DNA of 32,616 nt from Promethearchaeota archaeon (GTDB taxonomy: Archaea; Asgardarchaeota; Lokiarchaeia; Sigyniarchaeales; SOKP01). The notes beneath the pieces were generated by a model. It was not told where the DNA came from and made no database searches. It was given only the letters and a program-made list of their open reading frames with translations. The stretch is from positions 1-32,616 of the forward strand of contig JAUVXW010000044.1 in assembly GCA_030603385.1 (NCBI GenBank), read 5' to 3'. How positions within the stretch are numbered: the stretch's first letter is position 1; the number at the start of each line of letters is the position of its first letter. Position numbers and translations under genes: made by a program. This document shows positions 1 to 32,616 of the stretch, one piece after another.

Positions 1-1622
1 ATATCTTCAATTGTAATATTGATTATCTTACTCGTAGCATCATATATTACATTAACAAAGTTATATTTAGGAAGGTAAGGATTATCAAACCATGGAAAAA
101 AGAACCAATCAAGAGATTCTCCTACAACAGTTTCAAATGCATTTCGAAAATCTGTTAAATCTGCTATTTCAAAATAATTATCTTGGAAAAAATATGTAAG
201 TCCTTCAATAAATTTCTCATGACCTAATGTTAACCTTAATTTTTCGAGGATAGTGTTCGTTTTGGTGTAACCTAAGTACCAATAATTGGTGCCACTTATA
301 AAACAATCAGGAACAGACTGATTAATTTTATTTGGTAAACCATACTCTAGTGAATAATGTCTAACATCATACAATCCCCAATATGGGTTAAATATATTCC
401 AATCAGGGTGAATAACATCTTTATACCAATCTGTAAGCCAACATACTATACCTTCATCTAAAAAGCCCCAATCTACTTGGTCAATTCCAACCAGATTGTA
501 AAACCATTGGTGGGCTGTTTCATATGCAATCACTGTTTCAAGATACCACCAAGGATAATCGTGTGTATCTGCTGCTGTTGAGGCATATACTTGTAAGGGA
601 TATTCCATCCCTCCATAGTAAGTATATTCTTGAACAACATTAAAAGTAGAATAGGGGTATATCCCTAATGAGTTATAAAATAAATCAATAGAATATAGCG
701 CAACATCTAATGCAAAATTTTCCCACAGCCAAGATGAGTTACTAAGATAATAAGTGGAAACAGTAATATTTACATCAGGAATGAGGAATGTCTGTACATC
801 AAAATAACGAGATGCTGAAAAGGTCACCTCTCTTACTGGTAGATGTGGGTTGTAGTGATAAATTGTTCTTCCCCCAGTAGTCATGTTTTCTAGGGGTTCT
901 CCTGTAGCAGCAACAACCATGTTTTCAGGCACATTTATAATTAAATCATAATATGCCATGTCATAATAGAAAGGATCACCAGTTAAAAGATAAGGATCTA
1001 TATTCCATCCATCAAACTCATCATATACACATGGTAAGGGATAACAACTCGCAAATTTGAAAATACGAGAAGAATTAACGTCTGAACCATGATCACTAGC
1101 ACGATCTATACCTCCATCAGGAAGGGTTGTATTAAAAGATATTATAAAGGAAGTACGGTTCCTAGGCTCTAAATCACTAGTTAAATTTACCCACATTAAT
1201 TGACTACTATTAAGGAAATCGAATGCTAATTCTTCTTTAGGATCTTCCAATGTAGTTATGTTTAAAATTTCAATATCCCCGGGCCTTATATTATATTGCA
1301 TACCTGAAGCATAAATATGGAAAGGTATTTGAGTATAATTTACAGAATCATCATTATAATAATCTACCGTTAAATTTCCCAGTACAGTTGAAGTGTCTTC
1401 ATCTAGAAAAACCGAAAGATTATAAGATGAGAATTCATAGCCAGAGAAATTGCCTTTTGAGAATTGTTCGTAATCTGAACTTAATGGTTGAGCATTGAAA
1501 TCGGTTTCTTCATAAAAATTGACAGTTTGAATCCCATTAAGTGAGAATATGGTCCCTAATGTGATTATAGCACTTATTAATCCAATCACTAAGTAAACTA
1601 AGTTTTTTTGTTTGAATTTCAT
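1..1622 (-). CDS. Secreted/membrane-anchored M1-family (gluzincin) aminopeptidase-like protein, 3' end runs off the window
   Basis: Not in the ORF track (open-ended). ATG at 1622 with GGTGA RBS upstream. Translated by hand: MKFKQKNLVYLVIGLISAIITLGTIFSL (signal/anchor), YGGMEYP exopeptidase motif (~600-620), and AYETAHQWFYNLVGIDQVDWGFLDEG (HEXXH-X18-E register, first His replaced by Tyr). Confidence 0.85.
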   Translation of the reverse strand, partial: MKFKQKNLVYLVIGLISAIITLGTIFSLNGIQTVNFYEETDFNAQPLSSDYEQFSKGNFSGYEFSSYNLSVFLDEDTSTVLGNLTVDYYNDDSVNYTQIPFHIYASGMQYNIRPGDIEILNITTLEDPKEELAFDFLNSSQLMWVNLTSDLEPRNRTSFIISFNTTLPDGGIDRASDHGSDVNSSRIFKFASCYPLPCVYDEFDGWNIDPYLLTGDPFYYDMAYYDLIINVPENMVVAATGEPLENMTTGGRTIYHYNPHLPVREVTFSASRYFDVQTFLIPDVNITVSTYYLSNSSWLWENFALDVALYSIDLFYNSLGIYPYSTFNVVQEYTYYGGMEYPLQVYASTAADTHDYPWWYLETVIAYETAHQWFYNLVGIDQVDWGFLDEGIVCWLTDWYKDVIHPDWNIFNPYWGLYDVRHYSLEYGLPNKINQSVPDCFISGTNYWYLGYTKTNTILEKLRLTLGHEKFIEGLTYFFQDNYFEIADLTDFRNAFETVVGESLDWFFFPWFDNPYLPKYNFVNVIYDATSKIINITIED

Positions 1623-1790
1623 AAATCACCCTAGTATGGTTTCTTATATATTTTTTATGCATGGCAAATGGCAGAAATGTAATATATAATTACAATCTAT
1701 GATCTAATAGTTGAAAAAAAATTCATTTTGACTTAAAATCCCTATATCATTCTCGTGAAATTTTTTATTAAAAGATCATTACTAATTTAT

Positions 1791-1976
1791 ATGGCACAAC
1801 AAGAAGATTCAAAGAAAGAAGAATTTGCTAAGGAATTTATGGCAGAAGAAGGTTTGAAAGGTAAGGCCAGAAGAATAAAAATTATGAAAATTATTGAGAC
1901 AGTTGGTTATGATAAGGGAAAGATTAAAACTGCCTTAGCTCGTTCTACTATCACTGACAGGATTCAACATGATTAA
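1791..1976 (+). CDS. Small conserved-looking hypothetical protein (61 aa, MAQQEDSKKEEFAKEF...)
   Basis: ATG at 1791 inside ORF 1755-1976. Coding-like composition and co-oriented just upstream of serS. Confidence 0.7.
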   Translation: MAQQEDSKKEEFAKEFMAEEGLKGKARRIKIMKIIETVGYDKGKIKTALARSTITDRIQHD

Positions 1977-2013
1977 AAAATTTAATTTTCCAAAACAATA
2001 ATGGAGATTTAGA

Positions 2014-3303
2014 ATGCTTGATATAGAGTTATTTCGAACAAATCTTGAAAAAGTAATCGAATCAGAAAAGAAACGGTTTAAGGATCCTTCAAATGCAGAA
2101 AAAGTCTTAGAGTATGATATTAAGTGGCGAGAAGTCTTACAAAGATTGCAAGATTTAAGGAAACAGCGAAACGATATTTCTGCCCAAATTGGGGAATTGA
2201 GAAAAAAAGGAGAAAACCAAAAAGCCGAGGAAGCAATCAAAAAATCTAAAGAAATAAAAACAGAAATAGATGAATTAGAAAAAAAAAGAACTGATTTTTT
2301 TGACCAACGAGAAAAATATCACTATATCGTTGGAAATATTTTACATGATTCTGTTCCTATTGGTGAAACTGAAGAGGATAATGAAATTGTAAGACATGTC
2401 GGTGAAATACCAAAATTCGAGTTTAAACCACTATCTCATGTTGATTTAATCACCATAATTGATGGGGCTGATACAAAGAAAGGATCTGAAGTAGCAGGAT
2501 CAAGATTTTACTACCTTAAAGGAGATATTGTTCACTTAAATTTAGCACTATTGAAATTTGCACTAGATAAACTTACTAGCAAAAATTACATTCCAATATG
2601 GACCCCCTTTTTCACTAAACATGAAATAATGAAGGCTGCAGCAGAATTAGCGGATTTTGAAGATCAGCTTTATAAGATCGAGGGGGAAGACCTTTTCATG
2701 ATTGCTACTTCCGAACAGACTTTAGCTGCTTATCATTATGACGAAATAATCGATCCTGATAAATTACCACTTAAATATGCTGGAATTTCTTCCTGTTTTA
2801 GAAGAGAAGCAGGATCCCACGGAAAGGATACACTAGGAATATTTAGAGTGCATCGATTTGAAAAAGTAGAACAATTTATATTCTGTAAACCTGAAGATTC
2901 ATGGAAATACCATGAGGAGTTAATGGCAAATTCGGAAGAGATTTTTAAAGAATTGAAGCTTCCTTATAGAATTGTAAACATTGCTTCTGGAGAATTAAAT
3001 GACAATGCTGCTAAGAAATATGATTTAGAGGTATGGTTTCCTGCCTCAGAAACGTATCGTGAATTAGTCTCATGTAGCAATTGTTTAGATTATCAAGCAA
3101 GAAAACTGAAAATTAGAATGGGTAAGGTTGGTAGTAATCAAGTTAAGGAAATTTTACACACTCTAAACTCAACGGCAATAGCAACATCGCGCACCATTTG
3201 TTGTATTTTAGAAAATTACCAACAAGAAGACCATTCAATATCCATTCCTAAAGTGCTTCAAAAATATATGAATGGCAGAAAGATTATTAAACCAATAAAA
3301 TAG
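2014..3303 (+). CDS. serS: Seryl-tRNA synthetase (class II)
   Basis: N-terminal coiled-coil arm (MLDIELFR...), ATSEQ, motif 2 FRREAGSHGKDTLGIFRVHRFEKVEQF, KKYDLEVWFP, ELVSCSNC.DYQAR, motif 3 HTLNSTAIATSR. Confidence 0.97.
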   Translation: MLDIELFRTNLEKVIESEKKRFKDPSNAEKVLEYDIKWREVLQRLQDLRKQRNDISAQIGELRKKGENQKAEEAIKKSKEIKTEIDELEKKRTDFFDQREKYHYIVGNILHDSVPIGETEEDNEIVRHVGEIPKFEFKPLSHVDLITIIDGADTKKGSEVAGSRFYYLKGDIVHLNLALLKFALDKLTSKNYIPIWTPFFTKHEIMKAAAELADFEDQLYKIEGEDLFMIATSEQTLAAYHYDEIIDPDKLPLKYAGISSCFRREAGSHGKDTLGIFRVHRFEKVEQFIFCKPEDSWKYHEELMANSEEIFKELKLPYRIVNIASGELNDNAAKKYDLEVWFPASETYRELVSCSNCLDYQARKLKIRMGKVGSNQVKEILHTLNSTAIATSRTICCILENYQQEDHSISIPKVLQKYMNGRKIIKPIK

Positions 3304-3317
3304 ATATAATTAGAGTA

Positions 3318-4550
3318 ATGATTGAAAAAAACTTAGAGGGTTTTGAAGAATTTTATACTGAAAAAATTAATTCTCTTTTTTCAAAAATAAAAAAGGCTCT
3401 AAAGAAGTTAATTTTAGAAATAAGGAATAATTTAATCGAAATTAAAGTATGTTTAGATCATTTCTTAGAAGCTGGAAAGGAAAAAATTGATCAGAAGGCT
3501 CAAAAGTCTCTTAATTTTTTTTCAGATCGAATTAGAAAAGAAATAAATGAGATTGAAGTTCCTGAAGAGGAAATAACCTATGACAGTACATTGGATTTAC
3601 TAAATTCGATTAAGAAATTATTTACAAGCGTTAATGAAATTGCGAAAAAATCACTACCGAAATTTCAGAAAGAAGTCCAACCTCAAATTAAAGAATTAAA
3701 CTATATAACTCGCAAATTAGGCAAAAAACAAGCTGAATTAGACGATTTTTTAAGAAAGAAATATAATGAGGTAAAAGAAGCCGAATATCTATTAAAGAAA
3801 TTGCCTAAAATCTTTACACTAAAAGAAAATATTGAACACGCTAAAGCAGATTTAGATAAGTTTGAAACTGAATTAGAAGAGAGGAAAAAGAGACAAAATG
3901 AATTAAATACACAACTTATAGAACTTGAAAAAAATAATTTATTTAAGGAATTGGAAATCGAAAAAGATAAACAATTTCAGCTACAATTGAAAATAAATGA
4001 TGAAATCGGCTTTAAAAAAGCTCTAAAGAAATTTAAATTTGAACTAGAAAAAGGAACTTCTCATGTTCCTAATATAGATTTAAATTATTTGAGAGATTTT
4101 CTTAAAAATCCGATTAGGATACTCTCTTCTGAAAGAAAAGATTTACCCAAATTTACTAGTTTAATGGTCCAATTAAGACACGCACTAGAAGAAAATAGAT
4201 TAAATCTTAAAACAGATACTAAACAAAAAACAATTGAGCATATCAATGCAATCTTCGATGAAAAAATACTTCAAACATATATCGAAGAATACTTAAAGCT
4301 TAAAGAAGAAATAAAAGCAGTAGAAGGAAAAATTCAAGTAGCAGGTTTAGCTGAGAAATTAAAGGAATTGAAAAATGAAATATCAACTAATACAGTCAAA
4401 CTCGAGCATACTAATAATGATTATGACAGAAAAAATAAAGATTATACTAGATACCTAAATTCTTTAAAAAATGATAGAGAGGAATTCCAATCGCTTTTAG
4501 AGGAAATATTAGGAGAAAAAGTAAAACTAAATATTGTATTTACTTTTTAA
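3318..4550 (+). CDS. Coiled-coil hypothetical protein (410 aa)
   Basis: Long E/K/L-rich heptad ORF 14 bp after serS. Stop overlaps the convergent cofC-like stop at 4547-4550. Confidence 0.8.
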   Translation: MIEKNLEGFEEFYTEKINSLFSKIKKALKKLILEIRNNLIEIKVCLDHFLEAGKEKIDQKAQKSLNFFSDRIRKEINEIEVPEEEITYDSTLDLLNSIKKLFTSVNEIAKKSLPKFQKEVQPQIKELNYITRKLGKKQAELDDFLRKKYNEVKEAEYLLKKLPKIFTLKENIEHAKADLDKFETELEERKKRQNELNTQLIELEKNNLFKELEIEKDKQFQLQLKINDEIGFKKALKKFKFELEKGTSHVPNIDLNYLRDFLKNPIRILSSERKDLPKFTSLMVQLRHALEENRLNLKTDTKQKTIEHINAIFDEKILQTYIEEYLKLKEEIKAVEGKIQVAGLAEKLKELKNEISTNTVKLEHTNNDYDRKNKDYTRYLNSLKNDREEFQSLLEEILGEKVKLNIVFTF

Positions 4551-5281
4551 AAGTTATTTTTTTTCTTTTTAATTTCAAACACACGATTGTTATTATTCTT
4601 TTTTATTATTGTTGATTTTAAATTTTTCTTTAAAAATTTATATGTTTCGGTGTTAGTTAAGTTAAATATTTCCAAATACATATACGACAAATATAAATCT
4701 TGAGGAATATCTACATCCCAACTAGCTTTGAATGAATCGTAAATACTAATCTTTAAGTTCCGACTTTGAGCATCTTTTAATAAGGCAACAAATGAAGGAA
4801 TGTTTGTATTTGAAAAATGGGTAGGCAGAATGTCGGGGGGATTTCTTCCGAAGATAGAGATTCCTGCTGAGTGAATTGCAGGACAAACAACAAGCTGGTT
4901 TAATTTCATTAAATTACTGATTTCCATTAAATTATTTTCGGATATTAATATTACATCCAAAAAAGTAAATATAGTACTAACCGCATCATAATCTTTTATT
5001 GCAATATTGTTTAGGTCATTGATTACTAAATCAAAAGATTTACGTGGACGAGTGAGCTCTTCTTTAATTCCAATTAATCCAAACTCTTCTGCTAGGTCTA
5101 AAATCTCTTCGTTATGGCAATAAATTATCTTACAGTCGAAGCATTCAACATTCTGGACTTTTTTTACCAAGTCTTTAAACATGGCTATAGTTAAATCCTT
5201 AAGTAATTCTTTTGGAAAACAATCCCTAAGACGTGATTTTGTCCTTGATAAAGGAGCAACGGGAATCAATAAGGTACTCAT
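4547..5281 (-). CDS. cofC: 2-phospho-L-lactate/PEP guanylyltransferase-like (CofC family, F420 biosynthesis)
   Basis: ATG at 5281 gives MSTLLIPVAPLSRTKSRL (CofC N-terminal IPV...KSRL motif); C-terminal DVDIPQDL matches the CofC DxDxPxDL motif. Confidence 0.75.
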   Translation of the reverse strand: MSTLLIPVAPLSRTKSRLRDCFPKELLKDLTIAMFKDLVKKVQNVECFDCKIIYCHNEEILDLAEEFGLIGIKEELTRPRKSFDLVINDLNNIAIKDYDAVSTIFTFLDVILISENNLMEISNLMKLNQLVVCPAIHSAGISIFGRNPPDILPTHFSNTNIPSFVALLKDAQSRNLKISIYDSFKASWDVDIPQDLYLSYMYLEIFNLTNTETYKFLKKNLKSTIIKKNNNNRVFEIKKKKNNF

Positions 5282-5368
5282 AATCTTCGAATAATTAAAT
5301 ACTCTTAAAATATAAAATGAAGTTATTGAAGACAAAAATAAACTTTAATATTTAAGATTATTTAGTAC

Positions 5369-5932
5369 CTATTTTAAATTATTTAAAATTTGAACTGATA
5401 ATGATTCAAAGGCTTTATCGATGTTCTCATTTGATTTTGCTGAAGTTTCAATATATTGTACATTATAGAGATCGGATTTTTCTTCTGCATCCTCAAATAA
5501 AACCAACCTTTCATCTTTTTTATCAATCTTATTACCAATAATCATAAAGGGAATCTCTCCACTTAATTCCTTTAATTTAGAAATCCAAAAATCAATGTTA
5601 TCGAAAGATTCTCTATTTATAACATCGTATACTACAAAAGCACCAACAGCTTGGACAAAATAATATTCATTGCTAAATAATTTATCGTGCTGACCACCTA
5701 AATCCCAGAAATAAAGTTTAAATCCTTTTTGTTTAACATCTTCTTTCAATTTGGGATTTTTTATATCGAGTCTATCTACTATCATACTTAAATCTATTTC
5801 CTTAATTAAAAAATTAGCTCCGACAGTTTGTATGTATTCTTCACTAAATAAATCATCTACATATCGTGCTAAGAGACTAGTTTTTCCTACTCCCGCATCT
5901 CCACACAGAATCACTTTACCGCGATATGACAT
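5369..5932 (-). CDS. Rab-like small GTPase (Ras superfamily)
   Basis: G1 GDAGVGKT, G2 QTVG, G3 WDLGGQ, G4 NKID, G5 ETSAK. No C-terminal Cys prenylation motif. Confidence 0.93.
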   Translation of the reverse strand: MSYRGKVILCGDAGVGKTSLLARYVDDLFSEEYIQTVGANFLIKEIDLSMIVDRLDIKNPKLKEDVKQKGFKLYFWDLGGQHDKLFSNEYYFVQAVGAFVVYDVINRESFDNIDFWISKLKELSGEIPFMIIGNKIDKKDERLVLFEDAEEKSDLYNVQYIETSAKSNENIDKAFESLSVQILNNLK

Positions 5933-6051
5933 ACAATATTACCCCCTAATATTTTTTGCCTAATTTTTGATTTATATTATTTATGTTTTTAAGTAAAATA
6001 TATATTTTTTTAAAAATTTTGAATTAGATTATTTGTTTTAAATAATAATAT

Positions 6052-6888
6052 TTACCTTGTATATTGTACTTTTTTAGTTGTTAATTTAATTAATTTGCAC
6101 TGGCTTGTAATAAAATATTTGAAGAGATGCTCATAGCCTATAATTTGTTTTGGAGTACCATGCTCTAACCATAATCCTGAAGTATATTCTGGTGCTTCTT
6201 TTACCTGATCGAGGGTAGTAAGCAAGAATTGGTTATCTACAATTAATAATCCAAAGGGTAATACACTATCTCCTTCAATTGAGTGGATTACGACAGATAC
6301 TTTTAGTAGTTTTTTAATTTCTTCTTTTAAAACTTCGTTATATTTCAATGCGATAACAATCTGGATATCGGTAGAAAATTTTTTATTCCATAGTTCTCGT
6401 AAAACCCATTCGTATCCTCCTAATTCATTCATAAGTAAGTCAGGAGTAAGAATAAAAAAGATTCGTTCTTTTGCAGTATTGATAAGTTCTTTTATTTTTT
6501 TCCTGATTTTTAATCTTGAACTTATTGCCCAAACACGAGGTTCAGTTTCTTCTTGAGTAATCTCAAGTTCAGTAATCACTTTCTCTAGTACTAGTGTATC
6601 TTCAATCTTTCGCTTGTATTCATCTCGTATTGCCTTAAATATCTTTGGTATGGGAATCACTTGGTAATTAGCCCCTCTCTTAATAGGTTCTTTTTGAATG
6701 AAGCCCTTATCTATTAATCTGTTTAAAGAATCATAAACTCTTGCTCTATCTACTCCTGAATGTTTAGCAATGTCAGCAGGGCTTAATATCTTATATTTAC
6801 ATAAAGTTAGCAATACTTTTGAATCATTTTTGGTAAAATTTAATGATTGAAGTGCTTCCTCAATTTCAGATTCTTCTAGTTCAGTCAT
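6052..6888 (-). CDS. TrmB-family transcriptional regulator
   Basis: N-terminal wHTH (SPADIAKHSGVDRARVYDSLNRLIDKGFI), coiled linker, C-terminal PLD-like effector domain (ELINTAKERIFF...LLIVDN). Confidence 0.88.
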   Translation of the reverse strand: MTELEESEIEEALQSLNFTKNDSKVLLTLCKYKILSPADIAKHSGVDRARVYDSLNRLIDKGFIQKEPIKRGANYQVIPIPKIFKAIRDEYKRKIEDTLVLEKVITELEITQEETEPRVWAISSRLKIRKKIKELINTAKERIFFILTPDLLMNELGGYEWVLRELWNKKFSTDIQIVIALKYNEVLKEEIKKLLKVSVVIHSIEGDSVLPFGLLIVDNQFLLTTLDQVKEAPEYTSGLWLEHGTPKQIIGYEHLFKYFITSQCKLIKLTTKKVQYTR

Positions 6889-7318
6889 GTTTAGTATAAA
6901 TTGTCTTGAAATCTAAATTAAAAACGCAATTATTTTTTCAACTATAATGAAATAGTCAAACATCTTATATTTTAATGTTATTTTTTAGAAAAAATTTGGA
7001 TAAAAAAGATTGGATGAAAATAATTAATGTTTCAAGCGTAAACCATTTAATTTTTATCTTAAAAACGATAGAATCTAAAAAATTTAAATTGCGTTATTTT
7101 CATGTTTCAATTTAGTTAAACTTAGATTTTTTGAAACTGTGGCTGCGATAAAAATTTAACAATGGTTAATATTAGGTTAACAAATTTTCGTTAAGATTTA
7201 TTGAATTATTAATAAAAGTGAAAAATCGAAAAATTAAGAAATAAAGCGTTTATTTCCGACAAAACTAAAAAATAGTTTTTATTAGAAATTAATATCATAT
7301 TAATAAAACGATCTAATT

Positions 7319-7448
7319 TTCGAACATAACGATTCGAAAATTTTCTATGAAGAGATTATCAATTCGAATCATAACATTTATATAATAGAAATGTGTAGTT
7401 ATAATTAATTAACATCTAAATAATAATTCAATAAAAATAAAGTGGAGG
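7319..7448 (+). promoter_or_regulatory. Putative histone-gene promoter: TTCGAA palindromes, TATA box (TTTATATA 7377-7384), RBS GGAGG (7444-7448)
   Basis: Motifs read directly from the sequence. RBS lies 7 nt before ATG 7456. Confidence 0.55.
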
Positions 7449-7455
7449 AATAAAA

Positions 7456-7718
7456 ATGGCTAAAAAAGCACCTGCTAAAAAATCTGAAGGGTACATCGCC
7501 AAAAGGACTTAGGGATTCCCTAATTGTCCGGGTATGCGCCTATCCGCAGATTAATGAAGAAGGAGGGAGCGGACTTAGTTGCCGCAGAAGCTCTTGACAA
7601 ATTAATTAATTTCTTAGAGAGTTCAGCAGCTACTGCCACTAAGGACGCGATCAAAGTTTGCAAAGAAGATAAGCGTAAGAGAGTAACTGCCGCGGATATT
7701 CGCGCTGCAACTCGATAA
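7456..7718 (+). CDS. Archaeal histone with Lys-rich N-terminal tail; join(7456..7503,7536..7718), 76 aa after removal of a putative 32-nt intron
   Basis: Exon 1 is MAKKAPAKKSEGYIAK behind a strong RBS. Exon 2 is APIRRLMKKEGADLVAAEALDKL...KRKRVTAADIRAATR, a histone fold (APIxR alpha1, GA-x-V loop 1, R-x-x-V-x-x-x-D loop 2). The joined IAKAPIRRL aligns with HMf-type LPIAPIGRI. Confidence 0.88.
7504..7535 (+). other. Putative bulge-helix-bulge/loop (BHB/BHL) mRNA intron, 32 nt
   Basis: AGGACTTAGGGATTCCCTAATTGTCCGGGTAT. Inner stems GGAC/GTCC and TTAGGG/CCCTAA, central helix GCCA/GGGU (3 of 4 pairs), bulges AA^A and AU^G. Contains an in-frame TAG and shifts the frame. Confidence 0.75.
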
Positions 7719-7749
7719 AATACTTCAGTATTTAAATATTTAAGATTAA

Positions 7750-7765
7750 TTTTTTTTCTTTTTTT
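7750..7765 (+). terminator. Oligo-T archaeal terminator downstream of the histone gene
   Basis: T-rich tract ~30 nt after the stop, between convergent genes. Confidence 0.5.
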
Positions 7766-7776
7766 ATTGATAGGTT

Positions 7777-8301
7777 TTAGAAATTTTCAAAGAATTCTCT
7801 ATTCAAGTATTTATTAATATTCTCCTCGATTTTCTTTTTTACTGCCTCTAAACCTTCAGGTAATACACGAGTTTTTCCAACTATATCAATAAATCCAAGT
7901 TCAGACCCATATCTCGGAATCAAATGAAAATGTAGGTGTTCAATGGTACCACCTGCATTTCTTCCTTGGTTAATACCAATATTATAACCTTTGGGATTAT
8001 ACAGATCATTCAGTAGTAGTTGAATTCCTTGTATTGCTCGGGTTATATGCAGTAATTCCTCTTTGGTTAAATCAAGGAATTTTGTTATGTGTCTCTGAGT
8101 TACAATCATTAAATGTGCAGGATTGTATGGATACAAATTCAAAACAATAAAGCATAAATCATCTTCATATACCTTTAAAGACACAACACGCTCATCATTG
8201 TCCCTTACAGCACATAGGATACAATCTACATTTGGTCTTGCTTTCCCTTGAACATAATCTAGCTTTCCTAAAGCTTGTAACCAATCTTTAAAAACGGACA
8301 T
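7777..8301 (-). CDS. HIT-family nucleotide hydrolase (Ap4A phosphorylase/hydrolase-like)
   Basis: CILC, LNLYPYNPAHLMI, GYNIGINQGRNAGGTIEHLHFHLIPR (HxHxH triad). Confidence 0.92.
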   Translation of the reverse strand: MSVFKDWLQALGKLDYVQGKARPNVDCILCAVRDNDERVVSLKVYEDDLCFIVLNLYPYNPAHLMIVTQRHITKFLDLTKEELLHITRAIQGIQLLLNDLYNPKGYNIGINQGRNAGGTIEHLHFHLIPRYGSELGFIDIVGKTRVLPEGLEAVKKKIEENINKYLNREFFENF

Positions 8302-8324
8302 ACACCATAATTTTTATTTTTAAA

Positions 8325-8873
8325 TTATGAATAGAGTGAAAAATCAGAACCACTTGCAAAATCCTTAGGTTTCATAAAATCCTCTGGTTTTATTTTACCA
8401 AAACAGTATTCACCTAATATTATATTACTATAAGCTGAACCGTCAAAAACTCGTCTAATTGACTTGAAAAACTTATTTTTGGAGACTGTACCATTATCTT
8501 TAAGAAATATTTGGTCACTAATCTCATATCTATAGTTCTGTATATCAATTCGATAGAATAAATCTCTGATAAGAAAAAATTTTCTAAGATCCCAGAAGAA
8601 TTGCATTTTTCTATCTTCTTTTAATGAATTTAAAGCATCAACATGAGGTTTTGAAATTTGAGTTCCAAGTGAAATTATAATTAAATTTTTATCTTTAGGT
8701 TTAATAACAACCATATTTCTACCAATTGGGCGTTTCATTGGATCCCTTCCAGGAGGAAAAATGAACTGGAATCCAAAATCAAGTTTCGGGTTAGATATTT
8801 TTTCTCTGAGTAAGCCCTCGTCTAGTAGATATTCTTGAATTAGGCTCTTTATTTTGCTTTCTTTATTAGACAT
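8325..8873 (-). CDS. Hypothetical protein, DUF2299-like
   Basis: IQEYLLDEG N-terminus and overall pattern resemble archaeal DUF2299 proteins (recognition by eye). Confidence 0.6.
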   Translation of the reverse strand: MSNKESKIKSLIQEYLLDEGLLREKISNPKLDFGFQFIFPPGRDPMKRPIGRNMVVIKPKDKNLIIISLGTQISKPHVDALNSLKEDRKMQFFWDLRKFFLIRDLFYRIDIQNYRYEISDQIFLKDNGTVSKNKFFKSIRRVFDGSAYSNIILGEYCFGKIKPEDFMKPKDFASGSDFSLYS

Positions 8874-9036
8874 TTTTATTCTGTAAGGTAAAGAATGAAA
8901 TAACTAATATAATTTTTTATGATGATCAACTCATTACCCTTTATTATGATATATCAAAGCTAATGTGGGGAATTAGTGACATAATTGAAGAAATGAACGA
9001 TTTTGTCGAATTAGAAAAAAATTTTGCTCAATTTCT

Positions 9037-9390
9037 CTAATATTTTCCTTTCGGACGTATTTCAGGTTCGATTCCCGCAGATTTTAGCACTTTAATATTA
9101 TTTTCTAAATCTTCGATAGTTGTGCAATAAATTACTTGAAGCGTGTCAAGTTCAACATAAATCTTACCAACAATACCTAAACCCCTTAATTGATTATCTT
9201 TATCAATAAAAGTATGATCTAAATTCATTTTAATAGCTTTTTTTCCGTTTTCTAGCTCAACTAGAGAAGGTTGACAAGCAGTAAACCCAAGACCCCGATT
9301 TTGAATCAAATAATTCATTAAGGCATAATCTAATTCATCATTGATTTCTCCCTGTTTTTGAAGGATCTTAATTACACTTGGATCTTGCAT
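9037..9390 (-). CDS. Hypothetical protein (117 aa)
   Basis: ATG-initiated ORF with coding-like composition; no motif recognised. Confidence 0.75.
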   Translation of the reverse strand: MQDPSVIKILQKQGEINDELDYALMNYLIQNRGLGFTACQPSLVELENGKKAIKMNLDHTFIDKDNQLRGLGIVGKIYVELDTLQVIYCTTIEDLENNIKVLKSAGIEPEIRPKGKY

Positions 9391-9480
9391 ATTAAAAAAA
9401 AAATTTTCTTATTTAGATAAAAATGAGTTAAACTAGTTTTTATTTTTTTGGTTAATCTAATATTTTTAAAAAAAAGATTG

Positions 9481-9505
9481 AAAAATTCTCCCCTGCTCGG
9501 AGAAT
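9481..9505 (-). terminator. Stem-loop followed by U-tract downstream of the DUF211 gene
   Basis: ATTCTCC (9485-9491) / GGAGAAT (9499-9505), 7-bp stem with 7-nt loop, then TTTT on the minus strand. Confidence 0.35.
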
Positions 9506-9554
9506 CGGTTTTTTTTAACCAATATGGTAATCTGGCAGATTTAAATACTGAATA

Positions 9555-9809
9555 TTAATCTGTTTCTTCCCAAATAACCTCGTCAACGCTATGGAGCGCA
9601 CAATTCATCGTTTCTAAAACGTCAGTGATTTCTTCTAGTGAGAGATTTATTCCTTCAATATTTATATGTAGTGAAGCAGTTTTTTGATCTAACTCATCAA
9701 CTTTAATACTAACTTTATTTACTCCATTTATGTCCATTATAGTACGAGCTAGTAAGTCCAATCCCGGTTGATGAGGCTTTAAAATGTCCAAAAGGTACTG
9801 TACTTTCAT
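9555..9809 (-). CDS. DUF211-family small protein
   Basis: LDILKPHQP ... V.E.D..T ... IEG ... LHSVDEV pattern typical of archaeal DUF211. Confidence 0.8.
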   Translation of the reverse strand: MKVQYLLDILKPHQPGLDLLARTIMDINGVNKVSIKVDELDQKTASLHINIEGINLSLEEITDVLETMNCALHSVDEVIWEETD

Positions 9810-9892
9810 TTTATTAGTTTAAACCTACAAATGTTATTGAATAATAATAGCTTTAGTAGTTATTTTATATTCTTTTTGGTTATTTATAAAAG

Positions 9893-10582
9893 TTACTCAA
9901 CAGCTTCTATTAATTTCAACGGGATTTCATTAAGTTGAATAATTTTATCAGCCTTTTTCATGGATTCTCCTGTGAAAAAATTAGGTTTTTTAGTGTTTAG
10001 AGCAATAGAATAAGCACCAACATTAATCGCAGCTTCTATATCACGACTAGAATCTCCGATAACTAATGCTTCACTAGGATTAATTTTCAATTTGTTACAT
10101 ATATATGTTAAATGCTTTGGATGAGGTTTTAGATTATTAACATTATCTCGTCCGACAATCAATTCAAAGAATTGCGTTAAATTAACTGTCCTAAGAGAAA
10201 TTTCTGCGTTTTTTCTTTTATTAAAAGTAAAGATTGCCTGTTTTAACTTTTTAGCTTTAGCATATTCTAATACTTGATTTATTCCTTTTACCATTATAGC
10301 CTTTTGAGCGGCCTCGTGTTCTACCTTAGTAATTACACTATCAACTTCATTTACAATTTTTTCTATCTTTTTTTCAGAAAATCCTTGTGTATTGAAATAA
10401 TCCCTTGATTTAGCGACATTATCTAGAATAGAAAACTCTACAGAAAGGAAAGGTTTAGGGACACCATATTTTTTTAAAATTTTTATAGCTTCATGACGCG
10501 CTCTTAGAAAATCAATATTAAAATAAATAAGGGTACCATCTAGATCCCATATAATTGCTTTAATACGTTTTCTCTTTTGCAT
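9893..10582 (-). CDS. HAD-superfamily hydrolase (phosphoglycolate phosphatase-like)
   Basis: Motif I WDLDGTL, KPHP, motif IV IGDSSRDIEAA. Confidence 0.92.
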   Translation of the reverse strand: MQKRKRIKAIIWDLDGTLIYFNIDFLRARHEAIKILKKYGVPKPFLSVEFSILDNVAKSRDYFNTQGFSEKKIEKIVNEVDSVITKVEHEAAQKAIMVKGINQVLEYAKAKKLKQAIFTFNKRKNAEISLRTVNLTQFFELIVGRDNVNNLKPHPKHLTYICNKLKINPSEALVIGDSSRDIEAAINVGAYSIALNTKKPNFFTGESMKKADKIIQLNEIPLKLIEAVE

Positions 10583-11155
10583 TTAGTATACCAAATCAGT
10601 GTAAATTGGACCTTTTTGTGTTAATTCAGACTTTTTAAGCTTAATTTGGTTTATTGTAAATTCTCCAAATTCTGTATTTTTGTTCTCATTGATTATTTTT
10701 TTAAACGTATCGAAAGTTTTGTAATTAATTTTCTCTTTTCTAAGCCTTCCAATAGTCAAGTGTGGTTTAAATTGCTGTCTTTTATCACGATCAATCTTTA
10801 ATCTTTCATAAAGTAAGTTTTCAACTAAATCTTTAATTTCTTGCAATAAAGCAATATTCCCAATAAGTTTTATCCATAAAACAGAAAATCGATTAAATTG
10901 ACCAACACCCTTAAGGTAATATCTGAGATTTTTCCCTTGAAAGATATTTTTGTTAATATCATCGTTTAAAATTGCATAAATCTTAGGTGCTAATGTTTCA
11001 GGAATATTACCCAAGAATTTAACAGTCATATGTAAATTATTAAGCTTTACTAGTTTAAGCTTTGGTTGATTTTGCTTTAATCGAGAAGAAAAAGAATCGA
11101 TATTCTTAATAGTGTCTTCATCTTCTAATTCAAGAGCGATGAAAGATCTAATCAT
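10583..11155 (-). CDS. thpR: RNA 2',3'-cyclic phosphodiesterase (2H phosphoesterase, LigT/ThpR)
   Basis: RSFIAL start, two HxT motifs (LHMTVKFLG, FKPHLTIGR), C-terminal KKSELTQKGPIY. Confidence 0.92.
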   Translation of the reverse strand: MIRSFIALELEDEDTIKNIDSFSSRLKQNQPKLKLVKLNNLHMTVKFLGNIPETLAPKIYAILNDDINKNIFQGKNLRYYLKGVGQFNRFSVLWIKLIGNIALLQEIKDLVENLLYERLKIDRDKRQQFKPHLTIGRLRKEKINYKTFDTFKKIINENKNTEFGEFTINQIKLKKSELTQKGPIYTDLVY

Positions 11156-12284
11156 TTTTTTCCCAATAATGAAAAATCCTCCATTGTTTATTTTTTAATT
11201 GTTTTTTTTGCTCGGGAATAATATTGATTTCATTCAAATCTTTTATTGAAGTAGATTTTATGATATTTATTATATTTTTTAAAAAAATAATATTCATTTT
11301 CCCCCTAGTATTTGCATCAGCTGAAGCATTATGGGGAATAAGAATTATTCTCATTTCTGGTTGAGCCTTTTTTATTTTTTTTAAGCGTTTTAGAGTTTTC
11401 ATATCAACTGGTTCTATAGGATATACATCAAGAGCTATATTAATCTTAATTTCGTTATTTTCTAACATATCTAATAAAACTTCCAAATCCAAAACGCCTC
11501 CTCGGGCGGTGTTTACGAGTAAAGCATTTCTTTTCATTAAAATTAATAAAGAGCGACTAACTAATTTCTCTGTATATTTATTTAAAGGAATATGCAAACT
11601 AAGGATATCTGATTCTCTAAAAACATCTTCAATATTCTCTTTAAATTCAATTAAAGGGTATTTTTCTTCAAAATCTTTCATTTGTTTAATATCATAATAA
11701 AGAATTTTAACACCCCAACCATATAATTTCTTCACTAATTCCTTTCCAATCTCTCCCAATCCCACAATTCCAAGGATTTTGTTAGTAATTACTGATGAAA
11801 GAGATTTGTCTAAATCCCATTTATCAGTTGCAGTCCATTGGTTATTCCACATATAATTGTGAAGATCAATCAAGTTCCTTAAATTTGCCATAATTATGGC
11901 TATGGTGTAATCTGCTACTGTTTCGTGGAGGACTCCGGGTGTATGTGTTATTAATATATTATCTTTCTGTGTTCTTTGAATGTGATTAAATCCTGCTGTT
12001 GATGTAGAAATAGCAAAAACTCTTGATTTTTCCAACATTTCTGAGGATAATTGATGACTTAAGTGACATCCAAGGATGTCAGGGTTGAATTTTTCAACTT
12101 CTTTTTGCAGCTGTTCTTCTGATGGAAATCTCCCATTGAAAACTTTTAATTCTGAGAGTTTATCTAATTCTTGCCATAAATCCTTAATGTATTTACGAAG
12201 TTCTTGAGAGATTTTTTCATTAGATCCAATTTCTTTTTCTGAGAAAACATTTGAAGTAAGAAATACTTTAGGTTTATATGCCAT
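11148..12284 (-). CDS. D-isomer-specific 2-hydroxyacid dehydrogenase (glyoxylate reductase-like)
   Basis: THTPGVLHETVAD, Rossmann GIVGLGEIG, SLHIPL, LVNTARGGV, ALDVYPIEP, PHNASA. Start taken at ATG 12284. Confidence 0.9.
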   Translation of the reverse strand: MAYKPKVFLTSNVFSEKEIGSNEKISQELRKYIKDLWQELDKLSELKVFNGRFPSEEQLQKEVEKFNPDILGCHLSHQLSSEMLEKSRVFAISTSTAGFNHIQRTQKDNILITHTPGVLHETVADYTIAIIMANLRNLIDLHNYMWNNQWTATDKWDLDKSLSSVITNKILGIVGLGEIGKELVKKLYGWGVKILYYDIKQMKDFEEKYPLIEFKENIEDVFRESDILSLHIPLNKYTEKLVSRSLLILMKRNALLVNTARGGVLDLEVLLDMLENNEIKINIALDVYPIEPVDMKTLKRLKKIKKAQPEMRIILIPHNASADANTRGKMNIIFLKNIINIIKSTSIKDLNEINIIPEQKKQLKNKQWRIFHYWEKND

Positions 12285-12414
12285 ATTCATGACCAATATT
12301 ATCGAACATTTGAATTTTATTGATAAAATATTCTATTTTTAATTTTTTCTTATTATCAATATTTATTAAAACTAAATCTAATTTATATTTAAAATATAAT
12401 AATAGTGGTAGAAA

Positions 12415-12573
12415 ATGGCAATAATCAAATGTCAGAAATGTAAAAAAGATATTATTGGGGGCGCAAAAATTCAATATTTTGATATTAAGGAGCCTACTAC
12501 TATTCATGTTTTTTGTTCTGAGGATTGTAAAGAAAAGTGGATTTCTTCTCAAAAAAAAAAAAAAAAGAAATAA
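12415..12573 (+). CDS. Small TRASH/FCS-type zinc-finger protein (52 aa) with poly-Lys tail
   Basis: Below the ORF-track cutoff. Hand translation MAIIKCQKCKKDIIGGAKIQYFDIKEPTTIHVFCSEDCKEKWISSQKKKKKK shows CxxC ... FCSxxC. Confidence 0.8.
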   Translation: MAIIKCQKCKKDIIGGAKIQYFDIKEPTTIHVFCSEDCKEKWISSQKKKKKK

Positions 12574-12584
12574 CCTACTTATTT

Positions 12585-13547
12585 TTACCTTTCGATTTTT
12601 TTTGGTAGGTAAAAGTCATATCCTTTCTTAAATAGTTTAGTTTTGAGAAATCTATCAAGTCGTCTCGCGTTTTGAAAAATAACCCATATCATTTTATCGT
12701 TTTTATAATACTTATACACTTCTTCAAACGTGATTGGCATTATTTCGAATTCTTTAGCTTCTTCTCTATAAAACTGATTAATTCTTCTGATTAACCTAGG
12801 TATTATTTCAGGTTTCTGTTCTTTGAAAAAATTTGCAATTAAATCTATTGCTACTAATCTCCAATCGTAATAACGATCTACTACTTCTTGTACAAAGAGA
12901 GCTTTAATTAAAAATCTCAAGAATGATGGAGCACTTTTTAAGAATAATTCTGCTTCCATTGCTTCAATATTGTTTTTCCGAAATAAAGGAGTACTTGTAT
13001 CTAAATAGAGTAATTTTGAAGTTTCATAAACTTTTGGATTATTATAGTCATAATTAACAACAACAAAATTAGATATTTGCCCGTCTATACCGACATCTAA
13101 ATTTGGGTTTTCTCTATTTAGAGTCCACACTTTCTTTAATTCTCTCATAGCAAGAATAGTTAAGGTTTCAATTTCATTATCAGATACGTGGTGAATAACT
13201 TTGTTGCCAACAGCTTTGGGATCAATCTTTTGTTGAATACAATAAAATTTAATTTCGTCTTTATCATTTTTAAACCAAATTGCATCATGTTCAGGAAGGT
13301 TTAAACCAATTTCATCACTTAAAATTCTGCAGTATTCCTTATATGCCCAAATATGTCTTTTAACTTGTTTTTTATTATCAAAAATGGGTATTCTTTTATA
13401 AGCTAAATGTGCTGGATCATCAAGAATTTCAAAAACCAAACTAATCTCCCCAAATCCAAGTATTTTAATAGGTATTTTTCCTCTTTCTGGGTGTATAGTA
13501 TCAAGTGTCTTTTCAAATTCTTTTAATAATTCAATATTAATATTCAT
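12585..13547 (-). CDS. Hypothetical protein, DUF6206-like (possibly kinase-like fold)
   Basis: LGFGEISLVF, AYKRIPIF, GIDGQISNF, YLDTSTP motifs; family name from recognition only. Confidence 0.6.
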   Translation of the reverse strand: MNINIELLKEFEKTLDTIHPERGKIPIKILGFGEISLVFEILDDPAHLAYKRIPIFDNKKQVKRHIWAYKEYCRILSDEIGLNLPEHDAIWFKNDKDEIKFYCIQQKIDPKAVGNKVIHHVSDNEIETLTILAMRELKKVWTLNRENPNLDVGIDGQISNFVVVNYDYNNPKVYETSKLLYLDTSTPLFRKNNIEAMEAELFLKSAPSFLRFLIKALFVQEVVDRYYDWRLVAIDLIANFFKEQKPEIIPRLIRRINQFYREEAKEFEIMPITFEEVYKYYKNDKMIWVIFQNARRLDRFLKTKLFKKGYDFYLPKKIER

Positions 13548-13742
13548 AAGTTATCAATATCCCAAAATAATTTCACTTAGACTTATTTTAACGTTATATA
13601 TATTTAAAATTTTAATAATTATTAATCTCACTTCTTTGGTCGTACTTTTGAAGCGCAAAACATGTAATTATTCTATTCCAATTTCAAATTATTTTTTAAG
13701 CTTTTTAGATTTTTTAATCTACAATTAAATGATAAAAAATAG

Positions 13743-16886
<3,144 letters not shown>

Positions 16887-16964
16887 GTTTTTTTAACAAT
16901 ATCAATATTTTATATTATATTCGCAACTATAATTAGATATACTATTAAAAATATTGGTGTTAAG

Positions 16965-17780
16965 ATGGCTCGACCATTATGGTTTGTTAAATTATTGAAA
17001 AAAACGTTCCCAAATATTAAAATTATTGCTAAATTGACAAATTTTCCGATTTTAGGTAAGATTTTTGATTACCTCCTTTTTAGAGGTGATGATATTATTT
17101 ATCTTCCTCAGGATAAAGTAATTGATATTAATATCCCCTTAGGAGAATATAATGAATATGTTTTACCGTCCCAAGTATTAGAGTATTTCATCAATAAAGC
17201 TAAAAACCACTGGATTATGGATTTCTGTATCTGTAGATCAAGTATGAACTGCCAAGATTATCCGATTGATTTAGGATGCCTTTTTCTTGGAGATGCTGTT
17301 CTTGATATTAATCCACAATTAGGAAAATTAGTGACCAAAGAACAAGCATTAGAGCATCTAAGAAAATGCAGGGAAGCAGGTTTAGTTCAGATGATTGGTA
17401 GAAATAGATTAGATGCACAGTGGCTTGGAGTTAATAATGGAGAGAAACTCTTGAGCATATGCAATTGTGATCCTTGCTGTTGTTTATGGCGTGTGTCTTC
17501 AATCTTAGCCCCAAAAATAGGGTCAAAGATAAAGAAAATGCCAGGAGTGGTTGTGCAAGTATCTGATAAATGTGTTGGATGTGGTACGTGCCTAAAAGAT
17601 ATATGTTTTGTCAATGCGATAAGTTTAAAGGATAATCATGCGGTTATTAGTAAAGAATGTAGAGGGTGTGGTCGATGTGTTAATATCTGCCCACAAAATG
17701 CAATTGAATTACATATTGATGATGAAAAATATATAGAGAAATCTATACTAGAATTGGATAATATTGTAGATGTTGCTTAA
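16965..17780 (+). CDS. 4Fe-4S dicluster ferredoxin-domain protein
   Basis: CICR/CNCDPCCC cysteine cluster plus C-terminal CVGCGTC...C and CRGCGRCVNICP. Confidence 0.88.
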   Translation: MARPLWFVKLLKKTFPNIKIIAKLTNFPILGKIFDYLLFRGDDIIYLPQDKVIDINIPLGEYNEYVLPSQVLEYFINKAKNHWIMDFCICRSSMNCQDYPIDLGCLFLGDAVLDINPQLGKLVTKEQALEHLRKCREAGLVQMIGRNRLDAQWLGVNNGEKLLSICNCDPCCCLWRVSSILAPKIGSKIKKMPGVVVQVSDKCVGCGTCLKDICFVNAISLKDNHAVISKECRGCGRCVNICPQNAIELHIDDEKYIEKSILELDNIVDVA

Positions 17781-17799
17781 TTCTAGAGTGTTAAGATCT

Positions 17800-19239
17800 T
17801 TACTCCCAAAACATATTTTTTAGTTTCAGGTTATCTATTCTAGTTCTTTGTTTTAATGCTGACACTGCTTGAACAGTTTCTTTTATTGAATGAAAAACTG
17901 GTACATTTGTCAGTTCTAATGATTCTATTATCAATGAATATTTTAGAACATAAGGAACAAAACAAACAACAGGTTTATTTTTAGATGCGATAATATTTGC
18001 GACTCTTCTTCCAATTTGAAAGGAGATGTTAGGAGGATAAGGAAGTAGAAGTAAAATAATGCATTCAATTCTTTCAACATCAGACAAATACCGAATTATA
18101 TTTTCAATATCCGTATCTAATACTGAGCCGGTTAAGTCTATAGGGTTATTAAATGAAGCAATTTCTGCTGCAACAGGATTCATTAAACTTTTTAAATCTC
18201 TCTTTTCTTGCTGAGAAAACCGCACAGCATTCAATCCATATTTTTTTAACATGTCTGATGCTAATACTGCATGCCCTCCAGAAACAGATACTATTGCTAC
18301 ATCACCAAAAGTTATAACATTATCTCCAAATGGGTTTCTTTTTTTTGCCAATATGTCAAAAACCTTTAAACATGTTAATAATTCTCGTTCTGAATGGGGT
18401 TGGATGACATAATGTTGCCTTAGTGCATCGTAAATAATTTTATAATTCCCTGCTAAACTCGCTGTATGTGATTGTGTCGCCACTTTCCCTTCTCTCGTTT
18501 TACCTCCAAAAAATACTATCACTGTATCTTCTGACTCTTTTGCTAGCTGTAAAAAATCTCTCGCTCTACCTTCTTTAAATCCTTCTAAATAAAAAGCGAT
18601 ATTTGTTGTTTCTGGATCTACTCGACTGAAGTATTCTAATAACATTACCTCATCTACGACTGCACGATTACCTATTGAAACCGCAGTTGATACTCCTATG
18701 TTTCTTTCGTTGAATTTCACAAAAAACTGATCGACTAAGACCCCCCCACTCTGGCTTATTAGTGCTACGGACCCCTTAGGGGGTCTTGTGATACGTTCTG
18801 TAGGCAAAAAGATTGTATCTACAATTGGAGGAGCATAAACACCGAGACAATTTGGTCCAAGCACCGCAATATCATTTTCAAATGCGATTTTCTCAAGGTG
18901 CTCTTGTCTCTTCTTACCTTTTCCACCAATTTCAGCAAATCCTCCCCCAATTATTACACTTGCAGGTATCCCAAGATCACCACACTCTTTGATATATTCT
19001 AAAGTGTCATCAGGTCCAACTGCAATCACGAGAAGGTCTGGAATTTCAGGTAATTTATCTAAACGTTCATATAGTTGAATTCCCTCAATTTCTCCTCCAT
19101 TTGGATATATACCATAAACCTTTACTTCCATTTCAAATTCATTTTTTAATAAAACTATTCGACCTGGGCTAAGAGGATTTTTCTTACTTATTCCTACTAC
19201 AGCAATCGATTTAGGTCTAAATAATTTTTCCAAATCCAT
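17800..19239 (-). CDS. ADP-forming acyl-CoA synthetase alpha subunit (CoA-binding protein)
   Basis: LFRPKSIAVVG, GGFAEIG, LGPNCLG, ISQSGG, phospho-His SHTASLAG, SGG, NPIDLTG. No ATP-grasp beta subunit in the window. Confidence 0.9.
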   Translation of the reverse strand: MDLEKLFRPKSIAVVGISKKNPLSPGRIVLLKNEFEMEVKVYGIYPNGGEIEGIQLYERLDKLPEIPDLLVIAVGPDDTLEYIKECGDLGIPASVIIGGGFAEIGGKGKKRQEHLEKIAFENDIAVLGPNCLGVYAPPIVDTIFLPTERITRPPKGSVALISQSGGVLVDQFFVKFNERNIGVSTAVSIGNRAVVDEVMLLEYFSRVDPETTNIAFYLEGFKEGRARDFLQLAKESEDTVIVFFGGKTREGKVATQSHTASLAGNYKIIYDALRQHYVIQPHSERELLTCLKVFDILAKKRNPFGDNVITFGDVAIVSVSGGHAVLASDMLKKYGLNAVRFSQQEKRDLKSLMNPVAAEIASFNNPIDLTGSVLDTDIENIIRYLSDVERIECIILLLLPYPPNISFQIGRRVANIIASKNKPVVCFVPYVLKYSLIIESLELTNVPVFHSIKETVQAVSALKQRTRIDNLKLKNMFWE

Positions 19240-19556
19240 TTTAAACAAAAATTAATAGTGGTTTCTTTTAACGTATATAAGTTTATAGATTCAAGTCATA
19301 TTTATTTTTGCCCTAATTTAGAATTTCAATATAAAATGAGTATAAGAATTTAAAAAAAATGAAAAGGAAATTATTAACTTTTTATAATATCCCTAAAAAT
19401 GTTTATTTAATTTATTATTGTAGAGCTTTCATAGTTCGAAATCAAGAATTTTTTATGATAATATATTAACAGGTTTAACTATGATTTTCTGAAATTAAAT
19501 ATTTATTAAGGAAGAAAGAGATAGTAGATCAATTTAATTATTCTTAGGAATTCAAA

Positions 19557-20983
19557 ATGAACGAAAAAAAAAAAGAGAATGTAGAAAGTTTTTCTTTTAA
19601 AAAGCTGCTAGTTATTCTACAGGACAAATTGCGGATCAAGCTGCATATCAAACATTCACATTTCTAGTGTTTACATTCTATTTTGCTGTAGTACAACTCA
19701 GTATTACTTTAATTACAATTGGTTTCATAATTTGGGCGGTATGGAATAGTTTCAACGACCCCATGCTAGGTTACTTATCAGATAGAACACACACAAGGTT
19801 TGGGCGTCGTTTACCATATATTATGATAGCATTTATCCCTCTTGGTTTAATTATGTTTTTTTTATTTACACCACCATTTTCTATAGGAGAAGCGAATCAG
19901 ATTGGTAATTTTATTTATTTCATGATAATTATAATTTTATTTGAATTCTTCTATACTATGTTTAGTCTTAACGCTACATCGTTGTTCCCCGAAACGTTTA
20001 TTTCTGAGGATGAAAGAATAAAAGCTAACAACGTACGACAGTCATTTTTAATTGTAGGATTAATGGTAGCTTTTATATTACCCGGTTTGTTTACTGGTGA
20101 TTATACACCATCTACTTCTACAGAGAAGACTAAAGCATTAGGAGAATTTCAAATGTTCGGAATAGTGGTCGCCATTTTCATTATTGTAATTGGTGGAGTT
20201 TTTATAAAATTCACTCCCAGAGAAAAAAGAGAATTTAAAGAGGATTATAAACAAGCACCAGGTTTCTCTAATTCTATAAAGATGTGTATAAAAAGTAAAT
20301 CATTTATATGGTATATTCCAGCTGAAATTGCTAATTGGTTTGTTTATGGAATTCTACCTACGTTAGTACCTCTTTATGCAAAAGCGGTCCTTGGTATGGA
20401 AGACGCTATTATGGTTTCAATGCTTTTAGGACTAACTTTTATATCCTCCGTAATATTTATAACCTTTTTATGGAAACCAATAGTTAGAAAGTTAGGTAAT
20501 CGAAAGGCATGGATGATTTCAATGACAACTTGGATCGTGACACTTTTTCCATTAATGTTCCTTGGACCAAATATGGTATTAATAGCAATGATAGTATTCT
20601 TCTTCATTGGTCTAGGATTATCAGGATCTTTATATATTATTGTTCTAATTGTATCTGATATAGTTGATGAAGATGAAGTAAATACAGGAATTCGGAGAGA
20701 AGCAGGATATTATGGAGTCAATGCTTTTTTCTTACGGCTAGCGATCATTGTAGTGTTTATAAGCATAGGCCCCATGTTTATTATTGCGGATTGGGAAGTT
20801 TTTACGCTTCCAGCATCCGCAGAAATTCAATTAACGCTTCGTATTTTAATGTTTGGTTATCCTGCAGTGGCATTAATAATCGCAATATTAGCAATTTATA
20901 AATATCCTTTATACGGAGAAAGACTAAAACAAGTAAAAGAAAAATTAAAGGAAATTCATGAACAAAAGAAATCGAAAATATAA
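19557..20983 (+). CDS. MFS transporter, GPH (glycoside-pentoside-hexuronide) family, frameshifted near the 5' end
   Basis: WNSFNDPMLGYLSDRTHTRFGRRLPY and DIVDEDEVNTGIRREAGYYG motifs. ATG 19557 (MNEKKKENVESFSFK) is out of frame with TM1 (KAASYSTGQIADQAAYQTFTFLVF), which starts right after an in-frame TAA at 19598. Confidence 0.8.
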
Positions 20984-20988
20984 ATTCT

Positions 20989-22299
20989 TTATTTTTTAAT
21001 ATTTTTTAATTTACCAACTCCAATGCGAATCTTTGCTAAAATTCCATCAAGATCGGGTTTTTGAACAATTAAAGGCGGCAGAATTTTGAGAGTATCTTTT
21101 TTATTATTGCAATAATCAAGCAATACCCCTTCTTTTATAATAGATAACATGGCTAATTGGCTATCAGTTTCGCTATGGAATTCGACACCACACATAAGAC
21201 CTCTTCCTCTAACCTCTTTTATTAAATCAGGAAATTCCGCTTTTATTTCTTCTAATCCTTTCTGGAAGACCTTTCCCATTTCCTTGACATGATTTAAGAA
21301 TTTTCGATCTGATTGGATATTTAACATTTCTAGTGCGATAGCACATCCAATATCAGAACCACCAGTAGTAGAAATATGAATAAATGGATCATCTTTATAG
21401 ACCGCTTTTTCGATAAATGGTTTATAACTACATGTAGATAATGGATAAATTCCAGCAGTCATACCCTTTCCCAATACCATAAAGTCCGGCACCACTTTTT
21501 CGTTCGGATACAGTCCTCCATATATTGCCCATAATTCTCCAGTTCTACCAAGACCTGCTTGTACTTCATCTATAATCATCATTGTGCCCTTTTCATCACA
21601 AATTTCTCTTACTTCTGGGAAATATCCTTCAGAGGCAATCAATAAACCTGCGGTAGCGGGAATAGTTTCTAATATAACGCATGCAATATCATCAGTTACG
21701 GCTTTTCTCATAGCATCAATATCCCCAAATGGAATTTGATTATATCCGGGAAGATTCCAAAGAAAAATATCTCTAAATTCTGGATCTCCTGTTGCTAATG
21801 CAAACCCAGTATGACCATGATAACCACCTATAGCAGAAACGCATCCTTTACGCTTTGTGTATGCTCTCGAGAATTTAATCGCGCAATCTATTGCCTCTCC
21901 TCCTGCCACACCGAAAGTAGTTTTACTTATATCTCCAGGCATTAAATCTGCAAGTTTTTTTCCTAATAGGGCTCTTTGTTCTGATAATAGAATATGATCA
22001 CCTATATCTAACCCCCCATCTAAAGCATCTTTAAACATCTGAATAATTCTTGGATTTCGATGACCTAGATTATACACTCCTCCAGAAGTACGACAATTAA
22101 ACATTTCTAAAGGAGGTTCACCAGGTCTCGGACCCTCCAATGTTCGCATTTTGACGCCTTCCCTTTCCCCGGGAATAACTCCTAAACCAAGACTTTTGAA
22201 AAAGCGAACTTTGGGACCATTTACATGCTTAGAATATAGTTTTAGTAATTCTTTTTGAGGTAAAGTACCAATAAATTTCTTCTTAGGATTATCATTCAT
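20989..22299 (-). CDS. Class III PLP-dependent aminotransferase (putrescine/acetylornithine aminotransferase-like)
   Basis: NLGHRNP, GGEAIDCAIK, YHGHT, IIDEVQAGLGRTG, PLP Lys in LGKGMTAG, VRGRGLM. Confidence 0.93.
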   Translation of the reverse strand: MNDNPKKKFIGTLPQKELLKLYSKHVNGPKVRFFKSLGLGVIPGEREGVKMRTLEGPRPGEPPLEMFNCRTSGGVYNLGHRNPRIIQMFKDALDGGLDIGDHILLSEQRALLGKKLADLMPGDISKTTFGVAGGEAIDCAIKFSRAYTKRKGCVSAIGGYHGHTGFALATGDPEFRDIFLWNLPGYNQIPFGDIDAMRKAVTDDIACVILETIPATAGLLIASEGYFPEVREICDEKGTMMIIDEVQAGLGRTGELWAIYGGLYPNEKVVPDFMVLGKGMTAGIYPLSTCSYKPFIEKAVYKDDPFIHISTTGGSDIGCAIALEMLNIQSDRKFLNHVKEMGKVFQKGLEEIKAEFPDLIKEVRGRGLMCGVEFHSETDSQLAMLSIIKEGVLLDYCNNKKDTLKILPPLIVQKPDLDGILAKIRIGVGKLKNIKK

Positions 22300-22448
22300 A
22301 ATTTTAATAAAGAACTTAAAGTTATTTTAAAATTATGAAATTTAAATCAAAATTATAAAAGAAAAAAGGAAATTTAAAAAAACCTGTTAGAGAATTTTGC
22401 CAAATTAGTGTCTTGGTTGATTTCCAGCACCTTAGGCTTGATTCCCCC

Positions 22449-23306
22449 CTAGAATTCATATCCACATTTTTTACAAACGTGCTTCTTGGCATACATTGGA
22501 ATATGTCCTACGTAGCTTAAAACTTTACTTTTATCTTCGACAGTTTTGATGTTATGACCAACAGAACCACACATAGGACATGTAATTCTCTCATCGGCAG
22601 CGAAACCACCCGCACCTATCTCTGGAGGTTTTAATTCTTCTAATTCAGATTCAACTTCGGTGAGGTGAGCTGTTGTTGACTCTAATGCTTGCTCTTTTTC
22701 AGTAAGAGCATCACTTAATTCTTGGATTTTAGTATCTCTTTGTAATAAGGTATTATTTAATTCACTAAGTTGTGAGTTTAACTGATCAAATTCACTTTGA
22801 GATGCGGTAAGTTTGGAGTTTAAATCTTCATTTTCTGACTTTAGATTACTGATTTCTTCTTGGTTTGTTGAGATTGTACTATTTGCTTCATTTAATTGAG
22901 TTTCTAGATCTGCTGCTTTTTGTGTTGAAGCTTCTAAAGTTGCTATTTTTTCTTCTGAAGTACTTAGGCTTGATTCAAGATCACTAACTTTAGTTTTATG
23001 TTCTTCTAAATCGTTCTTTAAAGCCTCTTTTTCCGCGGTTAGAGCTTCGATAGTTTGATCTTTCCTTTGACCTTCTCCAATTGTTTTTTCAAGCGTATTT
23101 TGAGTGTCATCAAGACTACTTTTAGTATCAGCAAGTTCATTTTGAGTGTTAGCAAGTTTATCTTGTGTTTGAGATAATTCATTTTTGGCTTCGGAAAGTT
23201 GTTTTTCCAGATCGTTGACCTTGGCTCTAAGATCTAACAAGAATCTGCCTGCAACTGACATTTTCTTAGCTGGTTTTGCTTCAGCTTTTTCCCAGTCAAT
23301 ACTAAT
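22449..23306 (-). CDS. Long coiled-coil protein with C-terminal zinc ribbon (CPMCG...CKKCGYEF)
   Basis: Heptad-rich body and a 4-Cys C-terminus. Frame stays open upstream of ATG 23261 to an ATT at 23306, 6 nt after a GGTGA RBS ((M)SIDWEKAEAKPAKK-MSVAGRF). Confidence 0.8.
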   Translation of the reverse strand: MSIDWEKAEAKPAKKMSVAGRFLLDLRAKVNDLEKQLSEAKNELSQTQDKLANTQNELADTKSSLDDTQNTLEKTIGEGQRKDQTIEALTAEKEALKNDLEEHKTKVSDLESSLSTSEEKIATLEASTQKAADLETQLNEANSTISTNQEEISNLKSENEDLNSKLTASQSEFDQLNSQLSELNNTLLQRDTKIQELSDALTEKEQALESTTAHLTEVESELEELKPPEIGAGGFAADERITCPMCGSVGHNIKTVEDKSKVLSYVGHIPMYAKKHVCKKCGYEF

Positions 23307-23519
23307 AATTATTCACCTTTAAACTATTCAAATATCTTTAAATTTTAAATTGATTTATTGAATTTTTTTGATAATAATAATATATATATCATATTGAATT
23401 AAGCTTTTAATTTTTTTTGACTTTAGGGTATCAAATATTTGAATTGAATATTATGATTTAATTATTTTCAAAATTATAATATATTATAAGGAAATCATTA
23501 GTGAAGTTCGATAAATTAA

Positions 23520-24368
23520 ATGAACGATACGGAAAATTCACAATTTAAAATCGAATATATTTCAACCTCAGGAGTTTACAAAACTCCGTTTACATTAATT
23601 ATTCTTCTACAATTATTTGTTGGGGGAATTGTTTTAGTTTTCATTAATTTTTGGTTTATCAACCAACTATATTTTCTTCTTACAGGAAAAGAATTTTTTT
23701 CTTTAGGTCTTACTGCTGAATGGTATTATTGGTTATTATTGCCTTTAAATCTTTATGGAAATATATTTTTATTTGCGTTTTCCATCATACTATTTTCAGC
23801 GGGTATTAACAAAATTTTAAACAAAATGTATCCTCCAAGAGAAGGTGTTTTCAAGAGAGGAAGTAAAGAGTGGAAATATACCCATCGAAGATTTTGGAAT
23901 GCATATTTTCCTATTTGGCTCGCAAGGGCATTACCTATACCATGGACTGACATTTTTGCTTACCGTTTCTTTGGAGTTTCAATTGGTAAAAATGTCGTTG
24001 CCTATGAAGGCTATATTGATCCCGAGTTTATAGAAATAGGGGATTTTACTATGACTTCATCGAACATATGTATCTTTTCCCATCTGATATACCATGAGCA
24101 AATCATAATAAAAAAGGTAAAAATTGGTAAAGCTTGTGTTGTTGGACCTCAAACAATTGTCAGTCCTGGTACCGTCATGCAAGATGGAGCTGTTTTAGGA
24201 GCCAATAGTTATACTTGGGTAGGACAAGAATTAGAGAGTGATTTGATTCATGTTGGAACTCCTGTAAGTATGACATTTCCAATCCAATCATTAGAAGAAT
24301 CTCAAGAAAAAGCAGAAAGAGTTATAAGTGATCCTCTTGAAAACAGAGAAGGAGATGATAGTATTTAG
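23520..24368 (+). CDS. Membrane protein with left-handed beta-helix (hexapeptide) acyltransferase domain
   Basis: Two N-terminal TM segments, PPREGVF, FFGVSIGKNV, IEIGD, VKIGKACVVG, GTVMQDGAVLGA repeats. Confidence 0.85.
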   Translation: MNDTENSQFKIEYISTSGVYKTPFTLIILLQLFVGGIVLVFINFWFINQLYFLLTGKEFFSLGLTAEWYYWLLLPLNLYGNIFLFAFSIILFSAGINKILNKMYPPREGVFKRGSKEWKYTHRRFWNAYFPIWLARALPIPWTDIFAYRFFGVSIGKNVVAYEGYIDPEFIEIGDFTMTSSNICIFSHLIYHEQIIIKKVKIGKACVVGPQTIVSPGTVMQDGAVLGANSYTWVGQELESDLIHVGTPVSMTFPIQSLEESQEKAERVISDPLENREGDDSI

Positions 24369-24401
24369 ATGTTTCAACCCGCGAGTTTAAAAGGTGATTT
24401 T
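24369..24401 (+). pseudogene. Orphaned original 5' end of the downstream acyltransferase gene (MFQPASLKGD)
   Basis: ATG immediately follows the upstream TAG, with GGAGATG RBS. 8/10 aa identical to MFSPASLKCD at 26717. Confidence 0.75.
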
Positions 24402-26746
24402 GTCTATAAGGAATTATAATAATCCCTAATATGATATATTAATAAAATAGTCTCTATTCCATTGTTATTTAAAAAATACTTAGTAGGTCTTCCAGCTATA
24501 ATGTCTACAAATTGTGTGATAACATTTTTTTTTTTATAAAAATAATTACTAATACTTGATGAACTTATTTTTAAATATTCTGCTAAGGTATAAACAGTAA
24601 CATCATGACCCGATTTCGTAATCTCATAAATTGCTGTTAAATATCTTTCAATGCTTTCAGTAATTTTAAAGTTTTTTTTTAGTGGATTCCCAACTAGCGA
24701 GCTATTATAATGAATAATAGTGAAATTTTTAGAAACAGAATTATAATCCTCGAGTATTCTTTTCACAACATTTTTATTCTCATAAATTTCATCTAGTAAA
24801 TGAAATTTTTCATAGTGAATAACTGTATGACAATTTGAACAGATATACCCTCCTCTTTCTTGTTCTAATATTTTCACGATTTCTGAACATGAATGAAGAC
24901 TATATAAATTTGAAGCTTCAATATTTTTTGTTTTTTTATCTTCATGATTAAAATGGAATGCTGAGAGATGTTTCTTTGTATTAAATTCCACACAAGTAGG
25001 ACAATATTCTCCATAGACACACTCTATAATATATCTCTTTTTTATATAACTTTTGATACGCCTTCTTATCTCTTTTTTAAATTTTATTGGCAAATTTCTA
25101 GTTAACCTATGATTCTCTACTGAAGTTCTAATAAGTAAATGAATTAATTCCGCAGGTAAGGAAAAAAGATTTTCCCAATTAATAAGATAATTAAAATATT
25201 TAAAATAACTTTCATGTAGCATATGGTGATGATTTCTACATACTAAAATTACTTTCTCTGATTCCATTAAACTAATTAAATGTTCTAAAAAATGCGTGTT
25301 TGCCTGATTTTTAGTAAACATATTATATAAATTATCAACAGTAAATTGATTCTCTTTTTTATTAGTGTTGTGATGGAATTCCAGAGCCTCTAATCTTGAA
25401 ATGTCGGTGTTTTTAATCAATCCTTCTTTCATGCATTCGGGACATTTAGCTTTTCCTTCTTTGAAATATTTTCCATTATAAATGTTTTTTATTAAGTATA
25501 GTTTTATTTTATTTCCAACAATTTTTTCATATTCTTCCTGTTCTTTTTCTCTTTCCTTTTTAGAAAGATTTTTTTGAACATACGAACGAAGTGGAAAAAA
25601 ATCAGAAAAGTGTCGGTATAAAAAATCATAAATTTCTATAACAACATAATAAAATTGTCTAGGTTTTTTAAGTAAATTAATACCTCTTTCAATCAAAGAT
25701 TCAGCAATATATTTAATGACTAAATGTGCACTAATTTTTTTATAAAACATGCTTGAAATGATTATTTGTTTAATTAATTCGACCAAATCAGAAAAATATC
25801 TGATGAATGTATCTTGATATAAAGTGAGCATTTCATGAAGCATACTAATGTCTTTTTGAGTTAATAATTTAGGAAGATTAATACCATTCAAGATATTTCC
25901 TTTCAGAGATGAAACAAGTTTAGAAGTTTTAATCTCAGTATCCTTTATTAATCCGAATAAATAAAGAGAAATAATGTTTCTAATATTATTAAAACCAGGA
26001 TAAGAAGGAAAACGGAATTCTGTCCTTGGATATAATTGTCCAAAGTATTTTTTATAGTAACTTGAGATATCACTAGATGATTTTATATTGATGCTAGTTA
26101 GTCCAGCTATTTCTTCTCTAGTAATTATTGGCATGTTTTTGTTTGAAAGAGCGGCTGTATAAATGATAGTGGCTGCAATTTTCTCAAGATTGGCGTTTTT
26201 AGGGATAATAAATTCATTGTTTTTAGCTCTTAAAATGAACTCACTTAATATCTCTAATGATTTTCCCACTATAAACTCCTTTTGTTCGATTGTGCATTCG
26301 ATTGAATCAATTAAATGTTTCAGATATTCTATTATTTTTTGCTTAAAATTAAATTTTTTATTCAAGTTTATCATTTTCTATTATAAGAAATGCTTACTAT
26401 TTGATTCAATGACAGTGAAAAATTTCAAGGTATATATAATCCAACATTTCTCTCTTGTAATTTTTCTAAAACTTCTAGAGATTGTTTATTACTCGTGTAT
26501 CCATTACACCAAATTAGTAATTTATTCAGAACATTTCCTTATTTCAAAAACATGCCATTCACCACGATAAATTGCTTTTCTAATTCTCCTTTCATTTCCT
26601 TACTTGTTTAAATTTTAGAATATTGCATAAATCTTTATTATTGTTATCATTAAATTTTTTACATTAGGAACTCTAAGTAAACATAGAATATTTAAAAAGA
26701 CTTTATTGTAAAATAAATGTTTTCTCCTGCTAGTTTGAAGTGCGAT
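24400..26746. mobile_element. Putative free-standing homing-endonuclease-like insertion carrying a replacement gene 5' end
   Basis: Antisense HNH-type gene flanked by two diverged copies of the same 10 codons. Boundaries approximate; no terminal inverted repeats seen. Confidence 0.65.
24404..26374 (-). CDS. Multidomain putative endonuclease: TFIIB/cyclin-like N-terminus, two Zn-binding HNH-like modules, C-terminal winged HTH
   Basis: IAATIIYTAAL...ITREEIAGL...SSDISSYY (TFIIB repeat-like); CPEC...ALEFHH...CRNHHHMLH; CPTC...AFHFNH...CSNCHTVIH; ERYLTAIYEI...VTVYTLAEYLKISSSSISNYF...YFLNNNG (DtxR/MarR-like wHTH). Confidence 0.75.
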   Translation of the reverse strand: MINLNKKFNFKQKIIEYLKHLIDSIECTIEQKEFIVGKSLEILSEFILRAKNNEFIIPKNANLEKIAATIIYTAALSNKNMPIITREEIAGLTSINIKSSSDISSYYKKYFGQLYPRTEFRFPSYPGFNNIRNIISLYLFGLIKDTEIKTSKLVSSLKGNILNGINLPKLLTQKDISMLHEMLTLYQDTFIRYFSDLVELIKQIIISSMFYKKISAHLVIKYIAESLIERGINLLKKPRQFYYVVIEIYDFLYRHFSDFFPLRSYVQKNLSKKEREKEQEEYEKIVGNKIKLYLIKNIYNGKYFKEGKAKCPECMKEGLIKNTDISRLEALEFHHNTNKKENQFTVDNLYNMFTKNQANTHFLEHLISLMESEKVILVCRNHHHMLHESYFKYFNYLINWENLFSLPAELIHLLIRTSVENHRLTRNLPIKFKKEIRRRIKSYIKKRYIIECVYGEYCPTCVEFNTKKHLSAFHFNHEDKKTKNIEASNLYSLHSCSEIVKILEQERGGYICSNCHTVIHYEKFHLLDEIYENKNVVKRILEDYNSVSKNFTIIHYNSSLVGNPLKKNFKITESIERYLTAIYEITKSGHDVTVYTLAEYLKISSSSISNYFYKKKNVITQFVDIIAGRPTKYFLNNNGIETILLIYHIRDYYNSL

Positions 26747-27454
26747 TCTCCCACACCGATAGATGAGAGAATACGGAATAAATATCTTATCATATATTTA
26801 ATGATAATTATCCTGAGTTTTATTCCTTGCTCCTTATTTGAATATATTTATGTATTATATTTATGGAAAGAGGGATTGTATTTACTTTTCTTTTTATTAC
26901 TTCCGTTTAATTTCTTGATTTTAATTTATATACTCCAAATAAGTGCAATATTATTTTCTGTCCTATTTTTAACTATTATTAATCTATTATTTCCCCCTAA
27001 AGAGGGAATTTTTTCTCGAGATGTAGGAGATAAAAATTATTTGTTTTGGAATTTAAGAAATCTTTCCAAAAAATGGCCCTTATTTATCTCGGCTTCAAAT
27101 CCTTTTCCTTGGCTGAAAAATCGTTTTACTCTTAGATTTTTTGGAGTAAGGATTGGTAAGAAGGCGATATGTGATACATGTTGGATCTCTTCTGAGTTTG
27201 TAAATATTGGTAATAATGTTATTATTGGAATGGGAAGCACACTTTTAAGTTTCGGAATTGAACAAGATAAATTTATATTAAAAAGGATTCAAGTAGAAGA
27301 TAACGTATTAATTGGAGCTAAATGTGTTTTATTACCAGGTACTATTATAAAAAAAGACTCAAAATTATCAGCTCATTCCTATACAAATTTTGATGATATA
27401 TTAAAGGAGAATTCAATTTATTCAGGTCATCCTGCAAAAATAAAAGAAGTCTAA
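26717..27454 (+). CDS. Second membrane-bound hexapeptide-repeat acyltransferase, paralog of 23520-24368
   Basis: TM segments, PPKEGIF, FFGVRIGKKA, VNIGNNVIIG, VEDNVLIGAKCVLLPGTII, YSGHPAK. Confidence 0.85.
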   Translation: MFSPASLKCDSPTPIDERIRNKYLIIYLMIIILSFIPCSLFEYIYVLYLWKEGLYLLFFLLLPFNFLILIYILQISAILFSVLFLTIINLLFPPKEGIFSRDVGDKNYLFWNLRNLSKKWPLFISASNPFPWLKNRFTLRFFGVRIGKKAICDTCWISSEFVNIGNNVIIGMGSTLLSFGIEQDKFILKRIQVEDNVLIGAKCVLLPGTIIKKDSKLSAHSYTNFDDILKENSIYSGHPAKIKEV

Positions 27455-27460
27455 ACAAAT

Positions 27461-29056
27461 ATGATAACTGAAAAAAGTAACAGATTAGAAATTAAACAAA
27501 AAATTGAAACTAGAAAAAGACTTGTAATTATTTCTGATACTCATATTAGTCGGTCAGGAGGTCCCTTTAACTTACATACATTTAATTTAGGTGTAGAACA
27601 AATAAATAAGATAGAAGATGTCGATTTATTTCTACATTTAGGTGATATAACTCAAAATGGTACTTTATTAGAATATGAGTATACATCAGAACAATTTAAA
27701 AAGTTTGAGCCCGTTTCTAAATGTCCGTTAATGATACTTATTGGAAATCATGATGCAATGAACGTAGGGTACCTTTTGTTTGAGGAGATGATCGGTAGAA
27801 GGCATTATGAGTATGAAGATGAGGAGTTATTTGTTATCGGAATTGATAGCACTAAACCTGACTTACCTGGTGGAATTATTCATCACAATATAATTGAATT
27901 AGTTCGAGAAGAATTAATAAAAAAGGAAAGAGAAAACAAATTTAAAATAGTTTGTTTTCACCATCAACTCATCCCGATTCCTAATACCGGAAAAGAAAGA
28001 TCTGCAATTGATGATTCAGGCGATATGCTTAAAATGCTCTTAGAAGCAAAGGCAGATTTAGTTTTAAATGGACATCGTCATACATCAAATTTATATACTT
28101 TGAGTAATAGTGAAAAAGATCTATATGTTTTTAATGCGGGTACATTCTGTTGTAATAAAACAAGATATCGCGAATTATTTACCTATGCAATCATCGACAT
28201 TGAGGGAAATAATCTCACTTTTAAGGTAATTCCAATATTAGATTCTAACTCTATGCATGAAATTCATCGTGAAGTTAACTATTATCTTCCATTAGAAATA
28301 AAAAAAGGTCTAAAACCATTATGTAGATTTATGCAAATGTCACAATCTTTAATCACCGCTGAATCTGAAAATGTGGTGACTAACTTTGACAAAGCAATTG
28401 AGCGTATAAATAAAATAAGCGATGTAGATTTAGTTGTACATACTGGAAATGTAACTCAAAATAGTTATAAGGAAGAATTTAGAATAGCTAAAGAAAAAAT
28501 AGATAATTTAAAATATCCTTATATAGTTGTACCTGGGTACACGGATTCGAAACCTCTCTTTTGGGATTATTGGAGACGGAATTTTGGTGAATTCGATCCC
28601 TTGTTTGAAAACGAAAAGATATACTTTCAAGGATTAAATTCTACAATCCAAGATTCTACTGAGGGGTCCATAGGACGAAAAAGAATGAATAAATTTATTG
28701 AAAAAGTTTTATCCCATAGCCATCAAAAAATATTTGGTGTTTGTTGTTTTCATAGTTTAATTCCTACCCCTTTAAGCGTATGGAGAACAGAATTAAATGA
28801 TTCTGGAGACGTACTCTCTCAATTTGCTCGGTCTCAAATTGAACTTTGCTTAAATAGCACCCCCAGTATCTCCTTTAATGTTAAAATTGATAATACTGTG
28901 TTCTCTAATGGTGGAAATCTTAGATCTGAAAGATTTTTTGAGGCTTTTATTGAAATTGAAATCTATAAAGAGGGATATGTTGTATTGAAAGAGCATAATT
29001 TGAAAACGGGAGAAACTAAAACTATAGGGACCTATAATATAACCATTTTCATATGA
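27461..29056 (+). CDS. Metallophosphoesterase (calcineurin-like) with tandem domains, second degenerate
   Basis: Domain 1 has SDTH, LGD, GNHD, FHH, NGHRH. Domain 2 has SQS, TGN, PGYTD, FHS, NSTP at the equivalent positions. Confidence 0.88.
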   Translation: MITEKSNRLEIKQKIETRKRLVIISDTHISRSGGPFNLHTFNLGVEQINKIEDVDLFLHLGDITQNGTLLEYEYTSEQFKKFEPVSKCPLMILIGNHDAMNVGYLLFEEMIGRRHYEYEDEELFVIGIDSTKPDLPGGIIHHNIIELVREELIKKERENKFKIVCFHHQLIPIPNTGKERSAIDDSGDMLKMLLEAKADLVLNGHRHTSNLYTLSNSEKDLYVFNAGTFCCNKTRYRELFTYAIIDIEGNNLTFKVIPILDSNSMHEIHREVNYYLPLEIKKGLKPLCRFMQMSQSLITAESENVVTNFDKAIERINKISDVDLVVHTGNVTQNSYKEEFRIAKEKIDNLKYPYIVVPGYTDSKPLFWDYWRRNFGEFDPLFENEKIYFQGLNSTIQDSTEGSIGRKRMNKFIEKVLSHSHQKIFGVCCFHSLIPTPLSVWRTELNDSGDVLSQFARSQIELCLNSTPSISFNVKIDNTVFSNGGNLRSERFFEAFIEIEIYKEGYVVLKEHNLKTGETKTIGTYNITIFI

Positions 29057-29153
29057 TTAAAAGAAAGTTATCTCCTTTTTTTCATAAAAAATAAACTTAA
29101 AAAGAATATTTTTTTTATATGATTAAGCTAAACGCTTTAAATGAATAATTATT

Positions 29154-29435
29154 ATGGCTAAAGTAAAATTACACTTATTAAACATTTTCCAGCTAAAACT
29201 CAACCAGAAATTCATTGAATATGAAGGTAAAAACGTTGGAGTTATAATCTCTCAATTTTTAGGGGAGTATAAAGAGAAGCTTGGAGATGATTTATTAGAT
29301 AAAAGTAGAACCAAGCTTAACCCTCAAATTTTAATTCTGTTGAATGGAAGAAACATTAAATACCTAAAAAATTACAAAACAAAACTCAACGAGAATGATG
29401 ATCTCTACTTATCCTTTGCTCTAGCGGGTGGATAA
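29154..29435 (+). CDS. Ubiquitin-like beta-grasp protein (MoaD/ThiS/SAMP/Urm1 family)
   Basis: ILILLNGRNI...L...D.L...ALAGG with C-terminal di-glycine. Confidence 0.9.
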   Translation: MAKVKLHLLNIFQLKLNQKFIEYEGKNVGVIISQFLGEYKEKLGDDLLDKSRTKLNPQILILLNGRNIKYLKNYKTKLNENDDLYLSFALAGG

Positions 29436-29590
29436 AAATGTTTGCACTCATTCTAAGACAAATTTATTGAGTTTTTAAACATTAAGCTTAAATATAAAGG
29501 GAATTATATTTTTTTTACTAAAAGCCATAATTTATTAATAGTTTTTAATATTGAAATTTTAGGTAAAGCTTTCTTATTAGGTGATGAAGA

Positions 29591-30526
29591 GTTTCAAAAA
29601 AAATTGCATTCATGGGATTAGATTTCGCAGGTAAAACCAGTATCATAACAGCAATTACGAAACGATTTGGTTTTGAAGAACAGATCTCTAAATTAGCACC
29701 AACGAGAAGAATTGCTCGCGATACTTTTAAATTTTTAGGATTGGAATTTTCAAGACTTGATTTTGGCGGTCAGCGAATTTATAGGAAAGATTATTTAAAA
29801 CATCCAGAGAAATTCTTGAGCGGAATAGATTTGATTTTTTATGTTATAGATGCTCAAGATTTTGATAGGTATATTGAATCAATAGATTATTTGGAAGAAG
29901 TATTATTATTTTTTAAGGAATACCAAGAAGATGTAATAGTAGCGATCCTCTTTCATAAGTTCGACCCTCAACTTATAGATGATGTAGAAATAAACAAAAG
30001 GATCCTTACCCTAAAACAAGCATTAACAAGATATTCTAATCATTTCGATATTTTTTTCTTTGAAACAACAATATTCGATATCAAGTCTGTCATGGATGCT
30101 TTTTCAAGCGGATTATCAATGCTTTTCGAAAAAATGGAAATGGTCTCTAATTTATTTGCAGAAATTAGTAAGAACTATAATGCAATCCTAATATCATTAT
30201 TCGATTCAAAAGGGATAACACTCGGGGAGTTTTATCGTCCACACCTACAATTGATACAAAAATTAAAAATTTATGAGATATATTTAGATTTACAAAAACG
30301 TATTATTTCAGAAAGTAGAACCTTGTATGAATTTTCTGATAAATTTGAGAATGGTGAAAGGTTTTCTGGTGTCATCGAAGTCCTTAAATTCGGAAATTTA
30401 GAGTTTTATTTACTTTTTATTATTGAAGAAGATCAAAAAGATTTAGAGAAGACCGTAACACTATTAGATAAAATCGAATCAGCTAAGCCTCAAATGGAGA
30501 ATTTAATCTTACAAATTATCCAATAA
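29591..30526 (+). CDS. Arf/Rag-like small GTPase with C-terminal roadblock/longin-like domain
   Basis: (V)SKKIAFM-GLDFAGKT (G1), APT (G2), DFGGQ (G3), HKFD (G4), ETTI (G5), plus a ~130-aa alpha/beta C-terminal domain (LFDSKGITLGEF). True start uncertain (GTT 29591, or ATG 29584 with a frameshift). Confidence 0.85.
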   Translation, partial: VSKKIAFMGLDFAGKTSIITAITKRFGFEEQISKLAPTRRIARDTFKFLGLEFSRLDFGGQRIYRKDYLKHPEKFLSGIDLIFYVIDAQDFDRYIESIDYLEEVLLFFKEYQEDVIVAILFHKFDPQLIDDVEINKRILTLKQALTRYSNHFDIFFFETTIFDIKSVMDAFSSGLSMLFEKMEMVSNLFAEISKNYNAILISLFDSKGITLGEFYRPHLQLIQKLKIYEIYLDLQKRIISESRTLYEFSDKFENGERFSGVIEVLKFGNLEFYLLFIIEEDQKDLEKTVTLLDKIESAKPQMENLILQIIQ

Positions 30527-30599
30527 AGCTTAAAAATTATCCAAAAGTAAGTTATTAATTTTTCTTCATTAAATATATTAATTTAGTAATTTAAAGAAG

Positions 30600-30704
30600 C
30601 GCAGATGGAGGGAATTGAACCCCCGAGCGCTTACGCGCACCGGCTCTTTAGGTTATTGAGAAAAACTCTCGAAGCCGGCGTCTTACCAGCTAGGCTACAT
30701 CTGC
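30600..30704 (-). tRNA. tRNA-Ser(CGA) with 22-nt intron at 37/38 (30646-30667)
   Basis: Acceptor GCAGATG/CATCTGC with G73, D-loop TAGCTGGTAA, anticodon stem CCGGC/GCCGG, loop TT-CGA-G^A, long variable arm GCGC-GTAA-GCGC, T-arm GGGGG-TTCAATT-CCCTC. CCA not encoded. Confidence 0.92.
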
Positions 30705-30838
30705 TATTTCAGTTTTAATTTCAAGCTTCAATACTGTTTTCTTATGAAACTTAAAACATCTCAAATATAAAATACTTTCTTTTTACATGAAAGAAATGAA
30801 ATAATCTGTTTATTTTAACTTATGGCTATTAGAGATTA

Positions 30839-31138
30839 TTAAGAAGTAGGAACATAGATTTTTAATTTTAAAGTTGGATCCAGCAGTCTTATCAAGCCTT
30901 CTTCTTCATATTGCTTTAAAAGTATTTTTGCTGTTGAGACTCTAATATCAAACTTTAAAGCGAGATCTGTTGCTAAAATCGATTTTTTCTTCGAAATTGA
31001 TTTTCTTATTTCTTTTTCAAGATTTTTAGGTATAAAAGCGTCTCTTTCAACAACACTTATCTGTTTAGTTCTGCCATATTTTCTTCTAAGATTTAATGTG
31101 GCTTTTCTAACAAGGAGTTTTTCTTCTTTCTCTGACAT
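30839..31138 (-). CDS. rps25e: Ribosomal protein eS25-like (winged helix)
   Basis: Basic N-terminus, then ILATDLALKFDIRVSTAKILLKQYEEEGLIRLL...KIYVP, the eS25 wHTH pattern. Confidence 0.72.
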   Translation of the reverse strand: MSEKEEKLLVRKATLNLRRKYGRTKQISVVERDAFIPKNLEKEIRKSISKKKSILATDLALKFDIRVSTAKILLKQYEEEGLIRLLDPTLKLKIYVPTS

Positions 31139-31295
31139 AATGGTTCCTTTTTAATGAATTAATGAATTAAAGAATTAAAAAATTAAAATAGAATGAAAAT
31201 ATAAATATTTAGAATTAAATAAAATTTTTGGTTTACTATTTAAAACCTAATGTATTTTATTTTAACTATAAATTAAATCGACGGTATAAACTTAA

Positions 31296-31937
31296 ATGAA
31301 ATTGAACGAAGATTTCAACTTCAATATCAAGAAAAGACGTCCAGAGGAAGAATATGAAAATGTCTCAGATTATTTTAGAGGGGACGTTCTAACACAGTAT
31401 GCAAACTCTAAAAGCATCATGAGAATTCAAGAGAAAATTACTTTAAGAGCCTTGGAATTAATAGATATCAAAAAAAAAGATGCTTTAATTTTAGACGCGG
31501 GTTGCGGTCCCGGCTTTGCCGCAATGTATTTAAAAGAGATAGGACATAGCGTAGTAGCCCTCGATATAATTTTAGAATTCTTAAATGTATATGAAATTAA
31601 AGATTTAAATCCAATTAATGCAGACATGTGTTTTCCCCCTTTTAAGCCTAGCACTTTTGATGCAATAATTTCTATTTCGGCATTACAATGGATTTTTAGA
31701 GACATAAATAACAGAATAATGCATTTAATGTTAGAAAACCTGTCTAAATCCTTTTTTAAAATTCTAAAACCGAAGGGAAGAGTTATAATACAATTTTACC
31801 CAAAGAATAAAGATTTAATGAAGAGAATTGGTAAAATAATTGCGGATACTACAGATTTTAAAGGGAATTTCATAATTGATAACCCAAATAGGCAAAAGAA
31901 GCGAAAAATCTTTCTTTTATTAAGTAAGGAATCGTAA
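31296..31937 (+). CDS. Class I SAM methyltransferase, Bud23/WBSCR22-like (SSU rRNA m7G)
   Basis: RPEE...Y....IQEKITLRALEL, ILDAGCGPG, FDAIISISALQW, QFYPKN, IIDNP...KRKIFLLL follow the Bud23 motif order. Confidence 0.82.
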   Translation: MKLNEDFNFNIKKRRPEEEYENVSDYFRGDVLTQYANSKSIMRIQEKITLRALELIDIKKKDALILDAGCGPGFAAMYLKEIGHSVVALDIILEFLNVYEIKDLNPINADMCFPPFKPSTFDAIISISALQWIFRDINNRIMHLMLENLSKSFFKILKPKGRVIIQFYPKNKDLMKRIGKIIADTTDFKGNFIIDNPNRQKKRKIFLLLSKES

Positions 31938-32081
31938 TTTAGAGATTTAGTGATATAAAAACGGGTGATTCTGAATTTACTCTTATATTAGATTTTATCA
32001 TAATACATAATGTTTTATTTATCTTTTGTTATAATATCTTTAAAAATTTATAACAAAATTTCAATTCAAATAGATGATTTA

Positions 32082-32616
32082 ATGAAAATACGAAATAAAT
32101 ACAAGAATCGAATAAAAAAAGTATCATTACTACTAACAATTGTGCTAACGATCCTTTTTCCAGCATATTTGATGAATTTTTCTAATTTTACAGGATTTTC
32201 AAAGAATACTAGTGAAGATAACAACAAAGACAATGATTTTAGTAATCCAAGGGATTTAAAATTAAGCGTCTTTGGTTCTGCGCCTTGGTGGGATAACTCA
32301 TTTGAATATCGAATATTGATCAATGTTTCAAATACATATGGAAACGATTTTACAAATTATGGGGTAGACTTTTCGTTTAATTATGAGGAGTTAGTCCAAA
32401 CTGGAAAAATGCAAGCTAATTTGGATGATGTTAGGATTGTAGAAAATGGAGTCATGCGAAATTATTATATTGTAAAAGATTACCCTTCGCAGGACTATGC
32501 TACAGTATTTTTTGACACAGATATTTTAGCAAGTACAACAGAAACCGATACCTATATGTATTTTGGCAATGATATTGCCGCAAATGCTGAGGCAAATCAA
32601 CCTAATGAGAGTTTTG
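32082..32616 (+). CDS. Secreted/surface protein with DUF2341-like domain, 3' end runs off the window
   Basis: Not in the ORF track. MKIRNKYKNRIKKVSLLLTIVLTILFPAYL signal/anchor, then WWDNSFEYRILI, DDVRIV, YMYFGN motifs. Frame open to the window end. Confidence 0.8.
   Translation, partial: MKIRNKYKNRIKKVSLLLTIVLTILFPAYLMNFSNFTGFSKNTSEDNNKDNDFSNPRDLKLSVFGSAPWWDNSFEYRILINVSNTYGNDFTNYGVDFSFNYEELVQTGKMQANLDDVRIVENGVMRNYYIVKDYPSQDYATVFFDTDILASTTETDTYMYFGNDIAANAEANQPNESF

What the first reader, a model, noticed from the sequence alone, without database searches (positions are those of the whole stretch)
7456..7718. Histone gene interrupted by a 32-nt bulge-helix-bulge-type mRNA intron
Seen: the RBS-preceded ATG 7456 reads MAKKAPAKKSEGYIAKRT* and stops inside a GC-rich hairpin, while the histone fold continues in another frame with no proper start. 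The hairpin folds as inner stems GGAC/GUCC and UUAGGG/CCCUAA, 5' bulge AAA, central helix GCCA/GGGU (G-U, C-G, C-G, one A.G mismatch), 3' bulge AUG, and a loose outer helix (BHL-like). Known: the archaeal tRNA-splicing endonuclease EndA cuts after the second nucleotide of each 3-nt bulge. Applying that rule gives GCC AA A^ and ^GCG CCT, removes exactly 7504-7535 and yields ...YIAK-APIRRL..., which restores both frame and the alpha1 motif (cf. HMf LPIAPIGRI). Archaeal mRNA introns are established mainly for cbf5 of Thermoproteota; I know of none in a histone gene. Inference: histone production in this Asgard archaeon may be gated by non-spliceosomal splicing (18-aa abortive peptide versus 76-aa histone), conceptually like HAC1/XBP1. 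Gene callers would report such genes as truncated histones.
Basis: partly seen in the sequence, partly recalled or inferred. Interest (0 to 1): 0.95.

Follow-up and report, generated by a model that had tools for sequence, protein, structure and literature searches.

The report
Mobile tRNA-type intron splits Asgard histone
The only tailed-histone gene found in this Asgard (Promethearchaeota/Lokiarchaeota) archaeon is broken by a 32-base insert shaped like a tRNA intron, so its mRNA very probably has to be cut and rejoined by the tRNA-splicing enzymes; it belongs to a family of roughly 30-base introns that spread between species and crowd into histone genes, a kind of coding-region splicing I found in print for only one archaeal gene (cbf5).

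Summary
Confirmed. Removing 7504-7535 is the only cut that restores the 76-aa tailed histone; 41 of 46 genus orthologues lack any insert. Two other species carry 30-nt inserts at the identical site, with different but still paired stems. [quoted passage not shown] The genome has a two-subunit EndA with an Aeropyrum-type specificity loop, plus RtcB. At least 10 such inserts interrupt its protein genes: 4 in 5 histone genes, 6 in 1,063 others (including uL11). Across 22 inserts the motif appears only at the register homology allows. Carriers are not a clade and share short flanking tracts, so the introns look horizontally spread rather than an inherited HAC1/XBP1-like switch. No spliced RNA was seen: the one joined RNA contig came from an intronless relative also present in DNA. 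This scan has reported the class before in other Asgard genomes, histone genes included; I found no publication. Splicing about 0.9; regulated gating about 0.15.

The parts
7377..7384 (+). TATA-box-like TTTATATA, likely promoter of the histone gene
   Evidence: Sequence; the same TTTATATAATAGAAATG stretch precedes several orthologues where the printed upstream region reaches it. Function inferred.
7442..7449 (+). Shine-Dalgarno GTGGAGGA
   Evidence: present in 27 of 29 orthologues, GGAGGA in all
7456..7503 (+). Exon 1: Lys-rich N-terminal tail and start of helix 1, MAKKAPAKKSEGYIAK (16 codons)
7498..7501 (+). 5' strand of the 4-bp central helix (GCCA, exon)
   Evidence: GCC codon in 3 of 3 exact-site carriers but 4 of 41 intronless orthologues
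7502..7504 (+). 5' bulge AA^A, predicted cut after 7503
7504..7535 (+). 32-nt relaxed BHB intron: 1 bulge base, 9-bp stem with a 2-nt UU bulge and GAUUC pentaloop, GGGU, AU. Holds TAG 7510-7512 (exon 1 frame) and TAA 7521-7523 (exon 2 frame).
7530..7533 (+). 3' strand of the central helix (GGGU, intron); A7501.G7530 mismatch
7534..7536 (+). 3' bulge AU^G, predicted cut after 7535
7536..7718 (+). Exon 2: histone fold (PF00808), APIRR...AATR and stop
   Evidence: E 1e-9; 85-97% identical to genus orthologues; pN/pS 0.05-0.13 over the histone core
7750..7766 (+). T-rich tract, likely archaeal terminator
   Evidence: Sequence; inferred

Best explanation
The insert is a real intron in a histone mRNA. 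Steps shown from sequence: the gene is otherwise intact and under purifying selection; the insert sits exactly where a relaxed bulge-helix-bulge forms between exon 1 and the intron's 3' end; the genome encodes a two-subunit EndA with catalytic triad and specificity loop, and RtcB. Steps inferred: EndA cuts after the second base of each bulge, RtcB joins the exons, a 32-nt intron is released (perhaps circular), and the spliced mRNA makes the 76-aa tailed histone, while unspliced mRNA yields only an 18-aa peptide. The intron is one of a family of 29-37-nt elements (typically 1 + 9-bp stem + pentaloop + 4 + 2 = 30 nt) that also occurs at a non-canonical tRNA position. These elements are gained, lost and passed between species together with short tracts of flanking exon. 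They persist only where the exon can complete the motif. They are tolerated passengers that make histone synthesis depend on splicing as a side effect. How they move (DNA recombination or homing in trans, or an RNA route) is not resolved.
For: Unique homology-defined boundary coincides with the EndA rule. In 22 inserts found by protein-to-DNA alignment, 22 have at least 3 of 4 central pairs at the BHB register against at most 6 at any shifted register; 18 versus at most 1 also have an inner stem of 3 bp or more; the 3' bulge starts with A in 22 of 22; the BHB register is among the best homology registers in 22 of 22 and the only one in 11. Same site occupied in G004 and G077 by different sequences whose first three inner pairs are G-C/A-U/A-U, G-C/G-C/C-G, A-U/G-U/G-C. 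The single-copy RNA polymerase A' gene has a TGA-containing 30-nt insert with a G.A mismatch at the same central position, and uL11 has a frameshifting 37-nt one, so mRNA splicing must work in this organism. tRNA-Lys(UUU) has a 30-nt intron of the same build with the same mismatch. EndA alpha keeps Y125/H133/K164, R157/W183 and the CSL K44/R46 of Aeropyrum EndA; a beta subunit and RtcB are present. Mobility: carriers rejected as a clade on the RpoA' tree (p-AU 8e-64); G000 and G004 share 7 identical codons across the site although 58% of their synonymous codons differ; the RpoA' intron sits in a foreign tract of about 50 codons relative to sister G019 and has identical near flanks in distant G067.
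Against: No spliced read or peptide seen; the RNA contig joining at 7503 is from an intronless relative that is also in DNA of the same study. The motif is of the permissive relaxed class, which on its own often arises by chance when boundaries may shift (bioRxiv 10.64898/2026.10.13.758758), and the BHB fold is 3.9 kcal/mol above the predicted minimum, so splicing may be inefficient. The 22 inserts are not all independent. The shared flanking codons could partly reflect structural constraint instead of transfer. No reverse transcriptase (PF00078) and no confident LAGLIDADG_3 gene was found in the genome, so no mobility agent is identified.
Confidence: 0.88

Rival explanations
1. The intron is spliced and is kept by selection as a regulatory gate, tying histone supply to EndA/RtcB activity.
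For: Histone genes are about 600-fold enriched: 4 introns in about 1.1 kb against 6 in 962 kb (p = 2e-8 without the index intron). At least 8 separate positions in three histone types are hit across related genomes. The weak motif and a competing fold could make splicing tunable. A regulatory role was proposed for cbf5 (PMC2738675).
Against: 41 of 46 congeners have no intron in this gene, and a roughly 95%-identical relative lacks this one. One tailless paralogue in the same genome (C4) and another (C10) are intact. Positions are not conserved. Enrichment is also expected if very abundant or very conserved RNAs/genes are preferred targets.
Confidence: 0.15
2. The insert is not removed; this histone copy is a recently inactivated gene buffered by paralogues.
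For: The relaxed motif; absence in the closest relative seen; four other histone genes in the genome; no RNA evidence.
Against: No other lesion; promoter, SD and both exons intact; pN/pS 0.05-0.13. It is the only tailed histone found in the genome. Three of five histone genes would be dead. Equivalent inserts break essential single-copy genes. Three species hold the same site with paired but different stems.
Confidence: 0.07
3. The insert is handled in translation: re-initiation at TTG 7524 giving a tailless 64-aa histone, a frameshift, or ribosome hopping.
For: TTG 7524 is in frame with exon 2 and would give MSGYAPIRR..., a little like tailless paralogues.
Against: TTG lies inside the stem. 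The G077 insert has a stop and no in-frame start after it. A shift into the exon 2 frame meets TAA 7521. Take-off codon AAA has no matching landing codon (TAT). It would not explain the conserved tail exon or the BHB register in 22 inserts.
Confidence: 0.03
4. Assembly or binning artefact.
For: Metagenome bin with 7% contamination; I did not lay the best DNA holders (X1, X2) on the locus.
Against: Independent genomes from other studies carry inserts at the same base. Flanking genes are 96.8% (trmB) and about 89-90% identical to the same relatives that are closest by RpoA'. The insert is not a copy of its flanks.
Confidence: 0.02

Closest known systems
cbf5 pre-mRNA intron of Desulfurococcales and Sulfolobales (Watanabe 2002; Yokobori 2009, PMC2738675)
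   Same: Short intron inside a coding sequence; relaxed BHB; cut after the second bulge base; hetero-oligomeric EndA, whose Aeropyrum alpha subunit is the best PDB match to this genome's EndA.
   Different: cbf5 is one gene, one position, gained once and inherited; splicing shown by cDNA. Here: another phylum, a histone, at least 10 inserts per genome, many positions, patchy and apparently horizontal spread, no cDNA yet.
Non-canonical tRNA introns of Asgard archaea (bioRxiv 10.64898/2026.10.13.758758) and Thermoproteales
   Same: BHB or relaxed motif, repeated lineage-specific gains, unknown arrival route. This genome's tRNA-Lys(UUU) intron has the same 30-nt build and pentaloop type.
   Different: The host is mRNA, so removal must restore a reading frame. 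The preprint never mentions mRNA or cbf5.
BHB intron in the 5' UTR of Haloferax volcanii HVO_1309 (Schwarz 2020, PMC7714728)
   Same: mRNA substrate of the splicing endonuclease; removal appears to aid expression.
   Different: In a UTR, does not interrupt a frame; single case.
HAC1/XBP1 non-spliceosomal splicing (own knowledge)
   Same: Short intron, endonuclease plus tRNA ligase (RtcB in metazoa), frame restored by splicing.
   Different: Cut by Ire1 at two stem-loops, signal-controlled, conserved. Here the substrate is a BHB, the nuclease would be EndA, and no regulation or conservation of position is shown.
Homing BHB introns of archaeal rRNA genes and their short hairpin remnants (own knowledge)
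   Same: BHB boundaries, patchy distribution, flanking tracts that look co-transferred.
   Different: No long, endonuclease-encoding version was found at any histone or RpoA' site in about 130 loci; the longest was 85 nt.

Membership tests
Archaeal BHB (EndA-type) intron | Two 3-nt bulges separated by a 4-bp central helix, exon on one side and intron on the other | tested here: met
   Met in the relaxed class only: 3 of 4 pairs (A.G). The G077 copy has 4 of 4.
Archaeal BHB (EndA-type) intron | [quoted passage not shown] | tested here: not met
   A7501.G7530 mismatch; inner helix present, no contiguous outer helix. The RpoA' and tRNA-Lys introns of this genome also miss it.
Archaeal BHB (EndA-type) intron | Boundaries after the second base of each bulge restore the mature sequence | tested here: met
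   Only best register within +/-6 nt; matches 41 intronless orthologues.
Archaeal BHB (EndA-type) intron | Host encodes an EndA of a broad-specificity type and an RNA ligase | tested here: met
   Alpha (C44) with triad and CSL Lys/Arg, beta (C9) without the catalytic His, RtcB (C39). Activity not tested.
Archaeal BHB (EndA-type) intron | Removed from the RNA in vivo or cleaved in vitro | tested here: inconclusive
   The RNA runs laid held only an intronless relative, as contigs.
cbf5-type mRNA intron | Located in cbf5 at the catalytic Asp codon, in Crenarchaeota | tested here: not met
   Host is a PF00808 histone of Promethearchaeota.
Homing-endonuclease intron | Intron-encoded endonuclease, or long alleles at the same site | tested here: not met
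   32 nt; no long allele in 46 genus loci or 32 further loci; only a sub-threshold LAGLIDADG_3 hit elsewhere in the genome. Other endonuclease families not searched.
HAC1/XBP1-like regulated splicing | Signal-dependent splicing, conserved position | tested here: inconclusive
   Position not conserved; signal dependence not testable.
Asgard tailed histone (HLoB type, bioRxiv 10.64898/2026.07.02.735847) | Histone fold with a Lys-rich disordered N-terminal tail | tested here: inconclusive
   Fold and tail AKKAPAKK resemble the HLoB.2 peptide AKKKTPAKK quoted there; no alignment to HLoB itself was made.

The most novel reading that the evidence does not exclude
This Asgard lineage hosts a previously unpublished family of mobile, roughly 30-nt EndA-spliced introns, shared between tRNA and mRNA, that spread between species without an encoded enzyme and target abundant transcripts, histone mRNAs above all. 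Intron invasion of protein genes and routine mRNA splicing would then exist in relatives of the eukaryotic host lineage, with histone supply possibly coupled to splicing capacity.
Probability: 0.55. Interest if true: 0.9.

Novelty: new variant of a known kind. Interest (0 to 1): 0.74.

Why it matters
The papers I could search document one archaeal coding-region intron (cbf5) and one UTR case. Here a single Asgard genome has at least ten, including in RNA polymerase A', uL11 and three of five histone genes, and at least 13 of 54 genomes of the genus have one in just the histone and RpoA' genes. If spliced, mRNA splicing by the tRNA machinery is routine in this lineage, and gene callers are truncating or missing core genes. 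In this genome the tail exon is lost from the annotation, although tailed histones are reported among the most abundant and modified proteins of Loki cells (bioRxiv 10.64898/2026.07.02.735847, which never mentions introns). The intron-plus and intron-minus alleles in near-identical genomes make the open question of how archaeal introns arrive and spread directly testable. No link to spliceosomal introns is shown or implied.

Tried and rejected
RNA evidence: one read-laying run (X17, X20, X13, X12). X17 joins 7503 to exon-2-like sequence with 9 synonymous differences in 30 nt, and DNA-type run X12 of the same study has the same intronless allele, so it says nothing on splicing. Small-share RNA runs X18, X19 and X21-X24 were not used. 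Ab initio BHB scans of the genome without homology gave no excess over shifted-geometry controls; the descriptor that ranks this intron first was built after seeing it and is circular, so I do not count it. A covariance model was not built for the same reason. Reverse transcriptase PF00078: none; LAGLIDADG_3: one sub-threshold hit (genome 94% complete). Eight genus genomes gave no hit for this histone type; the neighbouring HIT gene was found in only one of them (G009), where the histone is cut by the contig end, so they were left unscored. G019, the sister by RpoA' and trmB, has a foreign segment from the histone onward (HIT 70%), so it was not used to date the intron. In-frame repeats in the Lys/Ala/Pro tail (L267, L268, L309) were called as inserts by my aligner and rejected. 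Five literature searches combining BHB, Asgard, histone and mRNA terms found no report of Asgard mRNA introns; subscription papers are not covered.

Full report
Observation. The window is contig C45 of a 3.9-Mb, 31% GC genome whose relatives are labelled Promethearchaeota. After SD GTGGAGGA, ATG 7456 reads 18 codons to TAG 7510. The histone fold (PF00808) continues in another frame to TAA 7716-7718. Removing 7504-7535 gives a 76-aa protein. Of 46 orthologous loci in the genus, 41 are uninterrupted and all read GYIAK-APIRR or a close variant. Only this cut gives the best match within 6 nt either way. The boundary is therefore fixed without using RNA structure.

Structure. At that boundary the RNA forms GCCA/GGGU (three pairs and an A.G mismatch), bulges AA^A and AU^G, and a 9-bp inner stem with a UU bulge and a GAUUC loop. 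Shuffling the insert reaches this in 0.45% of trials. The weak points are real: no contiguous outer helix, z = -1.7 for the region, and a competing fold 3.9 kcal/mol lower. By the classes of the Asgard tRNA preprint this is 'relaxed', not canonical.

Same site in other species. G077 (CAZALK010000007.1) and G004 (JAGXNO010000040.1) have 30-nt inserts at the identical base; G068 has one at or 1 nt before it. A pattern scan of 185,579 genomes returned 27 matches, and these two were the only ones titled as archaea. The interiors are unalignable, yet the three stem pairs next to the central helix are paired in all three species with different pair types, and G077 has a perfect central helix. The histone core shows pN/pS of 0.05-0.13 against carriers and non-carriers alike.

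A family, not a single case. The same genome has three more inserts in histone genes (two on C36, one on C6). A motif-free protein-to-DNA alignment of 1,063 genes (962 kb) against relative G024 found six more: RNA polymerase A', uL11, UvrB, thioredoxin, a small GTPase and a hexapeptide-repeat protein. This covers roughly a third of the genes and can miss inserts near gene ends; earlier scan notes list others that I did not test. Relatives add inserts at histone codons 23, 35, 50, 58 and 65 and in RpoA'. For 22 inserts, at least 3 of 4 central pairs form at the EndA register in all 22, against at most 6 at any shift of 1-5 nt; the 3' bulge always begins with A; the EndA register is always among the homology-best ones and is the only one in 11. 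Most are 30 nt with a 9-bp stem and a loop such as AAUUC, AACUC or GAUUC. The tRNA-Lys(UUU) intron on C39 has the same build.

Can the cell splice this motif? RpoA' is single-copy and its insert holds a TGA, with a G.A mismatch at the same central position. tRNA-Lys(UUU) has it too, and the tRNA-Ser(CGA) intron in this window and tRNA-Ser(GGA) also have only three central pairs. The genome encodes two EndA paralogues and RtcB. The C44 paralogue best matches Aeropyrum EndA alpha and keeps the catalytic triad and the loop residues K44/R46; that loop was shown to confer broad specificity and K44 to be the RNA-recognition residue (PMC3241643). The C9 paralogue lacks the catalytic His. Splicing of relaxed motifs in mRNA is thus close to obligatory for this organism; that this particular intron is spliced is inferred.

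History. On an RpoA' DNA tree, G000, G004 and G077 are rejected as a clade (p-AU 8e-64; 22 rows, quick tree). A relative about 95% identical in the flanks lacks the intron. G000 and G004 are identical for 7 codons across the site, using codons rare in intronless genes (GCC 4/41, GCG 2/41, CGC 1/41), while 58% of their synonymous codons differ. For the RpoA' codon-43 intron the signal is clearer: G000 differs from its sister G019 in a dense synonymous tract around the site and matches distant G067 there. Transfer of intron plus flanks is the simplest reading; ancestral presence with many losses is not excluded for the histone site. No mobility enzyme was identified.

Histone enrichment. Four introns in about 1.1 kb of histone sequence against 6 in 962 kb is about 600-fold (p = 2e-8 without the index case; histones were examined more closely than the rest). 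About 31 kb of small basic conserved genes, picked by composition as ribosomal-protein-like, gave at most the uL11 intron, so abundance alone may not explain it. The histone coding sequence is also more diverged at synonymous sites than neighbouring trmB in all 20 testable close pairs (pairs not independent), which suggests frequent replacement of this gene. Targeting bias and selection for a splicing-dependent gate both fit; the patchy presence argues against the gate being the main reason.

RNA evidence. None. The only joined RNA contig belongs to the intronless relative.

Literature and earlier notes. cbf5 is the documented coding-region case (PMC2738675); Haloferax has a UTR case (PMC7714728). 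The 2026 preprints on Asgard tRNA introns and Asgard histones do not mention mRNA introns. This scan's notes report the same class in other Asgard genomes, including histone genes; I found the C36 and C6 introns before reading them and treat the notes as leads only.

Verdict. Real, very probably spliced (0.88), a new variant of the BHB mRNA intron class. New here are the host gene, the number per genome, the shared tRNA/mRNA architecture and the evidence of horizontal spread. The regulatory reading is possible but unsupported (0.15). Interest 0.74.

Noticed in passing
G000:C4:220013 (L222), RpoA' codon 43; also L253, L220, L249, L250, L223, L224, L225, L254: RNA polymerase A' carries 30-nt BHB-type inserts at codons 43 or 79 in five genomes, 85-nt ones at codon 80 in two, and 65-nt calls in two that look like two adjacent introns.
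   Followed up: partly
G000:C41:68127 (L319): Ribosomal protein uL11 gene has a 37-nt frameshifting BHB-type insert near codon 17.
   Followed up: partly
G000:C36:121047 and 121207 (L317); C6:1296 (L318): Three more histone-gene introns, all 30 nt with four central pairs; the second C36 site is shared with G007.
   Followed up: yes
window 7456-7718 versus 6052-6888, across the genus: The histone coding sequence is synonymously more diverged than its neighbours, even between intronless close relatives (for example G005/G065: 0.47 against 0.02 for trmB). Unexplained; suggests frequent gene replacement.
   Followed up: partly
L030 (G019:C14): Recombination or assembly breakpoint at the histone: trmB 96.8% identical to the window, HIT gene only 70%.
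   Followed up: no
window 30599-30704, - strand: tRNA-Ser(CGA) with a 22-nt intron at 37/38 whose central helix has a C.U mismatch; missed by the tool's default scan.
   Followed up: yes
G000:C39:32508-32613 (L324); C34:-82603; C10:-8130; C27:87582: tRNAs with roughly 30-nt non-canonical introns; Lys(UUU) and Asp share the loop type of the mRNA introns.
   Followed up: partly
G016:C35:28262-28390 and G022:C61:20936-21079: Partial hits to a second histone type that may hide further introns near the N-terminus.
   Followed up: no
window 5369-5932, - strand: Ras-family small GTPase, an Asgard signature; the divergent neighbour 6052-6888 is a TrmB regulator and 7777-8301 a HIT protein.
   Followed up: no
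G000:C4:117552, C4:110209, C1:11666: Single in-frame stops in otherwise conserved genes (one TAG in an 87%-identical 460-aa gene); not examined for recoding or start-site differences.
   Followed up: no
G000:C41:48216-48308: Selenocysteine tRNA called by ARAGORN.
   Followed up: no

Follow-up and report, generated by a model that had tools for sequence, protein, structure and literature searches.

Why a gene should begin twice is the question raised by the locus considered here. In the window, which is the whole 32,616-nucleotide stretch of a Promethearchaeota contig that was analysed, gene a1 (23520–24368, plus strand), encoding a membrane hexapeptide-repeat (LbH) acyltransferase-like protein of 282 residues, ends with its stop codon at 24368 and is followed at once by an ATG at 24369. 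This opens the peptide MFQPASLKGD (24369–24398) and, when read onward, a 16-codon frame that ends at 24419. Five bases past this stub lies the stop codon (24404–24406) of an antisense open reading frame of 656 residues, a putative homing endonuclease (24404–26374, minus strand). The neighbouring gene a2 begins at 26717, offset from the stub by 2,348 bp, as MFSPASLKCD. The two starts share eight of ten residues and 21 of 30 nucleotides, the Pro, Ala, Leu and Lys codons all differing at position 3, and both copies close with GATT (24396–24399 and 26744–26747). When the whole genome was translated in six frames, giving 7.78 million 10-mers, none besides the stub matched the start of a2 at 8/10 residues. 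An earlier note on this DNA had described the duplicated start, its four wobble differences and the antisense gene correctly, and had proposed that a nuclease element brought the second copy with it.

Comparison with relatives identifies the copy that belongs to the host. In 43 genomes of the same genus, a1 and a2 are directly adjacent, as the earlier note had anticipated for an empty site, and a2 starts in the manner of the stub; the stub (24369–24399, plus strand; codons 1–10 plus one base) is therefore the host-type copy, displaced by an insertion after codon 10 of a2. It matches the N terminus of the orthologs and has two mismatches against the nearest empty alleles. The start of the working copy has 7–12 mismatches against all 43. 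Its wobble bases, which had been taken as a sign of protein-level selection, are not diagnostic of it, as each of them is also found in empty alleles of the hosts, where mismatches average 3.9 per 30 nt. Protein-level selection need not be acting on the stub either. Its fresh look stems from its host origin, and the corresponding stub in contig L093 already carries a stop codon. The changes absent from the 43 hosts are those at nucleotides 7–9 (Gln to Ser) and nucleotide 25 (Gly to Cys), both non-synonymous. In 28 genomes from other genera of the host family, residue 3 is Gln in 23, Gly in four and Ser in one, G358, in which the site is without an element and differs from the element copy at 3 of 30 positions. 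This allele could represent either the donor lineage or a second footprint of the element, and the suggestion that the second copy came from another lineage, to which Ser3 and the close match in G358 lend some weight, is to that extent ambiguous.

That the second copy arrived with the element stands on firmer ground. The same site is occupied in G063 (a protein of 939 residues with a 225-residue companion), in contig C216 of G076 (1,535 residues) and in L093 (656 residues). The first 19 nucleotides of the right copy are identical in the window genome (G000), G063 and C216, and the stubs of these three differ at host-variable positions. In L093, the right copy has both Ser3 and Cys9, and the stop codon of its stub arose by a nonsense change. 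Past about codon 12, the a2 genes of the occupied alleles diverge like those of unrelated hosts, which places the switch near codons 10–12. All of these data are metagenome assemblies; C216 differs from the main a1–a2 locus of G076 and may be mis-binned, which leaves the within-contig comparison unaffected.

Junction alignments with C216, contig C23 of G063 and L093 place the element at 24400–26747 (2,348 bp), with boundaries uncertain by a few bases at either end. It consists of the nuclease-like gene, an AT-rich spacer, a promoter-like block and the recoded start of a2 (26717–26747, plus strand; codons 1–10 with Q3S and G9C), a candidate cleavage-resistant allele. The host gene has indeed been kept alive: a2 is an intact chimeric frame of 245 residues (26717–27454, plus strand), host-type from about codon 12. 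No splicing is required to restore it, since a complete a2 follows the insertion and the nuclease gene runs in the antisense direction. The block 5′ of the recoded start (26670–26716, plus strand) aligns with C216 over 48 bp at 81%, and the remaining spacer does not align. Within it lies the TATA-like motif to which attention had already been drawn (26691–26698, that is, at −26 to the a2 start); such a motif is found at −26/−27 in three close elements, the weak peak among host genes being at −30 to −28, a difference of 2–3 nt. The block may thus be a replacement promoter for a2 and the operon downstream. No match to an integrase or transposase was found in the element, in agreement with the earlier note's failure to see one, and none to a tyrosine or serine recombinase in the frames of three complete elements at the a2 site.

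Two alleles bear on the way in which the recoded start moves. In G070, a1 and a2 are adjacent, the flanks resemble those of the sister genome G064, and the start of a2 is identical to the right copy of the window over 30/30 nt; no nuclease homologue was found in this genome, which is 84% complete. It would seem that the element can be lost, with the recoded start staying behind. In G063, the two switches are offset, the stub ending at codon 9 and the foreign tract of the right copy running through codon 13. That copy includes a 12-nt tract that matches the distant G004 and not the close kin G012 and G030, a pattern that fits co-conversion. The bases shared at the junctions number 4–6 and differ among G000, C216, L093 and G063, with six in C216. 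Element-type a2 starts without an element lie at L086 (G070) and L229 (G358).

The distribution of occupied alleles is not that of their hosts. In a host tree built from the body of a2 and the next gene, G000, G063 and G070, which share the recoded start and so have a chimeric a2, lie far apart, each among empty-site kin with starred support. Monophyly of the occupied hosts is rejected (p-AU 0.00025, with G000 and G063 held together), contrary to what vertical occupancy would produce. At four-fold sites of the nuclease gene, G000 differs from L093 at 13/154 and from C216 at 19/145 (8–13%), compared with 13/18 and 5/6 (72–83%) in the adjacent a2 of the same host pairs; the latter counts are small (6–18 sites), yet point in the same direction. 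That the nuclease gene is so much less diverged than the neighbouring host gene indicates that the element spread sideways between distant hosts. The element of G063 is about as divergent as its host, and no recent transfer is therefore seen for it relative to G000.

The 656-residue protein is modelled with high confidence (AlphaFold pLDDT 93.9). Residues 1–119 (26018–26374, minus strand) form a TFIIB/cyclin-box domain by structure match, to human TFIIB (VIA Z 11.9, rmsd 2.7, 102 residues aligned) and to Pyrococcus TFB (Z 11.6, rmsd 1.9); it is probably DNA-binding. The C terminus, residues 570–656 (24407–24667, minus strand), is a winged helix-turn-helix (Pfam Fe_dep_repress, E 6.5e-6; VIA Z about 10 against winged helices). 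Between them lie two Zn-HNH-like repeats that are similar to one another (E 2e-6): the first, recognized by residue conservation, comprises C311, C314, H335, C379 and H383 (25214–25444, minus strand), and the second, recognized by conservation and profile, comprises C458, C461, H477, C512, N514, C515 and H516 (24815–25003, minus strand). The Cys and His residues of repeat 1 are invariant in 68–74 homologues, and the counts for individual positions are 69/69 for H335, 74/74 for H383, 77/77 for H477, 73/74 for N514 and 74/74 for H516. In the AlphaFold model, the repeats have the order strand-strand-helix, with the putative catalytic His closing a strand and His/Asn metal ligands within the helix, and this His and the Zn-binding cysteines fit the HNH order.

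Profile matches to HNH enzymes are weak, though they agree with one another: PHROG 2255, an HNH endonuclease family, gives E 5e-4 for the window protein and 1.8e-6 for that of G063, Pfam HNH profiles match 10 of 64 family members (best 4.7e-6) and the window protein itself not at all, and repeat 2 resembles phage HNH-type clusters of the ESM Atlas at 0.92–0.94. No HNH fold match was obtained for the whole protein or for residues 268–560, a search in which the helical linker filled the results and the repeats were barely probed; the whole protein had no usable match in the ESM Atlas, and no LAGLIDADG match was found in Pfam, PHROGs or PDB sequences. Taken together, these data weakly suggest an HNH nuclease. 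The earlier description of the gene as HNH-type holds for its invariant Cys and His residues in HNH order, but the profile matches are weak and the fold match is missing.

A length of about 660 residues recurs among the homologues, and longer forms add N-terminal modules. We rejected the possibility that this gene is what remains of a disrupted 1,535-residue form, as the spacer contains no remnant of a long N terminus; the same 656-residue form in the distant host L093 and the recurrence of the length also speak against it. Directly 5′ of many long forms lies a frame of about 220 residues without clear family match (L062:8465–9142, L063, L095, L102, L139, L153, L265), and the long forms so preceded begin with a Cys/His finger domain. 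Others, of 1,200–1,535 residues (L061:576–5183, L071, L073), have a very acidic, repetitive N terminus. The helical module of the long forms is common to elements with other nucleases. A split copy of the shared N-terminal module is found at L283:4826–7686 (contig C4 of the window genome), and a paralogue of the zinc-finger nuclease part on its contig C39 (4644–5657).

The family to which the protein belongs is large (331 representatives at 50% clustering) and narrowly distributed. Among 68 further genomes from the host family, 25 were found to have it, whereas a search of 232 other genomes of the phylum gave a single, weak case; close homologues of the nuclease lie on Promethearchaeota contigs, and no relatives were found in viral contigs. 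The clades of the nuclease track the target genes, 10 of 11 groups being monophyletic with 10 changes compared with 22.9 when shuffled, an association that near-copies inflate; the four elements at the a2 site form one clade. Diverged duplicates of a gene end, of 30 to about 600 bp and 67–85% identity, flank family members at ten genes, and both ends of genes are used. By names read from sequence and Pfam context, these are a2, alcohol dehydrogenase, dihydrolipoamide dehydrogenase (DLD), a small gene of a glycerol-3-phosphate operon, U32 peptidase, a PHP protein, an unnamed gene in L112, a flavodoxin/ferredoxin-like gene, a DEAD helicase and a gene in L272.

The prediction that homologues would be flanked by duplicated host-gene ends is thus borne out at ten genes, but for only a third to half of the testable loci. 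A clear duplicate is seen at about 12 of 26 well-flanked loci and at two of 19 further, mostly distant, ones. Targeted tests at nine other sites gave nothing convincing, and searches for short stubs at other sites were mostly at chance level, the candidates at L070, L107 and L119 not being counted. Long self-matches between a1 and a2 were rejected as target duplicates because they are due to paralogy of the two genes. Loss of old stubs would explain the loci without a clear duplicate, as at the DLD gene of G012, which has an element-type end and no detectable stub; alternatively, some family members may be plain intergenic insertions.

Of the other targets, the DLD gene gives the clearest picture. 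The intact DLD gene of G024 matches the empty allele of G070 (26–30 of 30 positions in each comparison interval) until about 51–60 nt before the stop codon and is element-type thereafter, and the displaced copy is identical to the host type (G070) over exactly the switched stretch. A Lys-to-Met change is present in all three occupied genomes and in none of 27 others, and two genomes have the same single switch point. At the U32 peptidase and glycerol sites, the element-adjacent copies converge between hosts, and one displaced copy has acquired a frameshift and a stop; displaced copies decay. At the a2, DLD, U32 peptidase and glycerol-3-phosphate operon sites alike, the replacement end is carried with the nuclease and the old end is stranded. 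The DLD contig of G070 breaks off at the insertion site, 22 nt past the stop codon of the gene, possibly a sign of mixed alleles.

Other elements were encountered in the same searches. The window genome has a second same-family nuclease beside its glycerol-3-phosphate operon, cut by the contig end (L075:1–1368, contig C24), and the 3′ end of the neighbouring gene matches the element-type copy of L099. The genome also contains an element of another kind (L148:4230–7091, contig C26), which encodes a 953-residue protein with the long-form N-terminal module, treble-clef/CapR zinc fingers and a match to the PHROG 559 endonucleases. It converges on a MoxR-type ATPase gene, and a repeat of the final six codons of that gene, with the stop, lies 5.9 kb upstream (p 0.017). 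The ATPase gene is in two frames there, and the matching gene is in a single frame of 285–296 residues in four relatives. A second element directed at a2 is seen at L126:4584–7193, where the 3′ end of an a2 ortholog adjoins the gene for an 869-residue protein that has several TFIIB-like boxes and a C-terminal domain of another type; 118 bp of the ortholog's end are duplicated there. The 3′ end of the DEAD-helicase gene is occupied by elements in either orientation (L267 compared with L117 and L153).

We consider that these observations are best explained by a free-standing homing element, lacking both intron and intein, of a gene-end-replacement type and resident in a Promethearchaeota (Loki) chromosome, a reading to which we assign, from sequence comparison, a probability of about 0.75. 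The protein would bind the start of a2 through its TFIIB-like box and winged helix and cut empty alleles near codons 9–12, where the two HNH-like units would together produce either a double-strand break or a pair of nicks. The donor would be DNA of an occupied chromosome in the same cell, and the break would be mended by gene conversion. On its left side the broken DNA would pair with a1, which supplies the left homology, and the donor stub; on its right side it would pair with the a2 body. Comparison of the alleles shows that the recipient retains its own stub and its own a2 body, and acquires the nuclease gene, the promoter-like block and recoded codons 1–10; a2 stays intact because these codons come to lie beside its own body. 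The occupied allele would then be resistant, since the insertion shortens the left half-site and the right copy carries changes at bases that do not otherwise vary.

Insertion by a different route deserves consideration. The element might loop out between its repeats, with a contiguous fragment of the gene end, as a small circle that enters by a single crossover at the cut, non-crossover repair leaving the resistant allele alone. The element-free recoded allele of G070, and perhaps that of G358, would follow naturally, and the DLD element does carry target-like sequence on either side of the switch. In the a2-site element, however, homology on the downstream side of the switch amounts to no more than about 5 nt, and a circle could not have held the foreign tract that lies to the right of the stub end in G063, so that we regard this route as unlikely. 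A little less likely still is a non-autonomous integrative element, in which a recombinase encoded elsewhere inserts a circle with a replacement gene start and the nuclease is cargo. SXT at prfC provides a precedent for an attachment site that brings a replacement gene start, and the sharp junctions, the GATT shared in the window, the six bases shared in C216 and the single DLD switch point in two genomes are what such a recombinase would leave. Yet complete elements have no integrase match, the core is not conserved (the L093 stub differs within it), the G063 stub ends four codons before the right-hand switch, and ten unrelated target genes with nuclease clades that track them are not expected of it.

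It is more improbable again that the protein is a regulator or addiction module instead of a site-specific nuclease, on a cassette that hitchhikes by ordinary homologous recombination. Its clear structural matches are to the DNA-binding folds of TFIIB and winged helices and its HNH scores are weak, but this would leave unexplained the two repeats with invariant Cys and His in HNH order, the linkage of clades to targets and the element-borne copies that, at two sites, are non-synonymous at invariant target bases. Scarcely credible is a single old insertion that passed down vertically with many losses and whose target-site duplication has decayed: the single clade of the four a2-site elements and the host-like divergence of the G063 element would suit it, but it would call for dozens of precise losses, monophyly of the occupied hosts is rejected, the elements of G000, L093 and C216 are far less divergent than their hosts, and the functional copy is the derived one.

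The preferred reading, homing with replacement of a gene end, has parallels elsewhere. The seg and mob genes of phage T4 are free-standing homing endonucleases that carry out intronless homing. Phage enzymes of this kind (surveyed in PMC10448857) likewise lie as free-standing genes beside conserved targets and swap DNA-binding and nuclease domains as modules, and their resistant alleles can spread without the gene, as G070 suggests here; they differ in being usually intergenic and in converting the target without a leftover duplicate. Mobile endonuclease frames of fungal mitochondria, in atp6 of Allomyces macrogynus and atp6, atp9, cox2 and nad3 of Glomus (PMC3630166), also bring a foreign gene end of horizontal origin and displace a native end that resembles the empty alleles of relatives, but in organelle genomes, with LAGLIDADG or GIY-YIG enzymes and with replacement of the C terminus. 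Both groups had been cited in the earlier note as analogues, and the likeness is real; the closest one, the WHO elements of yeast, was not named.

WHO elements, which occupy FBA1 in the yeasts Torulaspora and Lachancea (Coughlan et al. 2020, PMC7282813; Osborne et al. 2026, 10.64898/2026.08.13.744650), have been called a third, much rarer category of homing element in a 2026 preprint. They too lack an intron or intein and combine a nuclease gene with a gene end that replaces that of the host. The original end is left stranded, to be renewed with each event and to decay, and the host gene becomes chimeric, with amino acid changes at conserved target positions. In contrast, WHO proteins are LAGLIDADG enzymes with a C-terminal Zn finger, whereas the present family combines a TFIIB box, tandem Zn-HNH-like units and a winged helix-turn-helix, resides in an archaeal chromosome and is known from sequence comparison, its cleavage being putative. 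WHO elements replace the 3′ half of FBA1; in the window it is the 5′ end of an LbH acyltransferase-like gene that is exchanged, apparently together with a promoter, and the family uses many target genes and both ends, with no tandem clusters seen. Since enzyme, target and host differ, the element belongs to neither the WHO nor the fungal mitochondrial family.

Described Asgard elements include aloposons and HeimM2 (PMC8813620), and the Atabeyarchaeia elements and PacI-like viral HNH proteins (PMC11529989). They share the Asgard hosts and, in some cases, HNH-like or homing-type nucleases, but integrate at tRNA or rRNA sites or are viruses and ICEs; a term search of these two papers returned no gene-end replacement. 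No description of the nuclease family or its lifestyle in archaea was found in a literature search outside which most subscription journals lay.

The logic of WHO elements therefore recurs, with an unrelated enzyme, at about ten chromosomal genes of Asgard archaea and at both gene ends. As homing needs donor and recipient DNA in one cell, these alleles provide evidence that archaea close to the origin of eukaryotes exchange DNA and carry out homologous repair. Chimeric ends of host genes can mislead phylogenies. The enzyme family also offers many natural pairs of enzyme and target with a predicted cut region, making specificity directly testable. A broader proposal, which we put forward tentatively and think somewhat more likely to fail than to hold, is that of a large, retargetable gene-end-replacement drive family, nearly confined to one Loki family, whose undescribed nuclease would have a TFIIB-derived box and two HNH-like units per chain. 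The spread of such a family would be a record of chromosomal DNA regularly exchanged, and of breaks repaired, between Asgard species about 25% apart, with amino acid changes forced on core genes.

The genes around the locus have features of their own. Downstream of a2, positions 27461–29056 of the window encode a tandem metallophosphoesterase with a degenerate-looking second half, and 29154–29435 a small ubiquitin-like frame (Urm1-like, weak). In G063, a frame of 411 residues follows the phosphoesterase, none of that size being present there in the window, and elements adjoin phosphoesterase orthologs at L111 and L123. A 410-residue frame without a Pfam match follows the seryl-tRNA synthetase gene (3318–4550). 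Ras-family and Rag-like GTPases and a coiled-coil zinc-ribbon protein (5369–5932, 29612–30526 and 22449–23261) are ordinary Asgard signature genes.
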